Shown: positions 1 through 64,000 of the stretch, in pieces
How positions within the stretch are numbered: the stretch's first letter is position 1
Layout of the letters: each line of letters begins with the position of its first letter
Virus record (IMG/VR): IMGVR_UViG_2931714059_000002
Span: 16,218-80,217 of that record
Source: a virus
Lineage: Duplodnaviria > Caudoviricetes
Length of the DNA: 64,000 bases
Direction: 5' to 3' (one strand)
Program-made: the position numbers and the translations under genes
The notes under the pieces: generated by a model
What the model was told of the DNA's origin: nothing
The model's input: the letters and a program-made list of their open reading frames with translations, nothing else
The model's database searches: none

Positions 1-285
1 GGCGCAGATCGGCGCGGTCCCCGTACACCTCCTGGCCCTCACCGACGCCATCACCGCCCAAGAGCCGCCCCCGCCCGGCGCCGCCATCCTCCGCAGCGAC
101 CACGCTGCGGCCCGCCCCAGCGACGCCGAGCTGGCCAGCGCCACCCGCCAACTCCTCGCCCACCTCCACGACCACGACCCGGCCGCCGCCCGCGCTCTGG
201 ACACCGCGCTCCGCCGCTACACCCCGCAGCAGGTCAGCACCTCCACTGCGGCATGACAACCCGACATGAACATGAAGGAGTCCAC

Positions 286-471
286 ATGCCCGAGCACATC
301 CCCCCGATGAAGCGCGTCCGCGTCCGCGGCGGACGCCACGTCCACGCCGTCGTACTCGACGCCGACGGCATCGCCCGCACCGCCTGCGGGAGCCGCAGGC
401 TGCGAGCGGTCGACCGCAAGCAGCCCGCCAGCGAGCCGATCACCTGCCCGAACTGCCGCAAGGTCGCCTGA
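286..471 (+). CDS. Small H/C3-type zinc-finger protein
   Basis: RBS GAAGGAG before ATG 286; motif HVH..TACG..TCPNC. Confidence 0.7.
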   Translation: MPEHIPPMKRVRVRGGRHVHAVVLDADGIARTACGSRRLRAVDRKQPASEPITCPNCRKVA

Positions 472-562
472 CCCCTGGTGGCCCGGCTGACGTCGGGCCA
501 CCCCATCACCAACCCCCAGGGGCCGCCTCCCGCCCGGCAGCCCCACCCGCTCAGGAGCCACC

Positions 563-754
563 ATGCACCACCCCATCCCGGCCGGCGCCCGCGAGGACAT
601 CACCGCCGCCCTCACCCACTGGCACACCGTCACCCCCCAGGCACAGGCCACACCGGAGGCGCTCGCCGACTACCTGTGCGGCGTCCTCGCCGACTGCGGA
701 TGGCGCATCACCCCGACCGCCCAGGACACCTCACACCAGGACACGGCCGCATGA
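563..754 (+). CDS. Hypothetical phage protein
   Basis: AGGAG RBS; stop overlaps next start (ATGA). Confidence 0.7.
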   Translation: MHHPIPAGAREDITAALTHWHTVTPQAQATPEALADYLCGVLADCGWRITPTAQDTSHQDTAA

Positions 755-1311
755 CGATCACACCGCTCAAGGCGCCGGCCTTTCTCGCTGCGCTGCGCCC
801 CGGCGAGAGCACCCCCTGCCGCACAGCGCCACGCCTATTCGACCCGGAGGCCGGCCCCCACTCCCGGGAGGAGGCCCGCGAGATGTGCGGCACATGCCGG
901 CTCCAGGAGGAGTGTCAGGACTGGGCGATCGCCGCGGGTGAGCCCCGCGGGCTGTGGGGCGGGCTGACGCCTATGGAGCGGCGCGAGCGCGGGGCGCGTC
1001 TGGTGGTGCAGCCCTCCAGGCGGCGGTGCTCTGCCTGCGGCCTGCCCGGGGCTCGCCGGGGGCACCGGACGTGCGGGCCCTGTGAGGCCGCAGCGGTCGA
1101 GGAGCGGCGGCGGGCGTGGCTGCGCGTCGAGCACGCGCGGCCGGACGGGGGGAGCGTGCGCGGGTACCGGCTGGAACTACTGCTGGGGTTGGAGACGTGC
1201 GAGCCGTGCCGGGCCGCGTGGCGGGAACGGAGGCGGAGTCTCGCGGACTCACGTCGGCTGGCCTGGGGAGGGTCACCCCCCTCACGCATGCGACGCGACA
1301 AGGCGATTTGA
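751..1311 (+). CDS. WhiB-family Fe-S transcription regulator with C-terminal Cys-rich extension
   Basis: C..C-x2-C-x5-C plus GLWGGLT..ER motif; start ATG 751 inside ORF 478..1311. Confidence 0.88.
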   Translation: MTITPLKAPAFLAALRPGESTPCRTAPRLFDPEAGPHSREEAREMCGTCRLQEECQDWAIAAGEPRGLWGGLTPMERRERGARLVVQPSRRRCSACGLPGARRGHRTCGPCEAAAVEERRRAWLRVEHARPDGGSVRGYRLELLLGLETCEPCRAAWRERRRSLADSRRLAWGGSPPSRMRRDKAI

Positions 1312-1335
1312 CATCACCTTTCAATGTCGTATTCT
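1289..1335 (+). promoter_or_regulatory. Early promoter/operator cassette, copy A (degenerate)
   Basis: TTGACA 1308-1313, TATTCT 1330-1335, flanked by inverted TGCGACA-N4-ATGGYGA-like boxes. Confidence 0.7.
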
Positions 1336-1365
1336 GGGAGTCAGTTCGTCACTCCAGGGAGCACC

Positions 1366-1653
1366 GTGATCACCACACGCACACAGCTGGCCGACCTGAC
1401 GCAGGACCAGCTCGACGCGCTCTACGACCAGATCGCCCGCCTCGGCCGCGACGTGAGCGTGATGCACGACGGCATCAATCGGACCACGCTCGAAGCCCTC
1501 GGGCAGCGACGGGAGATGCGGGAGATCAGCCGCCGCCTCGCTGCCGCCCGCGCCTACGCCACCGACAACGCCTCGCAGCTCTCCCAGGGCGGGCACACCG
1601 AACTGCTGCTCACCCTCGGCGTCCGCCGCCAGACTGAGGGCGGGCAGGCATGA
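1366..1653 (+). CDS. Hypothetical coiled-coil protein
   Basis: GGGAG RBS before GTG 1366; directly downstream of promoter A. Confidence 0.7.
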   Translation: MITTRTQLADLTQDQLDALYDQIARLGRDVSVMHDGINRTTLEALGQRREMREISRRLAAARAYATDNASQLSQGGHTELLLTLGVRRQTEGGQA

Positions 1654-2263
1654 CACACCGCAGCACCGACGGGCGCGCCCTGGGACCGCGAGGGCAGCAG
1701 ACCCGCAAGGCGATCCTGCGCAGCCTCTCCCGGCGGCTCGCCGACACCCCGTATCAGAAGCTCTCAGTCCAGCGTGTGGCGTACATGGCTGGGCAGACGG
1801 ACGTCAACTTCTACCGGTACTTCACGAACATCGACGCCGCCGTCCTGGCGCTGGCCGACGAGGTCGCCGACGAGGGATACAACGCGGACTTCACCAGCCC
1901 CTACGAGTGGCGGACTCTCGCCACGGCTACCCGGATCGTCGCGGACTTCTGCGCGCTGTACGCCAGGCACCGCCCGATCCTGCGCGTGGTCGAACTGCGC
2001 GCGGCCGAGGGTTACACCGAGTACGCCGCCACTCGGGCCCACTTCCTGTACGGCCTCCAGGTGGGCCTGGAGCAGGCCGCATCGCGCCACCGTCCGGACG
2101 CGTCGGACGAGGCGCTGTCCGCCCTCGTCGCGCCGCTCGTGGGAATGCTCGCGGCCCTCGCCGCACACCCGGCGCAGGACAACGCCGTACAGGGTACGCG
2201 GCGGAGATCCTCCATGCCGCTGTGACCGGCGCGCCCGTGTACGTGGCCGCCAGCGAGTACTGA
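1650..2263 (+). CDS. TetR-family regulator; apparent 1-bp frameshift near 2192 (C-terminus continues in another frame to 2263)
   Basis: N-terminal TetR HTH (RGQQTRKAIL..LSVQRVA..FYRYF); alternative frame gives YAAEILHAAVTG, resembling the TetR terminal helix. Confidence 0.8.
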
Positions 2264-2303
2264 CCAACCACCACGGCCCCGCCCCGAGTACGGGCGGGGC
2301 CCG

Positions 2304-2382
2304 CGACGGCCGGCCACCCACCTGCCGCGCCTGCCTCACAACAGCCCGCCGCATCACCGCACAAGGAGCAAATCACATGAGC
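2304..2382 (+). repeat. ~78-bp direct repeat, copy 1 (copy 2 at 3575-3652)
   Basis: Both copies encode DGRPPTCRACLTTARRIT and end in GGAGCA..TCACATGAGC. Confidence 0.85.
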
Positions 2383-3009
2383 ATGAACGACTGTGAAGAG
2401 CTGCAATACCTTATCGACCGTGCCCGAGCCGACGGCTTGTCACCCGCCGAAGGCATCGAGATCGCCGCAGCAGTCGAGCGGCTCCGGGACGAACTGACCG
2501 CCACGCACGAACTGGCCGCCCGCACCCATCGCGCCTACTACGACCTCGCGCGGACGCTCTACCGCCGCGAGGAGACGAGCGCCGATTCTCGCGCGACGTT
2601 GCCCATCACCGACGCCATGGTCCAAGCCGCTGGCGTAGCCATTGAGAGGGAGTGCCTGACCCGGCTGGGGCGGAGCCTGGGAACCGCCTACCGGGACGAC
2701 ATCGCCCACGCTGCGCTCGTAGCTGCTCGGGCGGTCGCATCTCCAGGCGCCAGGACTGAGCAGCCCGTCGGCAACTCGATGTCGGGCGGCCAGGCCGACA
2801 CCGTCGTCCAGGCGGGGACGGTGAACGGCGGCATCAGCACCGGCACCCACACCGTCATCAACGAGCCCACAGGCCCCGTCAACACGGGAGACGGCGCCCA
2901 GATCGTCACCACCTACAGCGGCACCATCACCCAGCAAGTCGGGCAGGGGCACGCCGTCGTCGGCGATGTGCACGGCGGGCTGCACTACAACGCCGGCGAC
3001 CATTCATGA
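2377..3009 (+). CDS. Hypothetical protein with Gly/Thr/Val-rich C-terminal repeats
   Basis: AAGGAG RBS before ATG 2377; ATGA overlap with next gene. Confidence 0.75.
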   Translation: MSMNDCEELQYLIDRARADGLSPAEGIEIAAAVERLRDELTATHELAARTHRAYYDLARTLYRREETSADSRATLPITDAMVQAAGVAIERECLTRLGRSLGTAYRDDIAHAALVAARAVASPGARTEQPVGNSMSGGQADTVVQAGTVNGGISTGTHTVINEPTGPVNTGDGAQIVTTYSGTITQQVGQGHAVVGDVHGGLHYNAGDHS

Positions 3010-3650
3010 CCGCCGTATCCATCACGGCAACCGGCGCCACAGGACTGTCCCCAGGCCAGATCGCCGAGCTGCGCGAACGGGCCCGCCACGAGGCTGGCCC
3101 TTTCGTAGACCCTCACCTCGCCCAGCGAATCCGCGTGCACAACGCGGAGTGGGCGTCCGCGATCCTCGGCCACCCATTCCCCGGCCAGCACCGGGTCACC
3201 TGGCCCGACCTGTACCTGCTGCACATCGCCGCCGAGGCAGAGCCGTCCCCTCCCCCGCCGCCGCTGGCAACCGCAGCAGCAGCCCGCCACCGCGCCGAGC
3301 GGGAAACCGCCCGAGCTGCCGTCGAGCAGGCGTACCGGCAGCAGGTCGAGGAGTGGGAGCAGTTGGCTGCCGGACTTGCCGATCTCGGCGTCCGTGCCGA
3401 GGTCCGCCACAACTACACCTCGCACCGGCACCTTGACTGCTACCGCCAGGGGGGCGACCACATCTACCTGCTGGATGACCTGCACATCGGCCGCCTTCAA
3501 CGATCGGCCGGGCGTGTCCTGTGCTTCACGCCCAGCCGCGCCAAGGACCTCCAGGACTTTCCCGATGCCGCCACCGACGGCCGGCCACCGACCTGCCGCG
3601 CTTGCCTCACCACCGCGCGCCGCATCACCACACGAGGAGCAGTCACATGA
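3006..3650 (+). CDS. Hypothetical protein with C-terminal H/C3 zinc finger
   Basis: Coupled ORF; HIYL..VLC..TCRAC. Confidence 0.75.
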   Translation: MTAVSITATGATGLSPGQIAELRERARHEAGPFVDPHLAQRIRVHNAEWASAILGHPFPGQHRVTWPDLYLLHIAAEAEPSPPPPPLATAAAARHRAERETARAAVEQAYRQQVEEWEQLAAGLADLGVRAEVRHNYTSHRHLDCYRQGGDHIYLLDDLHIGRLQRSAGRVLCFTPSRAKDLQDFPDAATDGRPPTCRACLTTARRITTRGAVT

Positions 3651-4207
3651 GCGGGCCCACTCTGGACGACGACCCGGCCGAGGTCACCGTAGACGGTGAC
3701 GTCTGGTCCCGGATCGGCATCACCTCCAACGCCCGGCACCTGTATGCGCCCCGGGACCGTCGCCCGTGGGATCGCCGTGAGGCGACGCTGCCCGCGCTCG
3801 TCGCCGCCAGCCACACCGTGGTGCCCAGGCACCCCGCCGAGGCGGAAGTGGAGCAGCTGCGTCACCAGCTCCGCAGCCTCAGGGCGGACTACCGACGCGC
3901 GGTCGCCGAGGCCCGGGGCCGGAAGGAGTACGGCGAGCGCCTCGCGGCGCAGCTGGAGCAGCTCGGCCAGCCGGTGCATGAGCGCGAGGAGCCCGCTGCG
4001 GAACGGTCGGCCTCGCCCCGATACCCGCTGATGGTGCAGCTCCCCGGCGGGCGCGTCCGGCACGCCGCCCGACAGGCCCCCAACGGCCGCGTGTCCACGC
4101 TGTGCGGCAAGGCCGGGCGCCCCATCAGCGACGGCTCCGAGCTCTCGTACTGCCGCGCCTGTGCGAGCCGGCCGAACCCCATCTCCCAGCAGTACGCCGG
4201 GACCTGA
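3647..4207 (+). CDS. Hypothetical coiled-coil + zinc-finger protein
   Basis: GAGGAG RBS, ATG 3647; RH..TLCG..YCRAC. Confidence 0.75.
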   Translation: MSGPTLDDDPAEVTVDGDVWSRIGITSNARHLYAPRDRRPWDRREATLPALVAASHTVVPRHPAEAEVEQLRHQLRSLRADYRRAVAEARGRKEYGERLAAQLEQLGQPVHEREEPAAERSASPRYPLMVQLPGGRVRHAARQAPNGRVSTLCGKAGRPISDGSELSYCRACASRPNPISQQYAGT

Positions 4208-4209
4208 GC

Positions 4210-4593
4210 GTGCCGATCCGCCCCGAGCAGCGCGCCCTGTACCCGCCGGACTGGCCGGAGATCTCCCGCCGCATCCGCGCGGACCGGGCCGCCTGGCGGT
4301 GCGAGTGCGACGGCCGGTGCGGCGTCCCCCACGACGCGGGGCGCTGCCCAGCCGTCCACGGCCAACCGAGCCCGCTCACCGGATCAAGGGTCGTACTCAC
4401 CGTCGCGCACCTCGACCACCAGCCGACCAACTGCTCCCCGGACAACCTCATGGCCGCCTGCCAGGCGTGCCACCTGCGATACGACGCCGACCACCACCGG
4501 CAAACCGCCGCCACCACCCGCCGCGCCGCCATCGAGGCAGCCGGCCAGACCGCCCTCAACATCCCGCTCGGGCACCTGGAGATCACCCCATGA
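4210..4593 (+). CDS. HNH-endonuclease-like protein
   Basis: YPPDW..RCEC..LTVAHLDH..N..NL.A.CQ.CH..YD; GTG 4210. Confidence 0.8.
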   Translation: MPIRPEQRALYPPDWPEISRRIRADRAAWRCECDGRCGVPHDAGRCPAVHGQPSPLTGSRVVLTVAHLDHQPTNCSPDNLMAACQACHLRYDADHHRQTAATTRRAAIEAAGQTALNIPLGHLEITP

Positions 4594-5735
4594 CGTACCC
4601 ACTGGACGATGCCGACAGCGTGCAGCGCCTGGCGCTCAACGTCATCGCCGAACAGGCTGCCGAGACACAGACCCTGACCCGGGTCATCGGTCAGCAGGAC
4701 AGCGACGACTCGGTCCGTGCCGGCATCCAGACCGCGATGCGCGGCATCGCCGCGGCGACGCTGCACCGCATCGCCGGCCAACTGCCCGACGCCACGCCAG
4801 CTCACCGGGAGTGGCTGGAGGAGCAGGCCGACGGCCTCCACCTGGACGTCACCGAGATCCTCACCGGCGCGTGGGGCACCCCGCCCGACGACCCGGACGG
4901 GGCGCCCAGCGAGGCGCCCACAGTCGTCACGGACCCCACCGCTCCGGACCAGGTCCTCGTCACCATCCCGGACCTGCGGTACCTGGAGACCGACGCCGGA
5001 ACCTGGTCCGCGCAGATCGGCCTGTATCGGTACCACCTGCTCGCTCTGCGGGACGAGATTGACCGCTTCATCCCGCCGTCCGGCGCGGTGGCCGGCGCCC
5101 TCGCGCGCGAGCTGGAGCGCAGCACCCACCAGGCGGAGGAGTCACGGCGCGCCGTGACCCGCCTCGCCACGCTGATCCGCGACTCTCAGCAGCTCCTCGA
5201 CGTCGTCCAGGAGGACGGCAACGGCCGGTGGCTGTGGGGCGAGATCGAGGGCGCCCTGCGCCAAGCTGAGACGGCCGTTCAGCCCCTCGGGGGGGCGCTG
5301 CTGCCGCATCAGCTGCGGGATGAGCCCGAGCGTCTGGACCGGCGCTCACTGCCCGTGATGCCCGCAGACGACGAGACGGCAGTGCGCGATCGCGTGGCCG
5401 GCGGCGAGGGGCTGTCGCCGGAGCTGGCGCGCGCGCTGTGGCAGGAGCTGGAGCGCACCCGCGTTGAGCGGAGCGCCTGGATGCTGGAGGTGCAGCGTGC
5501 CGCTGCCGAGGAGCAGCGGCACGAGCGGTTCGAGGTGGCGGCCGGCGCTCGGATGCTCCAGCACATGACGGCCGAGGTCCAGCGGATGGCAGACCGGATG
5601 ACGCCCGATCAGGTCGCGTCGCGCCGCGTCGCGTGGGAGCAGGCGCTGCCGGGCGCTGCTGGGAGCCCGTCCGAGTACCGGATGGTCGAGATGCGGGCGG
5701 CGGCGTGGCGCGCGGCGCGCCCGGGGCTGTCGTGA
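4590..5735 (+). CDS. Hypothetical phage protein
   Basis: GGAG RBS, ATG 4590 overlapping previous stop; GC3-rich frame. Confidence 0.75.
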   Translation: MTYPLDDADSVQRLALNVIAEQAAETQTLTRVIGQQDSDDSVRAGIQTAMRGIAAATLHRIAGQLPDATPAHREWLEEQADGLHLDVTEILTGAWGTPPDDPDGAPSEAPTVVTDPTAPDQVLVTIPDLRYLETDAGTWSAQIGLYRYHLLALRDEIDRFIPPSGAVAGALARELERSTHQAEESRRAVTRLATLIRDSQQLLDVVQEDGNGRWLWGEIEGALRQAETAVQPLGGALLPHQLRDEPERLDRRSLPVMPADDETAVRDRVAGGEGLSPELARALWQELERTRVERSAWMLEVQRAAAEEQRHERFEVAAGARMLQHMTAEVQRMADRMTPDQVASRRVAWEQALPGAAGSPSEYRMVEMRAAAWRAARPGLS

Positions 5736-6001
5736 GTCGGCCCTATCAGGAGACCGGTGAGGGCCTGCGCTGCCCGATCGAGGACTGCACGGCCCGGGTC
5801 GAGGAGTGGGAGCTGCACGAGCACCTGGAGGACGAGCACGAGCGGGACGAGCTGATCGACTGTCTCGTCCAGCTGGCGCCGGATCTGCCGTACCACCGCG
5901 ATGTGGAGTGCGAGATGTGCGGCGCGTGTGGCGCTCGACCCGGTGATCACCCGCTGTGCGAGAGCTGCGAGACGCGCCAAGGGTGGCATTTCCGCGGCTG
6001 A
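5732..6001 (+). CDS. Small Cys/His-rich (zinc-binding) protein
   Basis: GTGA overlap; CPIEDC..H..H, CEMCGAC, CESC. Confidence 0.7.
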   Translation: MSRPYQETGEGLRCPIEDCTARVEEWELHEHLEDEHERDELIDCLVQLAPDLPYHRDVECEMCGACGARPGDHPLCESCETRQGWHFRG

Positions 6002-6226
6002 AATTAAGGTCGCCTCGCCCCCGGACTGTCCCGGGGGCGAGGCGCTGTCGTGTGTGGGCGACGGGACCGGGGGCCACTCCGTCCCCGCGCAGTGGGCCCC
6101 GCCTGACTGCGGCACTGCCTGCGGGAGGGTCCGTTTGCACGGCCCCGACCTGTTCCCGGCTCCCGTCGCCACACTGAGCGTACCGGTCGTCACCACAAGC
6201 GCGCCTGGTTTCTGTGCCCTTGGGCG

Positions 6227-6283
6227 TGTCCGGACAGCATCCGGACAAGCTATCCGGGGCGCTCCGGACAAGGCGCGGACAAG
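6227..6283. repeat. Cluster of (TGTC)CGGACA motifs
   Basis: CGGACA at 6231, 6242, 6265, 6276. Confidence 0.7.
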
Positions 6284-6324
6284 CTTCTGATCTGCGAGGA
6301 CATGGCGGGCAAGCCTATCCGGAG

Positions 6325-6375
6325 TACGACACGACATGGTGCTTTGACATCACCATGCGATGTCGCAATACTTGA
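6325..6375 (+). promoter_or_regulatory. Early promoter/operator cassette, copy B
   Basis: TACGACACGACATGGTGC-T-TTGACA-TCACCATGCGATGTCGC-AATACT. Confidence 0.8.
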
Positions 6376-6404
6376 CCCATCGCCACCCACCCAGGGAGAA
6401 ACAG

Positions 6405-6959
6405 ATGACTGCCAGCACCATCGCCGCCACCACCGTCCTCCGCGCGCTGGCCGCCGCTGGCATCACCGACCCGGCCCGCACCGCGCAGGCCCTGGACGCC
6501 GCCGGCCTCCTCACGCCCACCGCCGACCCGGCTCCGGCTCCGGCGAGCATCGACATCACCGTGCTGTCGCTCATCGACGGATCCGTGCAGACCGTCACCC
6601 TGACCGACTACTACACCCAGGACATCGACGGCGAGCACAAGATCGCTGGCCGTGTGGACGCCGACGAGGCAGTGATCGGGCCGGTCGTCATCAAGGTGAC
6701 CCTGCCCGACGGCACGCGCATCTTCCGGTCGGCCGAGTCCCAGATGACGAAGTTCGGCTTCGGGCGCCCCTACCTGGCCATGCGGTCGCACAGCGCGACC
6801 GGGCCCGCGAGCGAAGCGTTCGTTCTCGGCTACAACACGGCGCTCGGGGCCGTGGAAGAGACCCGGTCGACCTACCGCCGCGCGCAGCTGGACATCAACC
6901 GCATCGGGCGGAGTGAGCACGCCACCGACTTCACCCTCATCTTCCCTCGCCTCAGCTAG
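6405..6959 (+). CDS. Hypothetical phage protein
   Basis: GGGAG RBS, ATG 6405 downstream of promoter B. Confidence 0.75.
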   Translation: MTASTIAATTVLRALAAAGITDPARTAQALDAAGLLTPTADPAPAPASIDITVLSLIDGSVQTVTLTDYYTQDIDGEHKIAGRVDADEAVIGPVVIKVTLPDGTRIFRSAESQMTKFGFGRPYLAMRSHSATGPASEAFVLGYNTALGAVEETRSTYRRAQLDINRIGRSEHATDFTLIFPRLS

Positions 6960-7030
6960 CCAGCCTGCCGCCGGACTGGCGGACAAGGGGCGCCAGCGCC
7001 CTGAGCTGTGCGGATGGGTGTCCGGACCGT

Positions 7031-7131
7031 CCGGACACCCATCCCGGGAATGCGACACGAGATGGCGATTTGACATCGCCATGTGATGTCGCAATGATGG
7101 GCACATCGACACCACCTAGGGAGATCCGATG
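7031..7131 (+). promoter_or_regulatory. Early promoter/operator/RBS cassette, copy C (near-identical to 10231-10330)
   Basis: TGCGACACGAGATGGCGA-T-TTGACA-TCGCCATGTGATGTCGCAAT...GGGAGATCCGATG. Confidence 0.85.
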
Positions 7132-7323
7132 GCACGCACCGACCACCACGGCCCCCGCCAGATCCCCACCCGCACCGCGCTCTACCGCGCCAGCCCCGGC
7201 GTCCGCACCCGCCACCAGCGCGCCGCCCACAAGCAGAACCGCCAGGGCGCCCGCCTCGCCCTCCGCCAGGGCACCGAGCCGCCCCGAACACAGCGCCGCC
7301 GCGTGGACTGGGACGTCACCTGA
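7129..7323 (+). CDS. Small basic (Arg-rich) protein
   Basis: GGGAG RBS directly after promoter C. Confidence 0.7.
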   Translation: MARTDHHGPRQIPTRTALYRASPGVRTRHQRAAHKQNRQGARLALRQGTEPPRTQRRRVDWDVT

Positions 7324-7387
7324 GAGCCCGGACAAGCACCTGACCTGCACGGACAAAGACCGGACAACACCTCACCTGGGAGAGACC

Positions 7388-7624
7388 ATGAAGATCGACG
7401 ACACCTACGACACCTACGAGACCACCGGCCAGCTCCTGACTCGGATCATCGAGGGCCCCGCCACGGTCGAGGATGTATGGCTGCTGGTCATCGTGCGCGG
7501 CGAGAACCTCCGGACGCTCCACCACATGAAGCACGTCGCCAACCAGCACGGCATGCCGGCGCTGCGGAAGCTCATCCGGGACTTCGGACGCTATGAGGCC
7601 CGGCGGATCGCCAAGACCTGCTGA
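7388..7624 (+). CDS. Hypothetical protein
   Basis: GGGAG RBS, ATG 7388; followed by a large hairpin. Confidence 0.7.
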   Translation: MKIDDTYDTYETTGQLLTRIIEGPATVEDVWLLVIVRGENLRTLHHMKHVANQHGMPALRKLIRDFGRYEARRIAKTC

Positions 7625-7630
7625 CTGCAC

Positions 7631-7683
7631 CCTCAACGACTGATGCCCGACCCCTTCGCGGGGTCGGGCATCAGTCGTTGAGG
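7631..7683. terminator. Perfect 24-bp-stem hairpin between convergent genes (bidirectional terminator)
   Basis: CCTCAACGACTGATGCCCGACCCC-TTCGC-GGGGTCGGGCATCAGTCGTTGAGG. Confidence 0.85.
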
Positions 7684-7841
7684 CGCGGTCGTTCCTGGCT
7701 CACATCGCACGCCTTGGCTATGAGGTACTGCGCGATGGAGTCAGATTCACTATCGACCTGTTCCGCACCCAGGGCGCCCCCCTCGGAGCGAAGGACGCGG
7801 GTGCGCACGGCGAGCACATTACTACCTCTCGCACTGCCGGC

Positions 7842-8543
7842 CTACGCGCCCTCCTCGCGGCCGGCCGTCTCGCCGGCGGACGGCGCGTGCTCGACACGCC
7901 AGCCCTCCCGCGTCAGCATGCCCTCGGCCTGGAGGCGATCCAAAGCCTTGCCGACCACATCGAGTGACGCCCCGTAGGTCTCCGCGAGCTCGGCCGCCGG
8001 TGGCAGGGGCGTGCCGGCCGCTGCGTCGGCGTAGTCCCGGCGCAGCATCTGCACCAGATGCTCCGAGGTCACCCGCCACGGCGGCAGGCCGGCATCTCTC
8101 CGCATGGCGTCGATGTAGTTCTGATCGTAGGGCGCCGCGGCAGCCAGCTGCTTGGGCGAGACCTCCTGGGCCTCAATGAGGCGCAGCAGCTCGGCGTGCA
8201 CCTCCGTGCGCAGTTCCTCCAGGCGATCCTGGGCCGCTTGGTGCGCCTGCGCCTTGCGCTTGACCTCCCGGATCGCAGCCTGGGACGTCATGTCCTCGGA
8301 GACGGCCGGCAGCCTACGCCCACTTTCGGCTGCGGACTTGGCCGAGCGCTCGACCGTCCGGCGCGAGTAGCCAGCCGCCTCAGCGAGGTTGCCGGTGGTG
8401 GCCGTACCGGCGATCTTGTGGGCGGCGACAGCGTCTTGGAGCGGCTTGCGGGTCTTTGTGATCTGGGTCTGGGCGTCCTTGATCCGGCTGGTCAGGTCCC
8501 TGAGCGTGGCGAGGGGATCGGGGGCTCTCTGGGTGGTGGGCAT
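7842..8543 (-). CDS. Multi-HTH DNA-binding protein (C-terminal GntR-like wHTH); candidate early-gene repressor
   Basis: LAEAAGYSRRTV HTH; LPPAAELAETYGASLDVVGKALDRLQAEGML GntR motif; divergent from operator cluster D. Confidence 0.75.
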   Translation of the reverse strand: MPTTQRAPDPLATLRDLTSRIKDAQTQITKTRKPLQDAVAAHKIAGTATTGNLAEAAGYSRRTVERSAKSAAESGRRLPAVSEDMTSQAAIREVKRKAQAHQAAQDRLEELRTEVHAELLRLIEAQEVSPKQLAAAAPYDQNYIDAMRRDAGLPPWRVTSEHLVQMLRRDYADAAAGTPLPPAAELAETYGASLDVVGKALDRLQAEGMLTREGWRVEHAPSAGETAGREEGA

Positions 8544-8560
8544 GCGGGCATGATGCCACA

Positions 8561-8630
8561 GTGCGACACGGCATTGCGACATCACATGGCGACTTGACAT
8601 TGCGACACAACATGGCGATTATGGATGTCA
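8561..8630. promoter_or_regulatory. Divergent promoter/operator region, copy D
   Basis: TGCGACATCACATGGCGA-C-TTGACA-T-TGCGACACAACATGGCGA. Confidence 0.8.
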
Positions 8631-8664
8631 AGCGTAAGTCGCATCCAGCGCCGAGGGGACCACC

Positions 8665-9246
8665 ATGCGCATCACCGCCCGCCAGACCACCGCCCGCACC
8701 GAGACCGACCTGACCCGCGCCATCGAGCGCGAGCAGCCCGTCACGGTGACTTACCTGGCGGAGGAGACGCGGGACGTGATCGCCGTGGACTCCACCGGCC
8801 AGGCCGCGCGCCGCACCGTCAAAACCGGCGGCCACGTGGAGATCGTCCGCACCATCGAGCCGCGCGACCGCATCACCACCCGCGCCGGACACACCGTCAT
8901 CAAGGCGCTGTGCCGCAAGTCCGGCGGGCACCGCAGCTACCGCCTTGACCGCCTCGTGTCCTACACCGTGCACCGGGGCACCCACCTCATCGCCGAGCCC
9001 GCCCCGCGCACGGCCCGGACGCTGGACGACATCTCCACGGGCTGCACCCTCGGGCACGGCAAGCACCGCTACACCGTGACCGCCAACGGCACCCCCGTGC
9101 ACCACGGCACCGAGCCCGGCCCGGCCCACGCCGCCCTCGCGGGCGCCGGACGAAGCGCCCGGACCGTCGCCGCCGCCGAGGACGGCACGTACTGCCTGGA
9201 TGCCACCCGGCACATGACGGCGCGCGGCGCCCTCACGGACATCTGA
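8665..9246 (+). CDS. Stand-alone WYL-domain protein
   Basis: AI..VTVTY..RTIEP..IKALC..G.HRSYRLDRL pattern; no N-terminal HTH. Confidence 0.75.
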   Translation: MRITARQTTARTETDLTRAIEREQPVTVTYLAEETRDVIAVDSTGQAARRTVKTGGHVEIVRTIEPRDRITTRAGHTVIKALCRKSGGHRSYRLDRLVSYTVHRGTHLIAEPAPRTARTLDDISTGCTLGHGKHRYTVTANGTPVHHGTEPGPAHAALAGAGRSARTVAAAEDGTYCLDATRHMTARGALTDI

Positions 9247-9269
9247 CACAGAATCAGGAGAACCACCCC

Positions 9270-9680
9270 ATGCGAATCAGCCCTCACACCCCCTACGTCC
9301 AGGCCGTCGCCGAGGCCCTCGCCGCCCTCGAGCTCCCGCAGCCCGACGCCGTCACCCTCCACACCGCCCAGGCCGCGTACCGGGAGGTGCACACCGCCGA
9401 GCTGATGTGGACCCGCCCGTCCGCCCACTGGCCGACGCAGCTGCGCGTCGGCTGGCACTCCGGGTACGGCTGGTACGCCACCTCCGGCCGCGCCGTACAC
9501 CACCGGGCACGCCTGCACACGATGCTGGCGGGAGACCCGGGCGAGGTCGCCGACACCATCCGGCACCTCATCACCTACGGCCCCGCGTCCCGCCTCACCA
9601 CGATCGGGCTCGGCCTGTGGGAGCACTCCGAGGCGCTGACCGGCGAGCGCCTCGCCGACGAGCTGGACGCGTACCTGTGA
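9270..9680 (+). CDS. Hypothetical protein
   Basis: AGGAG RBS; W..GYGW motif. Confidence 0.7.
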   Translation: MRISPHTPYVQAVAEALAALELPQPDAVTLHTAQAAYREVHTAELMWTRPSAHWPTQLRVGWHSGYGWYATSGRAVHHRARLHTMLAGDPGEVADTIRHLITYGPASRLTTIGLGLWEHSEALTGERLADELDAYL

Positions 9681-10155
9681 GCGCCGCATTCCGGGCGAGC
9701 CTCCGGCTCCTGACCATCGTGCGCAGCGCCGACGGCGGCCCCGACCGTCGGACCTCGGTCGCGGACGCGCGGATCGCGCTCGCTGCCGCGCGCGGCCTGC
9801 TGGACGAGGTGTGCCCCGCCAGCGGGATGCGGACCTCGGAGGCCGCGTGTCGCATCGTGGCCGGCGAGTGGGCGGAGCTGCTGGCCGACGGCCGGCCGCC
9901 GTCCCAGCACCGGCGGATCCGGTACGGGCGGGTACGGCAGCTGTGGGCGAGCGGCACCCCGAGCTGGTCGCCGCGATCTGGCCGGAGCTGCCGCCCGAGC
10001 CGGACCTGGACCTGTGCAGCGTCTGCCGTGACGAGGACTGCACGCGGCCGTGGGCCGCCGCCTCGTCCATCTGCATGACTGCTGGCTGCTACGCCCCGCA
10101 CGACGAACACCGGGACGACGACGAGGGCACCACGTGCCGTGCGTTCCGGCTCTGA
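9677..10155 (+). pseudogene. Hypothetical protein split by a probable 1-bp frameshift near 9949
   Basis: Frame A ..RVRQLWA then frame B ERHPELVAAIWPEL..CSVC..; one added base fuses them. Confidence 0.5.
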
Positions 10156-10230
10156 CCGCCGCCCGGACTCTCTGTCCGGACAGCTCGGGATAACTCCCCG
10201 GACAACCCACCTGACCTGCAAGGACATTGC

Positions 10231-10330
10231 CCGGACACCCATCCCGGAGTGCGACACACGATGGTGATTTGACATCGCCATGTGATGTCGCAATACTTGA
10301 TCCATCGACACCGACAAGGGAGATCCGATG
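10231..10330 (+). promoter_or_regulatory. Early promoter/operator/RBS cassette, copy E
   Basis: TGCGACACACGATGGTGA-T-TTGACA-TCGCCATGTGATGTCGC-AATACT...GGGAGATCCGATG. Confidence 0.85.
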
Positions 10331-10579
10331 ACCGCCGCCGTCCTCGCCGCGAACACCGCCGCCGTCCTCGTCATCGCGATCGCCCCCATCGCCGAGGAGG
10401 CCGACGAGACCCCCCAGTGCTGGGACTGCGGCGCCGAGACCCCCGACGGCGTGGACGAGGACACCGCCCGGGACGAGCACGAGTGGGAGCAGAGCGAGGA
10501 AGACGGGCACCTCCGCTGCGACATCTGCGCCAACCCGGACGGCCCCGCCCACCGGTACGACCGCGCCTACTGGTGCTGA
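10328..10579 (+). CDS. Small acidic zinc-ribbon protein
   Basis: CWDC..CDIC; RBS from cassette E. Confidence 0.7.
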   Translation: MTAAVLAANTAAVLVIAIAPIAEEADETPQCWDCGAETPDGVDEDTARDEHEWEQSEEDGHLRCDICANPDGPAHRYDRAYWC

Positions 10580-10639
10580 CCCACCAACCCCGCCCGGCCC
10601 CACCAGGGGCCGGGCCCCACGCCCCCGGAAGGAAGACGG

Positions 10640-10870
10640 ATGAGCCTCACCTATCTGCCCGCCGCCCAGATCATCCCGGGCGACGTGATCTACACCGACG
10701 GCCGCCGCACCGCGCTGGTACTCGCCGTCGAGGCGGACGCTCAGAAGCCCGGCCGCGTGCTGATCTCCGTGGGCTGGGAATCGCCCATCACCCTCGCCCA
10801 GAGGGCCGTCATCGCCGTCGCAACGCTCCACCCGCGCACCAACCCCGGCCCGCAGCCACTGACCACCTGA
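10640..10870 (+). CDS. Small hypothetical (SH3-like) protein
   Basis: AAGGAAG RBS; AAQIIPGDVI motif. Confidence 0.65.
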   Translation: MSLTYLPAAQIIPGDVIYTDGRRTALVLAVEADAQKPGRVLISVGWESPITLAQRAVIAVATLHPRTNPGPQPLTT

Positions 10871-10981
10871 CCGGGGCGTCCGGCCCCCTCCCTGCCGGAC
10901 GCCCCACCCCAGGGCCTGCCCCGGACTCCCACCCCTCCCGGGGCGGGCCCACCCACACCCACCACCTCACGAGAGGCCAGC

Positions 10982-12025
10982 ATGACCAACACCGAGACCC
11001 GCAACGCCGTCAGCATCCTGGGCGGCAGGGTCCACCAGTCGATCGACATCCACGGCACCGCGTCGGCCTGGCCGTGGTGCCGCACCGGCACACAGGACAG
11101 CGCCGGCACCCGGTACCAGTTCACCGACAAGCCGGTGACCTGTCGGAACTGCCTCATGTACATCGCCCGCCGCGCAGAGGCCGCGCGCCTGGCCGCCGCG
11201 TCGCCTCTCGCCGCCGCCGCGTACCAGCTCGGGCGGACCGTGGAGGACACCAACGCCGAACGGGCCAAGGCACCGACGCAGCCCACCCGCACCGGCCCCA
11301 CCTACACGGAGGGCGACCGCATCAGCGTGCCGCGCGGCCCCGCCAGCGTCATCAGCCACGTCCGGGGAGAGGTCGCCTACAGCCTCGACAGCCAGGGCGG
11401 CGAGTGGTTCATCCCCGAGGACTCCCCCGACCTCCGCCCGCTTGAGAACGAGTCGCCGGCCACCACGGACCCGCGCCCGGTCATTGAGGGCGTCATCGTG
11501 GAGCACTCCGGCACCGCCCAGGGGAGCCGCCCCGCCGACGCCACGCACCCCGACGTGATCGCTGCCCGTGCCGCGTTGGACGGCAACGCCGTAGCGACTA
11601 TGACGGACCACCACGACACCACCGAGCCGACCGGCGCGGAGCAGCAGGTGCGCGGGTACCTGATCGAGCCCCGCAACCCGGGAACCGTCCGCGTCTACTG
11701 GCTCGAGGGCGGCACCGTCGTGACGCGCGAGACCTACCTCCACGGCGCCGCCCTCGACGGCCTCGCCGACCGGCTGACCCGGCGGGGATGGCACGTGTGG
11801 CCGCTCACCGCCGCCTCGAAATGCGTCATCGCCGACCGCCCCGCCCCGGCTCCCACGAAGCCCGACATCCCCATGTCCGTCGGCTACGTCAACCGCCGCG
11901 ATGGCGAGGAGTGCGCGCAGATCGAGATCAGTGGCGCGGACCTGGCCGCGCTCACCGCCGGGGACCGGGAGGCCGTGGAGCGGCTCCGGGTCGTGATTGC
12001 CGAAGCCGCAGCCCGATTCAACTGA
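10982..12025 (+). CDS. Multidomain hypothetical protein with N-terminal H/C3 zinc finger
   Basis: GAGAGG RBS; RVH..PWC..VTCRNC. Confidence 0.75.
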   Translation: MTNTETRNAVSILGGRVHQSIDIHGTASAWPWCRTGTQDSAGTRYQFTDKPVTCRNCLMYIARRAEAARLAAASPLAAAAYQLGRTVEDTNAERAKAPTQPTRTGPTYTEGDRISVPRGPASVISHVRGEVAYSLDSQGGEWFIPEDSPDLRPLENESPATTDPRPVIEGVIVEHSGTAQGSRPADATHPDVIAARAALDGNAVATMTDHHDTTEPTGAEQQVRGYLIEPRNPGTVRVYWLEGGTVVTRETYLHGAALDGLADRLTRRGWHVWPLTAASKCVIADRPAPAPTKPDIPMSVGYVNRRDGEECAQIEISGADLAALTAGDREAVERLRVVIAEAAARFN

Positions 12026-12096
12026 CCAGCCCGCCCGGTCCCCATCACGGGGGCCGGGCCCGCCCAACCGCCCAACCATTCCCAGGGGAACCGCAC

Positions 12097-12876
12097 ATGA
12101 GCACCACCACCGTCCGAACCAGCCCCGGCGTCGCCATCGCCCAGCACATCGGCACCCGCACCGAGCAGTGCGACGCCGCCGCCATCCGCACCAACAAGGC
12201 CACCGGTGTCCGTGCGCTCGTACTCCTCGACGGAATCGGCGACACCCCCACCGTCCGCGACTGGACGCGCGACGCCGCCCAGCGCCTCGCGATCGTCGCC
12301 GCCCGCGTCGGCGACGCCGAGACCGCGCTCCGAGCCGAGTACGAGCGGTACGCAGCCCCCCAGCGTGGCAGCGGCATCGAGGAGGACCCGCCCGGCGCGG
12401 CGGCGATCGTCGCCGTCACCCGCCCCGGCCAGCCGATCACGATCGCCTGGGCAGGAGACTGCCGCGCCTACGCGATCACCCGCAGCGAGGCCCGCCAGCT
12501 CACGGCCGACCACAACCTCCGCCGCGTCTGGCCTCCGTGCGCGACGCACAACGGCGGCAACCGCCACCGCATCACCTCGCACCTCGGCGACTGCCTCACG
12601 GACGACGAGGTCAAGGCCCTCCACAACCACCCCGCGATCGAGGCCACCACCTACACGCCCAGCGCTCCCGGTACCCGGCTCCTGCTGGCAACCGACGGCG
12701 CCTACGAGCCGCATGAGGCAACCACCTACCCCCTCACGCTGCTCGCCGAGGGGCCCATGCGCATCGCCGCCGCCAACGGCGTCCAGGACGCCGTGGCCAC
12801 GGCCGAGGCCGCCACCGAGCCCGACATCCACGCGGACAACGCGACCATCCTGCTCGCCCGCGTCGACCCCTCCTGA
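12097..12876 (+). CDS. PP2C/PPM-family Ser/Thr phosphatase (copy 1)
   Basis: QCDA, LLDGIG, WAGDCRAY, LTADH, LLLATDG, DNAT motifs. Confidence 0.85.
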   Translation: MSTTTVRTSPGVAIAQHIGTRTEQCDAAAIRTNKATGVRALVLLDGIGDTPTVRDWTRDAAQRLAIVAARVGDAETALRAEYERYAAPQRGSGIEEDPPGAAAIVAVTRPGQPITIAWAGDCRAYAITRSEARQLTADHNLRRVWPPCATHNGGNRHRITSHLGDCLTDDEVKALHNHPAIEATTYTPSAPGTRLLLATDGAYEPHEATTYPLTLLAEGPMRIAAANGVQDAVATAEAATEPDIHADNATILLARVDPS

Positions 12877-12939
12877 CCATCCCACGGCCGCCCCCGCCCC
12901 AGGGGCAGCCCACCCCACCAGAGAAAGGGCCCCGTCATC

Positions 12940-13395
12940 GTGACGACGCTCAGCCGCTACGCCCGCAACCCGCGCTCCGGCGCCTACCACTACGGCGCCG
13001 ACGCCGACAACGGCGACACCACCCTGCTGTGCAGCGACTCCACCTACCGGCAGGAGGACATCGTCAGCAACCCGAGCGGCTACGGCCAGCTCGCGTCCCT
13101 CGCCGCGCCCACCGCCCGGCACACCGAGTGCCGCAAATGCAGTCGGGTCCGGATCGAGCTGGCCGCGCCCAAGGTCTCCGCCAGCGCCCAGGCCGCCCAG
13201 CTAGCCCGCACGCACCGCCTCAGCGACCGCATGGTGACCGCCCTGCTCACCGGTGCGACAGACGGCCGCCTGACCGGCCTCACCGGGACACTCACCGGGC
13301 TCGTGCAGCGCGGCCTGGCCGAGGAGTACGACGGCACCTACGGGCTGACCACCTTGGGACGCGAGGTCCTGTGCGGCCTCGTCGACATCGCCTGA
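12940..13395 (+). CDS. Zinc-finger + wHTH-like hypothetical protein
   Basis: YH..LLC..ECRKC; LVQRGL..YGLTTLGRE. Confidence 0.7.
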   Translation: MTTLSRYARNPRSGAYHYGADADNGDTTLLCSDSTYRQEDIVSNPSGYGQLASLAAPTARHTECRKCSRVRIELAAPKVSASAQAAQLARTHRLSDRMVTALLTGATDGRLTGLTGTLTGLVQRGLAEEYDGTYGLTTLGREVLCGLVDIA

Positions 13396-13453
13396 CACCC
13401 CGGGCCCCGGCACGACGCCGGGGCCCACCCCCACCGAGCACGGAACGGACCCC

Positions 13454-14197
13454 GTGGACACCCTCATCGCCCTCGCCGTCATCGCCAGCGTCGTCTGGCT
13501 CATCACCAGCAGCCGCGCGCACCGCCGCCCGCCGGGCCGCCCAGGCCGCATCCCCCGGCCACGCCGGCACCGCGACCACGGCGCCGGCGCCTCCGCCGCA
13601 CGCCGCGCCTCCCAACTCGCCCAAGACGCCCGCGGCGGCCCCGGCCGCCGCCTCCTGGCCGCCGCCGGCATCACCACCCGCGGCGCCGCCCGCGACCAAC
13701 GGGCCGCTGCACAGTGGAGGTCAGGGGCCGTCGGCGAGCAGCTGACCGCCGCGATCCTCGCCGGAATCCCCGGCATCCACGTGCTGCACGACCGGGCCCT
13801 GCCCCGGGGCAGGGCGAACGTCGACCACCTGGTGATCACGCCGGACGGCAAGGTGCTGCTCGTGGACTCGAAGCTCTGGAGCGGCCACTTCCGCATCAGC
13901 GTCACCCGCGACGGCCGACTCCTCCACGGCACCGCCGACCGCACCCGCTCGCTGAACTCCGCGCGCTACGAAGCCGAGCAGGTATCCGCCGCCCTCGGTG
14001 GCCTGCCCGTCACCATCCTCATCGCCGTGCACCGCGCACCCATCACGGACGGCGCCATCACCACCGACGACGGCATCTGCATCATCCCGGCCGGCACCCT
14101 CCCAGACACCATCCGGGCGCTGTCCGGACGGGCCCGGACAACCGCCCGGCGCCTCGCCGAACAGGCCGACCGGGCCCTCCCCCCGCACGCCCACTGA
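13454..14197 (+). CDS. Membrane-anchored NERD-domain (nuclease-related) protein
   Basis: N-terminal TM; GAVGE..LHDR..NVDHLVI..LLVDSKLWSG. Confidence 0.85.
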   Translation: MDTLIALAVIASVVWLITSSRAHRRPPGRPGRIPRPRRHRDHGAGASAARRASQLAQDARGGPGRRLLAAAGITTRGAARDQRAAAQWRSGAVGEQLTAAILAGIPGIHVLHDRALPRGRANVDHLVITPDGKVLLVDSKLWSGHFRISVTRDGRLLHGTADRTRSLNSARYEAEQVSAALGGLPVTILIAVHRAPITDGAITTDDGICIIPAGTLPDTIRALSGRARTTARRLAEQADRALPPHAH

Positions 14198-14322
14198 CCC
14201 GCAACGGCGGCCGGACAGCTGTCCGGCCGCCCTGTCCGGACAGCACGGACAAGTTGTCCGAATCCCCCCGCGCCCGCCATCAGACGACCTACGGTGCTCC
14301 CAGCCAGCCACAGGAGATCCCC

Positions 14323-14982
14323 ATGCACGCGCCGCCCGCCGGACGCCGCCGTAACGCCCAGCTCATCGCCGCCGCCGCCTGCATCATTGGCGACTGTGCC
14401 CAGGCCGCCGGCGACATCTACGGCCCGATCGCCGCCCACATCTCCGTACCGGACGCCGACCCCGACGGGCCCGTCGTGGTCTCCGGACGCCACCTCACCG
14501 TGCTCGCGGCCACCGCACCGGCACGGCTCGACCGCGCCCGGCAGCTCGACCGAACGGCGTGGGCCGCCGAGGCCAGCGCCGAGGACCAGGACCAAGCTGC
14601 CGCCCACGCTGAGCGTGCCGTCCTCGCCGAGGCCGCTGCCGTCTTGGACATGGAGCCCGCCGGCGAACCTGCCGCGTGGCCGGCCGGAGTCCCCGAGATC
14701 ACCCCCGCGCACGGCGCCGCGATGGCGCCCATCGCCGCCGCCGAGGAACTGCTGGCGGACGACATCACCGCGGAGCGCGTGCAGTTGCTCGCCCAGGAGC
14801 ACGACGCGCACGCCGGCGAGATCATCGCCGAGGCCATCACCCAGGCGTCCGCCTGCGCATGCCTCGCCCTCGACCAGGCCCGGGACATCCTGACGACCGA
14901 CCCGTCCGCCGCCGCTGAACTCGCCATCGCCGCGACCCGCCACCTCGCGGACCTCGTCACCGTCGCCTCGATCGACGCGTAA
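14323..14982 (+). CDS. Ala-rich hypothetical protein
   Basis: AGGAG RBS, ATG 14323. Confidence 0.7.
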   Translation: MHAPPAGRRRNAQLIAAAACIIGDCAQAAGDIYGPIAAHISVPDADPDGPVVVSGRHLTVLAATAPARLDRARQLDRTAWAAEASAEDQDQAAAHAERAVLAEAAAVLDMEPAGEPAAWPAGVPEITPAHGAAMAPIAAAEELLADDITAERVQLLAQEHDAHAGEIIAEAITQASACACLALDQARDILTTDPSAAAELAIAATRHLADLVTVASIDA

Positions 14983-14992
14983 GGACAAGACC

Positions 14993-16012
14993 ATGCCAAC
15001 GACACACCTGCGTGCCTGTGACGTGCCCGAGGTCCGGCAGGATCTACTCCGATGGGCTCAACAAAACGCCGAACGCGGAAAGCGCGCCCAGGGCGCTATC
15101 CACGTCAACGCCTTCACCGAGCCGTCGATGTTCCAGTCCTCGGCGGCGGCGGCCGAGCTGTACTACGTCAACGACGTTATGACGAGACTCGCCCGTGACA
15201 TCGGCGAAGGGCTCCCCGTCTGCGCATTCGACGTCGACTCTCTGCCAGCGCCAACGGGCCTCCTGGTGTGGTCTGATGATTCGAGCGCGCACACCCAGAA
15301 CCTCGGCAAACCCCGGGCAGTGCTGTGGTGCCGTACCGGGCTGACACTGCGCGTCGCCGTTCTGGACGACGCCGGCCCCTACCGCCGCGAATTGGAGAAA
15401 CTGGGGAGGCGAGTAGATCCGACCTGGGCGAGTGAGGTCGCCCTGTCCCTCGCGGGTGACCTAGCGCTGGGCTTCGGCACAGCGATCCCACTGAACGTTG
15501 AGACCGACTGGGACGAAGTGAAGCATGCCTGGAGCGTCGACAGGCACGGCCGCCCCGCCAAGGACCGCTTCCATGTGGGAGCTGACAGGCTCAACAGTAT
15601 CCACGGCGAGCAACTCGGCGTAATCCGCACTCTGCTGGGCACGCTCCTGCTCATCCGACAGCCAGCCGAGGCCCGGCGCGCCCTGTGGCAGTCCGACGAC
15701 GTGCAACCCGACGCGGCAGCCCGTAAGCGCCTACGCCGAGCCGGTGCTGAGCGGCCCGACGCGACGGTGCGTTACATCACGCTGCGCCAGAACGTTCGCC
15801 CCTTAAGCGACGATGCCGAGACATCGGGCCGCAGTGCGCGCACCTACAGAAGCCAGTGGTTCGTCCGGCCTCACCGGCGCACCTACCCCGACCGGAACGA
15901 CCCTACGGGCTACTCCCGAAAGTGGGTCGGCCCCTACCTCGTCACCCCCGCAGGATGCGAGAGCGCTCCCATCCTCGGTCGGGAACGCATCGTGCACGTG
16001 CTCCGCCGCTGA
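14993..16012 (+). CDS. Hypothetical phage protein (C-terminal W.VR.H.R..W..PY motif)
   Basis: AAGGA RBS; motif typical of actinophage hypotheticals. Confidence 0.75.
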   Translation: MPTTHLRACDVPEVRQDLLRWAQQNAERGKRAQGAIHVNAFTEPSMFQSSAAAAELYYVNDVMTRLARDIGEGLPVCAFDVDSLPAPTGLLVWSDDSSAHTQNLGKPRAVLWCRTGLTLRVAVLDDAGPYRRELEKLGRRVDPTWASEVALSLAGDLALGFGTAIPLNVETDWDEVKHAWSVDRHGRPAKDRFHVGADRLNSIHGEQLGVIRTLLGTLLLIRQPAEARRALWQSDDVQPDAAARKRLRRAGAERPDATVRYITLRQNVRPLSDDAETSGRSARTYRSQWFVRPHRRTYPDRNDPTGYSRKWVGPYLVTPAGCESAPILGRERIVHVLRR

Positions 16013-16019
16013 CCTCGGA

Positions 16020-16682
16020 TCAGGGGCGCGGCCCCTGATTGATTCGCTCCCAAAGGGGATTGAGCGGATTCTCCTCCTGGCCGAGGGGGAGCTGATGGAC
16101 AGAGAACTTCCAGTCTCGGCCGTCTTCAGCGCTCAGCCGTGCCAGTGCCTGGCTTAGTGCCCAAACGCTCTCCTCCCACTCCCTGCCGTCCCGCACGAGC
16201 CCGTCCGTGTAGGAGTCGTGCGCATCGAACGCGCAGCCGCAATGGGTCCGCTGTGCTTCCGCGTCGATCTCCCGGCCCAGCGTGGCGGCCAGCTCTCGTA
16301 GTTCAGCGTTCTCCGCGGTGTCGGGTAGCGCCTTCATCAGCAGCGTCCAGCGCTGTCTCACCGGCGCAACTTCCGTGAGCTTCCTGAACCCGGGGGCGTA
16401 CTCTTCCCAGGCCCGGCGCGCCTCCGCAACTGCACGAACCGCATTCCGGTGCGCCAGATCCAACCGCTGTGCTCGGTCCTCGCGGATCCTTCGGGGTGCA
16501 ACCCAGCGAGCATGCGCCCGGTGCAGCGGCTCCATCAGAAGATCCCGGAGAGGCCCGTCGGGTACCCGCTCCTGCTTCGCCTGCTTCAAGGCGCTCCGGC
16601 GTCCCCAGATTCTTCCGAGGATCGTGGAGAGGACCGCCGACGCCGAGGCCGTCGCCAGCGGCAGCCATGTGCTCATGCTCAT
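16020..16682 (-). CDS. Hypothetical protein with N-terminal hydrophobic segment
   Basis: Long minus-strand ORF convergent with upstream gene; start uncertain. Confidence 0.55.
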   Translation of the reverse strand: MSMSTWLPLATASASAVLSTILGRIWGRRSALKQAKQERVPDGPLRDLLMEPLHRAHARWVAPRRIREDRAQRLDLAHRNAVRAVAEARRAWEEYAPGFRKLTEVAPVRQRWTLLMKALPDTAENAELRELAATLGREIDAEAQRTHCGCAFDAHDSYTDGLVRDGREWEESVWALSQALARLSAEDGRDWKFSVHQLPLGQEENPLNPLWERINQGPRP

Positions 16683-16816
16683 CCGCGCAGCATCGCGTGC
16701 GATTCGGGACATGCGACAACATCCGGCCACTCTGGCCACTACCCGCTGTGGCCGCGCGGTGGCTGATACGCGGCTATCCGTGACGCTGCGCAGCGGATAC
16801 TCTCGGACGTCGGAAG

Positions 16817-16834
16817 TATTCCGGAATAGTCAAG
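16817..16834. promoter_or_regulatory. Palindromic operator TATTCCGGAATA with minus-strand TTGACT
   Basis: Exact inverted copy of 17703-17720. Confidence 0.8.
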
Positions 16835-16861
16835 GCACAGCGAAAGAGAGGTGCGGCCCGG

Positions 16862-17620
16862 ATGGATGACCGCCACGTGAAGCGCTACGAGGATCTCGCC
16901 GCGACACTGCGCCGCCGGATCGCCGACGGCACCTACCCCGCCGGGAGCGACTTGCCGACCGTCCAGCAGATGAGCAGCGAGCATGGCGTCACCATCAGCA
17001 CCGTGCAAGCCGCCATGCAGACCCTGCGGCGCGACGGCCTGGTGGACAGTGGCCAAGGTCGACGCTCCCGCGTCCTCGCGCAACGCGCCATTATCAGCCA
17101 TTCCGCGTCATACCTGGCGCAGGACGGCGATGGCCGACAGGCCCTGACCTGGGCGCAGCACATGGCCAGCCTCGGCATGCGCGGGGAGCAGATCCTCGGG
17201 CACGTCGGTGAGGCGCCGGCGCCGGAGGACATCGCGCAGCACCTGGGCGTAGCCCCCGGCGACCCGGTACTGCTACGCGGCCGGGAAATGCTCGCGGACG
17301 GCGAGGTCGTCGAACTCGCGGACTCCTGGTACCCGCTGGACATCGCATCCGGCACGGGACTGGCACAGCGGCGCCTGGTGCGCGGCGGCCTCCCGGCAGT
17401 GCTCGCCGAGCGCGGCCTGCGGGCGGTGGAGGTCGAGGAGATCGTCACCAGCCCAGTGCCGGGGCCGGAGGCGTGCGAGAGGCTGCGGATCACGCCGGAC
17501 GACCGGATCCTCCGCAAGGTGCGCGTGTACTACGCGGAGGAGGGCCAGGCGGTGGCCGTGGACGCCAGCACGATGCGCGGCAGCCGACATGAGCTGAGGT
17601 ACCGGCTGCCGGTGCACTGA
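16862..17620 (+). CDS. GntR-family repressor with UTRA domain (KorA/KorSA/TraR-like)
   Basis: YEDLAATLRRRIADGTYPAGSDLPT..G.V..G.G wHTH; UTRA-like C-terminal domain. Confidence 0.9.
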   Translation: MDDRHVKRYEDLAATLRRRIADGTYPAGSDLPTVQQMSSEHGVTISTVQAAMQTLRRDGLVDSGQGRRSRVLAQRAIISHSASYLAQDGDGRQALTWAQHMASLGMRGEQILGHVGEAPAPEDIAQHLGVAPGDPVLLRGREMLADGEVVELADSWYPLDIASGTGLAQRRLVRGGLPAVLAERGLRAVEVEEIVTSPVPGPEACERLRITPDDRILRKVRVYYAEEGQAVAVDASTMRGSRHELRYRLPVH

Positions 17621-17640
17621 TGCTCTGACCTGCGCAGATG

Positions 17641-17668
17641 AGGGCGGACCGTGATGGTCCGCCCTTTC
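17641..17668 (+). terminator. Rho-independent terminator-like hairpin
   Basis: AGGGCGGACC-GTGAT-GGTCCGCCCT-TT. Confidence 0.7.
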
Positions 17669-17688
17669 GCGCGTCCGATTACCGGACA

Positions 17689-17720
17689 CTATTCCGGAAC
17701 AGCTTGACTATTCCGGAATA
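17689..17720 (+). promoter_or_regulatory. Promoter (-35 TTGACT) flanked by two TATTCCGGAA(T/C)A operators
   Basis: CTATTCCGGAACAG-CTTGACTATTCCGGAATA. Confidence 0.8.
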
Positions 17721-17739
17721 GGTGACCAAGATGGCCTAC

Positions 17740-17940
17740 ATGACCTACCGAGAGCGATCGGTCAGCTACACCCCGCTGACTGTCACGCAGGTATCGGGGC
17801 TGCTGGGCATCTCCCGGCGCACCGTCCTCCGTGAGATCCAGCGGGGCAACCTGGCCGCCGTGAAACCGGGCGGCATGTACCGGATCGACCCGGGCGAGTA
17901 CGCGGCCTACCGCGATCGGTCCCGAGTCCTCCCCGGCTGA
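17740..17940 (+). CDS. Excisionase-like HTH protein (alternative start 17722)
   Basis: LTVTQVSGLLGISRRTVLREIQRGNLAAVK.GGMYRI. Confidence 0.85.
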   Translation: MTYRERSVSYTPLTVTQVSGLLGISRRTVLREIQRGNLAAVKPGGMYRIDPGEYAAYRDRSRVLPG

Positions 17941-18043
17941 CCGGCCAGCTCCCGGAAAGGGAGCGGCCCCGGCGTTGGGCGTTGCACCGCCCGCCGGGGC
18001 CAGTGATCAACACCCCATCCAGCGTGAACAAGGAGTGATCGAC

Positions 18044-18193
18044 GTGCAGCGTAGTACGTCCACCCAGCACCGCGCCCGGCCGGGCACCATCCGGCCGCCG
18101 CACGTCCAGGTGCCCGCGCCCCAGGGCGCACGCCTCGGGCGCGTCATCGACGCCATCACCGGTACCCGGCAGGGGGGTGGCCGCCGTGGCTGA
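18044..18193 (+). CDS. Small hypothetical protein
   Basis: AAGGAG RBS before GTG 18044. Confidence 0.55.
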   Translation: MQRSTSTQHRARPGTIRPPHVQVPAPQGARLGRVIDAITGTRQGGGRRG

Positions 18194-18323
18194 GCAGGAC
18201 CTGCGGGACTACCGCAACGCCGCGCCGCAGCGCGACCCCCAGGCCGTCAAGGACGCCGTGCGCAACGCCCAGACGAGCGGCGCGTCCACCGGCTCGGCCG
18301 CGTCGCAGGGAGCGAAGCGATGA
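18186..18323 (+). CDS. Small hypothetical protein (45 aa; not in ORF track)
   Basis: Overlaps both neighbours; GC3-rich frame. Confidence 0.55.
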   Translation: MAEQDLRDYRNAAPQRDPQAVKDAVRNAQTSGASTGSAASQGAKR

Positions 18324-18709
18324 GCACCACCATCGACCGAGCCCTCTCCATCGCCCGGCAGTCCATCACGTGGCACGCCTACGGCCAGCAGGTCACCGGC
18401 CCGCAGGTAGCCACCCACCTCGACGCCGCCCGCGAGCGGGTCGCCGAGGTCGGCTGGCACCCGAACGGGATGACCACCTCGCTGTTCGGCCAGCTCACGG
18501 CTGCCGCCGAGCGGGGGCGGGGGACCGCGTCCACCCGCTTCGTCGCCGGGCTCGTCATCCTCTCCGTGCTGCGCGCCCGTACCGGGGCCTCCGTCGCCTC
18601 GCACGAGGTGTGGGAGCGCCAGACCGGCCGCTCCCGCGACGACGTGCAGCAGTTGCTGCACGACGCCGCCGCCGTCGCCCGCGACGCCGGGCCCAAGGGG
18701 GCCAGCTGA
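18320..18709 (+). CDS. Hypothetical protein of AICE/plasmid type
   Basis: ATGA overlap; W....GRS..DV..LL..AA motif. Confidence 0.7.
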   Translation: MSTTIDRALSIARQSITWHAYGQQVTGPQVATHLDAARERVAEVGWHPNGMTTSLFGQLTAAAERGRGTASTRFVAGLVILSVLRARTGASVASHEVWERQTGRSRDDVQQLLHDAAAVARDAGPKGAS

Positions 18710-18840
18710 TGGCCGCCCAGCAGCCCAAGCCCGCCCCCGGCGACCAGGACAACGGCCAGGAGCCGACCGCCGCCGAGACCCTCATCCGCCGCTACGGCGA
18801 CCTGATCCGCCGACACCAGACCGGAGGCACCCCCTCATGA
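18709..18840 (+). CDS. Small hypothetical protein
   Basis: TGATG coupling on the left, ATGA overlap on the right. Confidence 0.55.
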   Translation: MAAQQPKPAPGDQDNGQEPTAAETLIRRYGDLIRRHQTGGTPS

Positions 18841-18959
18841 AGACCAAGCACCAGACCTGCGCCTTCCCCCGCGAGTGCGGCGCCTGCCAGGGCTGGGGGA
18901 CCGTCGTCGGCCCCAACGGCAAGGGCATCAAGCCCTGCCCGAACGGCTGCAAGAAGTAG
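18837..18959 (+). CDS. 40-aa Cys-rich peptide (DnaJ-like CxxCxGxG zinc knuckle)
   Basis: GGAGG RBS; MKTKHQTCAFPRECGACQGWGTVVGPNGKGIKPCPNGCKK. Confidence 0.7.
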   Translation: MKTKHQTCAFPRECGACQGWGTVVGPNGKGIKPCPNGCKK

Positions 18960-19112
18960 CAGCCCCGCGCCGTCCGGCCCCGCTCCCGGGGCCGGACGGC
19001 CACCCGACCGCCAGCTGTGTAGGCCGCACCCCGCCCCCTCCCTGCCGTGGGGTGCGGTCCACAGAGCCGACGAGAGCCACCACCCCCGACCACGCACGAG
19101 AAAGGGCGCCCG

Positions 19113-20231
19113 ATGGAGCCCGGACAGACCCCCGCCCAGCCGGGCACCGCGCCGGCCGAGAACCCGTACATCAAGTACCGCACCGAGCGGCGCACACGGA
19201 AGGTGTGGCACAGCGAGGACGGCGTCAACTACGAGCTGATCAACGACGACTACGACGTCCGCGTACCCGTTCCGCCCCGGGACAGCGACCTGATCGTCCT
19301 GCGCCTCGTGACCGGCGCGACCATCTTCATGGTCACCGCCGCCCTCGCGTGGTCGACGGCCGGCATTGGTGACCTGCTGTCCATGTCCGTGGCCGCGCCC
19401 ATCGCCTACGCCGCCGCGATCGGATTCGACGCCGCGTGGATGACCTGCATGGGCATCGAGTGGCTCAACCGCTACCGGCCCGAGCGTGCCCGCAAGGCGA
19501 TGATCGCCGGGCACCTGTGCCTCATCGTGTCCATTGCGGCCGTCAGCGCACACGGAGGCATCAAGGTCGGCTCCGCGTGGGTCGCAGTCATCGGCGCCAC
19601 GGTCAGCGTCATCGCGAAAGCGATGTGGATGTTGCTGCTGAGCCACACCGCGCTGGAGCTGGACCCGCGGGCCCGGAAGTGGATGGCGCGGATCGAGGCT
19701 CGGCACGGCTCGCAGCTCGCCATCGCCAGCTGGCAGCGAGGTCTCCACCGCACGCAGGCCCGCCACGCGGCGCTGGTCGCAGCCCTCGGCGTGCCCGGAC
19801 AGCTCCCGGACATGCAGTCCGGGCAGGCGGACAGCCCGATCCCGACCACCGGACAGACCCCGGGCGCACCGGTGCTGACCTCGGCGGACACGCGTCCGGA
19901 CACTGTCCCGGCGCTGTCCGGGCCGGTACCTCCCGTGCCCGCTCCGCAGGTGCCGCAGGTGGCGCAGGTGCCGCAGCCGCTGGGCGCGCCGAGCACTCCC
20001 CCGCCGCCGCCGCCTCCGAACGACGAGCAGGACGAGAACAAGAAGCAGGACCGGGCGGACGAGGTCGTACCGATCGAGCGGGGCAACCTGACCGCCGCCC
20101 TCCGCAAGCTCCTCGCTGCCGGCATCACCGACCCCACCACCGCGCACCGCATGGTCGTGGAGGCCGGCATCACCGACGCCAAGGCGGACACCGTCAGCCG
20201 CACCATGCGCCGCCTCCAGCGGAGCGCCTGA
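19113..20231 (+). CDS. SpdB/DUF2637-like 4-TM membrane protein with Pro-rich linker and C-terminal HTH-like domain
   Basis: AWSTAGIGDLL..AYAAAIGFDAAW..CM.IEW.NRY.P; four hydrophobic segments; resembles Streptomyces plasmid spread proteins. Confidence 0.65.
   Translation: MEPGQTPAQPGTAPAENPYIKYRTERRTRKVWHSEDGVNYELINDDYDVRVPVPPRDSDLIVLRLVTGATIFMVTAALAWSTAGIGDLLSMSVAAPIAYAAAIGFDAAWMTCMGIEWLNRYRPERARKAMIAGHLCLIVSIAAVSAHGGIKVGSAWVAVIGATVSVIAKAMWMLLLSHTALELDPRARKWMARIEARHGSQLAIASWQRGLHRTQARHAALVAALGVPGQLPDMQSGQADSPIPTTGQTPGAPVLTSADTRPDTVPALSGPVPPVPAPQVPQVAQVPQPLGAPSTPPPPPPPNDEQDENKKQDRADEVVPIERGNLTAALRKLLAAGITDPTTAHRMVVEAGITDAKADTVSRTMRRLQRSA
19794..19920. repeat. Dense CGGACA/TGTCCG cluster inside the SpdB-like gene linker
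   Basis: Six CGGACA plus TGTCCG in ~125 bp. Confidence 0.75.
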
Positions 20232-20485
20232 TGCTGCGCCAGCTGCTCGCGCGCCTGCTGCGCCGCCGTTCCTCGGAGGAGCAGCCCACCGTGCGGCTGC
20301 TCCTCCCCGGCCCCCACCAGCCCCAGCCGGACCCCACGCCCGGCCCGCTCCCCGCCCTGCCGCCCGACATCGCGCGGCTCCAGAACCCGGCCCCGGCCGA
20401 TCCGGCCGCCCCCGACCACACCGAGATCGCTGTCCGCCGCATCCTCCGGGACCGCGGCGTACACCCCGGAGGACGCCCCCGATGA
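20231..20485 (+). CDS. Small Pro-rich protein
   Basis: TGATG coupling. Confidence 0.6.
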   Translation: MLRQLLARLLRRRSSEEQPTVRLLLPGPHQPQPDPTPGPLPALPPDIARLQNPAPADPAAPDHTEIAVRRILRDRGVHPGGRPR

Positions 20486-21213
20486 CCACCCACCAGCAGC
20501 AGCCGGGCAACTGGCTGGACGAGCTGTACGACGGGCCCGGCGCCACCCCGCTGGAGTACGCGGCCCGGCCTGCCCTGCCGCCTGGGCCGACCACGAGCAA
20601 CTGCCCGGTCGAGGGGCGCATCATCCCGCCCGCCCCGAACACCCCGCCCGCCACGGCTCCCCCGCCGCCGCGGGCACCCCACCCGGGGCCGGTCGCGCCC
20701 CCCGGCACGCCAGACCTCCCGCCGTGGCGGGTGCCCGACACCCCGCCCGCGCCTCCACCGGCGCCTCCACCGCAGCAGGTGATCGCGCCGGTCGTACTCC
20801 CCGAGAACCTGACCATCGAGCTGCGCTGGGAGGACCCCCCGCCGCCGCCCACGAACTGGCAGAGGTTCAAGACCTGGGTCAAGACCCGGACGCACCCGGT
20901 CAGCACCCTCGCTGGGATCGGGCTGGCGTTCGTGCCGATCCCCGAGGTCGGCTACGGCGCTGCGGCGATCTGGGGCTCTCTCCTCCTGCGGATCCGGGGG
21001 GCAGCGGGCGCCGATTGGGGCTACGCCGCTGCCATCGCCGCCATCGTCGTCGCCTCTGCGTGGGCCTGGTGCATGCGCGATGTCGTGATCGTCCGCATGG
21101 AGTGGCCCCGCGTCCTGCTCACCCGATTCGTCGTCGCCACTGTGGCGGTCGGCGCCCTGTCCGTCATCCACCCCTGGGACCCGATCCAGGGCCTCACCGG
21201 AGTGCCACTGTGA
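20482..21213 (+). CDS. Pro-rich membrane protein (Spd-like operon)
   Basis: GGAGG RBS; Pro-rich N-terminus, 3-4 TM C-terminus. Confidence 0.7.
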   Translation: MTTHQQQPGNWLDELYDGPGATPLEYAARPALPPGPTTSNCPVEGRIIPPAPNTPPATAPPPPRAPHPGPVAPPGTPDLPPWRVPDTPPAPPPAPPPQQVIAPVVLPENLTIELRWEDPPPPPTNWQRFKTWVKTRTHPVSTLAGIGLAFVPIPEVGYGAAAIWGSLLLRIRGAAGADWGYAAAIAAIVVASAWAWCMRDVVIVRMEWPRVLLTRFVVATVAVGALSVIHPWDPIQGLTGVPL

Positions 21214-21728
21214 CCACCGACCAGCTCACCTACGGCGGCGCTGCCGTCGCCATCGGAATCGTCGCCGTCTTTCTGATCTTCTGGTGGGTCAAGGACGACC
21301 ACAAGATCACCAAGGCCCTCGGTATCGCCGCTCTGCTCGCGGTCGGCGCCCTCTTCACGGTGTGCACCGGCGGCCTCCTCGGCGTGGCCGGCGGGGCCGC
21401 GGCGAACGGCACCAACCAGGCCGGTCGCATCGCAGCCGGCGGGACCGGAGCGCTCGACGGCAACATCGCCACCGCGCCCACCCAGCAACTGACGGGCGGC
21501 GCCGCCATCATCCTCGTGGTGCTGCTGGCCGTTTTCGCGATCAACGTCTACCTGGCCAAGAAGTCGCAGGACATGCTCCGCATCGCGCGGAACATCCTTC
21601 TGCCCATCGCCGGTGCCTCGCTCGCGCTCTCGGCTGGAGGCGCCGAATTCCTCAACGACTACCTGTACAGCTGGCTCAACGATTCCGGCCAGCCCCTGGA
21701 CGACTGGCTGAACGGAAGGGAGTCATGA
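21210..21728 (+). CDS. Integral membrane protein (Spd-like operon)
   Basis: GTGA overlap; about four TM segments. Confidence 0.75.
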   Translation: MTTDQLTYGGAAVAIGIVAVFLIFWWVKDDHKITKALGIAALLAVGALFTVCTGGLLGVAGGAAANGTNQAGRIAAGGTGALDGNIATAPTQQLTGGAAIILVVLLAVFAINVYLAKKSQDMLRIARNILLPIAGASLALSAGGAEFLNDYLYSWLNDSGQPLDDWLNGRES

Positions 21729-22711
21729 CCACTATCGGACTGCTCCTCGTTGTCATTGCTCTCGTTACGGCGTTTGCCTTTCAGCGGAAGCTCGTCACTG
21801 CCGTTTCTGTGCGCATCACAGTGGGCGGCGAAATCATCACGCGCAAGTCTCGCCGATCTGTTATCCGCTGGGCCCGGTGCGAGCCAAAGCCGGAAGTGGA
21901 GGAGACAAAGGAAGGCAAGAGGAAGCGCGGCAAGAAGAGCGAAAGCAAGTCCTCGGGAGAGGTCGCGAATTCCAAGTCTGAGGGAATCGCGTCTCCGGCC
22001 AATGCAGCGAACGACGGGGGAGAGGGCGACACCAAGAAAGACCCCGACGAGACCAAGGCCCAGCGCGCCTTTGAAATTACCCTTCGCGTCGCGCTGCTCC
22101 TCGGCCTCACGTATGCCGCATTCCGCGCGCTCGTCGCCTGGCCCTGGATCGCCGTTGTGCTGTCCCTGCTGTGCGGCATCGCCGCGTGGGTGGCCGGCGC
22201 CCCCGACGAGGACCAGGCCGCGGCGAACGACATCGAGGAGCCAGGGGAGCGTGAGATGAGCCCCCGCGAGGAACTGCTGCGCTGGTTCCGCGACACCATC
22301 GGCGAGGACAACGGCATCCACCTCCAGGACGCCTACCCCGCACTGCGCCAAGCCCTCCCCGAGGACAGCCCACCGCAGCAGCTCACCAACCCGGCGCTGC
22401 GGGCCCTCCTCGACCACCACCAGATCCCCATCCGTGAGCGCATGTCAGCGCGGGGCGTGGACGGCCGCACAGGGGTCCACCGCGGGGACGTCGAGGCGGC
22501 TCTGCGGGAGCTGCTCCAGACACTCCCCGCCCCCACCGAGAGCGCCCCCTCTCCTAGCCCCTCTCGGGCCACTCTCGGACCCCTTGACCTGCGGAAATCT
22601 CGGGCGCCGAGAGAGGACGAGAGTGGCCGAGAGAACCGCTCTCGGATGTCCGAGAGCGCCCCCGAGAGGGGCGCCACCCCGGACTTCAGCAGCGGCCTCG
22701 TGCGGATGTGA
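21725..22711 (+). CDS. Membrane protein with cytoplasmic C-terminal domain
   Basis: ATGA overlap; TMs; GIHL..GRTGVHRGD motif. Confidence 0.7.
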   Translation: MTTIGLLLVVIALVTAFAFQRKLVTAVSVRITVGGEIITRKSRRSVIRWARCEPKPEVEETKEGKRKRGKKSESKSSGEVANSKSEGIASPANAANDGGEGDTKKDPDETKAQRAFEITLRVALLLGLTYAAFRALVAWPWIAVVLSLLCGIAAWVAGAPDEDQAAANDIEEPGEREMSPREELLRWFRDTIGEDNGIHLQDAYPALRQALPEDSPPQQLTNPALRALLDHHQIPIRERMSARGVDGRTGVHRGDVEAALRELLQTLPAPTESAPSPSPSRATLGPLDLRKSRAPREDESGRENRSRMSESAPERGATPDFSSGLVRM

Positions 22712-22803
22712 GACCGACGCCACCCCCGTTGTGCACCTCACCGTGCACATCGGGTCGGCGCCGCCATCCACGCTGACATCACACCCTCAACCAGGAGCCA
22801 CGC

Positions 22804-23373
22804 ATGATCACCAAGGCCCTCGAGCGCGTCGCGCTCACCGCCCTCCTCGACACCGCGTTCAGCGCGCTGCACCCAGCGATGGATCACTGGGCGCAGCGCG
22901 GCGAGGACGCACGCCTCAAGGGCCTCGCTGGCCGCCAGCTGGTGCACGCCGACGGCACGCCGGCCACTGGCGAGGACGGCCGACCGACGATGACGGCGTC
23001 CGCGTGCGGGCGTCGGGCCGCGGCCCGACACGTCGCCGGATACACCCTCGGGCAGGTCGTCGGAACGCTGGCCGTGACGCGCGCTCTCGGATATCGCGTA
23101 CCGCCCGGCGCACTTCTTGCCGGAGCCGCGATCAATGCGGTGACGCATTTCGTCATTGACCGGCGCACCCCTCTCCTGTACCTCGCCAAGGCGGCCCGGA
23201 AAGACGGCTACGTCGCTCACTGCGGTGTCGTCCGGAGGGATCCCGAGACGGGCGAATTCAAGAGCGATACTTTCGGGCCCGGAACGGCCGCTATGGAGCT
23301 GGACCAGTCCGCTCACCGATTCATCGGCCTCGGCGCGGCCGTGGTCACCGCAGCTCTCGCTGTACGCCGCTGA
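22804..23373 (+). CDS. Membrane-associated hypothetical protein (H..DHW..H..THF.IDRR..DQS.H)
   Basis: AGGAG RBS; conserved His/Asp pattern resembling DUF3307-type proteins. Confidence 0.7.
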   Translation: MITKALERVALTALLDTAFSALHPAMDHWAQRGEDARLKGLAGRQLVHADGTPATGEDGRPTMTASACGRRAAARHVAGYTLGQVVGTLAVTRALGYRVPPGALLAGAAINAVTHFVIDRRTPLLYLAKAARKDGYVAHCGVVRRDPETGEFKSDTFGPGTAAMELDQSAHRFIGLGAAVVTAALAVRR

Positions 23374-23472
23374 CACTCTGTCGGCTGCCTCCCCCGTCGG
23401 TCACGCACCGGCGGGGCAGAGGGGAGCCGGACAGCAATTCAGCAGACCGGACAGCGAGAAAGGCAGAGGCGA

Positions 23473-23694
23473 ATGGGCTTTTTCGGGAAGAGCAAGAAGG
23501 CCAGTGAAGCGACGCAGACGCATTGGTTCGTGAACGTTCAGACCCGCCGCCCGGACGGAACCCAGGCCGGTTGGGCCGGAATTATCGAGCGGCAGACAGC
23601 GATGACCGCCCAGGAGGCGCGGGACATCGCCGAGGCGCGAGTACGAGCTGAGGCACCGTCGGGGACGGTCATCCTCTCGTCCACCGCCAACTAG
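23473..23694 (+). CDS. Small hypothetical protein
   Basis: GAGG RBS; followed by a hairpin. Confidence 0.65.
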   Translation: MGFFGKSKKASEATQTHWFVNVQTRRPDGTQAGWAGIIERQTAMTAQEARDIAEARVRAEAPSGTVILSSTAN

Positions 23695-23990
23695 CCGCCT
23701 GGGGCGGGCGGCAGCTTCCAGGCACCCGCCCGCCCCAGGCACCCGCCCCAGTACCGCCGTACAGAGAGCAGGACCGCCCATCATGGCAGCGCGCACCATC
23801 ACCGTCGGACGCCGACCTACCTGCTGCGGCAGCCCCATGCGCCCCCACGCTGGGCGCGGTTGGGTCTGCATCGTCAAGGACCACTGACCAACCCGGCACC
23901 GAGATCACGGGCATGCTCTGGCCGGAATCCGGCAGCTAGCCCAACTCGGGCCCCTACCGTACCGATACGCACAGACGAGGAGACCTCACC

Positions 23991-24164
23991 ATGCCGGACA
24001 CCACACCCACCGTGCTGAGCGCCGACGACGCGGAGCAGCTGGCAGCGGCAGCCGACACTGCCGGGCCGCAGGCCGGCCTCATCGTGCAGCAGCTGCTCAA
24101 CGGCCAGCGACTGGGGCAGATCTCTGACGCGACGTGGGGCGATGCCTCCAGCGAGGCACACTGA
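23991..24164 (+). CDS. Small hypothetical protein
   Basis: GAGGAG RBS; TGATG coupling to the next gene. Confidence 0.6.
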   Translation: MPDTTPTVLSADDAEQLAAAADTAGPQAGLIVQQLLNGQRLGQISDATWGDASSEAH

Positions 24165-24577
24165 TGACCGCCCAGGAGACGCAGGTGCTGCTGGCGGACG
24201 ATGTGCAGCGCCTGACCGCCGACCCCGCGATCCCCGCGACGATCCGATCTCTCTTCCTGCTGCTGTGGGAGGGAGAGATGCGGCTCGGTGACATCTTGTC
24301 GGCCGATGTCCGAGACGTGGACATCGCGGCCCACCAGATCCGGGTCGACACCAGCAAGGAGCGCCGAGGACCCTGGTCTGCGCCCATCAGCGACCAGGCA
24401 GCGACGCTGCTGCATCACGTGATCGGAGACCGCACAGCCGGGCCACTGTTCACGGCTCCATCCGGGCGCCCCTTGTCCCGGGACGCCGCTGCGCGCAGTG
24501 CCCAACGGTACGGCTACGGCCTGCACGCATTCAGGCGAGCCGGCCGCGAGCATCGGCTTGCTACCACCGCGCGCTGA
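24164..24577 (+). CDS. Truncated tyrosine-recombinase catalytic-domain protein lacking the nucleophile Tyr
   Basis: LLWEGEMRLGDIL..DVD..SK..GPLF..LHAFR; stops before the H/W and Y residues. Confidence 0.7.
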   Translation: MTAQETQVLLADDVQRLTADPAIPATIRSLFLLLWEGEMRLGDILSADVRDVDIAAHQIRVDTSKERRGPWSAPISDQAATLLHHVIGDRTAGPLFTAPSGRPLSRDAAARSAQRYGYGLHAFRRAGREHRLATTAR

Positions 24578-24644
24578 CACCGAGCCGCAGACCAAGGGGG
24601 GACCGCGTAGCCCGCGGTCCCCCTACTCGCGTTCAGAGGAGCGC

Positions 24645-24664
24645 CCCGTACACGGCGGTACGGT
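24645..24664 (+). promoter_or_regulatory. Late-promoter motif variant
   Basis: CCCGTACACG-GCGG-TACGGT. Confidence 0.5.
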
Positions 24665-24711
24665 CCCCACGGCCGCCCGGAGCGGGCGGCACCCTACGAG
24701 AGGACAGCGCG

Positions 24712-25005
24712 ATGAGTTTGCCGATCGAGATCACCCAGGTCCGTGAGCTGGAGCGGAAGTTCCCCCCGCGGCCGAGCGAGACGCCCACCTACGTACTGAC
24801 GCTGCTCCACCAGCCCAAGAAGGGCACCCCCGTCCACCTCATGACCATGCGGAGCGCCGGCCCGCTCCCCTCCCCCATCGACGGGGAAGACATCGACGTC
24901 CACGGCGAGGCCCTGACCGTCGTCCGCTCCACCCAGGCCATCGGCCGCGACACCAAGACCGGCGCGCCCATCGTGCGCACCGAACTGCTCGTAGACGCCG
25001 CCTAA
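24712..25005 (+). CDS. Hypothetical protein
   Basis: GAGG RBS. Confidence 0.65.
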   Translation: MSLPIEITQVRELERKFPPRPSETPTYVLTLLHQPKKGTPVHLMTMRSAGPLPSPIDGEDIDVHGEALTVVRSTQAIGRDTKTGAPIVRTELLVDAA

Positions 25006-25124
25006 CCACCCCAGGTCACACGCCGGTCACACCCGGCTCATAACGGCCCACGCTCCGCGCACGATCGGGCACGATCCCCCTGCACATACCGTCTCAGCCC
25101 ACCTCAGCAGGGGGATATCCCACG

Positions 25125-25721
25125 ATGACCAGACACCGCGCCACCGCCGCCCTCGCCCTGGCCGCCGCCGTACTCCTCGCCGGCTGCTCCTCGAGCAGCG
25201 ACGACAGCATCAGCGACACCCCGCCCGCCTCGGGCAGCGACACCAACGCCGAGGCCGGCACCGAGCCGGCCGACGACAACGCCCAGCCGGACGGGGCCGC
25301 GGACGGGGACCTCTCCCCGGGCGACACGCACACCTGGGACGACGGTGTGTCACTGACGGTCGGCCAGCTCACCGAGTACACCCCGACTGCGGAGGACGCC
25401 CCGTTCGTGCCGGAGGGCGAGACCCCGTTCATCGCGCCGCTGACGATCGCCAACGGCAGCGCCGAGCCGGTCGACATCGCGGACCTAGCGATCACCGCCG
25501 ACGGCATCACCACCGGCGGCATGCTCACCGGCGTGTACTTCGCCGACGTGACGGACCTGCCGGGCGGCCGGGTCGCCCCCGGCGCCGAGACCACCATCAC
25601 GCTGGCCTGGACGATCGATGAGGCCGCGCACGGCCGGGACGTGGCCATCGCCGCTCTGCGCGTCACCGAAACGATGCCGGCCGCGACGCCGACGTGGTCC
25701 GGGACGATCGCCGCGCCGTAG
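25125..25721 (+). CDS. Lipoprotein (DUF4352-like; possible superinfection exclusion)
   Basis: Signal peptide with lipobox LLAG/C; acidic linker; beta-rich domain. Confidence 0.75.
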   Translation: MTRHRATAALALAAAVLLAGCSSSSDDSISDTPPASGSDTNAEAGTEPADDNAQPDGAADGDLSPGDTHTWDDGVSLTVGQLTEYTPTAEDAPFVPEGETPFIAPLTIANGSAEPVDIADLAITADGITTGGMLTGVYFADVTDLPGGRVAPGAETTITLAWTIDEAAHGRDVAIAALRVTETMPAATPTWSGTIAAP

Positions 25722-25950
25722 CAAGTCCCGATAGGCTGAACCGCAGTGCTCTCGCGCAGGGGGCCTGACCCGGTGCCCCCCGGGGGCAGGCCCAGTGCGA
25801 GATGCGGGTGGGCCCGGCCGATTACATCGCGGTCGGGCCCGCCGCTGTGTCACGGCCGCTACACTCTCCGTATCGCGACAAGGTGGCACCACCCCTCTCG
25901 CGCGCCTGCCCCGCCCACCCCCCGGCGCGGGGCAGGCCCCTCTCCCCCGG

Positions 25951-25971
25951 CCCGTACACGCTCATACCCTG
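25951..25971 (+). promoter_or_regulatory. Late-promoter motif before the terminase small subunit
   Basis: CCCGTACACGCTCATACCCTG. Confidence 0.8.
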
Positions 25972-26004
25972 CTGATCCAGACACCGCAGCAGGGAGGGGG
26001 CGAC

Positions 26005-26508
26005 ATGGCCAGTAAGGCGCAGCGCGACAAGGGCCGGGCCCGCGAGGTGCGCGTGGTCGAGCTGCGGCTCCAAGGATGGGGATTCGAGCAGATCGCCGCC
26101 GAGGTCGGGTACGCCGACCGCGCCGGAGCCCACAAGGCGTTCAGCCGCGCGATGCAGGCGGCGCTGGAGGAGCAGGCCAAGGACCGCAATGAGCTGGCCC
26201 AGGCCGAGCTGGAGCGCCTGGACTGGGTGATCCGCTCCATGTCGCCCGCCCTGGCGATGGGCGACCACCGTGCGGCTCAGGCCATCCTCGGAGCGATCGA
26301 CCGCCGCACCCGCCTCCTCGGCCTGGATGCGCCGCAGCGCGCCGAGGTGACAGTCCACCAGCCACCCGGCAGCGAGGAGGAGCGGCAGCAGCGGCTCGCC
26401 GCCGTGGCTGCCGAGATCATGCGCCGCACGCAGAGCGGCGGGCCGCTGGACGAGGAGAGGCTGCTGTCCGGACCGCGCCCGGACATGCCCGGACAGGGCG
26501 AGTCATGA
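26005..26508 (+). CDS. Terminase small subunit (putative; N-terminal HTH)
   Basis: LRLQGWGFEQIAAEVGY HTH; RRTRLLGLDAP motif; directly upstream of TerL. Confidence 0.75.
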   Translation: MASKAQRDKGRAREVRVVELRLQGWGFEQIAAEVGYADRAGAHKAFSRAMQAALEEQAKDRNELAQAELERLDWVIRSMSPALAMGDHRAAQAILGAIDRRTRLLGLDAPQRAEVTVHQPPGSEEERQQRLAAVAAEIMRRTQSGGPLDEERLLSGPRPDMPGQGES

Positions 26509-28094
26509 GCGCTCTGACCAGGGCGGACAGTGTGTCCGGACAGCAAGACAGCCTCGCGAACATGTCCGACGCCGAGCTGGAGGCCGAGCTGCGCCGGCTG
26601 GCCGCATGGCGGGACCCGGCCACCATGGGCCTGTACCTCAACAGCGACAACCCGGACGTCTTCAAGGTCCGCGCGCACCACCGGCTGATCGCCGCGAGCC
26701 TCGCGCAACTCGGCCCTCAGAACGACAGGTTGCTCGTTATCACCCCACCGCAGGTCGGCAAGTCCACGCTGGTCAGCGAGTTGATGTCCTGGTGGTGGCT
26801 CACCCTCCACCCCCGTGACCGCATCGCCATCACCTCCTACGCGGCCTCGTTGGCGCTGAAGAAGTCGAGGACTGTTCGCCGCTGGGTGGCCGAGCATGGG
26901 CACGAGTTCGGCCTGCGGCTCCAGCCCGGCGACTCCGCCATCTACGACTGGTCACTCACCACCGGCGGCGGTATCCGCGCTGCTGGCGTCGGTGGCTCCC
27001 TCACCGGATTCCCGACCACCGGCGTGGGCATCGTCGACGACCCGCACAAGGACCGCGCCGAGGCGGAGAGCCCGCTGATGCGCACCCGGGTCTGGGAGTG
27101 GTGGTCATCAGTGTTCCTATCTCGGCTGCGGCCGGGCGTGCCCCTAGCGCTGGTCCTCACCCACTGGCATGAGGACGACCTGGCGGGCCGCGTCCTCGCC
27201 CAGGAGGGCCGCGTCGAGGAAGGCGGCCGGTGGCGCGTCGTGCACCTGGAGGCGATCCACACCGGCCTCCACGGGCCCGACCCCATGGGCCGCGCACCGG
27301 GCGAGCCCCTCACTCATCCCGCGATCCCCGACGAGGACCAGGCGGCGCTTACCGCGCACTGGGACGACAAGCGCCGCACCTCCACACCGCGCGACTGGGG
27401 ATCGCTCTACCAGGGCGACCCGAAGCCGGCGGAGGGTGCGCTGCTGACGGCCAACCTGCTCATGGCCCGTCGCTGCCCCAGCCCGGCCGAGGCGCAGCGC
27501 CGCGCCGTGGCCGTGGACCCGTCCGGAGGCGGCCGGGACACCGCCGGCATCATGGCCGGCTACCTCGGTACGGATGAGCGGCTGTACCTAACGCACGACC
27601 GGACCGCGGTCATGTCGTCCGATGCGTGGTCCCGCGCCGCCTGCAAGCTCGCTGCGGAGACCGGGGCGCAGATCATCTACGTGGAGCGCAACTACGGCGG
27701 CGACATGACCACGCTCGCCGTCCGCACCGCGTGGGACGCGCTCCAGCGCGAGGGCGTCATCCCCTCCGACCTGCTGCCGCCCTACGTGCAGCCCGTCACC
27801 GCGCGCACCGGCAAACTGCTGCGCGCGGAGCCGATCGCGCAGCAGTGGCAGGAGGACCGGGTACGGACCGCCGGGGCGGCCGGGCCGCTCGTGGAACTGG
27901 AACAGGAGTGGGCGACGTGGCAGCCCGGCGCCGCCTCCCCCGGCCGGATCGACGCCTCCGTGTACCTCGCCTACGGACTGCTGCGACCCCCGTCGACCGC
28001 ACAGGCCATCAGCTCCCCCGCTGGCATCTCCCTCGCGCAGGCGGCCAGTTCAGGCCGCACCGGCTCCGGTCTCGGCGCTGTGCGGCTGCGGTAG
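26505..28094 (+). CDS. terL: Terminase large subunit
   Basis: Walker A PPQVGKS, Walker B IVDDPHKD, THWHEDDL coupling motif, nuclease VAVDPS. Confidence 0.93.
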   Translation: MSALTRADSVSGQQDSLANMSDAELEAELRRLAAWRDPATMGLYLNSDNPDVFKVRAHHRLIAASLAQLGPQNDRLLVITPPQVGKSTLVSELMSWWWLTLHPRDRIAITSYAASLALKKSRTVRRWVAEHGHEFGLRLQPGDSAIYDWSLTTGGGIRAAGVGGSLTGFPTTGVGIVDDPHKDRAEAESPLMRTRVWEWWSSVFLSRLRPGVPLALVLTHWHEDDLAGRVLAQEGRVEEGGRWRVVHLEAIHTGLHGPDPMGRAPGEPLTHPAIPDEDQAALTAHWDDKRRTSTPRDWGSLYQGDPKPAEGALLTANLLMARRCPSPAEAQRRAVAVDPSGGGRDTAGIMAGYLGTDERLYLTHDRTAVMSSDAWSRAACKLAAETGAQIIYVERNYGGDMTTLAVRTAWDALQREGVIPSDLLPPYVQPVTARTGKLLRAEPIAQQWQEDRVRTAGAAGPLVELEQEWATWQPGAASPGRIDASVYLAYGLLRPPSTAQAISSPAGISLAQAASSGRTGSGLGAVRLR

Positions 28095-28109
28095 ACGCCC
28101 GGGGAGCTG

Positions 28110-28130
28110 CCCGTACACGCACATACCCTG
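28110..28130 (+). promoter_or_regulatory. Late-promoter motif (leaderless start at 28137)
   Basis: CCCGTACACGCACATACCCTG; GTG 7 nt after TACCCT, no RBS. Confidence 0.85.
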
Positions 28131-28136
28131 CCGTCT

Positions 28137-28532
28137 GTGAGCACCGCAGACATCTACCTCATCGTCACCGGAGTCCTCAGCATCGGCGCCGCCGCCCGGC
28201 TGACGCGGCTCGTCGTCGACGACACCATCACCGCGCCGATCCGGGACGCCATCACCACGCGGGGCGATACCCGCGGCGGCACCTGGGCGTGGGCGAGCAA
28301 GCTCGTCAGCTGTACGTGGTGCGCGTCGATCTGGGTCACGGCTGGCGTCGGCGCCGCGCACTGGCTGGCCGGGGACACCCGCCTCTACCTGTACGTAGCC
28401 GCAGGGCTGACGATCGCCTACATCGTGCCGCTCGCTCGGGATTGGCTGGACGCTCCGCCTCCGGTCCGGCAGGTCGAGGTAGCGCCGCTCCAGGTGACGC
28501 ACCAGCACGTCATCACCGACCGTCGCCGCTGA
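28137..28532 (+). CDS. DUF1360-like membrane protein
   Basis: RLTRLVVDDTITAPIR..LVSCTWCASIW. Confidence 0.8.
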   Translation: MSTADIYLIVTGVLSIGAAARLTRLVVDDTITAPIRDAITTRGDTRGGTWAWASKLVSCTWCASIWVTAGVGAAHWLAGDTRLYLYVAAGLTIAYIVPLARDWLDAPPPVRQVEVAPLQVTHQHVITDRRR

Positions 28533-28550
28533 GCGGGGAGAGGAGCACTC

Positions 28551-30068
28551 ATGGCCTGGCCCTGGAGGCGGTCCCGCCCGCCCATCGACCCTGGCGACGG
28601 CGCCGTGCAGCGGCACGAGGTCGCCGGCACGCTGCTCTCATCCGCCGCGCTCGTGTCCCGCAGGCAGGTCCGTACCGTCCTCGGTCAGCGCCAGCCGTGG
28701 CAGGCCGAGGCATGGGATATGTACGACCGGGTCAGCGAGATCAAGTCCGGCACCCGCTGGGCGAGCAACGCCTGCTCCCGCGCCCGCCTGTACGTCGGGC
28801 GTGTCGACCCGGACGGCAGCTCGGAGCCGGCACCAATCGACGCGCAGGACGACGACGAGGACCAGGAGCTGGTGGCGCAGCTCCTCGCGCCGCTGGGCGA
28901 GCTGGCCGGTGGGCAGGACGGGCAGTCCGAGATGCTGCGGCGGATGTCCATCCTGCTGGACGTCCCCGGGGAGATGTACCTCGTGGGGTACGACGACGAG
29001 CAGCTGGGCCGCCGGTGGGTCGTGGCCTCTCCCAGCGAGATCCGCTCAGGCGGGGGCGGGCGGATCCACCTCGCCAGCCAGGAGATCCCGGGCGCGCAGA
29101 TCAAGCTGCACCTGGACTCGGCATCCGTGATTCGGATCTGGCACCCGCACGCGCAGTGGGCCGCCCGGCCCGACAGCCCGATGCAGGCCCTCCTCGACCC
29201 GCTCCGGGAGCTACAGGGCCTGTCCGGACACGTCATGGCCACCACCGACTCGCGCCTGGCGGGCGCCGGCCTGCTGCTGGCGTCGCAGGACGTGGTGCCT
29301 GGCGCGATGGGACAGAGCGAGGGCGCCAATCCGGCGCACGGTGGGGCCCTCGCCCAGGCGCTGCTGGAGGCCATGGCCACGCCTCTCAAGGACCGTGACT
29401 CGGCTGCGAGCATTGTGCCGCTGCTGCTGACCGCTCCCGGCGACATCAAGGGCAAGCTGGAGCACATTGACTTCGTGACCCAACTGGACAAGGAGGTGCT
29501 GCCGCTGCGGGAGTCCGCGATCCGACGCGTCGCCGTCGGGATGGACATGCCGCCCGAACAGCTCCTGGGCCTGGGCGACATCAACCACTGGTCCGCTTGG
29601 CTGGTCGAGGAGACCGGCGTCAAACTGCATATCAGTCCCAAGCTGGGGCTGCTGTGCCACGCCCTGAACACGCACTTCTACCGGCCGTCTCTGCGCGCCC
29701 TCGGGGTCCCGAACCCCGAGCAGTACACGATCTGGTACAACACCTCGGCTCTGGAGCGACGCGCCAACTCCGGGCCCGAAGCGGCGCAGGCGCACGAGCG
29801 CGGGCTGCTGTCCGACATCTCGTACCTGCGGGCGCTCGGCTACTCCCGCGACGACATGCCGGACGACGTCGAGCAGGAGCGGCGCGTGCTGCTGCGGATC
29901 GCCCTGGCGCACCCCTACCTGGCGCCCCCGATCCTCGCCGACCTGGGCATCACCGTGCCGGGCCTCGCGGAGGCCGCCGCCGCCATGCCGCGCCGTACCG
30001 CGACAACGGCCCCGGCCTCACCGGCAGCTGAGCCGCAGCTGTCCCGACCCGGGCCCCCCGCCTCATGA
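28551..30068 (+). CDS. Portal protein
   Basis: Position after TerL; WQAEAW.MYD, SRLAGAG, GMDMPPEQLLG, NHWSAW motifs of actinophage portals. Confidence 0.85.
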   Translation: MAWPWRRSRPPIDPGDGAVQRHEVAGTLLSSAALVSRRQVRTVLGQRQPWQAEAWDMYDRVSEIKSGTRWASNACSRARLYVGRVDPDGSSEPAPIDAQDDDEDQELVAQLLAPLGELAGGQDGQSEMLRRMSILLDVPGEMYLVGYDDEQLGRRWVVASPSEIRSGGGGRIHLASQEIPGAQIKLHLDSASVIRIWHPHAQWAARPDSPMQALLDPLRELQGLSGHVMATTDSRLAGAGLLLASQDVVPGAMGQSEGANPAHGGALAQALLEAMATPLKDRDSAASIVPLLLTAPGDIKGKLEHIDFVTQLDKEVLPLRESAIRRVAVGMDMPPEQLLGLGDINHWSAWLVEETGVKLHISPKLGLLCHALNTHFYRPSLRALGVPNPEQYTIWYNTSALERRANSGPEAAQAHERGLLSDISYLRALGYSRDDMPDDVEQERRVLLRIALAHPYLAPPILADLGITVPGLAEAAAAMPRRTATTAPASPAAEPQLSRPGPPAS

Positions 30069-31150
30069 CCGCGCCCGTCGAGCAGGCCGCGGCGTGGCGC
30101 CGGTCGTGCCTGGACATGGCTACCCGCCGGGCTCTGGAGCGCGCCGGGCAGTGGCTGCTGCACTCCAGCGGCCGGCCCCTACGCGGCCAGTACCGGCACG
30201 TACCGCTGCACTCCATCCACGTGCACGTCGCGGCGCAGCAGCACCAGGTCGACCGCATGCTGCACGGGGCGTACCGCGAGTTCGTGGCCTCGACTCCCGA
30301 CCAGGTGGCGCTGCACCAGTCCGTCGACCAGTACGTGCGGGCCCTGATCCTGTCCCGGGAGGAGCACCGCACGGAGTATCTCGACACGGTCATCCGCCAG
30401 TCCGAGCAGCCCGAGGCCGTCGCCGAGGCCGAGATGTACACCGCGGTGCGCGCGGCCGTCGGCGAGTACCTGGACGCCGTCCGGACCGGGCTCCTCGGCC
30501 TGGACGCGCTCACGGCCGCCGCCGGCGGGCCGGATGACCCGCTGGACTGGTCGGCATGGCCGGACGCCTCGGTGTGGTCCCGGATCGTGGAGCGCGTCAT
30601 CGCCCCTGTGCAGCGCCGGATCTGGGAGCGCTCCTACCGGCAGGCCGCACCGGACGCCCCGGCCGGCGCCGAGGCTGCGGCGGACGACCTGAGCCGGACG
30701 CTGGTGGAGCGGCTCTCCGGACTGCCCCGCCGTGTGTGGGACCGGCTGCGCGCCGCAACCAGCACGGGGCTGGCGCGCGGTGAGCAGCTGCCGGAGCTGC
30801 GGGCCCGCCTCGGGCAGCAGGCCACGCTCGAGGAGTGGGACGGCACCATCCGCACGATGACCCGCACCGAGACCATGTCCGCCCTCAACTCCGGCGGCCT
30901 CGCGGCGGCCATCGACGAGCAGGACCGCACCGGCCGCACCTGGACCAAGACCTGGGTGGCCACCCTCGACGGCCGCACCCGGCCGTCGCACGCCGCCGCA
31001 GATGGCCAGACCCGGCCCATCGGCGAGCCGTTCACCGTCGGCGCCGCCCGGCTCCAGCACCCAGGCGATCCGCTCGCGCCGCCCGGCGAGACCGTCAACT
31101 GCCGCTGTACCGCCACCTATCGCCTCTCATCTGGAGGATCTGCACGATGA
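30065..31150 (+). CDS. MuF-like minor head protein
   Basis: RTE..KTWVATLDGRTRPSH..DGQ..F.VG..PGDP..NCRC. Confidence 0.88.
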   Translation: MTAPVEQAAAWRRSCLDMATRRALERAGQWLLHSSGRPLRGQYRHVPLHSIHVHVAAQQHQVDRMLHGAYREFVASTPDQVALHQSVDQYVRALILSREEHRTEYLDTVIRQSEQPEAVAEAEMYTAVRAAVGEYLDAVRTGLLGLDALTAAAGGPDDPLDWSAWPDASVWSRIVERVIAPVQRRIWERSYRQAAPDAPAGAEAAADDLSRTLVERLSGLPRRVWDRLRAATSTGLARGEQLPELRARLGQQATLEEWDGTIRTMTRTETMSALNSGGLAAAIDEQDRTGRTWTKTWVATLDGRTRPSHAAADGQTRPIGEPFTVGAARLQHPGDPLAPPGETVNCRCTATYRLSSGGSAR

Positions 31151-33297
31151 CCCAGCGCACGCACTGGCGGTCTCTGACAGCCGCCGCCGCCCCGATCGAG
31201 GTCGCCGACGACGGCACGTGGAGCGGCCCGATCACGTGGACTGACACCTGGTCGGCGGACGGCCGGCGTCTCGCAGCGCTCGACGGCGAGATCCCGACCC
31301 GGCCCCTGCCCCTGCCCGTCGCCGTGCAGTGGCACCTGGCGCAGGGGCACGAAGGCGCCGAGGTCGGCCTGGCCCGCCTCGATGAGGTGTGGCAGGACGG
31401 GCACGCGGTCTGGGGCCGGGGCGTCATCGACATGCAGGACCCACGCGGCCCCGAGCTGGCCCGGAAGATCCGCAACGGATTCCTCCGATTCGCTTCCGCC
31501 GACGTGGACGACGTGGAGATGCGAGCCGTCGCGATCGGCCCGGACGGGGAAGTCCTCGACAGCGAGCCGCCCGAGGGCGGGGCAGTCGGGGAGCTGTGGA
31601 CTCGCTGGCGCATCATGGGCGTGACTCTCCTCGCTCACCCCGCTTTCCCGGGCGCGCACATCGCCGTTGCGCCGACTACGCCCGCCCCGGAGCCGGAGGC
31701 CACGCCGGTACCCGTGGAGGTCGAGCTGACCGCCGCTGCTGAGCTGGCAGAGGATGACGAGGACGACGGCCAGGAACCGGAGCCGGACGGCCCCGTCGCG
31801 GCCGGCCTCGTCATCAAAGCCGCGGACACCGGCCGTGTGCTGATGCTCCAGCGGTCCCTGGACGACGATGACGACCCGGCCCGCGGCACGTGGGAGTTCC
31901 CCGGCGGCGGCATTGAGGACGGCGAGGAGCCGCTGCACGCGGCGCTCCGCGAGTGGCAGGAGGAGACCGGCGCGACCCTGCCGGAGGACCTGCTGATCTC
32001 GGACGGGTGGATCTCCGAGAACGGCGTGTACGCCGGGTTCATCGCGGTAGTCCCCACCGAAGACACCATCGCCATCAACACCGATCACGAGGACCGGAAG
32101 GTCCGCAACCCGGACGACCCCGACGGCGACCACATCGAGGTCGTCGCCTGGTGGGACCCGGCCGAACTGCCCGACATGCCAGCGCTCCGCGACGAGGTCC
32201 GGGCCACCCCGTGGCACCTCATCGCCGAGGCGCGCATCGCCGAGGAGCCGGACGACGGCCCGGCCGATGACGTGCCCGATGGCGAGCTGAGCGGCGCCCT
32301 CACGGCGGCGGCGTTCCGGCTGGATGGCTGGACCCCGCCCGCCGCGTGGTTCGCGGACCCGCAGATGCCGGGCCCGCAGCCCATCACCGTGGACGACGAC
32401 GGCCGCGTGTCCGGGCACCTCGCCGCTTGGCACGTGCCCCACCGCTCCTACCCAGGGCGCGACATCACCGCACCCCGCAGCAGCACCGGCTACGCCGCGT
32501 TCAACACCAGGCCGCTGGCAACCGCTGACGGCCTGGTCGACGTCGGCCTCATCACCATGGACACCGGGCACGCCGGCCTCCAGCTCGGCCGTCAGCAGGC
32601 CGCGCGGCACTACGACGACACCGGCACCATGGCCGCTGTCGTCCGCGCCGGGGAGGACGCGCACGGCATCTGGCTGGCGGGGGCCGTCCTGCCGTGGCTG
32701 ACGGACGAGCAGCGGATGCGGCTGTCCCTGTCACGGTTCTCCGGTGACTGGCGCAGCGAGAGCGGGGCGATGGAGCTGGTGGCCGCGCTCGCCGTCAACA
32801 CCGAGGGCTTCCCCGTGCCAGCGGCACCGTCCGGTGACCGGGAGGAGTACGCGCTGATCGCGGCCGGGGCGCTGCCCAGCAGCCGGCAGACCGCCCGCGT
32901 GACGGCCGCGCTCGATGCCGGGCGGCGCCTCCAGACGTGGCAGGCCGGGCGGTCGATCCGCTCCCCCCGGATGCTGGCGCTGGCCGCGTCCGCCAGCGAA
33001 CCGACCGACCGGGAGGAGGACCTACCGCCTCTGGACGGCATCGAGCCCGACCCCGAGGCCCTCGCGGAGGCCCTGAACTGGGTAGACGACGTGGGCGGGC
33101 TGCCCAGGTACATCCGCCGGATCGCGGATCACCTGATGCGGGAGGGCCGCACCGAGTCCCACGCCATTGCCATCGCCGTCAACGCGGTCAAGCGCTGGTG
33201 CCGGGGCGGCGGCGACGTGAAGGCCGACACCCGCGCGAAGGCGTGCGCGGCCGTCGCCGAGTGGACCGCGAAGCGGGCGCGCGCCCGCGCGTCCTGA
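31147..33297 (+). CDS. Capsid maturation protease-like protein with inserted Nudix hydrolase domain
   Basis: N-terminal DGR..PLP..H..G..S..PAF; Nudix box GGGIEDGEEPLHAALREWQEETG; GEDAHGIWLAG..SGDWR. Confidence 0.8.
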   Translation: MTQRTHWRSLTAAAAPIEVADDGTWSGPITWTDTWSADGRRLAALDGEIPTRPLPLPVAVQWHLAQGHEGAEVGLARLDEVWQDGHAVWGRGVIDMQDPRGPELARKIRNGFLRFASADVDDVEMRAVAIGPDGEVLDSEPPEGGAVGELWTRWRIMGVTLLAHPAFPGAHIAVAPTTPAPEPEATPVPVEVELTAAAELAEDDEDDGQEPEPDGPVAAGLVIKAADTGRVLMLQRSLDDDDDPARGTWEFPGGGIEDGEEPLHAALREWQEETGATLPEDLLISDGWISENGVYAGFIAVVPTEDTIAINTDHEDRKVRNPDDPDGDHIEVVAWWDPAELPDMPALRDEVRATPWHLIAEARIAEEPDDGPADDVPDGELSGALTAAAFRLDGWTPPAAWFADPQMPGPQPITVDDDGRVSGHLAAWHVPHRSYPGRDITAPRSSTGYAAFNTRPLATADGLVDVGLITMDTGHAGLQLGRQQAARHYDDTGTMAAVVRAGEDAHGIWLAGAVLPWLTDEQRMRLSLSRFSGDWRSESGAMELVAALAVNTEGFPVPAAPSGDREEYALIAAGALPSSRQTARVTAALDAGRRLQTWQAGRSIRSPRMLALAASASEPTDREEDLPPLDGIEPDPEALAEALNWVDDVGGLPRYIRRIADHLMREGRTESHAIAIAVNAVKRWCRGGGDVKADTRAKACAAVAEWTAKRARARAS

Positions 33298-33322
33298 CGA
33301 ACCGAAAGATCAAGGAGAAGCC

Positions 33323-33520
33323 ATGTCTTGCTGTGGACGTACCGGCCGAGGCGCCGCCCGCCCCCTATCCCAGTCCGGCCAGCCCGTCGCGTGGCGGCAC
33401 TACCAGCCATCCGGCGGCAGCGTCGACTACGCCGATCGGGACCGCGCCGACCACGCCAGGGACAAGATCGGCGGCACCGTTACCAAGATCGACACCCGGA
33501 CAGGAGCACCCATCGCATGA
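33323..33520 (+). CDS. Small virion-associated protein (MSCCG)
   Basis: AAGGAG RBS. Confidence 0.7.
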   Translation: MSCCGRTGRGAARPLSQSGQPVAWRHYQPSGGSVDYADRDRADHARDKIGGTVTKIDTRTGAPIA

Positions 33521-33741
33521 TCGACGCCACCGGCCGCCACCCGGCCGTACAAGCCCTCGCCCGACACTTCGAGTACGGGCACCTACGGGAGGATCTCCAG
33601 CCCGTCAGCAAGCTGTTCCACGACCTGGCAGCCGAACTGCTGCCGCTGGTGCCCGACGACCCGGAGCTGACAGCGGCTCTGCGGCACCTGCTGGAGGCCA
33701 AGGACGCCGCCGTGAGGGCCGCCGTCGTCGCATCCGAGTGA
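33517..33741 (+). CDS. Conserved small phage protein
   Basis: F.Y.HL..LQ.VS..F..LA..ELT..LR.LLEAKDAAVRA. Confidence 0.75.
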   Translation: MIDATGRHPAVQALARHFEYGHLREDLQPVSKLFHDLAAELLPLVPDDPELTAALRHLLEAKDAAVRAAVVASE

Positions 33742-33745
33742 CCAG

Positions 33746-33766
33746 CCCGTACACGCATATACCCTG
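33746..33766 (+). promoter_or_regulatory. Late-promoter motif before the major capsid gene
   Basis: CCCGTACACGCATATACCCTG. Confidence 0.85.
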
Positions 33767-33830
33767 ACACTGCTCTGACTGGTTGGTGGACCGAGAGCTC
33801 GTGACGACCCCTGTCTGAGGACTGGACCCC

Positions 33831-35642
33831 ATGAGCTTTCTGACCGATCTGCTTGCCCGCCTCGCCGACCTGCCCGAGGACCAGCGCGCCGACGCCATCC
33901 GGGAGGCGCTGACCTCGGCGGCCGACCTCGACACCGGCGCCCTGAGCGCCGATGTCGTGGCTCGCTTCGCCGCCGCCCAGGAGGCCGGCATCACTTCCGA
34001 TGAGGAGGTCGCCGCCGTCCAGGTCCTGGCCGCCGTTGCCGACGGCATCCAGGCCCACGAGCAGGCCACGGAGGCGCGGCAGGAGCAGCTGGCCAGCGTG
34101 ACCTCCCGCATCAACACCCTGGTGCCGCCCAACCCCGAACCGGCCGGAGAGCCCACCGGGGCGGACCCGGCGCCCGCCCCGGCCGAGCCGGTGGCCGCCG
34201 AACCGGCCCCGGCGCCGCAGGCCGTCGCCGCCTCGGCTGTGCGGCCCTCCCCCGCGCCGATCCCGCTGGGCCGCGTGCCGTCCACCCCGCCCCCCGCCAC
34301 CGACTCGGAGCCGGGCCGCGACACGTACTCGCTGGTCGCCGCCGCTGACGTGTCCGTCGGGACCTCGACCTACCAGGCGGGTCTGAAGCTCGACGGCCTG
34401 GTGGACTTCGGGAAGATCTGGGGCGAGCGGATGCGGGCCGTCCTCGGCAGCAAGGGCCGCGAACGTCGCCAGGTGCCGATCGCTCGTATCCAGCGGCACA
34501 GCCCTGCCGAGCTGACTGTCGGCGACGCCACCGACCACGTGCGCGGCCAGGAGGTCATGCGGCTGGCGACGGACGAGTCCCGCCTTCCGGGCGGAAGCCT
34601 CGTCGCCGCGGGCGGCTGGTGCGCGCCGTCCGAGACGCTGTACGACCTGTGCGACCTGCGGATCAGCGACCAGGGCATGGTGTCGCTCCCGACGATCACC
34701 GCGACCCGGGGCGGCATCCGCTACCCGTCCGATTTCGACTGGGCCGCGCTGTGGGGCTCGGTGGGCTTCCACCAGACCGAGGCCCAGGCGATCGCGGGCG
34801 AGCCGAAGCCGTGCCTGGAGGTGCCCTGCGACGACGACTTTCAGGAGTGCCGTCTCGACGTGGACGGCGTGTGCATCCGCACGCCGATCCTCACCGAACG
34901 CGGCTGGCCTGAAAGGGTCGCGCAGTTCACGGAGGGTGCTCTCGCGATCCACAAGCACCAGCTGAATGCGCGCACGATCGCGCGCATGGAGGCGCTGTCC
35001 ACGGCGATCACCATGCCCGCACCGGGCGCCCCGGACCCGCAGGCCGCGGTGACCGACCTGCACGGGCCTGGGGCGATCGAGTCGGTGCTGTCGATGCTGG
35101 AGCTCCAGGTCCAGTACCAGCGGTACCGCGAGCGCCTGGACCAGGGCCAGAGCCTGGAGATGCTGGCGCCGTTCTGGCTGCGTGGCATCTTGAAGTCGGA
35201 CTTGAGGAAGAAGCTGGGGATCGATAACCGCTGGTCAGTGACCGACGCCCAGCTGGACACCTACCTGCGCAGCGTCGGTGTCGCCCCGCAGTGGGTGTAC
35301 GACTGGCAGGACGCCTACGCCGATGGCGATGAGGGCGGGTTCGGCGGGATCGTGCCCACCGCGTGGCCCGGCGAGGTCAAGATCCTCCTGTACCGCGCCG
35401 GGACTTTCTTCCAGCTCCAGGCCGATGTCATCTCGCTCGATGGCGTGTACGACCACGACAGCCTCACCCGCAACATGTACACCTCCCTCTTCACCGAGGA
35501 AGGGACTCAGGTCTGCCGCCGCTGCGGCGAGTCCTACGTGATCACCATCCCGCTGTGCGCGTCCGGTCTGTCGGGCGGCGTGCAGTCGGTCACCTGCATC
35601 ACGGCTCCGCCTGCCGAGCCGGCTGAGGCCCCGGCTGCCTGA
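33831..35642 (+). CDS. Major capsid protein with N-terminal scaffold-like domain
   Basis: LVAAGGWCAPSET.YD motif; coiled-coil/Pro-Ala N-terminus; D..L..N.Y..LFTEEG. Confidence 0.85.
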   Translation: MSFLTDLLARLADLPEDQRADAIREALTSAADLDTGALSADVVARFAAAQEAGITSDEEVAAVQVLAAVADGIQAHEQATEARQEQLASVTSRINTLVPPNPEPAGEPTGADPAPAPAEPVAAEPAPAPQAVAASAVRPSPAPIPLGRVPSTPPPATDSEPGRDTYSLVAAADVSVGTSTYQAGLKLDGLVDFGKIWGERMRAVLGSKGRERRQVPIARIQRHSPAELTVGDATDHVRGQEVMRLATDESRLPGGSLVAAGGWCAPSETLYDLCDLRISDQGMVSLPTITATRGGIRYPSDFDWAALWGSVGFHQTEAQAIAGEPKPCLEVPCDDDFQECRLDVDGVCIRTPILTERGWPERVAQFTEGALAIHKHQLNARTIARMEALSTAITMPAPGAPDPQAAVTDLHGPGAIESVLSMLELQVQYQRYRERLDQGQSLEMLAPFWLRGILKSDLRKKLGIDNRWSVTDAQLDTYLRSVGVAPQWVYDWQDAYADGDEGGFGGIVPTAWPGEVKILLYRAGTFFQLQADVISLDGVYDHDSLTRNMYTSLFTEEGTQVCRRCGESYVITIPLCASGLSGGVQSVTCITAPPAEPAEAPAA

Positions 35643-35771
35643 CCCTCCCCCTGATCAGGCGGCCCGGAGAGCGACGCGCGACACGCATCCATCCCCCCAG
35701 CGGTGCGTGTCGCGCGGTGCCCACTCCCACCTCTCCGGGCCGCCGCCCCGTCGACCAGCGCGGAGGCGCTC

Positions 35772-37184
35772 ATGTCCACTCCCACACCGGCCGCGCCACG
35801 CGCGGAGGTCGCTCCGCCGCCGCTGGAGCCGTACAGCTACGGCCTGCTGTCCGTCGCCCGCGTCATGTCAGGCGAGGGCCGGTGGCAGGTCGGCGGTGTC
35901 GAGTACCCCACCGACGCGTGCGCTCAGGGCGGGTCAGTGCCTGGGTCGTGCCCGGTGCCCGTGGGTGGCGGTGAGGAGCGCACCGCTGTCCTGACCGCGA
36001 CGCCGGGTGGCGGGGACGGCACGGGCGGGTACGGGGTGCTGGTGGTGCCGGCTGCGCCGGACTCAACGTCTGGTGTGGTGTTGGTCGCTGACGAGCGGCT
36101 GCCGGGCCCGGTCGATGTCGAGGTCGTCCCGCCCGGCGAGCTGGGCCTGCTGCGCATGCAGCTCCAGCCCGGTCAGCGGCACGAGTTGGCGACGCCGGCC
36201 GACGGGCTGTGGCGCCTGGCGGTCGGCGCCGGGGACTGCCCCGAGGTCGGCTGGGAGGTGCCTTACGCGGCTGGTCAGGAGGCTCTCGCGGGCTGCCTGA
36301 CGATCGCCTACCCGGTGGTGTGGTCGTCGTCCCCGGACAGCGAGACCGCGGTGACCTACGAGGTCCACGACACCAGCACCCAGGAGGTCGTGGACCGGGG
36401 CACGGTCGCGCCGGGCGAGACCCGGCCGCCGGTTGTCTACCCGTCGCCTGGCACCTACGAGCTGACGTTCCGCATCCCGGGCGCCGGCAACACGGTGGAA
36501 GGGCAGCTGTCGCTGCCGGGCGGCACGCTGACGCAGGACCTGCTGCTCGTCACCCCGGCGGGCTCGTCGCACGACAAGCCGATCGGCGGCGGCCTGGACT
36601 GGGTCAGTGGCGCACTGCCGTTCACGGTGTACAGCAGGGCCGAGTGCAACCGGGTGGGCTTCCCGGAGGCCGTGGCCGTCGCTGAGCGCCGCCTGCGCCT
36701 CATCGAGGAGCGTGAGGTCGAGCGCGCGTTCAGCCTCTACCTGGGGACCCTGACGCACCGACTGCCGCTCGGCGAGGACCCGGTGCCGCTGCTCGTGGCG
36801 CTCGGCGCGCTGGAGCAGGACGCCGCCCTGCACTACGCCGGCGCTCCGACGCTCCACGCCCCGCGCTGGACACAGCCGGCGTGGACGCACCTCAGCCTCG
36901 TGGAGCCGGCCGGGCCCATGATGCGCACCGCCGTCACGAGCCGAGTCGCGTTCGGCGGCGGCTACTACGACGACCCACGCGCGCCGCTGCCGCCCGCCCC
37001 CGCCAGTGGCGAGTTCTGGTTGCTGGCGACCGGCACGGTCACCGCCCGCCGCAGCTCGCCCTTCACCCGCGAGGCGTTCGATCCGCCGACCAACCGTGCG
37101 CTGGCGATCAGCGAGCGCACCTACGCCCTTGACCACGACTGCTACACCGCGGCCGTCCTCGTCTCCCTCGGAGGTACCCCCTGA
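35772..37184 (+). CDS. Putative minor capsid/decoration protein with internal beta-rich insertion
   Basis: Follows MCP; YGLLSVA..W..GV.Y; N...AISERTY...DC. Confidence 0.65.
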   Translation: MSTPTPAAPRAEVAPPPLEPYSYGLLSVARVMSGEGRWQVGGVEYPTDACAQGGSVPGSCPVPVGGGEERTAVLTATPGGGDGTGGYGVLVVPAAPDSTSGVVLVADERLPGPVDVEVVPPGELGLLRMQLQPGQRHELATPADGLWRLAVGAGDCPEVGWEVPYAAGQEALAGCLTIAYPVVWSSSPDSETAVTYEVHDTSTQEVVDRGTVAPGETRPPVVYPSPGTYELTFRIPGAGNTVEGQLSLPGGTLTQDLLLVTPAGSSHDKPIGGGLDWVSGALPFTVYSRAECNRVGFPEAVAVAERRLRLIEEREVERAFSLYLGTLTHRLPLGEDPVPLLVALGALEQDAALHYAGAPTLHAPRWTQPAWTHLSLVEPAGPMMRTAVTSRVAFGGGYYDDPRAPLPPAPASGEFWLLATGTVTARRSSPFTREAFDPPTNRALAISERTYALDHDCYTAAVLVSLGGTP

Positions 37185-37645
37185 TGCCGCCCGTCATCTA
37201 CCCGGAGCCCGGCGAGCGCCTGCCCGCGCTGGTGCGCCGCACGCTGGCCGCTCTGCCGGCCGATCAGCGGCACCGCGTCACGGTGGTGACTGGCGGCGTG
37301 CGGTACGGCCTGGACGTGCCCGATGTCCTCACCGCGCCGGATGCACCGCCGCCCCACACCGACGACCACGGTCCGGCCGACGGCGGGATCGTCAACTCCG
37401 CCGCCCTGAAGCACATCGGGGAGGGCGGCGGACCGATCGAGGTGCTCCCCCCGTCCCAGCTGCCCGACGGTCTCGTGACCGCCTCGCTCCCCCAGGGCGA
37501 CGACGGCCCCGAGCAGACCGAAGACCTCCCGGCTGATGCCAAGGACGAGACCCCCCTCGACCCCCTGACCGCCGCCTTGACCGCCGCCCCGACCCCCCGC
37601 AAGACCAACAGCAGCAGCGCCAAGCGGCGCCGCGCGAAGGAGTAA
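37184..37645 (+). CDS. Hypothetical structural protein
   Basis: GGAGG RBS; TGATG coupling. Confidence 0.65.
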   Translation: MPPVIYPEPGERLPALVRRTLAALPADQRHRVTVVTGGVRYGLDVPDVLTAPDAPPPHTDDHGPADGGIVNSAALKHIGEGGGPIEVLPPSQLPDGLVTASLPQGDDGPEQTEDLPADAKDETPLDPLTAALTAAPTPRKTNSSSAKRRRAKE

Positions 37646-37647
37646 CG

Positions 37648-39636
37648 ATGCCGGCCATCGAGTGCCCATCCCTGGTGCGCGGCGTGGCGCTGCGCGCGAC
37701 CCGCCTGGACCCGTGCGGCCGGCCGATGTACGGCGACTGCAACCAGGTCGTCAGCAAGGGCTTCATCAGCGTGCAAATGTCCCCGCAGACCGAGGAGGGG
37801 GAATCGATCAGCGTCACGAATGCCGCTGGAGAGACGTGCGTGTCGGAGGCCCCCTGTACGCAGATCAGCGGCATCAACACGACGATCGAGTTCTGCGCCG
37901 TCGATCCCGACCTCGTCAACATCCTCAACCCCACGTATGAGCCGTACCTGGACTGGCAGGGCAACACGATCGGTTGGGACACCCCGGGCCGCCTGACCTG
38001 CGACCAGGGATTCGCCCTGGAGGTGTGGACCGGGACCGCGCGCTCCGATGCCGCGTGCACTGGTGGAGGCGGACAGGGCTCATGGGGCTACCTGCTGCTG
38101 CCGTGGGTCATCGGCGGCGCCGAGGGCGACCTGACCATCGGCAACAGCGCGCTCACCTTCACTTTCGCCGGTCGCACGAAGCTCGGCCACGGCTGGCGGC
38201 GCGGCCCCTACCCGGTACAGGCCGGCGAGGGCGGCGTCCCGTCCCCCATGCTCCAGCCGATCCTTCCGGACAAGCACCGGCGATTCTTCACGACTTCGAT
38301 CCGTCCGCCCGAGGCCGAGTGCGGTTGCCAGCCGGTGGACCGCCCGACGCCGGACCCGGCGGACCTGTACATCACGGGTATGCCGGGCGAGTCGCCGCGG
38401 CGCACGGTGCGCCTGCGCGCCGATAACCACGGTTTCGGACCGGTCGTCATCAACTGGGGCGACGGCTCCGCGCCGCAGGAGGCGCAGGATGGTGCGTGGG
38501 TCACCCACACGTACACGACGGACGGCGACTACACGATCAGCGTCGCCGACAAGGAAACCCCGGTCGTCACCGCAACCCGGGACATCACCGTGCCGATCCC
38601 GGCGGATGAGCCGACGGTGACGCTGACCGGGCCCGACCCGGACAATCGGTACGTGGTGGCGGCGACGGTGGTACTGCCGCCGCAGGCCGCGACTGGGGCG
38701 ACGCTCGACTGGGGCGACGGCTCCGACGTCCAGGAGGTGACCGTCGGCGAGGACAGCACGGTGACGGTGCTGCACACCTACACCGTGCCGGGCGTGTACA
38801 CGGTCACGGTGCGGCGCGGCGACATCGACACCTACCGGGGTCGGGCGGCGATCCGTGTGCCGGTGACGGAGGCGCCGGACGCCACCGTCGCCGTCGACAC
38901 CGAGGACCCGTCGGGCCTGAGTGTGGTCCTCACCTACGACAACGCCGGGCGTGGGCCGGTGAGTATCACGTGGGGTGCGGGCGGCACGCCGCAGCAGGCG
39001 GAGGAGACTGGCACGGCCTCGCACACCTACGCGCAGCCGGGGGACTACGTGATCCGGGTGCAGTCCCTCGGGGACCCGGCGGCGTCCACCCAGGTGCCGG
39101 TGACGGTGCCGATGGACCTGCCGGCGGAACCGCTCACCGTGACGGTGGCGGGCGACAACTCGGACCCCACCGGCATGACCGTGGTCGCGACGGTCGACAA
39201 CAACGGCCAGGGCCCCGTCGCGCTCGTGTGGGGCGACGGCCAGGAGGACGCTGGAGTCACCGGGTCGGCGTCGCACACCTACGCGGCGGCCGGTACCTAC
39301 ACGGTGACCGCCACGGACGAGGACGACGCGGCCCGCACGGGCAGCGCCGAGGTGACGGTGCCCGTGGAGGTCGAGCAGCCGGCGCCGAGCGTGACGCTCG
39401 CCCAGGACCCGGACGACGCCACCGGCATGACGGTGACCGCGACGGTCGACAACGGCCTGTTCGGGCCGGTCGGTATCGCCTGGGGCGACGGTGAGGAGAG
39501 CACCGACGTGCCGGGTGACGGCACGGTCTCGCACCAGTACGCCGAGGAGGGCACCTACACCGTCACCGTGACCGACGAGGACAACGCCGCGGCCCCGGCG
39601 GGGACGGCGACCGTCACCGTCCCTGTGGGCGGCTGA
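37648..39636 (+). CDS. Major tail protein with five C-terminal PKD/Ig-like repeats
   Basis: R.TRLD.CG..NAAG..C..GFALEVW..GYLLLP; five WGD/AG..HTY/QY..G.Y.V units. Confidence 0.85.
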   Translation: MPAIECPSLVRGVALRATRLDPCGRPMYGDCNQVVSKGFISVQMSPQTEEGESISVTNAAGETCVSEAPCTQISGINTTIEFCAVDPDLVNILNPTYEPYLDWQGNTIGWDTPGRLTCDQGFALEVWTGTARSDAACTGGGGQGSWGYLLLPWVIGGAEGDLTIGNSALTFTFAGRTKLGHGWRRGPYPVQAGEGGVPSPMLQPILPDKHRRFFTTSIRPPEAECGCQPVDRPTPDPADLYITGMPGESPRRTVRLRADNHGFGPVVINWGDGSAPQEAQDGAWVTHTYTTDGDYTISVADKETPVVTATRDITVPIPADEPTVTLTGPDPDNRYVVAATVVLPPQAATGATLDWGDGSDVQEVTVGEDSTVTVLHTYTVPGVYTVTVRRGDIDTYRGRAAIRVPVTEAPDATVAVDTEDPSGLSVVLTYDNAGRGPVSITWGAGGTPQQAEETGTASHTYAQPGDYVIRVQSLGDPAASTQVPVTVPMDLPAEPLTVTVAGDNSDPTGMTVVATVDNNGQGPVALVWGDGQEDAGVTGSASHTYAAAGTYTVTATDEDDAARTGSAEVTVPVEVEQPAPSVTLAQDPDDATGMTVTATVDNGLFGPVGIAWGDGEESTDVPGDGTVSHQYAEEGTYTVTVTDEDNAAAPAGTATVTVPVGG

Positions 39637-39729
39637 CGCATCATCTCCGCCGCCCCGGGGGCGGGCTCTTGGGCTGGGACTCTCCGAGCCCCGGGGCGGC
39701 GGGCTCATCACACCGACAGGGGACATCGC

Positions 39730-40575
39730 ATGGATGAGGTCCGGGACGACGACAGCCCGTGCGGGCCGTGGCCGGTCGACCTGACGTGCTGCCCCGGCTG
39801 GCCGGAGGACCCGGCCGACTGGGAGCCCGCGCACCACCTGGCGGTGGAGATCGCCACCGACGTCCTGTGGCGGCTGACGGGCGGCCGGTACGGGCTGTGC
39901 GAGGAGCTGATCCGGCCGTGCCGCACCGCGTGCTCCTCGGGGCGCGGCGGCGCGCTGGCGTGGGGCGCGGGCGGTCTGCTCTCCCCGACTCTCGGGCCGG
40001 GCGGCCGGTGGAGCAACGGCGGCGGCTGTGGCTGCCGGTCGGGCTGCTCGTGCCGGCCGCTGTGCGCGATCGACCTGCCGGGGCCCGTCCATGAGGTGCT
40101 GGAGGTCCGGCTGTCCGGGCATGTCCTCCCGGTGTCCGCGTGGACTGTCCATCATGTCCCCGCAGGTGGGAGGCTTGTCCGGACAGACGGCGGGTGCTGG
40201 CCGGACTGCCAGGACATGACGCGTCCGGACACCGATCCGGACACGATGTCTGTCCGCTACCTCCTCGGCCGCGACGTGCCGGCCGCCGGGCGGCGCGCCG
40301 CCGGCCAGTTGGCGTGCGAGATCTACAAGCAGTGCACCAGGTCCAGCGGGTGTGCTCTCCCCGCCGGGGTGAAGACCGTCACGAGAGAGGGCGTGTCCTA
40401 CGAGATCGTGCCGCCCGGGGACTGGCCGGAGACGCTGCGCATGCACCTGCCGCAGGTGTGGGCGTGGGTGCAGCTCGCCGCCCCGCGGCCCGGGGCGACC
40501 CGGCCCGCGCTGTACTCCCTGGACCTGCCGGGCCCGCCGCTCGCCACCCGCTACCGGCCCGGAGGCCGCCCATGA
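39730..40575 (+). CDS. Head-to-tail adaptor (putative)
   Basis: CGPWP..LWRLTG.RYG.C..RPC; WP.CQD; LACE..REGVS. Confidence 0.7.
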   Translation: MDEVRDDDSPCGPWPVDLTCCPGWPEDPADWEPAHHLAVEIATDVLWRLTGGRYGLCEELIRPCRTACSSGRGGALAWGAGGLLSPTLGPGGRWSNGGGCGCRSGCSCRPLCAIDLPGPVHEVLEVRLSGHVLPVSAWTVHHVPAGGRLVRTDGGCWPDCQDMTRPDTDPDTMSVRYLLGRDVPAAGRRAAGQLACEIYKQCTRSSGCALPAGVKTVTREGVSYEIVPPGDWPETLRMHLPQVWAWVQLAAPRPGATRPALYSLDLPGPPLATRYRPGGRP

Positions 40576-41096
40576 CCACCCCCACCAAGCAGCTGCTGCC
40601 GGGCGACGCCGACCCCCTGTGGGGCCCCGTCCTCACCAGCCTCACCACCTGCCTGTGCGCCACGCTCACCGCCGCCGGACGGCCCGCCTGCGCCTGCTGC
40701 CTCGTGTGGGGCGCCGGGCCCCCGTCGCACGACTGGTGCGATTGCGACTGCGGCGACGGCAGCGGCCAGGCGTGGGTGCGGCTCGTGCGCCTGGACCCGA
40801 TCGTCGACTACGGCGCCGCCAGCGGCGGCCGGTGCGGGGCCTGGCGGATGCGTGCCGTCATCGAGGCCGGCATCTCCCGCTGCGTCGCCGTCGCCGGGCC
40901 GGACGGAAGCGCCCCCGAGTGCGATCAGCGTGAGGCTGACGCCCTGTCGGCGCTCGCCGACGCGCGGCTGCTGCGGCAGGCCATCGCCTGCTGTGACGCC
41001 CTGGCCGACCTGCGCGTTGAGCCGGACACCATGCGCCCGACCGGCCCGCAAGGCGGGTGCGCGGGCGCCATCATGCAGATCACCGTGGAGGCGTAG
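40572..41096 (+). CDS. Tail completion/terminator-like protein (putative)
   Basis: GGAGG RBS; GQAWVR..GP.GGCAG. Confidence 0.65.
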   Translation: MTTPTKQLLPGDADPLWGPVLTSLTTCLCATLTAAGRPACACCLVWGAGPPSHDWCDCDCGDGSGQAWVRLVRLDPIVDYGAASGGRCGAWRMRAVIEAGISRCVAVAGPDGSAPECDQREADALSALADARLLRQAIACCDALADLRVEPDTMRPTGPQGGCAGAIMQITVEA

Positions 41097-41240
41097 ATGT
41101 CCGGACCCACTGCCGTAGTCCTCGTCGTCGGCATCGGCGGGCTCGTCATGATCGTGGCGATCATCGCCGGCGTCGCCGCCTGGAAGCACGTCAAGGTCGC
41201 ACAGATCGAGCAGGCCCCGGCCCCCCGGGCGCGGCGATGA
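41097..41240 (+). CDS. Small single-TM protein
   Basis: GGAGG RBS; ATGA overlap with next gene. Confidence 0.55.
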   Translation: MSGPTAVVLVVGIGGLVMIVAIIAGVAAWKHVKVAQIEQAPAPRARR

Positions 41241-41662
41241 GCAGCCGCGTGCGCGTCGACCTGGACGAGGCCGCGATCGCCCGCGATCTCGGCGTGGACG
41301 GTCGCGTCGGCGAACTGGTGCGGCAGGCCACCAACGACGTGGCCGCCGCCGCCCAGCGCCGCGCACCCGTCGTCAACGGGCAGCTCCGCGCGTCGATCCG
41401 CACCTCGGTGACCGGCACCGGCTCCGAGGTGCGGGGCGAGGTGTACACACCGCTGGAGTACGCCCGGTACGTACACGAGGGCACCGGCATCTACGGGCCC
41501 GCCCGCCGGCCGATCCGGCCCGTGCGCGCCAAGGCCCTGTCGTGGCGCGGCCCCGGCGGCCGGCGCGTGTTCGCGGCCGAGGTACGTGGGCAGCGCCCCA
41601 ACCCGTTCCTGCTGGACGCCCTCATGGAGGCGTCGCCCTGGCCGGTCACGCGCGGCAGTTGA
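41237..41662 (+). CDS. HK97 gp10-like neck protein
   Basis: APV..GQLRASI..YARYVHEGT..GQRPNPFL. Confidence 0.85.
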   Translation: MSSRVRVDLDEAAIARDLGVDGRVGELVRQATNDVAAAAQRRAPVVNGQLRASIRTSVTGTGSEVRGEVYTPLEYARYVHEGTGIYGPARRPIRPVRAKALSWRGPGGRRVFAAEVRGQRPNPFLLDALMEASPWPVTRGS

Positions 41663-41666
41663 GCAG

Positions 41667-41687
41667 CCCGTACACGCACATACCCTG
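41667..41687 (+). promoter_or_regulatory. Late-promoter motif before the tail assembly chaperone
   Basis: CCCGTACACGCACATACCCTG. Confidence 0.85.
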
Positions 41688-41725
41688 CCAGGAACAGAGA
41701 TACCTCCCAGCTCAGGAGTACCGAT

Positions 41726-42193
41726 ATGGCCAACATCGAGACCGAATTTCTGATCGACGGCGACGAGGGTTACGACCCGGACAGCGCCCCCAAGGTCCCC
41801 GTCCGGGTAGACGGGGACGTCTACACCGCGCACTGCCCGAAAGACTCGGTGCTTCTGCTGCTGGCCGACCTCCAAGGAGACATCACTGACGCCAGCCGTG
41901 TCCGCACCATCGTGGAGCAGCTGCTGCTCGGCACGTTCGACGAGGACGATGCTCAGGCGCTGCTCGCCAAGATCTTCGACCCGTCCAACCGGCGCGTGAG
42001 CATGGCCTATGTCGTCTCCCTGATGAACAAGATCGTCAAGCATTTCGAGGACTACCTCGGCATGCAGATCACGGTCGAGGAGACCGCGAAGAACCGGGCC
42101 CAGCGCCGCGCGACAAAGGCCCCTGCCAAGAAGGCTGCCGCGAAGAAGACCAGCACGCGGAAGCCTGCCGCGAAGTCGTCGGCCGCCGCGTGA
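41726..42193 (+). CDS. Tail assembly chaperone (putative), Lys/Ala-rich tail
   Basis: AGGAG RBS; position upstream of the tape measure gene. Confidence 0.65.
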   Translation: MANIETEFLIDGDEGYDPDSAPKVPVRVDGDVYTAHCPKDSVLLLLADLQGDITDASRVRTIVEQLLLGTFDEDDAQALLAKIFDPSNRRVSMAYVVSLMNKIVKHFEDYLGMQITVEETAKNRAQRRATKAPAKKAAAKKTSTRKPAAKSSAAA

Positions 42194-42765
42194 CGTTCGG
42201 CCCTGTCTCCCAGGGCCGCGTGCCGTTCAGCGTGAACGGCGACCCGTACTCCCTGGTGCTGCCTGACGACGGGCGTGTCCTCGCTGGCATCGCAGCGTCC
42301 GGGGAGTGGTCCCAGATCGTCCCCGGCCTGCTCGATGACGACGACTGGCACGAGTGGATGGACCGGCTCCGGGACCCGCGCGACCCGCTCCAGTACCGGG
42401 TGTGCTGGCGGGTCGCGCTCGGCCTGGCCGAGCGCATCTACGGCATGCCCTGGTGGGCGGCGCACCGGCTGTGCACCATCGCGGTGGATCAGTGGAGGGT
42501 GTACGAGCCGTGGACCGTCACGAGAGGCTTCGACCCCGGGGCGGCGCCGGCGCACCGCATCTGCGCGTCAATCCTCGCCTGGGCGCGATCGTCCTGCCAG
42601 AAGGAGAGCGAGCTCGCGCGGCTGGACCACACGATTTTCACGCCGCCGCCGGAGTGGGTCAGCGTGACCGGCCCGGCCCGGCCAGCGGGGTTCAGTGACG
42701 CCGAGCTGGAGCAGCAGGCGGCGCAATTCGCAGCGTTCGCTCCGCACGAGATCGCCGATTCGTGA
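42190..42765 (+). CDS. Second tail assembly chaperone-like protein
   Basis: GTGA overlap; G.PWW.A.RL motif. Confidence 0.65.
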   Translation: MTFGPVSQGRVPFSVNGDPYSLVLPDDGRVLAGIAASGEWSQIVPGLLDDDDWHEWMDRLRDPRDPLQYRVCWRVALGLAERIYGMPWWAAHRLCTIAVDQWRVYEPWTVTRGFDPGAAPAHRICASILAWARSSCQKESELARLDHTIFTPPPEWVSVTGPARPAGFSDAELEQQAAQFAAFAPHEIADS

Positions 42766-42957
42766 CCCGGCTGGCTGGCGTGATGCCAGCCAGCCCCCAG
42801 GTAGAACAGAGGCCCCCGCCGCAATGCGCGACAGGGGCCAGAGTGCCGCGGATATTGGACCCTCCGCGCGGCGTTGGGGTGGCACTGGACAGCGGTCCCG
42901 GGATGGCTGCCTCGGCTCCTGTGGGCAGCATAGCGATCACGGGGACCGCGCCACCTG

Positions 42958-42978
42958 CCCGTACACGCACGTACTCTG
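42958..42978 (+). promoter_or_regulatory. Late-promoter motif before the tape measure gene
   Basis: CCCGTACACGCACGTACTCTG. Confidence 0.8.
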
Positions 42979-43052
42979 GCCGCAGGTAGCTGACTGGCTG
43001 GTGGGCCGGGCGCCGCACCCCCTTGGGGTGCCGTGTGCCCGGAGGTGCCCCC

Positions 43053-46000
43053 GTGACGACGCCGTCCTACGGCCGCGCCTCCGTCCAAATCGTCGCCGAC
43101 CTCAGCACGTTCCGGCCCGAGCTGCGCCGCGAACTCGACCGCGCGGGCCGCGACGGCGGGCGGGCCCTTGATGACGCGCTGCGCCGTCAGCTCCGCGATA
43201 CCGGGACCCGCGCGGGACGGCAGATCCGGCAGGACCTGGAGCGGGCGCTGCGTGGCCTGCGCGTCAGGGTCGATGTCGTGGCGCCGACGGCGGGGGTGCG
43301 GCGCGAGATCGAGCGGGCGCTGCGTGGCCTGCGGGCACAGGTCGCGGTCACGGCCGACGCCGACCGGGCGCGCCGCGATGTGCAGCGGGCGCTCGCGGGG
43401 CTGCGGGCCGAGGTCGATGTCCACGCCAATCTGACCGGCCTGCGACGGGAGTTGCAGCGCGGCCTGCGGGCGCTCCCGCCTGTCCAGGTGCGCGTCGACC
43501 CCGACTCGCCCCGCAGCTTCCATCGCGCCCTTCAGCGCGGTATGCGGGCGCTGCCGCCCGTGCGGGTGCGGGTCGATACGGACATCGACACGGCGGCGCT
43601 GACGCGTCAGCTGACCGCCGCGCTGCGGGCCGTTCCACTGCCGCCGTTGGTGCTGCCCGGTGGCGGCAATCAGGGGGGCGGGAGCGGACCGAACGCTGGG
43701 GCGATCGCGGCCCTGGGAGGTGCGGCACGCTCGGCAAGCTCGGCTCTGGCCTCGCTGTCCAAGGCCCTGGCGATCACGGGGCTGGTCAGTGCGCTGGCGG
43801 CCGGCATCGGTGGCCTGATCGCCGCGCTGGGGTCGCTGGTCGGCGCTGCCGGTCAGGCAGTCGCCCAGATCGCCGCGCTGTCTGCTGAGCTGGCGCCGGC
43901 GGTCGGGATCCTCGCGGCGGCTCCGGCCGCTGTGGCTGGACTGGGTGCCGCGCTCGGGGCGCTCATCGTCGGGTTTCAGGGCATGGGCGATGCCCTGTTC
44001 GGCGATGCTGAGAAGTTCGAGGCGGCGCTGGAGGGGCTGGCGCCGGCCGCTGCGGACGTGGCCGTCGAGTTCCGGGGTCTGGGCGACCAGCTCACGGAGA
44101 TCCGGCAGACCGTACAGCAGGCCATGTTCGAGCCGCTGGTCGGTGAGGTCGGCCGCCTGTACGAGGCGCTGTCGGGGCCGCTGTCCGACGGGCTCACCGC
44201 CATCTCGGCAGAGTTCGGCCGGGCCGCTCTGGGCGTCTCCGAGTTCCTGCGGTCAGCGCGGGGGATCGCGTCGATCGAGTCGATCATGGCCGGTACGACG
44301 CAGGCCACCCGCGGTTTCGCTGACGGCCTCCAGCCGCTGATCGCCGGGTTCTTCGAGATCTCGGCGGCGGTTCAGGACGCCTTCGGCGAGCGGTTCGGTG
44401 ACTCTCTCGCCAGCCTGATGACGAGGTTCGGCGAGTTCATGTCGCGGGCGGCCGAATCGGGCGACGCGGTCCGCTGGGTTGAGGACGCCCTCGTCGTGTT
44501 CCGGGAGCTGGGGCAGCTCGCGGCGTCCGTGGGCGGCATCATCCGCACCGTCTTCACCGCCGCGTCCGAGGTCAATGAGAACCTCCTCGGCGCCCTCAAC
44601 GCCAACCTCGCCGCGCTCGATGCGTTCTTCAAGAGCGCGGAGGGGCAGGAGACGCTCCTCAACGTCTTCACCGGGCTGCACGCCATCGGCACCGCCATGG
44701 GGCCCGTCTTCCTGGAGCTGGTGCGCGTCATCGGGCAACTGGCGCCCGCGTTCGTACCGCTGTCGGAGGTCGTCGGCCCTGGCCTGGTTTCGGTCATCCA
44801 GGCCCTCGGCCGCGCCCTCGACGTAGTCCTGGAGCAGATGCAGGGCAGCTTCGGCGACGTGGCGGACACGGTCGTCGCTCTGCTCGATCAGGTCGGGCCG
44901 CTCCTTGCCGCCCTGATCGCCCAGTTCTCCCTGGCTGCGGGGCCCGCGCAGGAGCTGATCGCCGTACTCGGTCCCGGGCTGACGCAGGTAGTGCAGGCCC
45001 TCGGCCCTGCCGTCGCCTCGCTGGTGTCCGGCCTCGGTCCGGCGATCTCCGCGCTGCTTCCCGGTCTGATCTTGGTAGCGGACGGCATCGCCGGCGCATT
45101 CGACGCGATCGGGCCGGCCCTTGGCCCGGTCGGTGCCGCGCTCGGTGAGGTGCTGTCCGCCGCCGCGCCCCTGTTGCCGGTCGTCGGTCAGCTCGTGGCG
45201 CTGGTCGGAGGGGCATTCGCGACAGCCCTGTCCCTCGCCGCGCAGGTGGTGGCGCCCCTGGTGCAGGTCCTCGCGTCCAGCCTCGCGCCGGTCCTCCCCC
45301 AGCTCGCGGGCGCTTTCGAGCAGGTCGGGGCTGCGCTGGGCCCAGTGGCGGCCCAGATCGGCGGGGCCTTGGCCGACGCGGTCGCGGCGATCCTGCCGCA
45401 CTTCCTGGCGGTCCTGCCGGTCCTCCTCGACGGGCTGATCCCGGCTCTGCTGGCTGTGACCACCGCGGTGATGCCGCTCGTACCCGTCCTGTTGGACCTG
45501 GTCGTGGTTGCACTGGAGCCGCTGCTCGGCGTACTGCCGGATGTGGCCGGCCTCCTCGTCTCTCTGACGGAGGCGGCGCTGCCGCTGATCGAGATTGCCG
45601 TTGCCCTGCTGATCCCCATCACCCAGGTCACGGGCGCCCTACTCGGATTCGTGTCGGCGGGCGTGGTGGTCCCGGTGATCCAGGGCATCGTGTGGGCGCT
45701 GGATCTGCTGGTCTCCGCCGTAGAGGCCGTCCTGTGGCCGATCGAGGCTGCGGTCGACGGGATCATCGGCGTTTTCCAGTGGCTGTACGACCGGCTGGTG
45801 GGCAACAGCATCATCCCGGACCTCATCAACGGCATCGCGTCCTGGTTCAGTCGGCTCCCGGGCATGGTGTACGGGCTGGTCGAGGGATTCGTCGCAACGG
45901 TGGTCGGCTTCTTCGTGGGGCTGCCGGGCCGCGTGGTCAACGCCTTGGCGGGCCTCGGGACTCGCCTTGCATCCTCGATCGCCGGCTCGGGTGTCGTGTC

Positions 46001-46442
46001 CTCCGTCCGCACGGCGGTCAACAACCTCATCAGCAACATCGCCACCTGGTTCAGTGCGTTGCCGGGCCGGGTGGCGTCCGCGATCGGTGACATCGGGTCC
46101 ACGGTCGTGGACTCGGTGACGGGCGGCCTGGGCAAGCTGGGCAGCCTGATTGGACTGGCGGACGGCGCGATCGTGCGGTCGCCGCTGATCGCTCAGATCG
46201 GCGAGGCCGGCCCGGAGGTCGTGATCCCGCTGACGCGGCCGGAGCGCGCGGCTGAGCTGGTGCAGCAGTCGGGGCTGCTGGACATCCTCGCCCGCCAGGG
46301 CCTCCACATCGGCGGCGCGATGAGCAGCACCAGCAACACCACCACCATCAACAACCACTGGCACATGAAGTCGAACATGTCCGATCCGATGGTCCTCGCG
46401 CAGCACTGGCAGGGGCAGATCGCCCGAGCAGCGGGGGTGTGA
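43053..46442 (+). CDS. Tape measure protein
   Basis: GGAGG RBS; G.ASV.IVAD...F start; long Ala/Leu helical repeats; C-terminal LADG..GEAGPE.VIPL. Confidence 0.92.
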   Translation: MTTPSYGRASVQIVADLSTFRPELRRELDRAGRDGGRALDDALRRQLRDTGTRAGRQIRQDLERALRGLRVRVDVVAPTAGVRREIERALRGLRAQVAVTADADRARRDVQRALAGLRAEVDVHANLTGLRRELQRGLRALPPVQVRVDPDSPRSFHRALQRGMRALPPVRVRVDTDIDTAALTRQLTAALRAVPLPPLVLPGGGNQGGGSGPNAGAIAALGGAARSASSALASLSKALAITGLVSALAAGIGGLIAALGSLVGAAGQAVAQIAALSAELAPAVGILAAAPAAVAGLGAALGALIVGFQGMGDALFGDAEKFEAALEGLAPAAADVAVEFRGLGDQLTEIRQTVQQAMFEPLVGEVGRLYEALSGPLSDGLTAISAEFGRAALGVSEFLRSARGIASIESIMAGTTQATRGFADGLQPLIAGFFEISAAVQDAFGERFGDSLASLMTRFGEFMSRAAESGDAVRWVEDALVVFRELGQLAASVGGIIRTVFTAASEVNENLLGALNANLAALDAFFKSAEGQETLLNVFTGLHAIGTAMGPVFLELVRVIGQLAPAFVPLSEVVGPGLVSVIQALGRALDVVLEQMQGSFGDVADTVVALLDQVGPLLAALIAQFSLAAGPAQELIAVLGPGLTQVVQALGPAVASLVSGLGPAISALLPGLILVADGIAGAFDAIGPALGPVGAALGEVLSAAAPLLPVVGQLVALVGGAFATALSLAAQVVAPLVQVLASSLAPVLPQLAGAFEQVGAALGPVAAQIGGALADAVAAILPHFLAVLPVLLDGLIPALLAVTTAVMPLVPVLLDLVVVALEPLLGVLPDVAGLLVSLTEAALPLIEIAVALLIPITQVTGALLGFVSAGVVVPVIQGIVWALDLLVSAVEAVLWPIEAAVDGIIGVFQWLYDRLVGNSIIPDLINGIASWFSRLPGMVYGLVEGFVATVVGFFVGLPGRVVNALAGLGTRLASSIAGSGVVSSVRTAVNNLISNIATWFSALPGRVASAIGDIGSTVVDSVTGGLGKLGSLIGLADGAIVRSPLIAQIGEAGPEVVIPLTRPERAAELVQQSGLLDILARQGLHIGGAMSSTSNTTTINNHWHMKSNMSDPMVLAQHWQGQIARAAGV

Positions 46443-46446
46443 GCAG

Positions 46447-47688
46447 GTGTACAGCGGCTACATGGATCTGGCCGGCGTCGAGATCATCAACTCGGGCCGG
46501 GCGCACGTCTACGCCACCGCGCGGGGCGTGCCGATCACCTGCGAGCCGTGCCCGGAGATCGCCGGCGCCGTCGGCGACCTGCCATACCGGGACCCGGTGA
46601 CCGACAACGCACCGTGGCACGACCCGCAGATCCCGCAGTCCGCCGGCCTCCTCGGCGTCATGGGCCTGGCCGTCACCGGGTTTGACCGGGGCACAACGGA
46701 GCGCTCGCCGGTGCAGCTGGTCGGGGACGGCGCAGCGCTGGGGGTGCTGCGGCGCACGCACCGCGAGATCGGCTACACGGTCCTGATGATCGCCATCAGC
46801 GACTGCGCGCTGTCCTACGGACTGGAGTGGCTGTCGTCCGCGCTGCTGGGCGGGGCGTGCGACGGCGCTTCTTGTGCGGGCGACCAGCTGTGCATGTTCT
46901 CCTGCTGCCCGACCGGCAGTGATACGGAGCTGCGGCACGTCTACGACGTGGGGCTACTGGACGGCCCGCAGGTCACACAGACTCAGCGGCTCTCCAACGG
47001 CGTGATCCTGGCGACGGTGACTTTCGCGCTCGCGGCTGGCAACCCGCACATCTTCCGCGAGCCGCTGGCGGCTTCCACGTCATGGGTGGACCTCGGCGGC
47101 GGCGTCGTCGCGAACCTCGATCCGGACGCCGTGTACGACCTGTGCCAGCCCCCGCCGCCGTGCCTGGACGACCCCACGTGCCCGCCGCCGCCCCTCCCTC
47201 CGTTGCCCCCGATGCCGATCTCCCCGTGCTACCCGACCGGCGTTGACCGCTTCCGAGGCAGCGTCATCAGCCTCGGCGTCCTCGATCAACCGCAGTGGCT
47301 GGAGACCGTCCCCGTGGTCGAGGTGCAGACCGGCGCGAGCGAGATGAGGCGCCTGGTGATCCGCGGCTGGGCCAACCCCCAGGGCATCCCCTGCGCTGAC
47401 GTGACGGACCCCTGCTCGGCGTGCTGGCACATCACCATCCCGTACCTGCCACCCGGATCCGTCTTGACAGTCGACGGCCGCACGCAGCGCGCGGTGGTCG
47501 AGTGCCCCTCGGAGATCGGCACGTCCACGGCCGCGCCGACCCTGTACGGGCCCGAGGGCTCGTCGTTCGAGTGGCCCTCGTTCAGCTGCCCCAGCGGGTT
47601 CTGCGTCGAGGTCCTGTCCCTGGACGCGCACACCGCGCCGGACGCGCGGGCCCGCGTGCAGCTCGTCCCCCGATCGGACATGGGGTGA
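46447..47688 (+). CDS. Minor tail (distal tail-like) protein
   Basis: Directly after TMP; GVEIIN.R..AP.W.DP; L.VDGR. Confidence 0.75.
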   Translation: MYSGYMDLAGVEIINSGRAHVYATARGVPITCEPCPEIAGAVGDLPYRDPVTDNAPWHDPQIPQSAGLLGVMGLAVTGFDRGTTERSPVQLVGDGAALGVLRRTHREIGYTVLMIAISDCALSYGLEWLSSALLGGACDGASCAGDQLCMFSCCPTGSDTELRHVYDVGLLDGPQVTQTQRLSNGVILATVTFALAAGNPHIFREPLAASTSWVDLGGGVVANLDPDAVYDLCQPPPPCLDDPTCPPPPLPPLPPMPISPCYPTGVDRFRGSVISLGVLDQPQWLETVPVVEVQTGASEMRRLVIRGWANPQGIPCADVTDPCSACWHITIPYLPPGSVLTVDGRTQRAVVECPSEIGTSTAAPTLYGPEGSSFEWPSFSCPSGFCVEVLSLDAHTAPDARARVQLVPRSDMG

Positions 47689-47695
47689 CCCGGCC

Positions 47696-48829
47696 GTGAG
47701 CGTCCTCGGATGCGCCCAGGAGTACCGCGCCGTCATCCACTGGCGCGGCGGCGGCCGGCCGTACACCTCCCCCGCCATCTCCTCGCTGACCTCCGTGTCC
47801 TGGAGCCGGTCACTGAACGACATCTCAGAGGCTTCGATCACCGTGGCCAAGTCCGGCGCCGGGCCGGAGTGCTGTGCGCAGCTCGGCGCGATCCACCCGT
47901 GGGTGCACGAGCTGACGATCTACCGCGACCGGGACCTGGTGTGGCAGGGCCCGGTGTCGGCCGTCGTGGAGTCTCGCGACTCCATCCGGATCGACGCCCT
48001 GGACGTGATCGCGTGGCTCGGCCGCACCGTCAACACGACGCTGCTGCGATACGTCACCGCCAACGCGGACGCAGGCGGGCGGCGCCGGGGGCCGGTGCAG
48101 TGGATCGCGGAGCACATCATCCGCACCAACCTCACCAGCGCGCTGTCGGTGCCGCCGGACTACCCGGGGATGCTCAACTACATCGTCCGCCAGGACGGCC
48201 CGACGACCCGATTCGAGATGGACGGCGAGAGCAACAGCGCGGTCTGGAGCGCCTATCTCCTGACGGTGATGGAGGAACTCGCCAAGCGCGGCCTGGAGTA
48301 CACCACTGTCGGGCGGACACTGCTGCTGCGCGGCCCCGCCGACGAGACGACCCCGGCGCAGGCCCGCCTCGGCCTGGCCGACATCGCCGGCGACGTAGAG
48401 GTGATCCGCGACGGGGCGAGCGCCGCCACACACGGCTGGGCCACCACCCAGCGCGCCAACCAGATCGATGACGGGCGGACGGCGGGCTGGGGCGCGACCG
48501 GCACCCCGTATGGGCGGCTCGACTGGCTGGTCACCTCGGAGGCTGACACCGAGGACGCCGAGCTGCTGGACATGGCCAAGGAAGCGCGGCGCGGCCGGTA
48601 TCCGGCGCCCACCGGCATCAGCATCCCCAGCGGCTCCCGGCTGGCCGCCACGGCCCCGGTGACGATGCAGCAGCTGGTCGCCGGGGAGCGGATCGACGTG
48701 TCCACCGCCAGCTACTGCATGGAGACCGTCCAGGCGTTCCGGGTTGGCGATGTCGAGGTGTCCTGGGGCAATTCCGGGGAGCAGGTCGCCGTGTCCCTCG
48801 TGCCCGCCACGTCCCTGGGAGGGGAGTAG
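47696..48829 (+). CDS. Minor tail protein (baseplate hub/Gp37-like)
   Basis: W.R.LNDIS.A..W.HEL.IYRD..VWQGPV. Confidence 0.78.
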   Translation: MSVLGCAQEYRAVIHWRGGGRPYTSPAISSLTSVSWSRSLNDISEASITVAKSGAGPECCAQLGAIHPWVHELTIYRDRDLVWQGPVSAVVESRDSIRIDALDVIAWLGRTVNTTLLRYVTANADAGGRRRGPVQWIAEHIIRTNLTSALSVPPDYPGMLNYIVRQDGPTTRFEMDGESNSAVWSAYLLTVMEELAKRGLEYTTVGRTLLLRGPADETTPAQARLGLADIAGDVEVIRDGASAATHGWATTQRANQIDDGRTAGWGATGTPYGRLDWLVTSEADTEDAELLDMAKEARRGRYPAPTGISIPSGSRLAATAPVTMQQLVAGERIDVSTASYCMETVQAFRVGDVEVSWGNSGEQVAVSLVPATSLGGE

Positions 48830-48832
48830 CCG

Positions 48833-49072
48833 ATGCCAGCAGTACCCGGGCAGCGCGCCGCACAACGCCCGCAGCGCGCGGCAGTCGCAGCGCAGCGGGC
48901 CCTCGGCAAGGCCGCGACCGGCAGCGGCGGCCTCGCCACCGTCCAGGTGATCCACCTGCACGGCCGACTGTGGCACGTCGAGCACGACCAGGAGGGCCGG
49001 CAGTGGTGGACGTGCCAGCAGAGCGGGGCCCGCTACGAGGGCGGGCCCCGTACCGACGAGAGGAGCGCCTGA
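48833..49072 (+). CDS. Small hypothetical tail-region protein
   Basis: GGGAG RBS; tight packing. Confidence 0.55.
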   Translation: MPAVPGQRAAQRPQRAAVAAQRALGKAATGSGGLATVQVIHLHGRLWHVEHDQEGRQWWTCQQSGARYEGGPRTDERSA

Positions 49073-49073
49073 G

Positions 49074-50945
49074 ATGGCGAGGTGTGGATGCGCCACGGCG
49101 TGCGGCTGCCGCGTGGAGGGGTCGGGCCCGATCGTGGTCAGCGGCAACGGCAGCCCGCTGAACCCCTACGTGGTGGAGATCCAGCACGGTGGGGAGGAGG
49201 GCTGTGACGCCATCACCGCGTGCGTGGGCGACAACCTGGGGCCGGGCCTGGGCTACGATGCGGGCACCGGCCGTATCCAGGCCCGGCTTGAGCCGGGCGG
49301 CGGGATGACGTTCGGGCCGTCCGGCGGCCTCGCGACCACCGGGGGCGGAGGCGGAGGCGGCGACAGCTGCAACCGCAGCATCGGGCAACTCCCCCCGGCG
49401 CCCGATGTGGTCGGCGCGGACCGGCTGGCCGGCCTGGTGCACCCGTTTAACTCTCCCTACGGCGTGGACTACTGCGTCACGCACCAGGTGGACATCGTGG
49501 GCGCGCTGCTGTGCGCCACCGCCGACGGAACTGCGTGGGTCGCGGACACCGAGGCCGGTGATGTCTCCGACGCCCGCACGAGCCTGTACGTGTCGCAGCA
49601 CGCGAGCATTCTGGCGTCGGACACGATCGCCTCGGCCACGTCCTACGCTGGCGACCCCGACGACCCGTACCCAGCTGAGGGCATGTCGCGGGGCGACCGG
49701 CGGGGCGGCTGGTACGGGTGGCTCGCCCCGAACTACCAGCACATGATGGTGACGGACCTGCTGGAGCGCATCGGGGGCCGGGCGGTCGCGATGCTTCACT
49801 GCCACGCGGTCACCGCCGCGAACGTGCCGGACGAGACCGCTGCGGCGACGGTGCAGGCCGCGATCCGGGCCGTGTTGCAGCACTGCGCGCAGGACTGGGC
49901 GATCATCGCCACCCGCCGCTTGGTCGACGTGAGCACCGTCCAGAACTCCGGCCTGGTCGCGGCGCTCGCCTCGCCGCAGCCGGCGCAGTGGGGCGAGACG
50001 ACGCTGCCGTGGCCCGTCGCGGACGTGACGGCCGCAGGCGTGCAGTGGATGCTCCTGGACAGGTACTACACCGACTCCGTGTTCGAGGCGTACCGGGACG
50101 CTGGCGTGCAGGTCCTGATGTGGGGCGCGACGCGGCACGTGCACCGGCAGCGCGTCGCTGACCTCGGTATCCGCGGCGGGTATGGCGGGGACCCGGTGTA
50201 CTACCGGGGCCCGGACGTGCACGACTACCGCATGACGTGGGACCCGTGGACGCACCGCCGTTTCGGCGTCGGGCAGCTGACGCACGCGACGGACCGGCGG
50301 TCCGTGATCGGCCCGCAGGTCCGCGGCTACACCCAGGGCGTGCCGCCCACCTCTCCGCAGCCAGAGAATGTGCAGGGGCTCGTGCTGCCCCCGAACTTCG
50401 GCCGGCAGTACGGCTCCCCGGCGGCGCTCGCGGGCTGGTACTGCCCGGTCTGGGATCCGCAGGAGTACCGCATCGAGGTCGAATCCAAGTTCCTCGAAAT
50501 CAACCGGGTGCGCCGCAACAAGCTGTCGATCCTGTTCGGGGCGGAGACGGACGAGGAGCCGTATCAGTGGCCGGCGGACGACGCGGCGGTGAATCCGGAG
50601 GGTTTCCCTGCTCAGTCGCTGAATTGCTATCGGGCGTGGCAGCGCGCTACCGGAGATATTGGGATCGGTATCTGGGTTGATGGCGAATTCTCCACGCTGG
50701 CGGAGATCGCGACGCCGGAGCCAGCCGTGGGCGCCTGGTCGTCCTACGAGCTGGTGGTGACGCCGACGAGCATCCGGTGGACTCGAACGGCGGCGAATGG
50801 CCAGTCGTACAGCGTCACCGCAGGTGACGCGACGCACCGGGGCGGCTATTTCTGGATCGAGAAAGAGGAGTCTCTGCCGGGAAGTTCCGCCGTTCCGTTC
50901 CGAGGGAAATTCCGCAATCTGCACTACCGACCGGGGCTGACCTGA
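49074..50945 (+). CDS. Tail fibre/receptor-binding protein with degenerate GDPD-like barrel and beta-sandwich C-terminus
   Basis: MARCGC..VSGNGS..NPYVV fibre N-terminus; TADG..AG.QV.MW..LGI.G...DP.Y GDPD-like pattern. Confidence 0.65.
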   Translation: MARCGCATACGCRVEGSGPIVVSGNGSPLNPYVVEIQHGGEEGCDAITACVGDNLGPGLGYDAGTGRIQARLEPGGGMTFGPSGGLATTGGGGGGGDSCNRSIGQLPPAPDVVGADRLAGLVHPFNSPYGVDYCVTHQVDIVGALLCATADGTAWVADTEAGDVSDARTSLYVSQHASILASDTIASATSYAGDPDDPYPAEGMSRGDRRGGWYGWLAPNYQHMMVTDLLERIGGRAVAMLHCHAVTAANVPDETAAATVQAAIRAVLQHCAQDWAIIATRRLVDVSTVQNSGLVAALASPQPAQWGETTLPWPVADVTAAGVQWMLLDRYYTDSVFEAYRDAGVQVLMWGATRHVHRQRVADLGIRGGYGGDPVYYRGPDVHDYRMTWDPWTHRRFGVGQLTHATDRRSVIGPQVRGYTQGVPPTSPQPENVQGLVLPPNFGRQYGSPAALAGWYCPVWDPQEYRIEVESKFLEINRVRRNKLSILFGAETDEEPYQWPADDAAVNPEGFPAQSLNCYRAWQRATGDIGIGIWVDGEFSTLAEIATPEPAVGAWSSYELVVTPTSIRWTRTAANGQSYSVTAGDATHRGGYFWIEKEESLPGSSAVPFRGKFRNLHYRPGLT

Positions 50946-50946
50946 T

Positions 50947-52023
50947 ATGGCAAATCCGCTATCTGCCGCACGAGTTCTGGCCGCGCTGAAAGCCGAAGGT
51001 GTGCGCGTTGTCGAGTACAAGGGCTGGCGCACTCACAACCGCAACTCCGCCGGCGCATGGGGGCCGGTGCACGGCGTGATGATCCATCACACGGTGACGT
51101 CCGGCACGGACGCCTCCGTCGAGCTGTGCTACTCCGGCCGCTCCGACCTGCCGGGGCCGCTGTGCCACGGCGTGATCGACAAGGTCGGCGTCGTGCATCT
51201 CGTGGGGCACGGTCGCGTCAACCACGCGGGCAAGGGCGACAGCGCCGTCCTCCAGGCCGTGCAGGCCGAGCGGCCCCTGCCGCCCGACAGTCGGGCGGAC
51301 GTCGACGGCAACCCGCACTTCTACGGCTTCGAGTGCATCAACCTCGGCGACGGCCGCGACCCGTGGCCCGCCGAGCAGGTTGAGGCCGCGGTACGGGCGT
51401 CGGCCGCGCTGTGCCGCGCGCACGGCTGGGGCCGCTCCGGAGACACCTCCGTGATCGGCCATCTCGAATGGCAGCCCGGGAAGATCGACCCGCTCGGGCC
51501 CGGGGTGTCGATGGGCGACATCCGGGCCCGGGTCGCGGCCCGCCTCAGACACACCCCCGACTGGACGCCCCCCGAGGAGGACGACATGCCGCAGCGCATC
51601 GTGTTGGAGACCAACGGCTACACCCGCAGCATCGAGCCCAACACGTGGACGACGCTCAACTTCACGCGCATCTGGGAAGGCGCCTGGCGCGACAAGGACC
51701 CGGAGCCGTCCGTGCTGCTCGGGCCGTGCGCGTACTCCATCTCCGTCGGCCTGACCGTCGCCGGTCTGGCGCACGGCCAGGAGTTCAAGGTGCGGGTGGC
51801 GCGGTACCGGGAGGAGGACGGGAGGTACGTGCGGGTGTCGGCGATGCCCACCAGCTCGCCCGTGAACGACGCCGGGAAGGGTCACTTCGTCTACGGCTGG
51901 AACGGGCACGTGCCGGCTGCGAAGAAGGGCCGGCTGCGGGTCGAGGTCCAGCATCACGGCGAGGAGCCGGTCGTCGTGGAGTCGGCCCGCGCGGAGGCCC
52001 TGTACTGGCCGGGGGCGTCGTGA
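50947..52023 (+). CDS. Endolysin, N-acetylmuramoyl-L-alanine amidase (Amidase_2)
   Basis: VMIHHT, NHAG, GFECIN, IGHLEW..KIDP zinc-amidase motifs. Confidence 0.92.
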   Translation: MANPLSAARVLAALKAEGVRVVEYKGWRTHNRNSAGAWGPVHGVMIHHTVTSGTDASVELCYSGRSDLPGPLCHGVIDKVGVVHLVGHGRVNHAGKGDSAVLQAVQAERPLPPDSRADVDGNPHFYGFECINLGDGRDPWPAEQVEAAVRASAALCRAHGWGRSGDTSVIGHLEWQPGKIDPLGPGVSMGDIRARVAARLRHTPDWTPPEEDDMPQRIVLETNGYTRSIEPNTWTTLNFTRIWEGAWRDKDPEPSVLLGPCAYSISVGLTVAGLAHGQEFKVRVARYREEDGRYVRVSAMPTSSPVNDAGKGHFVYGWNGHVPAAKKGRLRVEVQHHGEEPVVVESARAEALYWPGAS

Positions 52024-52319
52024 CGTTCTTCGTGTCGTTCATGCGCTTCTTCGTGCCGGTGATCGCTGGCGCGGTCATCAGCGGCGCCGCCCGCATCGGC
52101 CTGGACCTGGACGACGCCGAGGTGACGGCCGCCGTCCAGGTCGCCGTGTCCGCCGCATACTTCGCCGCCTTCGTGCAGTTGGAGCGGTACGCGTCCCGGA
52201 TCGGGTACGCGCGTCTGCGCCGCGCGGCCGGCGTGCTCCTGGGCTGGGTCCGGCCGCCTGACGGCGCCGAGCCTCCCCCCACCGGCAGCGAGAAGCGAGC
52301 GGAGGAGAGACCGCGGTGA
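52020..52319 (+). CDS. Holin-like membrane protein
   Basis: Two TMs, overlaps the endolysin stop; LLGW..PP. Confidence 0.7.
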   Translation: MTFFVSFMRFFVPVIAGAVISGAARIGLDLDDAEVTAAVQVAVSAAYFAAFVQLERYASRIGYARLRRAAGVLLGWVRPPDGAEPPPTGSEKRAEERPR

Positions 52320-52549
52320 GCCCGCCCGACGACGGCCAGGAGACGGGGAGCGTGTACATCAGCGCCGCACAGATCTACGGCGAGGTACGCAGGCAGTCCG
52401 ATCTGCTGCTGCGGCTGTCCGTACAACTGGAGAACGGGCGGTACGAGGAGCGGATCCGAGCCCTGGAGCGCCGGGTATGGACGGCGTGCGGGGCCGCCGC
52501 GGTCATCGGCAGTGCAGGCAGCTGGGCGGTGCAGTTGCTCACCGGGTAG
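52316..52549 (+). CDS. Lysis-cassette membrane protein
   Basis: YEERIRALERRVW plus C-terminal TM. Confidence 0.7.
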   Translation: MSPPDDGQETGSVYISAAQIYGEVRRQSDLLLRLSVQLENGRYEERIRALERRVWTACGAAAVIGSAGSWAVQLLTG

Positions 52550-52573
52550 CTGGCGGCCGGACTACGCTGAGGC

Positions 52574-52837
52574 ATGACCTCTGAAGCGCTCACACGCCGA
52601 GTCCACGCCGCCGCCAACGCGTGCGGCCCCGGGGCGACTCGCAAGGAGGTCGCCGACGCGGTATGCCGGGTGGTGGCGGACTGGCTGGAGGAGGAGAGAG
52701 TTATGCATGGGGCGCGGCTCACCTCCAGCCGTCACGGCGTCCGCGCTCCGGGCCCTGCCGACCAGGCGCACCTCGCTCTGATCGCGCAGCTGACGGACTA
52801 TCTCGCTCGCGTGGGTGATTCGTCGCGTCCCTCATGA
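52574..52837 (+). CDS. Hypothetical protein
   Basis: ORF after the lysis cassette. Confidence 0.5.
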   Translation: MTSEALTRRVHAAANACGPGATRKEVADAVCRVVADWLEEERVMHGARLTSSRHGVRAPGPADQAHLALIAQLTDYLARVGDSSRPS

Positions 52838-52982
52838 CGCTCGGCCCGATGGCCTTGCCCCGGGCGGTGCCACTGCTCCTCGGGTAGCGCGCTGTGCCTC
52901 GATCCGTGAATGCGGAATCGACGCGGGCGAGACCTTGCCCCTGACATCGTAGGTACCCCCTACGTGACCTGGGAGGGCCGAC

Positions 52983-53252
52983 ATGAGCACCCCGGACGAA
53001 GTCGACCTGCGTGTCAGGATGCTGCGGATCTTGGCAGCATTTCACCGAAAGCGTGCCGCAGATCTGGACATGGCAGCAAGTGCCGTGTTCGCCACTCATG
53101 CGATGGACCGGCTCGTTGACGTGACCACAGAGGCAGAGGGGCAGGAAGTAGCCGCTCATCCAGATCTGGCTGAGCTGAATGTGCAGCTCAATGCGCTGTA
53201 CGAACGGCCACCGGCTGGGGGGTCCTCTGCGGGTGACACCAGCCAGTCGTAG
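52983..53252 (+). CDS. Hypothetical protein
   Basis: GGAGG RBS. Confidence 0.55.
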   Translation: MSTPDEVDLRVRMLRILAAFHRKRAADLDMAASAVFATHAMDRLVDVTTEAEGQEVAAHPDLAELNVQLNALYERPPAGGSSAGDTSQS

Positions 53253-53297
53253 CTGGAGCCACCCGCTCATCGCGGGCTGGGACCGGAGGCGAAGCCG

Positions 53298-53759
53298 CTA
53301 CAGCTCGCGGAGGTGCGCCAGGGCCGCCTCCGCGTTGTCGATGGCCATTCCGACTGCGGTCCAGACCGACTCGGAGAAGCTCACATCGTCAGTTCGATCC
53401 GGAGCCACGACCATCGCGGGCGGCGTCCGGACGGTGCGGAGCATCTGGCCGTTCATGACCCACTCGGATCCGCCTCGCGGCAGCGGGTCCGGTCCGGGAA
53501 TCCGGTACTCCGCCCACGCGGTCAGCTGCCGGTGGAGCGCCGGACTGTCGGGCCGGCCCCGGTCGAGGTGATCTGGGTCGCCGATACGCACGTGGACCTC
53601 GGGGCCGCCTCTGCCCGCGCGGAATCGCAGGGTGGGGTCGCCGATCTGGACCGCGATCTCGCCGGGCACACCGCCGAGGGCCATGGGGTGTACCTGGCGC
53701 AGCTTGGGCCATTGCGCGCGGACGGCTGCACCCGGGGCGGCATTGGTCTCGCGACTCAT
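53298..53759 (-). CDS. Hypothetical protein
   Basis: AAGGAG/GAGAAG upstream; last gene of the minus-strand block. Confidence 0.65.
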   Translation of the reverse strand: MSRETNAAPGAAVRAQWPKLRQVHPMALGGVPGEIAVQIGDPTLRFRAGRGGPEVHVRIGDPDHLDRGRPDSPALHRQLTAWAEYRIPGPDPLPRGGSEWVMNGQMLRTVRTPPAMVVAPDRTDDVSFSESVWTAVGMAIDNAEAALAHLREL

Positions 53760-53858
53760 GGTCTTCTCATCTCCTTCATCTCCGTGGTGCGCCTTTCTCG
53801 GCGTGGCCCCGCCACGTGCGTAATGGGGGCGGGTTGAGTTGCTACTTCTATCGACTGG

Positions 53859-54119
53859 TCAGTACCCGGTCCGCAACCTCTCGGCGTCCGCACGGACACG
53901 CTCCGTGCGGTCCACCCACTCACCGGGCGGGACTTTGCCGCGCGCGTCGTACTCCGCCATCGCCCGGCCGCGCTCCACGGCGGCCACGGTGTCCGTAGCG
54001 ATGCGCCGCCAGCGCTCCACGACGGCCGGCACCTCGGCGAGCGGCGCCCCATCCAGTGCGGCGGCGAAGCGCGGGGCCGCCGGGCCCAGAGCGGCACGGA
54101 TCTGAGCGATGGTCTCCAT
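53859..54119 (-). CDS. Small DUF6247-like helical protein
   Basis: GAGGAG RBS; IRAAL..RF..V..RWR. Confidence 0.65.
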   Translation of the reverse strand: METIAQIRAALGPAAPRFAAALDGAPLAEVPAVVERWRRIATDTVAAVERGRAMAEYDARGKVPPGEWVDRTERVRADAERLRTGY

Positions 54120-54130
54120 GTACTTCTCCT

Positions 54131-55069
54131 CTATCCGATGGGGGCCAGCAGCCTGCGCGGCCGGTGCGGGACGTGCTCCAGCAACCCGGCGGTCTCCAAC
54201 TCGCCGAGGGCCTGGCGCACGACGGTGCGAGGCTGCTGGAGCGCGCCGGCGAGCGCGGTCTCGGTCGGCAGATAGTCACCGGGCCGCAGACCTGCCCGCG
54301 CGATGTGCGCGCGGACTTCCTCAAGCACCTTCTCCTGCTCTCCGCTCGCTGCCCGGTCACGCACCCGCCAGCCCCGACCGGACTTGACGATCAGGAACTG
54401 CTCGGCGAGGAGTTCCAGCGCCCCCAGGATCGTGCTGCGGGAAGCGGCGTGACGGGTCATCAGCACGCTGACCGCTGGGAGGCGCACCGTGCCCTCGCCG
54501 CTCTGCACGGCGGCCCAGATATCCGCGGCGACCTGGCGGCGAGTGCGGCGGTCGCGGCCCGCCGCCCGGTCTGCCGTCCGGCGTCCCCCGTGGGCGGCCC
54601 GGCAGTCCGGGCACCGGCACTTCGCGTGGCGGTAGGTGTCCTCGCTGCCGTGCGGCAGGTCGGGATCACGGCCGGCCGTGAGCGCGTCGTCCAGCCGCTG
54701 GGACCACCCGGGGAGGTACAGATCGAGGCTGTGGAGCCGGGCGGTGGTGACGCCGTACTGCTGACACACCTCCGACAGCGGGACCCCGGCGGCGAGGTCG
54801 CCCAGCAGGCTCTCCCGGACATGCGCGGGCAGCCGCTCCAGGGCGGCGGTACGGCGGCGCGCGGACTCAGCAGTCCGGCGCAGGGACTCGCAGTGCCCGC
54901 ACCGGGACTTTTCGGCCGTCGTCATGCGGTAGCACTGCTGGCAACGGCGTTGCTCGCCGGGCCGGATACCAGCGGCAGCCAGGCGGGCGCACACGGAGCA
55001 GGGGCCGCTCCCGCCCCGCCAGGATTGGCATCGGCGACAGCGCCACGCAGGCGGGCGGGCAGCAGACAC
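54131..55069 (-). CDS. Zinc-ribbon + HTH + tandem GntR-type wHTH protein
   Basis: GAGGAG RBS before GTG 55069; four CxxC; PHG..Y..CRCPDC; two wHTH (LPAVS..SRSTI; LPTE..VVRQAL.ELE..G). Confidence 0.75.
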   Translation of the reverse strand: MSAARPPAWRCRRCQSWRGGSGPCSVCARLAAAGIRPGEQRRCQQCYRMTTAEKSRCGHCESLRRTAESARRRTAALERLPAHVRESLLGDLAAGVPLSEVCQQYGVTTARLHSLDLYLPGWSQRLDDALTAGRDPDLPHGSEDTYRHAKCRCPDCRAAHGGRRTADRAAGRDRRTRRQVAADIWAAVQSGEGTVRLPAVSVLMTRHAASRSTILGALELLAEQFLIVKSGRGWRVRDRAASGEQEKVLEEVRAHIARAGLRPGDYLPTETALAGALQQPRTVVRQALGELETAGLLEHVPHRPRRLLAPIG

Positions 55070-55097
55070 ACGTCTCCTCACAGTCACGGCGATGAAG

Positions 55098-55237
55098 GGG
55101 ACACCCCCGCGCGGGCGGGGAGCAGCGGCCGTGCCGCGCGACAAAAACGGGCCAACCCCGCACACGCGGGGAGCAGCGAGGTAGCGCCATCAGCGCTGCG
55201 CTCGGAACTGGATCAACCCCGCCTGTGCGGGGACCAG
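55098..55237 (-). CRISPR. Cas-less mini CRISPR array: three type I-E-like 28-nt repeats (55210-55237, 55149-55176, 55098-55125), spacers 33 and 23 nt
   Basis: Minus strand: CTGGTCCCCGCACAGGCGGGGTTGATCC / CTGCTCCCCGCGTGTGCGGGGTTGGCCC / CTGCTCCCCGCCCGCGCGGGGGTGTCCC; CCCCGC-N4-GCGGGG stem; 61-nt period. Confidence 0.85.
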
Positions 55238-55288
55238 ATAGTGTCCGACCGTAGCGCACCGGACCCAGTGCTGTCATGAGGACTGGTG

Positions 55289-56047
55289 TCAGCTTCTCGG
55301 AGCGACTGCGCGCCCCGGGCGCGGGCGGCCCGCGTGCGCAGCCTGCACCTGATCCGCCGCGTAACGCCCTTGTCCGCCACGGCCGGGCTCCCGATCCACC
55401 GGCAGCAGCCCCCAGCGGGAGAGCTGGCGGCGCGCGGACCCCGCCGCAATGGCCGCCGTGCCCCCGTAGCCGAGGTACTCCGCCACGCGACTGACCCTCC
55501 ACAGCTCGACCGGCCGCGCGGCGTAGGCGTCCAGGGAGGCGGGGCGCCACTGCGGCCGGCCCGCAACGTACCGGTCCGGCTCGGGCAAGTGCCCCGTGCC
55601 GCGCAGCGTGTCCCACCCAGCCGGGTCCATGGGTGCTCCGCGGCTGCTCAGGTAGCGGGGCACATCACGCCGGTCCAGGTGCGCGTCGGCAGCGGCCGCC
55701 GCGAAGGACGGCACGGGCTGAAAGGGACTGGACCCGATCACGCGCCAGTCGGGCGGGATCTTCGTCGCCTCGTACTCCAGGTGTTCGACCGGGGTGACGG
55801 TGGAGTCCGCTGGGTAGCGAGCCCAGCCGCGCCACGGCCGACGCTCGGGCTGCTCCGCCCGCTCAGGCGTGTACCACTGCTCCCAGTCCGGGACCCGGTC
55901 CCGCAGCGGAGCCTCGGACTCCACCCAGATATCCAGGGATCCCTGGGCCAGAGCCTCGGCCAGCGCTCGGGCACGGGGAGTGAGGTCGTCGAGGTTGACG
56001 GTGTCGGGGGCTCCGCCTTCGCGGAGGTGGATGGTCACGGTGGTCAC
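55289..56047 (-). CDS. Protein with two MerR/AlpA-like HTH domains (candidate operon autorepressor)
   Basis: LDRRDV..YL..G.LPEPD..GRPQW; LWRVSRVAEYLG..RRQLSRWG..RY. Confidence 0.7.
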   Translation of the reverse strand: MTTVTIHLREGGAPDTVNLDDLTPRARALAEALAQGSLDIWVESEAPLRDRVPDWEQWYTPERAEQPERRPWRGWARYPADSTVTPVEHLEYEATKIPPDWRVIGSSPFQPVPSFAAAAADAHLDRRDVPRYLSSRGAPMDPAGWDTLRGTGHLPEPDRYVAGRPQWRPASLDAYAARPVELWRVSRVAEYLGYGGTAAIAAGSARRQLSRWGLLPVDREPGRGGQGRYAADQVQAAHAGRPRPGRAVAPRS

Positions 56048-56077
56048 GTCATGTCCATTCTGTCGTGGCTGCCGCGG

Positions 56078-56494
56078 TCACATGTAGCGGGGATTGAGGT
56101 ACTCGTCCTCATCGCGCTGGGCGCGGGCTTCTGCCTCCATCGCCTGGATACGGCTTTCAGCCTCGGCCTGGTAGATGTACTCCCGGAGGCGTGGGGCGCC
56201 CTCCAGGCGCTCCGTGTCCAGGAGGTAGACCGCGCAGGGAACGCCCGGGTAGTCCCGGTGCCCGTCGGGGAGTTCACGGTCGAGCCCGATGGTCTCCATG
56301 GTGATGCCGTAGTCGCCGTAGGTCTGGCGGGAGTGCCCGAGGTAGACGCGTTCGCCCTCGTACTTGCCCGTGAGGGTGACCTGCTGTCCGGCTTCGTAGG
56401 CGGACTTGAGGACGGCGGCAGCGCCAACGACGCCGACGTGGCCCCGGACTTGGCGAGTGTGGCTGGTCAGGGTGATGGGGGGCAGCTCGGTCAT
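56078..56494 (-). CDS. Small acidic hypothetical protein (first gene of the array operon)
   Basis: AGGAG RBS, ATG 56494. Confidence 0.75.
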   Translation of the reverse strand: MTELPPITLTSHTRQVRGHVGVVGAAAVLKSAYEAGQQVTLTGKYEGERVYLGHSRQTYGDYGITMETIGLDRELPDGHRDYPGVPCAVYLLDTERLEGAPRLREYIYQAEAESRIQAMEAEARAQRDEDEYLNPRYM

Positions 56495-56569
56495 GCGGTT
56501 CTCCTGTCCGATCACGAAAACGGTGGGCGAGAGAGGTACCAGGCACGGATATCTCGCTCGCCATCCCCA

Positions 56570-56592
56570 TTATGCCTCACGGTGAGGCGTAA
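56570..56592. promoter_or_regulatory. Palindromic operator in the divergent promoter region
   Basis: TTATGCCTCAC-G-GTGAGGCGTAA; TTGACA about 10 nt to the right. Confidence 0.65.
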
Positions 56593-56713
56593 GGTCGCGC
56601 ATTGACACCCCGCAATAACCACCAACTTCCTCACTGTTTCGCCACTTGAGATACATGGCGGTAAGCCACCTGATGTGATGAAGCCGCCAACCCCCGATCA
56701 AGAGGAGAACACG

Positions 56714-57466
56714 ATGACGCAGAGCGCGGAGCCGACCACCGCAACAACTGCCGTGACGGTGGGGGTTGCACAGCGACCCGGCACGGAGTCAACCGGCCCG
56801 GCCGGCGAGGACCTCTGTGCGGACGGCGCGCACGTCCACCAGCGAGGAGACCGGGTGACCGCGGCCGTCGTCGACGGCGCCGGCCACCGCACTGAGGTCG
56901 TGGACCTCGCCCGCCACGCGCCCCCGATGATCGCGCTCATGGGCATGTCCATGGGCGGGCTCGTCGGGCTGACCACCGCCGGACGGATGGCCGACGCCTA
57001 CGACCACCCGCCGCACATGTCCGCCGTCTACGCCTCCATGGAGCCCGGCGAGGACACCGGCGTGCACTGGATCGGCGACTGCCGGGCCTACGGATGGGAC
57101 GGGGAGGAGCTGACGCTGTGGTCCACCGACCAGACCATGGGCGAATGGCTCGCGTGGAACGGCGGCAAGACCATCGAAGTCGTTCCCCGCGAGGTCGCGG
57201 AGACGCAGGATAATTGGGCGAGGCTCGGCCTCGCGCAGGCCACCGAGCTGACGTGCCGTCAGCTCCAGATCCCCAAGGAGATCCCGCTTGTCCTGCTCGT
57301 CTCGGACGGGGTGAGCGACCACGTCCCGGACCTGGCCGCCATCATCCGCGAGCACGAGGACGACGCGCAGGCCCTCGCGGACGCCCTCGTCGCCGCAGCC
57401 GAGGACGACGAGGAGGGGTACCGCGACGACGCGACGGTGGTCGTGCTGCTGCGCAACGACGGGTGA
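56714..57466 (+). CDS. PP2C/PPM-family Ser/Thr phosphatase (copy 2)
   Basis: GAGGAG RBS; CADG, VVDGAG, WIGDCRAY, LVSDG, DDATVV. Confidence 0.85.
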   Translation: MTQSAEPTTATTAVTVGVAQRPGTESTGPAGEDLCADGAHVHQRGDRVTAAVVDGAGHRTEVVDLARHAPPMIALMGMSMGGLVGLTTAGRMADAYDHPPHMSAVYASMEPGEDTGVHWIGDCRAYGWDGEELTLWSTDQTMGEWLAWNGGKTIEVVPREVAETQDNWARLGLAQATELTCRQLQIPKEIPLVLLVSDGVSDHVPDLAAIIREHEDDAQALADALVAAAEDDEEGYRDDATVVVLLRNDG

Positions 57467-57635
57467 AACGCCCACCAGGCCCAGCCCTCACGTGGCTGAA
57501 CGGCGGGCATCTGTGTCGCCTCCGGTCCAGCGTTCGTCCTCGGCGGCGCCGCCGGACACCTCGCACAGGCCCCGGACGCCGGACATGACACAGCCCCGCC
57601 GCCCACAGTTCGCGGGTGGCGGGGGCTTCGGCGCG

Positions 57636-58406
57636 TCACGACTGCGGCGGGGTGGAGCCCAAGATGCGGTCGATGGTGGTCCGGGCGAGTCCGGTGAGCT
57701 CGGCGATGCGGGACTTCGTGACCCCGGCCCGGCGTGCCTGCTGCACCAGTGAGTCCCGGCTGCTGCGGAGCGCCGCCCAGCCGGCCAGCCTCCGCTCGGC
57801 GTCGCGCTCCTGCTCGGTCTGGCCCTGCGGCTCGAATCCCTCCGGGACCCACTGCTGGGCGACCTTGTCACCGAACATTCGCGACAGGGCGTCACGGGGC
57901 GGAACATCGATGGCATCGACGTTCCGGGTCTCCAGCCCCTCGGCGTAGTACGCGGCCTCCAGCGCGTCCTCCAGCCGGCGCCGCTCCTTCGCCGAGCCGG
58001 GCCTGTAGCGGGAGGGGATCATCGCCAGCGTCTCGTCCTCGTAGCTCTGGTTGACCTGGTCCAGGGGCTTGAGGCTGCTGTGGATGTAGCTGTCGAAGTC
58101 GGACAGGATCTCGTCCAGTCCGAAGCTCTCGCCGTCGAGGAACGCCTTGTCCATCGCGGTCAGGCCGTAGACCTCTTCGCCTTTCGGCACCCCCGGGTTG
58201 GTCAGCGGCGGCGCCTCCTGGGGGGCCATCGCCTCCTCGGCCCCCGTTCCGCTGGCAGCCTTGGAGTAGGCCAGGGTCGCGCACCTGTGCTCACGGCTGG
58301 CGGCGGCCAACTCGTCCAGGGTCAGCGGTGTGACGCGCACCCCGAGACGCTGGAGGTGGGCGACGAGCTGCGTGTTGATGTGCGTGATGATGTCCGCATT
58401 CCTCAT
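57636..58406 (-). CDS. Hypothetical protein with C-terminal HTH
   Basis: RDSLVQQARRAGVTKSRIAELTGLARTTIDRIL. Confidence 0.75.
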   Translation of the reverse strand: MRNADIITHINTQLVAHLQRLGVRVTPLTLDELAAASREHRCATLAYSKAASGTGAEEAMAPQEAPPLTNPGVPKGEEVYGLTAMDKAFLDGESFGLDEILSDFDSYIHSSLKPLDQVNQSYEDETLAMIPSRYRPGSAKERRRLEDALEAAYYAEGLETRNVDAIDVPPRDALSRMFGDKVAQQWVPEGFEPQGQTEQERDAERRLAGWAALRSSRDSLVQQARRAGVTKSRIAELTGLARTTIDRILGSTPPQS

Positions 58407-58415
58407 GCAGCAAAC

Positions 58416-58443
58416 GCTACGATGTAGCGAATGCTACAGTCAA
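58416..58443 (-). promoter_or_regulatory. Promoter (-35 TTGACT) with overlapping GCTAC/GTAGC inverted repeats
   Basis: CGCTACGATGTAGCGAATGCTACAGTCAAC directly upstream of the HTH gene. Confidence 0.6.
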
Positions 58444-58501
58444 CTTGCCTACAGTCCCTCCGGACCAGTCGAGTTCACGATCTGCCATCGAGAGGACCCT
58501 C

Positions 58502-59299
58502 ATGACCGACAGCCCGGGCCAGCCAACTGCAACCCTCACCCCGGAGGAGACCGCCAAGCTGACCTTCTACTGGCATACCGTGTTCGGCTACGGCTCGACG
58601 GACCCCCTCGGGGCGACCGACAGGGAGCCCGTGTACCGCCGTTCCCACGAGCAAGGGTTCGCCATCCTCGCCGGGCACGTGGCCCGGGGGGTTGACGTGC
58701 GCAGCCTCGCGGAGGTCCTGAGCCTCCCGCCGGAGGTCATTGAGTCCTGCGTCGCCAGGGCCCACGCCCAGCGGGCGGAGGTGGTCGCGACTCAGGACAG
58801 GCTGGGCATCACCGAACTGATCGCTCCCCTTCGCACACACGACGGCGCTGCGGAGTTCCTCTTCGCCTGCGTTGAGGCCGGGTGCGGACGGGAGTGGGGG
58901 GAAGCCGTGACGGTCGCGATCAACGCGAGCCTCAGCATCTCCCGCCAGCCCGACTACGACGACTACGACGACCTGGGCGAGGAGGCGTGGGACGCCGTCA
59001 AGGAGACCGTCACTGACGTCGCCGATCGAATCGGCAACAGGATCGCTGACGACCGCGACATCGCCGTTCTGGCCATGTGGTACGCCCGCCGCCCTTTGAA
59101 CTCCAAGGGCACACTGGACGGTGTGCCGCTGAACGAGTGGGACGAAATCCACCAGGCGTTCATGGTGGCCGCCCTCGACATCGCGGAGATGGTCATCAGG
59201 CACGCCGTTGGCGCTGCAAGTGTTCGTCACCTGATCGACGACGAGACATACGACATCCTCACCGCGCCGCTGATCCGCGCCCGCGAAGAACAACCGTGA
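58502..59299 (+). CDS. Hypothetical acidic protein
   Basis: GAGG RBS, ATG 58502. Confidence 0.7.
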   Translation: MTDSPGQPTATLTPEETAKLTFYWHTVFGYGSTDPLGATDREPVYRRSHEQGFAILAGHVARGVDVRSLAEVLSLPPEVIESCVARAHAQRAEVVATQDRLGITELIAPLRTHDGAAEFLFACVEAGCGREWGEAVTVAINASLSISRQPDYDDYDDLGEEAWDAVKETVTDVADRIGNRIADDRDIAVLAMWYARRPLNSKGTLDGVPLNEWDEIHQAFMVAALDIAEMVIRHAVGAASVRHLIDDETYDILTAPLIRAREEQP

Positions 59300-59398
59300 C
59301 CGCCCTCGCCCCACGCCCGACTGCCAGCGTGGCGCACCCACTGCTCTGATCGGTCGATCTCGTATTGCCCTATTGGCCGATATGGCAGCCTGTCGCTC

Positions 59399-59629
59399 AT
59401 GACGCTGGATGTGGGGCGCGTCGCCTCTGAACTGGGCCTGGACGCCAGGGCGGTGGAGGCGATCGTCGAGGTGCTGCGTGACCGGTCGCTGCCTGGGGAG
59501 CCGCTGAGTGATGAGGCGATCGTCGAGGTCCTGCCGGATGTGCGCGATGTGTGCGATGCGGAGACCGTGCGGTGGTTGAGAGCGTGCGCGGCCGGCGCGC
59601 TACCGGCGGACGACTCGTCTCCCGAATGA
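59399..59629 (+). CDS. Small hypothetical protein
   Basis: Short ORF, possibly leaderless. Confidence 0.5.
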   Translation: MTLDVGRVASELGLDARAVEAIVEVLRDRSLPGEPLSDEAIVEVLPDVRDVCDAETVRWLRACAAGALPADDSSPE

Positions 59630-59704
59630 GTCATCAGCGCGTCTACCGTCCGACATATGGCGTCCCTACGCTGGTGGCAGGATCTCACCGCTGGGGGCAC
59701 CACC

Positions 59705-60952
59705 ATGAGCACAGCGCTCGGGCAAAACATCCGTAAATACCGCAAGTTGAGGCAGCTCACCGTGCGGGCACTGGCTGACCGCGTGGCCATCTCAGTCAGC
59801 GCGCTGGAGAAGTACGAGCGGGGCGACCGCGTGCCGCCGCCGGCCGTCGTCACGCAGCTGGCGCGCGTACTCCACGTCGGCCCGGACCGGCTGCACGGGC
59901 AGCCGTGGGCGGCCGAGCCGGCCGACGGCGAACTGAGCGTCGTACCTGAACTCCGCCGGATCCTCCTCACCTACGACACCCCGGACGCCGCGGTGCTGGA
60001 GCCGCGCCCGCTGGAGGTGCTGACGGCGGAGATGGACCAGGTCGCGCGAATGCGGCAGGACGGGCAGTACGTGCAGCTGGCGCCGCTGCTGCCGGGACTG
60101 CTGACGGAGCTGACACACCTGGCACTGGGCGGGACTCCGGCGGTCGCCCGGGACCGCCGGGCGTTGCCGCAGCCGCAGGCCCGCGCGTTCCGCCAGCTCG
60201 CTGTCGGCTACCGGGCGGCCAACAGCCTCGCCCACAAGCTCGGTTACCACGACCTGAGCTACACGGCGTGCGAGCGGGTGCACTGGGCGGCGGACCGCTC
60301 CGGGGACCCGCTGATGCAGGCGACGGCCGCGTACCTGCGGGCCGGGGCGATGATCCGCATGGGCGCGCTCGGCTCGGCCCGCACCGTGCTGGAGGGCCTG
60401 GCCGACGAGGTGGAGCGGATGGCCCCGGAGCTGTCGCTGTCGCCCGAGCACCAGGCCGTGATGGGCGCGGTGCTGCTCAAGCTCGCGGTGGTGGAGGCGA
60501 GGGACGGGCAGCCGGATCGGGCGATGGAGCGCCTGGCCGAGGCTGGGACGTGGGCCGAGGCGCTGCGGGTGGATACGACGCACTACGAGATGTCGTTCGG
60601 GCCGGCCAACGTCCGCATCCACGAGGTCGCGATCCTGTCCGACACGGGCGATACGGAGCAGGCTCTCGCGCGGCTGCGGGAGTGGGGCGGCGAGCAGGGC
60701 GTGGATGAGTGGGAGCTGCCGGACGGCCTGGCCGCCGAGCGCGCCAGCCACCACCACATCGACGTGGCGGCGGCCCGCCTCGCGGAGGGCGACCGGGCGG
60801 GCGCGCACCGGAGCCTGCTGGAGGCGCGGCGTATTGCCCCGATGCACACGCGGCATCACCCGACGGTGCGGGCGACGGCCGGTGCGCTGGTGCGCCTGGA
60901 CCGCGGGGCGCACGACTCGGTCGCCGGTTTGGCCCGCTGGGCAGGCGTGTAG
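59705..60952 (+). CDS. XRE-family HTH regulator with TPR-like C-terminal domain
   Basis: LGQNIRKYRKLRQLT..LA..IS.S.L.KYERG; FGPANV.IH motif. Confidence 0.88.
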   Translation: MSTALGQNIRKYRKLRQLTVRALADRVAISVSALEKYERGDRVPPPAVVTQLARVLHVGPDRLHGQPWAAEPADGELSVVPELRRILLTYDTPDAAVLEPRPLEVLTAEMDQVARMRQDGQYVQLAPLLPGLLTELTHLALGGTPAVARDRRALPQPQARAFRQLAVGYRAANSLAHKLGYHDLSYTACERVHWAADRSGDPLMQATAAYLRAGAMIRMGALGSARTVLEGLADEVERMAPELSLSPEHQAVMGAVLLKLAVVEARDGQPDRAMERLAEAGTWAEALRVDTTHYEMSFGPANVRIHEVAILSDTGDTEQALARLREWGGEQGVDEWELPDGLAAERASHHHIDVAAARLAEGDRAGAHRSLLEARRIAPMHTRHHPTVRATAGALVRLDRGAHDSVAGLARWAGV

Positions 60953-61092
60953 GTAGCAGCATCAGGACTGCCCGTCAAGACTCCTGACGAAATGTCACCC
61001 GCACAATCTGTGCGGTGACAATGGTCACAGCTCGACATCATCACCTCACTGACAGCTACACGAGGGGATGGTGCCGAGCTGTGCCTACGACC

Positions 61093-61485
61093 ATGCACGA
61101 CACGACGAGAGCGGCCGAGTGGCTGGTGTCCGCCTGCCGTGACCCCGAGGGGCGCCTGCGGTGGCTCGCGTCTGCGGGGCAGGCCATACTGCCGCTGGGC
61201 GTCCACTGGGACGCAGTACGCATCCCCGCGGACGTCAGCCCGCTGCCGCACGGCCCCATCGCCCGGGACCCCCTCGGCGCGCTGTACGCGCTCGTGCCCG
61301 TGGGTACGGCGGCGACCTGGTCCGCGCGCGGGACGGAGCCGATGGGCGCCCCGCGCTATCTCCAGCTGCCGGCGCCGGAGCGGACGGCGCCGCCCGGGAT
61401 CTACTGGGTGCAGCCCCCGGACGGATCCGGCGCGCTCGTGGATCCCGACGAGCTGCTCCAGGTCCTCGGGGGGCGAGCGGCGTGA
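61093..61485 (+). CDS. Conserved actinobacterial hypothetical protein (XRE-associated)
   Basis: G..WDAVR.P..GP..D..LY.LVP..WVQPPDGSG.L.DP. Confidence 0.7.
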   Translation: MHDTTRAAEWLVSACRDPEGRLRWLASAGQAILPLGVHWDAVRIPADVSPLPHGPIARDPLGALYALVPVGTAATWSARGTEPMGAPRYLQLPAPERTAPPGIYWVQPPDGSGALVDPDELLQVLGGRAA

Positions 61486-61685
61486 TGACCGAGCTACGGC
61501 CCCAGTGCCAGGAGTGCGACGCCGACGGGACGGTGGTGCTGTACGTCCTGTCGACGGCCGAGGATCAGCCGCTGCTCTCGTGTCCCGCCCACATCCACGA
61601 GGTGGGTTTCGGCGCTGCGCTGCTCCGCGCGGTCGATGCCCGGATCGCGCGCCGCGAGATGTCGTCCGAGGACGGTGTGCGGTGA
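61485..61685 (+). CDS. Small Cys/His protein
   Basis: TGATG coupling; CQEC..CPAH. Confidence 0.6.
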   Translation: MTELRPQCQECDADGTVVLYVLSTAEDQPLLSCPAHIHEVGFGAALLRAVDARIARREMSSEDGVR

Positions 61686-61960
61686 CGGAGCGGCAGGAGA
61701 TGACCCGGCGCCCCGGGGTGCCGGCGCGCCGGGTGGGCGATCTCATCGAGGTGCCCGTGTACGTCCTCCTCGGCGAGGAGGACGGTGACGAGCCGACAGA
61801 GGCGGTGCTGCTACTGCCGGCGGCGGCGGCGGAGGTGCTGCACACGCAGCTCTGTCGGCTGCTGGATGGGGAGAGGCCGGCGGCGGACGCCCCGGTGTGC
61901 CGCTTCGCGACCCCTGCGGCAGCTCTCGCTGCCAAGGCGGTCAGGAGGGGGATCGCGTGA
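61682..61960 (+). CDS. Hypothetical protein
   Basis: GTGA coupling. Confidence 0.55.
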   Translation: MTERQEMTRRPGVPARRVGDLIEVPVYVLLGEEDGDEPTEAVLLLPAAAAEVLHTQLCRLLDGERPAADAPVCRFATPAAALAAKAVRRGIA

Positions 61961-62066
61961 GGCGGCGATCGTTGACGCAGCACGGAGTGCTGCGCGTCGC
62001 GCTGGGCGCCGTGCCCCTGGCCCTGCTGTGCACGGCGGTGATCCTCCTGGTATCGGCGGTGGTCGC

Positions 62067-62858
62067 ATGGAGGCGGTAGCGCCGGCGCGGTCGCGGTGGG
62101 TCGATCTGCCTCCGGCGATCCAGCGGGCGATCGAGGCCCGCACGGGCCCGGTACGGGGCGCGTGGGACGCGCCGGACGTGGGCGGCGCCCTGGCGGTCGT
62201 CGTGGACACCTGGACGGAGACGAGCGTGCTGGTCCGCGGCGCGCGGTTCGGGGACCAGCAGGGCAGGGATGCGCTGCGCGCTGAGGCCGCGGTGGCGGCG
62301 CTGGAGCTGGAGCACGTGCCTGCGCTCAGGTGGCGTGCCGCTGTCGGGACGTGGGACCTCCTCGCGACGTCGCACGTCTCCGGCCGACCGGCCGACCTGT
62401 CACCCGGATCGGTCGACGTCACCCTTCTAGGTGACATGCTGCGAAAGGCACGGGGGTCAACCGTTCGGGGAATGCTGCCTGAGTATGCGGACCGGTGGTC
62501 AGCGTGGGCTACCCGGCCTGAGCTGGAGCGGCTCCGAGGGTCTCATCTGCTGCACACGTGCATGTGCCCCGGGCACGTACTGGTGTCTCATGACCGCGCG
62601 ACTGTGGTCGACTGGGGCCGAGCTGCGCGCGGGCCGGCCTGGGTGGACGCCGCCTACGCCCTCGTACAGCTCGGCGAGGCGGGTCATCCTCCGGATGCCG
62701 CGCTCAGGTGGGTACGCACAATCCCGGTCTGGAGCACGGCGCTGCCCGGAGCGCTCGCCGCGTGGGGGGCGGTACACAGCCGGTACTGGGCAGAGCAGCC
62801 TTCTCTCGCGGGGCGGGTGGAGATCGCCCAGGAGCTGCTGGGGGGATCTCATGACTGA
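62067..62858 (+). CDS. Aminoglycoside-phosphotransferase/kinase-like protein, catalytic loop degenerate
   Basis: W.DLP..IE..G; EAAV; P.LRW; LLHTCMCPGHVL (vs H.D....N); VVDWG..GPAW.D. Confidence 0.75.
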   Translation: MEAVAPARSRWVDLPPAIQRAIEARTGPVRGAWDAPDVGGALAVVVDTWTETSVLVRGARFGDQQGRDALRAEAAVAALELEHVPALRWRAAVGTWDLLATSHVSGRPADLSPGSVDVTLLGDMLRKARGSTVRGMLPEYADRWSAWATRPELERLRGSHLLHTCMCPGHVLVSHDRATVVDWGRAARGPAWVDAAYALVQLGEAGHPPDAALRWVRTIPVWSTALPGALAAWGAVHSRYWAEQPSLAGRVEIAQELLGGSHD

Positions 62859-63048
62859 CCGCCAGCTGGACGGTCAGCCCTCTCGGCCGGTCGGCTGCTG
62901 TTCGGCTTGGGCTGCCTGGTGATGGTGGCCAGCCTCACGATGCGAGCCGTCAAGTACCGAGCCATGGGGTAGTCCCCGGAGACCGGCCGGTGGCAGGCGC
63001 TTCCGTGCGAGGTGCGCCGCTCCGTCCAGATGGCGGAGCCCCGGCCAA

Positions 63049-63077
63049 CTGGCCCCGAGTCCCGGACTCGGGGCCAG
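63049..63077. terminator. Hairpin at the integrase 3' end
   Basis: CTGGCCCCGAGTC-CCG-GACTCGGGGCCAG. Confidence 0.7.
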
Positions 63078-63085
63078 AACCGGTA

Positions 63086-64000
63086 TCAGAAGTCTCCGAG
63101 GTCGAGGCTCCGCGCCTCCTCGATTGATCGGCGCTCGCTCGCGGCCTGCGTGTAGCGGTCGAGCATCTCGCGGCGCGACCATCCGGCCATCGCCATCAGG
63201 CCGCCCTCGGACCCCCCTCGGTCCAGCCAGCGAGCGGCCGCCGTGTTGCGGAGCATGTGGGGCCAGAAGTCCTCGATGCCGGCCAGCTCTGCACGGTACA
63301 TCAGCGTCGAGTAGAAGCCGTTGTAGCCGATCGTGCGTCCGCGGTCACCGAGCCACAGCGCAGCGCTATCGGCAAGACGGTGCCGTCGGCGGTGCCGTAG
63401 GTAGCGATCCACCGCAAGGCACGTCTTGGGGCCGATCGAAACGACCCGTCCCTTACCACCCTTGCCCTTGCGGATGATACAAATGCCTTCCTGGAGGTCG
63501 ATGTCATCGACCGTCATGGAGATGAGTTCACCACGGCGCATCCCGGTTTCCAGCAGAATGCGGACGATGGCCTCATCGCGGCGGTCCCGGAATTCTTTTC
63601 CGGCGCAGGCTTGAATGAGAGCCTTGCACTCCTCCTCAGATAGTTGACGTACAACTTTGATATCGACTTTGACGGCTGGGAGCCGGTCCAGGTGGTCGAC
63701 GTCGATCTCACCCTCGTCCAGGAGCCAGGCACTCAGCCGGCGGAGGGACGCCTGACGGATCTGTGCGGTGGCCGGCTCGCGGCCACTATCCAGCAGCTCG
63801 GCGATGAAGCTCCTCACCGTTTGCCGGTCGAGCCGCGGAACCGTGTCCGTGGCGGCGCACCAGCTCAGAAATTGCTTGACGCCATCGCCGTAGACCTTGA
63901 TGGTCTGGGGGGATTTACGGCTCCCGCGCAGGTGGATCAGCCATGACTCTAGGTAGCCGGACTCCAGAATGGGACCCTCGGCTTTGGGCTTCTTGGGCAC
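63086..64000 (-). CDS. int: Tyrosine recombinase/integrase (start may lie beyond the window)
   Basis: TGMRRGEL, KGKGGK, PHMLR, AGW, DRY catalytic residues all present. Confidence 0.93.
   Translation of the reverse strand: MPKKPKAEGPILESGYLESWLIHLRGSRKSPQTIKVYGDGVKQFLSWCAATDTVPRLDRQTVRSFIAELLDSGREPATAQIRQASLRRLSAWLLDEGEIDVDHLDRLPAVKVDIKVVRQLSEEECKALIQACAGKEFRDRRDEAIVRILLETGMRRGELISMTVDDIDLQEGICIIRKGKGGKGRVVSIGPKTCLAVDRYLRHRRRHRLADSAALWLGDRGRTIGYNGFYSTLMYRAELAGIEDFWPHMLRNTAAARWLDRGGSEGGLMAMAGWSRREMLDRYTQAASERRSIEEARSLDLGDF

Follow-up and report, generated by a model that had tools for sequence, protein, structure and literature searches.

Cracr arrays are viral crRNA-like regulatory anti-CRISPR RNAs, for example CracrIE of a Salmonella prophage. 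As described, they are recognized by a spacer with at least nine PAM-proximal matches to a host CreR/CreA spacer or to a cas/creT promoter target, and a linkage between acrIF24 and cracrIF is given as 21/58 (Liu et al., bioRxiv 10.1101/2024.10.29.618823). The CreR/CreA mini-arrays of the hosts sit in CRISPR-cas loci, where two repeat-like sequences frame a spacer that partially matches the nearby cas promoter region, every sixth position being free (Shmakov et al. 2023, bioRxiv 10.1101/2023.03.03.530964). Racrs are solitary repeat units acting as RNA anti-CRISPRs; type I-E examples have been tested, a co-location of racr and acr genes is part of the published account, and SRUFinder classes cases with several repeats as arrays or mini-arrays and leaves them out (Camara-Wilpert et al. 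2023, PMC10651486). The word 'Streptomyces' is absent from the main text of the Cracr study (bioRxiv 10.1101/2024.10.29.618823), and its supplementary tables may already list the provirus treated here. With a probability of roughly 0.55, the array in this provirus belongs to the published Cracr class of viral, crRNA-like anti-CRISPR RNAs and, as such, would lower the CRISPR immunity of the host; it lies beside a presumably self-repressed module of two genes, A and B.

The window, i.e. the whole stretch of 64,000 nucleotides that was analysed, is a provirus of a Streptomyces-type temperate phage. Neither a Cse1 gene nor a tRNA or tmRNA was matched in these 64 kb, and PADLOC matched nothing. The cassette resides in the accessory arm, with the lysis genes (lysin, 50947-52023) on one side and an XRE regulator and the integrase (63086-64000) on the other. 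Its order on the minus strand is palindrome, gene A, gene B, three I-E-like repeats, gene C coding for a GntR regulator, and genes D and E, with a GC3 of 0.84-0.87 for all five open reading frames. ORF calling together with inverted-repeat and repeat analysis located every feature that the sequence-only reading had listed, at the coordinates given there. A distant blastn comparison of positions 52900-57500 with the phage collection gave no match, and a search for RNA runs containing the array locus found none; the one DNA run containing it may be the sample of origin.

The type I-E crRNA-like mini-array (55097..55237, minus strand) has the structure R-32-R-22-R. In a 29-nt register on the minus strand, R1 occupies 55237-55209 (CTGGTCCCCGCACAGGCGGGGTTGATCCA), R2 55176-55148 (CTGCTCCCCGCGTGTGCGGGGTTGGCCCG) and R3 55125-55097 (CTGCTCCCCGCCCGCGCGGGGGTGTCCCC); they enclose spacer 1 with 32 nt (55208-55177) and spacer 2 with 22 nt (55147-55126). 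The repeats are of the I-E form, follow each other with periods of 61 and 51 nt and are mutually 79-83 % identical over the 24-nt core. Three CCCCGC-N4-GCGGGG cores were observed against 0.12 expected in shuffles, a number reached in none of 100 shuffles. R1 begins 51 nt past the stop codon of gene B, which agrees with the spacing of about 50 nt first read for the array start. Rfam (E up to 1) yielded no CRISPR-DR match on the array, the sole row (54012-54047) being at chance level. Directly upstream, a candidate promoter (55248..55277, minus strand) consists of ATGACA (55277-55272), an 18-nt spacer and TACGGT (55253-55248), the latter ending 10 nt before R1. This candidate lies under the threshold of a generic consensus scanner. 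The array of a related prophage, L066, is preceded by the motif CTGACA-N18-TACGGT, and a GCGCTACGGTC block is common to both. The form nTGACA-N18-TACGGT occurred at 4 of 31 arrays versus 2 of 620 random 60-mers. With this conserved promoter motif of its own, the array does not require co-transcription with genes A and B.

L066 is a prophage in Streptomyces sp. H27-D2 with the same A-B-array layout as the window: gene A in two copies (one HTH-fused, one short), gene B, a gap of 32 nt, R-32-R-19-R and a terminator. Array layout and promoter motif are conserved, at an identity of about 50 % for the A and B proteins. A cas3-cse1 fusion and type I-E arrays are present in the host of L066. A two-repeat mini-array with a 32-nt spacer precedes the cas3-cse1 gene by about 560 nt, and the first spacer of the prophage is homologous to this CreR-like spacer, with 23 of 32 positions identical; 2 of 1000 shuffles attained that level. 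A partial target follows about 110 nt downstream of the host mini-array. The host spacer matches it over positions 1-19 apart from 12 and 18, which are flipped; for the prophage spacer the match covers positions 1-17 apart from 3 and 6, position 3 being a seed mismatch to the target of its own host. The L066 array thus shows at least nine PAM-proximal matches to a CreR/CreA spacer or target, as in the published Cracr arrays. Other viral contigs give a similar picture: among 59 with at least two I-E-like repeats, 31 contained short-period units (44-56 nt), and 7 of their 50 unique short spacers agreed with Streptomyces cas-upstream regions in at least 14 of the 15 seed positions (shuffles: 1/50). 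Three were near-copies of repeat-flanked mini-array spacers of hosts. Other Streptomyces cas-upstream regions contained further repeat-flanked mini-arrays, with spacers of 18-27 nt. Three more hairpins in the genome of the L066 host (G001), the solitary L073-L075, were discarded; they lie beside housekeeping genes and are unrelated to CRISPR.

The palindrome ahead of the 138-aa gene was confirmed by an inverted-repeat search. This palindromic operator candidate (56570..56592), TTATGCCTCAC-C-GTGAGGCGTAA, reads TTACGCCTCAC-C-GTGAGGCATAA on the minus strand, has 11-nt arms with a complementarity of 10/11, occurs once in the window and overlaps a -10-like CATAAT (56574-56569). Its core, ACGCCTCA-N-CGTGAGGCAT, was also present upstream of related modules in L004 and L005, and the module in L006 is preceded by a variant with two substitutions. 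This recurrence upstream of related modules supports a putative autoregulated, acr/aca-like layout. Between palindrome and gene A, the leader contains a hairpin with a 13-nt stem (56526..56562, minus strand; inverted repeat I1), followed by CACCGTTTTCG, which could be an attenuator or the scar of a lost HTH-coding segment.

Gene A (56078..56494, minus strand) is the 138-aa acidic orphan of the sequence-only reading, with a pI of 5.08 only mildly acidic. The model of its product (pLDDT 86) has an orphan beta-rich domain and a long C-terminal helix. It is a short version within a family whose members frequently carry an N-terminal HTH of the MerR/Xis type; an HTH extension of about 55 aa is present in 6 of 10 relatives. 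In L004, L066, L068 and L069 this conserved HTH precedes the A domain, in L005 and L006 another, unrelated C-terminal domain. Comparisons of the fold by Foldseek with PDB and BFVD and by VIA-align wide (best Z 3.6) gave no meaningful match. Gene B (55289..56047, minus strand) codes for 252 aa and belongs to phrog_34233. The AlphaFold model (pLDDT 89) comprises a conserved N-domain and two winged helices of the MerR/Xis type, with local Foldseek matches to BldC, RacA, MtaN and the excisionase RdfS at weak E-values, probabilities of 0.93-0.94 and, for BldC, a TM by target of 0.67-0.74. Pfam assigned no family to the product and hence no HTH; the double HTH proposed for this gene therefore holds at the fold level, by AlphaFold and Foldseek, and not in Pfam. 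Gene B has the second HTH in the loci with a ACGCCTCA-type palindrome (window, L004-L006) and lacks it in those with an operator of the TACAGC type (L066, L068, L069), a correlation drawn from few independent lineages. Judged from these sequences, the gene B product would be the likeliest binder of the palindrome.

Behind the array, no terminator was found between R3 and gene C (54131..55069, minus strand), a regulator of 312 aa with a Cys-rich N-terminus and two GntR winged helices. The likeliest start is GTG at 55069, with the ribosome binding site GAGGAG 4 nt ahead; the open frame extends to 55165. Both GntR stretches belong to PF00392 (E 1.7e-17, 63.2 bits versus a Pfam cut-off of 27), so that the tandem GntR part of the original description stood; for the Zn-ribbon, CxxC pairs can be read in the translation, without a family match to back them. 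A possible fourth, degenerate repeat was read from the sequence inside this gene. Two small genes follow, as the sequence-only reading had it. Gene D (53859..54119, minus strand; 86 aa) has a weak match to DUF6247 (E 0.0022, under the cut-off), and relatives with 50-54 % identity occur near the repeat arrays in L030, L051 and L066. Gene E (53298..53759, minus strand; 153 aa) is an orphan with 10 distant relatives only, the best at 41 % identity. An alignment of these relatives has no conserved stretch. They were absent from all 68 loci with arrays or modules that were searched. Neither gene A nor gene E had a family match in Pfam, PHROGs, NCBIfam or PADLOC, and the ESM Atlas offered nothing usable for either product.

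The 138-aa and 153-aa proteins had been put forward as anti-CRISPR candidates. Under this proposal A138, E153 or both would be type I-E protein anti-CRISPRs and B an Aca-type repressor acting on the palindrome, so that protein and RNA inhibitors would come from one locus. The layout of operator, small acidic orphan, HTH gene and repeat mimic fits, the order A-B-array recurs in L066, and the product of gene A is without known fold. The conserved N-terminal HTH fused to unrelated C-terminal domains resembles Acr-Aca fusions. The published acrIF24-cracrIF linkage and racr-acr co-location point in the same direction. However, the neighbourhoods of homologues speak against it. Only two of the seven A-B modules examined were linked to an array; the other five (L004, L005, L006, L068, L069) were array-less, and the genomes holding L068 and L069 gave no match to Cse1. 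Relatives of E153 were near an array or a module in none of the 68 loci, and the lack of matches for A and E in the general family libraries weighs in the same sense. What survives of the acr/aca-like operon is thus its layout, with small gene, HTH gene, a promoter palindrome conserved in L004-L006 and a cas-less repeat mimic next to it, but not the Acr roles, which have so far found no support in family or fold; we consider protein anti-CRISPRs at this locus unlikely. A speculative extension, to which we give little credence, would make the A domain, free or HTH-fused, a new actinobacterial family of type I-E anti-CRISPRs, with B as Aca-like repressor; to this would be joined a Cracr array with a shortened spacer, giving a small Cascade that evades the protein inhibitor of the phage itself. 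If true, A domain and Cracr array would correspond, for type I-E and Streptomyces, to the AcrIF24-CracrIF synergy.

Searches for targets of the window spacers bear on what the array RNAs may do. Spacers and array had no target in a blastn search of a phage collection of 50,697 records, spacer 1 had none in an exact scan of IMG/VR, both spacers had none in the provirus itself, and the comparison with 101 Streptomyces cas-upstream regions (772 kb) produced no match above noise. The best match of a window spacer in the latter set (L219) was without flanking repeats and at the shuffle level. Matches of spacers or array to a Xanthomonas phage primase at E=6 were taken as chance, as were three matches of the handle plus spacer start in IMG/VR, all on contigs of lower GC. 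Degenerate spacer patterns in 401 Streptomyces genomes were barely more frequent than the reversed control patterns, and those matches that recurred were conserved coding sequence.

The absence of a target for either spacer in the phage collection, the cas-upstream regions and the provirus, and for spacer 1 in IMG/VR, would be expected of a pure decoy of the Racr type, in which repeat mimics bind Cas6e and Cas7 in dead-end subcomplexes and the sequences between the repeats need no target. The repeats are diverged, as mimics should be, the promoter of the array is close to R1, and I-E Racrs have been shown experimentally (PMC10651486). Yet the syntenic array in L066 has a spacer homologous to the cas-upstream guide of its host, the 32/22-nt spacers and the 61/51 periods match the guide-bearing arrays of other proviruses, and Racrs are by definition solitary units (PMC10651486). 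The sequence-only reading had pointed to Racrs in operons of this layout; the closest class of the array is Cracr, with three repeats framing guide-length inserts instead of a solitary unit. A decoy of this type appears to us distinctly doubtful. Still less probable is a working mini-CRISPR that would employ Cascade and Cas3 of the host against a competing phage or plasmid (superinfection exclusion) by means of the 32-nt spacer. Spacer 1 has the canonical length between two well-formed repeats, and viral mini-arrays against other viruses have been described (bioRxiv 10.1101/2023.03.03.530964), but it lacks a match in the 50,697 phage records and an exact one in IMG/VR, spacer 2 has just 22 nt, and the 32-nt spacer of L066 copies a regulatory guide of the host and no phage. 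A functionless remnant, decaying after recombination with an array of the host or a mini-array of its cas locus, would agree with the 79-83 % likeness of the repeats and the possible degenerate copy in gene C, but is highly improbable given three intact hairpin cores and a layout and promoter motif conserved in L066, at an identity of no more than about 50 % for the A and B proteins.

The Cracr-type action of the window array is proposed by analogy with the syntenic L066 array and the published Cracr arrays. Genes A and B would probably form a self-repressed module, with the palindrome covering the -10 region and B as the foremost candidate to bind it. The array would be transcribed from its own promoter directly behind gene B, and transcription from there probably continues into gene C and then genes D and E. 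Cas6e and the Cascade proteins of the host would process and load the array RNAs, which may compete with genuine crRNAs. At least one of them would guide Cascade, without cleavage, to the cas promoter of some host strain and so weaken the immunity against the phage, and with the 22-nt spacer Cascade would be assembled in a shortened form. Several observations run against this Cracr-type reading: neither window spacer had a target or host counterpart in the searches above, spacer 1 has the full length and may be a cleaving guide, the divergence of the repeats over the 24-nt core also fits decay, the promoter candidate is under the threshold of the generic scanner, and the L066 spacer has a seed mismatch to the target in its own host.

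If confirmed, phage crRNA-like anti-CRISPR arrays would extend to prophages of the Streptomyces type and to type I-E systems with cas3-cse1. The L066 array and the cas-upstream guide of its own host form a clean natural pair for testing, and the conserved self-regulated A-B pair would be a landmark beside which such arrays insert. Genetics and phage work with Streptomyces would gain compact guides of natural origin, with which native I-E systems might be silenced.

The window array follows a known principle, the mechanism having been described in publications from 2023 to 2026. It differs from CreR/CreA elements in being phage-borne, outside of a cas locus and composed of three repeats, whereas the element upstream of cas3-cse1 in the L066 host is of the CreR/CreA kind. 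Like Racrs, it is a prophage-borne repeat mimic that follows a promoter of its own and lies near candidate acr genes; Racrs as described are single repeats without a guide, and three repeats at CRISPR-like spacing, with periods of 61 and 51 nt and guide-length inserts, place the array outside of the solitary units. The small orphan gene, the HTH gene next to it and the inverted repeat in the promoter resemble acr-aca operons, but the genes are without Acr/Aca homology in the general family libraries (Pfam, PHROGs, NCBIfam, PADLOC), their HTHs are of the MerR/Xis type, and the A-B module occurs also array-less, including genomes without a Cse1 match. From the described Cracr arrays the locus is set apart by the full 32 nt of its first spacer, by spacers without a match in the regions searched, by a Streptomyces-type actinomycete as host (with a cas3-cse1 fusion in the case of L066) and by neighbour genes unrelated to AcrIF24. 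In common with them, the array is cas-less, prophage-borne and outside of a CRISPR-cas locus, with three diverged I-E repeat mimics and two spacers, one shortened to 22 nt, where those given for Salmonella CracrIE have 24 and 21 nt. The L066 spacer derives from a mini-array in the host cas locus and matches a site in the cas promoter region, as in Cracr arrays; the small neighbour genes are possible protein partners, and, as in acrIF24-cracrIF, an RNA mimic stands next to a small-gene/HTH pair.

The record containing the window, an 80-kb IMG/VR provirus rated complete (window, bases 16218-80217; GC about 70 %), carries its structural genes on the plus strand up to a lysin at 50947-52023, while a XRE-type regulator (phrog_5823, 59657-60952) and a tyrosine integrase (63086-64000) lie at the other end. 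The cassette is located between these two groups on the minus strand, and the palindrome, reading frames, repeats and regulators listed by the sequence-only reading were all found in the window. No Cse1 gene was found in the provirus record. Five genes, A to E, of 138, 252, about 312, 86 and 153 aa are arranged head to tail with a GC3 of 0.84-0.87.

The array following gene B comprises, in a 29-nt register on the minus strand, repeat R1 (55237-55209), a 32-nt spacer, R2, a 22-nt spacer and R3 (55125-55097). In form the repeats are of type I-E, a stem-loop with an 8-nt handle ending CC-N. A stretch of 128 nt holds three CCCCGC-N4-GCGGGG cores, compared to 0.12 expected in the whole window. In the minimum-energy fold of 55148-55237, R1 and R2 do not form separate local hairpins but pair with each other along about 16 nt, as their loops (ACAG in R1, GTGT in R2) are almost complementary. 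Spacer 1 contains an internal palindrome, AGCGC-TGATG-GCGCT. Within the GntR gene C, where the N-terminus is encoded, the stretch CTGCTGCCCGCCCGCCTGCGTGGCGCTGT (55038-55066) is about 19/29 identical to R3 and starts exactly 61 nt past the R3 start; this may be a degenerated fourth repeat or a chance similarity. A block nTGACA-N18-TACGGT, with GCGCTACGGTC, ends 6-10 nt before R1 and is conserved in the prophage locus L066, which points to a predicted dedicated promoter of the array.

A genome scan with the A family yielded six loci, among them L066, a prophage of Streptomyces sp. H27-D2. Its gene order is HTH-fused A, short A, B, array and intrinsic terminator; the array starts 32 nt past the B stop codon and consists of three repeats separated by spacers of 32 and 19 nt. 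True I-E arrays are present in the host, together with a cas3-cse1 fusion. A two-repeat mini-array of the host with a 32-nt spacer (L084 12525-12615, minus strand; G001:C86) lies about 560 nt upstream of this fusion and looks like a CreR-type autoregulator. Its spacer agrees with the first L066 spacer in 23 of 32 positions; among 1000 shuffles, 2 attained this identity. A partial target, AAC followed by TGGGGACTGTACAACCCGA, is located about 110 nt downstream of the mini-array on the side of cas3-cse1; the host spacer matches it at positions 1-19 save flipped positions 12 and 18, and the prophage spacer at positions 1-17 save positions 3 and 6. This is the CreR/Cracr relationship set out by Shmakov et al. 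(2023, bioRxiv 10.1101/2023.03.03.530964) and Liu et al. (bioRxiv 10.1101/2024.10.29.618823). L066, being syntenic with the window's cassette, connects arrays of this type with a cas gene of the host.

For both spacers of the window no target was detected in the phage collection, the provirus or 101 Streptomyces cas-upstream regions, spacer 1 had no exact match in IMG/VR, and two broad pattern scans returned only noise. The window's array is therefore assigned, as a putative member, to the Cracr class (viral crRNA-like regulatory anti-CRISPR RNAs) by architecture and synteny, not by a demonstrated spacer match. An action as a cleaving guide is possible, as is a role as a pure decoy.

Arrays of this class occur commonly in proviruses of actinobacteria. 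Searching for a two-repeat pattern identified 59 viral contigs with at least two I-E-like repeats. Short-period units of 44-56 nt (mostly 47-51), corresponding to spacer lengths of about 15-27 nt, in most cases 18-22 nt, were present in 31 of the 59, usually between diverged repeats, and their spacers group into recurrent families. The cas-upstream set (772 kb) comprised 98 of 107 Cse1 places, the H27-D2 locus, also among the 107, and two regions from the genomes G402 and G406; eight Cse1 places were excluded because they were duplicates, weak partial matches or fragments at contig ends. Within this set, 7 of 50 unique short viral spacers matched in at least 14 of 15 seed positions, versus 1 of 50 shuffles. 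Three viral spacers are near-copies of spacers in host repeat-flanked mini-arrays (viral contig L025 with host region L162, L059 and L064 with L198, L060 with L227). The Streptomyces cas-upstream regions L162, L198, L227, L145, L151, L152, L158, L165 and L241 contain mini-arrays with degenerate repeats and spacers of 18-27 nt, candidates for regulatory elements of the host. In many of the viral contigs, the first repeat is preceded by a motif resembling TGCCATAGT or by TAnnnT.

The proposed acr-aca-like, autoregulated layout of the module was supported. The palindrome (56570-56592), with two arms of 11 nt that are complementary in 10 of 11 positions, overlaps a CATAAT hexamer. Its core, ACGCCTCA-N-CGTGAGGCAT, was found again directly before the first module gene in the prophage loci L004 and L005, and with two substitutions in L006; the proteins of these modules are only 36-46 % identical to those of the window. 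Another operator, two overlapping TACAGC-N5-GCTGTA palindromes over a TTGAC, was found in L066, L068 and L069. The second HTH of B is present with the window-type palindrome and absent with the TACAGC type, and the window's A lacks the HTH present in 6 of 10 relatives, hence B is the best candidate for the repressor. Of the double HTH ascribed to B, the structure model (pLDDT 89) retained MerR/Xis-type folds, with local matches to the winged helices of BldC, RacA, MtaN and RdfS; Pfam found no HTH. The tandem GntR reading of gene C held, with two GntR stretches. A PP2C/SpoIIE-like phosphatase gene (56675-57466, plus strand; phrog_5650, with weak matches in Pfam and NCBIfam) runs divergently from the cassette and shares with it the 180-nt intergenic region containing the palindrome.

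The 138-aa and 153-aa proteins had been proposed as anti-CRISPR candidates. An anti-CRISPR role of the cassette proteins appears unlikely, since the array accompanies only two of seven B-containing modules, no Cse1 was seen in the genomes holding L068 and L069, and the array appears to have its own promoter. The closest relative of the 138-aa protein is from Streptomyces xiamenensis (83 % identity), and no recognisable fold was obtained by structure model and fold searches. In the leader of its gene, a hairpin followed by CACCGTTTTCG (56526-56562) occupies the place where relatives encode the HTH domain, possibly as an attenuator or as the scar of a deletion. In L005 (3111-3650) and L006 (3249-3797), gene A is replaced, behind the window-type palindrome, by a fusion in which this Xis/MerR-type HTH precedes an unrelated domain of about 130 aa at the C-terminus. 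Such fusions are compatible with variable effector domains but do not demonstrate a function. Ten distant relatives of the 153-aa protein E showed no association with arrays. Relatives of the 86-aa protein D (53859-54119; 50-54 % identity) are encoded 1-3 kb from I-E-like repeat arrays in three other loci (L030 6651-6902, L051 5797-6045, L066 8046-8297), a proximity which may reflect only related prophage backbones.

The nearest known system to the window's array is the Cracr array. According to the main text of Liu et al., the Salmonella CracrIE array has three repeat mimics with spacers of 24 and 21 nt, compared to 32 and 22 nt here, and the acrIF24-cracrIF linkage is a precedent for a locus in which protein and RNA are combined. 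The 31 viral contigs with short-period I-E-like units exceed the 20 I-E arrays of that main text. Streptomyces is not mentioned in the main texts of Liu et al., Shmakov et al. and Camara-Wilpert et al. (PMC10651486). The mechanism itself was published before, and the window's array adds a putative Streptomyces-type provirus example to the already known Cracr kind.

What the first reader, a model, noticed from the sequence alone, without database searches (positions are those of the whole stretch)
55098..55237. Cas-less type I-E mini CRISPR array inside a prophage, with one normal and one short spacer
Seen: three 28-nt repeats on the minus strand. All keep the CCCCGC-N4-GCGGGG stem, while the loops (ACAG, GTGT, CCGC) and flanks differ. 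Spacers read on the minus strand are AGTTCCGAGCGCAGCGCTGATGGCGCTACCTCG (33 nt, 61-nt period) and GTTTTTGTCGCGCGGCACGGCCG (23 nt). There is no cas gene and no AT-rich leader in the window. Established: this is the stem and period of type I-E repeats, which Cas6e cuts and which are common in Streptomyces. Phage-borne repeat units are known as RNA anti-CRISPRs (Racr) and as mini-arrays that borrow host Cascade. Inference: a conserved stem with variable loops suggests selection for Cas6e processing rather than decay. The 33-nt guide could target a competitor element. The 23-nt guide could form a shortened, non-cutting Cascade acting as a decoy or repressor.
Basis: partly seen in the sequence, partly recalled or inferred. 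Interest (0 to 1): 0.92.

Follow-up and report, generated by a model that had tools for sequence, protein, structure and literature searches.

The report
Prophage-borne mimic of CRISPR array
A Streptomyces-type prophage with no cas genes carries three good copies of the host-type (I-E) CRISPR repeat with one normal and one short guide. It most likely borrows or jams the host's CRISPR proteins, a phage trick described only recently, but neither guide has a known target.

Summary
Three type I-E repeat units lie on the minus strand at 55097-55237. With 29-nt repeats the spacers are 32 and 22 nt. A covariance model built from 39 Streptomyces host repeats scores the units at 31.7-35.5 bits. The next best hit in the window is 13.3 bits. 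The stem motif occurs nowhere else in the 80-kb provirus, which has no cas genes.

All 12 stem positions are invariant, while 9 of 17 other positions vary (Fisher p=0.003). The invariant flank positions are mostly those conserved in host repeats.

A rare promoter-like motif sits directly upstream. No terminator follows, so transcription should run into a Zn-ribbon/GntR regulator gene.

Related Streptomyces prophages and many high-GC viral contigs carry similar cas-less arrays, mostly with 20-21-nt spacers. One copies a guide encoded beside its host's own cas genes. This fits the viral "Cracr array" class (Liu et al., bioRxiv 2024/2026).

For this array no target or host twin was found for either spacer, and the host's own cas locus was not available. 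I therefore file it as a probable new member of a known kind with its mechanism unresolved. This scan has already noted the same kind of array on other Streptomyces prophages.

The parts
55248..55277 (-). Promoter-like element. The -35 ATGACA is at 55277..55272, followed by an 18-nt spacer and the -10 TACGGT at 55253..55248. The predicted start is about 55241, 3-4 nt before R1.
   Evidence: only 3 such motifs (at least 5 of 6 TTGACA, 16-18 nt, TAnnnT) occur on both strands of the 80,217-bp contig, and this is one of them. The stricter E. coli-type scan found none in 53500-56800. Function is inferred.
55209..55237 (-). Repeat unit R1 (loop ACAG)
   Evidence: Covariance model 31.9 bits, E 1.9e-6, full length.
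55177..55208 (-). Spacer S1, 32 nt, the canonical I-E length
   Evidence: No match found.
55148..55176 (-). Repeat unit R2 (loop GTGT)
   Evidence: Covariance model 35.5 bits, E 2e-7.
55126..55147 (-). Spacer S2, 22 nt, starting with TTTTTG
   Evidence: No twin or target above chance. One 19/22 hit in a viral terminase-like frame is probably chance.
55097..55125 (-). Repeat unit R3 (loop CCGC)
   Evidence: Covariance model 31.7 bits, E 2.3e-6. One mismatch outside the loop from two host consensus repeats.
55067..55096 (-). Unstructured link from R3 to the next gene. It holds GAGGAG (55079..55074) and an in-frame GTG (55069..55067), and no terminator.
   Evidence: Sequence. The 70-nt tail folds at -18.9 kcal/mol, weaker than 50 of 58 comparator arrays.
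54131..55069 (-). Downstream gene, with a Cys-rich N-terminal part and GntR-type HTH domains. The start is uncertain (GTG 55069 or ATG 54925).
   Evidence: Pfam GntR, E 2e-17, two stretches. The only database entry is the 264-aa form. Codon-position GC of 55087..54926 is not coding-like. Two CxxC pairs and the GAGGAG box favour the longer form.
55289..56047 (-). Upstream gene, 252 aa, phage family of unknown function. It served as the anchor for finding related prophages.
   Evidence: phrog_34233, E 5.7e-48. No Pfam or PDB match. Homologues.

Best explanation
This is a phage-encoded imitation of a host type I-E CRISPR array, that is, a crRNA-like counter-defence RNA cassette of the Cracr-array kind.

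Proposed mechanism:
- It is transcribed from its own promoter-like element, and possibly also from the operon upstream.
- In a host with a I-E system, Cas6e would cut after each conserved hairpin. That would release one 32-nt-guide RNA and one 22-nt-guide RNA carrying host-like handles.
- These RNAs would load into host Cascade in place of the host's own crRNAs.
- The short guide would give a shortened complex that binds but does not recruit cutting, so it would act as a repressor or decoy.
- The net effect would be weaker host I-E immunity against this phage.

Shown: the repeat identity, orientation, conservation pattern, genomic setting, and recurrence in related prophages, including one clear copy of a host guide.

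Inferred: transcription, Cas6e processing, Cascade loading, and any target.
For: - Repeat identity: a model from 39 host I-E repeats scores the three units at 31.7-35.5 bits on the minus strand, and the next best hit is 13.3 bits.
- Conservation: 0 of 12 stem positions vary against 9 of 17 others, p=0.0033. The invariant flank positions include T2, T5, T23, G24, C27 and C28, which are also conserved in host repeats.
- Setting: the units lie in a non-coding gap of a complete provirus without cas genes.
- Promoter: the promoter-like motif is 1 of only 3 on both strands of the 80-kb contig and sits 10 nt upstream of R1.
- Host system is common: Cse1 is present in 62 of 151 sampled Streptomyces genomes, and Cas6e in 3 of 5 genomes that carry related prophages.
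- Recurrence in prophages: 7 of 12 genomic loci around homologues of the upstream gene hold such units (19 units in 136 kb). That compares with 0 units in 20 unrelated Streptomyces loci (60 kb).
- Recurrence in viral contigs: 54 I-E-like arrays were found in 52 viral loci. Their spacers are mostly 20 nt (37) and 21 nt (20), and 32 nt (14) is the next most common length.
- A copied host guide: in genome G002 the related prophage carries a 23/24 copy of the short guide encoded beside the host's own cas genes.
- Published precedent: viral Cracr arrays, including I-E arrays with 21-24-nt guides, have been described (bioRxiv 10.1101/2024.10.29.618823, sections 7 and 8 read). Racr RNAs inhibiting I-E have also been described (PMC10651486, passages read).
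Against: - Neither spacer has a twin or a target. Against 46 Streptomyces I-E cas loci (893 kb) the best matches are 22/32 and 17/22, the level of shuffled controls, with no excess of seed hits.
- Against 216 spacers of viral and prophage arrays, neither does better than shuffles.
- S2 with up to 3 mismatches hits 33 of 401 genomes. By my reading of the table the reversed control gives a similar number. None of the 20 loci fetched has a repeat unit nearby.
- S1 is found in 0 of 251 genomes.
- Nothing was found in viral contigs, phage records or plasmids. Metagenome hits are unrelated coding DNA.
- A 22-nt spacer was not seen among the spacers of the 54 comparator arrays.
- The natural host's cas locus could not be examined.
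- No close relative carrying the same array was found. 5 of 12 genomic loci and 2 of 3 viral loci with the anchor gene have no unit.
- The absence of a terminator and the read-through into a regulator gene suggest the hairpins may also serve that gene.
- The fold of the region is not unusually stable (z = -1.28).
Confidence: 0.5

Rival explanations
1. Competitor-targeting mini-array. The 32-nt spacer is a true interference guide that directs the lysogen's Cascade-Cas3 against another phage or plasmid, giving superinfection exclusion. The short unit would be incidental.
For: S1 has exactly the canonical 32-nt length, with a 61-nt period and intact repeats on both sides. The array lies in the lysogeny-side region, on the strand opposite the structural genes. 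32-nt spacers recur in comparator viral arrays, 14.
Against: No protospacer was found in any of these:
- the contig itself;
- 50,697 phage records;
- 72,556 plasmids, best E 0.06-3;
- 2.9 million viral contigs, exact with every sixth base free;
- 251 Streptomyces genomes at up to 3 further mismatches;
- 2.09 Mb of fetched loci.
These collections are samples, so absence is not shown.
Confidence: 0.15
2. Spacer-independent decoy or Cas6e-responsive leader. The hairpins act only as Cas6e/Cascade binding sites (Racr-like). Because they form the 5' leader of the Zn-ribbon/GntR regulator mRNA, cutting at R3 would couple that gene's expression to the host's CRISPR status.
For: The spacers are orphans (see above). 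The array starts 3-4 nt after the predicted transcription start and ends 18 nt before the GAGGAG box of the next gene, with no terminator. The tail folds at -18.9 kcal/mol against a median of -29.9 in 58 comparator arrays, 50 of which fold more strongly.
Against: Published Racrs are solitary units, and the finder used in that paper excludes clustered ones (PMC10651486, methods passage). The exact 32-nt spacing of S1 is not needed for a decoy. No expression data exist.
Confidence: 0.17
3. No CRISPR-related function. The units are a captured, decaying fragment of a host array, or generic GC-rich hairpins (RNA stabilisers or attenuators), or operator palindromes for the neighbouring HTH proteins.
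For: No target was found, the host cas status is unknown, and the same array is not conserved elsewhere. The palindromic cores could bind a dimeric protein, and both neighbouring genes encode DNA-binding-type proteins. The 5' half of a possible fourth unit at 55065 (18/29 to R3, in phase) would fit decay at the far end.
Against: Free decay should also hit the stems, yet 0 of 12 stem positions vary against 9 of 17 others. The asymmetric flanks match host CRISPR repeats, and the model strongly prefers the minus strand (31.7-35.5 bits) over the palindromic core on the plus strand (9.1-19.8 bits). An operator would not need those flanks. The same device recurs in many unrelated prophage positions. 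The putative fourth and fifth units are not recovered by the model, and 18/29 matches are common in this DNA (about 90 per strand).
Confidence: 0.15

Closest known systems
Cracr arrays: viral crRNA-like regulatory anti-CRISPR RNAs (Liu et al., bioRxiv 10.1101/2024.10.29.618823; abstract and sections 7-8 read)
   Same: Both are cas-less arrays on a prophage with repeat-like units that diverge from each other but resemble host I-E repeats. Both have two guides, one of them short; the published I-E examples have 24- and 21-nt guides. That paper reports 20 I-E arrays with two or three guides, with hosts that include Actinomycetota.
   Different: Membership there rests on a spacer match to a host CreR/CreA guide or cas promoter, and none was found here. 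One guide here is full length (32 nt). This array has no terminator and runs into a regulator gene. I could not see that paper's Table S2 (supplements closed), so I cannot say whether this or a related prophage is already listed.
Racr, RNA anti-CRISPRs encoded as solitary repeat units (Camara-Wilpert et al. 2023, PMC10651486; abstract and passages read)
   Same: Both are phage-encoded mimics of host CRISPR repeats in non-coding DNA. I-E examples (RacrIE1, RacrIE2) were shown to inhibit a I-E system.
   Different: Racrs are solitary units without guides. Here three units are spaced like an array, and that paper's finder sets such clusters aside.
Host CreR/CreA mini-arrays inside CRISPR-Cas loci (bioRxiv 10.1101/2023.03.10.532045; search listing and start of abstract only)
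   Same: Both are degenerate mini-arrays with short guides that make Cascade act as a repressor. I saw candidate host examples in Streptomyces cas loci L021, L173, L185 and L201.
   Different: Those lie within cas loci and match nearby promoters. This one lies in a prophage and has no known match.
Virus-borne mini-CRISPR arrays used in conflicts between viruses
   Same: Both are cas-less arrays of one or two spacers on a virus that rely on host Cas proteins.
   Different: Those spacers match related viruses. No such match was found for S1 or S2.

Membership tests
Type I-E CRISPR repeat (Streptomyces class) | 29-nt unit with a 6-bp GC stem, a 4-nt loop and conserved flanks, in one orientation | tested here: met
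   A covariance model from 39 host consensus repeats gives 35.5, 31.9 and 31.7 bits over the full length on the minus strand. The units are 1-3 mismatches outside the loop from host consensus repeats.
Type I-E CRISPR repeat (Streptomyces class) | 61-nt period (32-nt spacer) | tested here: met
   R1 to R2 is 61 nt. R2 to R3 is 51 nt, which is not canonical.
Bona fide CRISPR-Cas locus | Adjacent cas genes, identical repeats and a long leader | tested here: not met
   There are no cas genes in the 80-kb record. The three repeats all differ. Only 51 nt separate the upstream gene's stop codon from R1.
Cracr array | Located on a virus or plasmid, outside any CRISPR-Cas locus | tested here: met
   Provirus with terminase, portal, head and tape-measure genes.
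Cracr array | Repeat-like units resembling host CRISPR repeats, and guides shorter than canonical | tested here: met
   S2 is 22 nt and S1 is 32 nt, so only one of the two guides is short.
Cracr array | [quoted passage not shown] | tested here: inconclusive
   Nothing above shuffled controls was found in 46 cas loci, 216 viral guides or 401 genomes. The natural host's cas locus was not available, and the genomes searched are a sample.
Cracr array | Cas-dependent processing and inhibition of immunity | not testable with these tools
   Needs RNA and infection experiments.
Racr (solitary repeat unit) | A single repeat mimic, not clustered with others within 100 bp | tested here: not met
   There are three units within 141 nt. 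The criterion comes from the methods passage of PMC10651486.
Virus-borne targeting mini-array | The spacer matches another mobile element | tested here: not met
   No protospacer was found in the collections searched. Absence from samples does not prove there is no target.

The most novel reading that the evidence does not exclude
The array is a Cas6e-responsive 5' leader. The regulator operon (the Zn-ribbon/GntR gene and the small genes after it) can only be transcribed through the three hairpins. In a host with I-E proteins, cutting at R3 would leave an mRNA whose first bases are a Cascade handle followed by the gene's own ribosome-binding site and start codon. The prophage would then read the host's CRISPR status and adjust a regulatory decision accordingly, for example lysogeny maintenance or counter-defence expression.
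Probability: 0.1. Interest if true: 0.8.

Novelty: new member of a known kind. Interest (0 to 1): 0.4.

Why it matters
If the cassette works as proposed, it adds a Streptomyces prophage to the recently described phages that disarm CRISPR with RNA instead of protein. Two features are of interest:
- Its guides do not belong to the guide families seen in other Streptomyces phage arrays, so they may point to an unrecognised regulatory target in some I-E hosts.
- It is fused to the leader of a regulator gene.

For strain engineering and phage work in Streptomyces, such cassettes may explain why native I-E systems often appear silent in lysogens.

The general principle is already in print, and this scan has met it repeatedly, so the value is that of one more documented example plus one testable twist.

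Tried and rejected
Rfam. No family matched at gathering score in the window. With a permissive threshold on 54900-55400 there were only two chance-level hits. No tRNA was found.

E. coli-type promoter and terminator scan. It found no promoter. The single terminator-like site is the 3' half of R2 plus the T-run of S2. I do not read it as a terminator, because it competes with the much stronger repeat hairpin.

Fold of the array RNA. z = -1.28. The minimum-energy fold cross-pairs the identical stems, so it is not informative.

Closer relatives.
- The downstream protein has no relative other than itself among 8000 scored candidates. It also has none in viral contigs.
- The upstream protein's relatives are at most 54% identical.
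- I therefore could not test whether this particular array is conserved.

Fourth and fifth degenerate repeats (55065, 55001). A 14/15 match in phase looked promising. But matches of 18/29 or better occur about 90 times per strand in the contig, and the covariance model does not find these units. I rejected them as unsupported.

Neighbouring genes as an anti-CRISPR operon. The 145-aa and 252-aa proteins have no Pfam or PDB sequence match. I did not pursue this further.

S2 hit of 19/22 with a perfect first 12 nt in viral contig L034. It lies inside a long open frame that I read by eye as terminase-like (not tested). The 5' flank is ACC. From the genome-wide rate the expectation is about 0.02 in the 4.2 Mb scanned. 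I treat it as chance.

Sequencing runs. No RNA holder is listed. There is one DNA run, possibly the source itself. I did not use read laying: cas loci of different Streptomyces species align at only about 70%, so laying that run on a foreign cas locus could not show whether the host has a I-E system.

Papers. A search for Streptomyces + prophage + mini-array + type I-E found 0 papers. A search for CreR / crRNA-like / Streptomyces listed none that holds both Streptomyces and CreR or crRNA-like with CRISPR as its main subject. 'Streptomyces' does not occur in the main text of the Cracr preprint or of the Racr paper.

Full report
WHAT IS THERE

Read on the minus strand, the gap between two co-directional genes holds three units of 29 nt. 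The genes are a 252-aa gene ending at 55289 and a GntR-type regulator gene beginning at 55069 or 54925. The units are R1 (55237..55209), R2 (55176..55148) and R3 (55125..55097).

Each unit has a 5-nt flank (CTGGT or CTGCT), then CCCCGC, a 4-nt loop, GCGGGG and an 8-nt tail. With this unit length the spacers are 32 nt (S1) and 22 nt (S2).

The stem motif occurs three times in the whole 80,217-bp record, and all three are here.

The record has 71.6% G+C. It is a provirus rated complete, with terminase, portal, major head and tape-measure genes. It has no Cas6e or Cse1 and no hit to any of 623 frames taken from seven cas-locus stretches.

ARE THEY I-E REPEATS?

I collected I-E loci from Streptomyces genomes. 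Cse1 is present in 62 of 151 sampled genomes. I fetched 40 of these loci, plus three around Cas6e hits in the hosts of related prophages.

The array consensus repeats are mostly of the CTGCT/GTGGT ... ATGGTCCC class. A covariance model built from 39 distinct consensus repeats finds exactly R2, R1 and R3 in the 64-kb window. The hits cover the full model length on the minus strand, at 35.5, 31.9 and 31.7 bits. The next best hit is 13.3 bits. The plus-strand hits on the palindromic cores score 9.1-19.8 bits.

Outside the loop, R3, R2 and R1 are 1, 2 and 3 mismatches from a host consensus. Plasmid BLAST hits to the region come from the repeats of true arrays on 120 Streptomyces plasmids.

CONSTRAINT OR DECAY?

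Among the three units, none of the 12 stem positions varies, while 9 of the 17 other positions do (Fisher p=0.0033). The invariant flank positions (T2, T5, T23, G24, C27, C28) are also conserved across host repeats. This is what selection for recognition by the host's repeat-binding proteins would give. Free decay of a captured array would not.

A possible fourth and fifth unit further downstream did not survive testing.

EXPRESSION SIGNALS

A motif ATGACA-18 nt-TACGGT lies at 55277..55248, 10 nt before R1. Only three motifs of this quality exist on both strands of the 80-kb contig, so its position is unlikely to be chance.

After R3 there is no terminator. The 70-nt tail folds at -18.9 kcal/mol. 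The median is -29.9 in 58 comparable arrays, and 50 of them fold more strongly. Eighteen bases after R3 come GAGGAG and an in-frame GTG of the next gene.

The start of that gene is uncertain. The only database entry uses ATG 54925, and the upstream extension lacks coding-type base composition. However, the extension would add two CxxC pairs. Either way, the regulator gene has to be transcribed through the array.

RELATIVES

Homologues of the upstream 252-aa gene (40-54% identity) mark prophage regions in Streptomyces and Kitasatospora genomes and in three viral contigs.

Seven of the 12 genomic loci hold I-E-type units, 19 in 136 kb. Twenty unrelated Streptomyces loci (60 kb) hold none. Five of the 12 genomic loci and two of the three viral loci have no unit, so the device is frequent but not fixed.

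A scan of viral contigs for two such stems at a short distance gave 98 stretches. Among them are 54 arrays in 52 loci with I-E-type orientation. Their spacers are mostly 20 nt (37) and 21 nt (20). The next most common length is 32 nt (14), and none is 22 nt. The scan itself selected for one short spacer per locus. The rest of the 98 are a different, inverted-pair element.

In genome G002 the host's cas locus ends in a mini-array with a 32-nt and a 21-nt spacer. The related prophage in the same genome carries a 23/24 copy of the short one behind a repeat unit. That is the signature by which viral Cracr RNAs were defined.

LITERATURE

Camara-Wilpert et al. 2023 (PMC10651486, abstract and passages) describe solitary repeat mimics (Racr), including two that inhibit a I-E system.

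Liu et al. (bioRxiv 10.1101/2024.10.29.618823, version of 2026-07-28; abstract and sections 7 and 8) describe viral crRNA-like RNAs that copy host regulatory guides. These compete for Cas proteins and make the effector repress cas or toxin genes. They report 30 arrays, 20 of them I-E, with hosts that include Actinomycetota. Their tested Salmonella prophage array has 24- and 21-nt guides.

'Streptomyces' does not occur in either main text. The supplements were closed.

THE WEAK POINT: THE GUIDES OF THIS ARRAY ARE ORPHANS

- S1 and S2 have no other match in the contig.
- They have none better than shuffled controls among 216 guides of viral and prophage arrays.
- They have none in 46 cas loci totalling 893 kb.
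- S2 with up to three mismatches occurs in 33 of 401 Streptomyces genomes. By my reading of the table the reversed control gives a similar number. None of the 20 loci fetched has a repeat unit nearby.
- A search for a repeat followed by the start of S2 found only ordinary array spacers and an unrelated conserved element.
- S1, with every sixth base free and up to three more mismatches, occurs in 0 of 251 genomes.
- Viral contigs, phage records and plasmids gave nothing significant.
- The 17 metagenome hits to S2 are coding DNA of lower-GC organisms without repeat units.
- One 19/22 hit in a viral contig is probably chance.

The lysogen's own cas locus could not be reached, because the record is only the provirus.

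VERDICT

The array is a host-type I-E repeat mimic under constraint, on a prophage without cas genes, in a phage group where such arrays are common and where at least one demonstrably copies a host guide.

The most likely function is counter-defence through the host's own Cas6e and Cascade, in the manner of Cracr arrays. I put this at about 0.5. The defining spacer match is missing, so the alternatives stay open: targeting of a competitor by S1, a spacer-independent decoy or Cas6e-responsive leader of the regulator gene, or no CRISPR-related function.

Earlier notes of this scan describe the same kind of array in other Streptomyces prophages, and one of them has the same leader layout. I reached the Cracr reading from my own calls before seeing those notes. 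They are not independent evidence.

It is a new member of a known kind. Interest is moderate.

Noticed in passing
L021:15700-15830 (minus) and L005 (minus strand, around the unit CTGCTCCCCGCCCGTGCGGGG): In genome G002 the I-E cas locus ends in a three-unit mini-array with a 32-nt and a 21-nt spacer. A prophage elsewhere in the same genome carries a 23/24 copy of the short spacer behind its own repeat unit. No target of that spacer was found within 38 kb of the cas locus.
   Followed up: partly
L178:911, L181:9240, L183:8554; viral loci L033, L055, L060, L072, L087, L103, L119: Many viral arrays share a 20-nt guide family (AGYCTCAGGGGCGTG...). Reverse-oriented solitary repeat units in three host cas loci adjoin a similar sequence. 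This suggests a conserved host regulatory guide that phages copy.
   Followed up: partly
Nine Cse1 rows in 8 Streptomyces genomes (G074, G007, G108, G154, G077, G145, G040, G079, G020): The Cse1 matches lie inside open frames of 1452-1680 aa. These may be cas3-cse1 fusion genes.
   Followed up: no
About 35 of 401 Streptomyces genomes, e.g. G070:C9:222872-222905: A nearly identical 34-nt element, CCCCGCGCTGGTGGGGGATCAACGTCTTCGTCGC, recurs once per genome in many species. It is unexplained and not I-E like.
   Followed up: no
Viral loci such as L032, L034, L043, L093, L104: These hold inverted pairs of a longer GC-rich hairpin (GTCGCCCCCGCGAAGGCGGGGGCCGC and its complement) about 50 nt apart. 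This is a different repeated element that shares the CCCCGC/GCGGGG core by coincidence.
   Followed up: no
L098:520-682: A viral array with four identical repeats and three identical 20-nt spacers, that is, a tandem triplication of one unit.
   Followed up: no
L074 and L112 (G+C 0.35-0.37): Low-GC viral contigs also carry I-E-type arrays that mix 32-nt with 20-26-nt spacers, so the mixed layout is not confined to actinobacterial phages.
   Followed up: no
window 54926-55087 (minus): The start of the GntR-type gene is ambiguous. The upstream extension has non-coding-like codon-position G+C (0.69/0.78/0.74 against 0.77/0.56/0.89 in the core). Yet it would add CRRC-11-CSVC and would complete CQQC-10-CGHC, and GAGGAG precedes GTG 55069.
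   Followed up: partly
L034:3162-3183: S2 matches 19 of 22 bases, with the first 12 perfect, inside a long open frame of a viral contig that looks terminase-like by eye. The 5' flank is ACC. Probably chance.
   Followed up: partly
window 56078-56515 and 53298-54119 (minus): Small orphan genes flank the array operon. The 145-aa protein has no Pfam, PHROG or PDB match. An 86-aa protein has a weak DUF6247 hit (E 0.0022, below the cut-off).
   Followed up: partly
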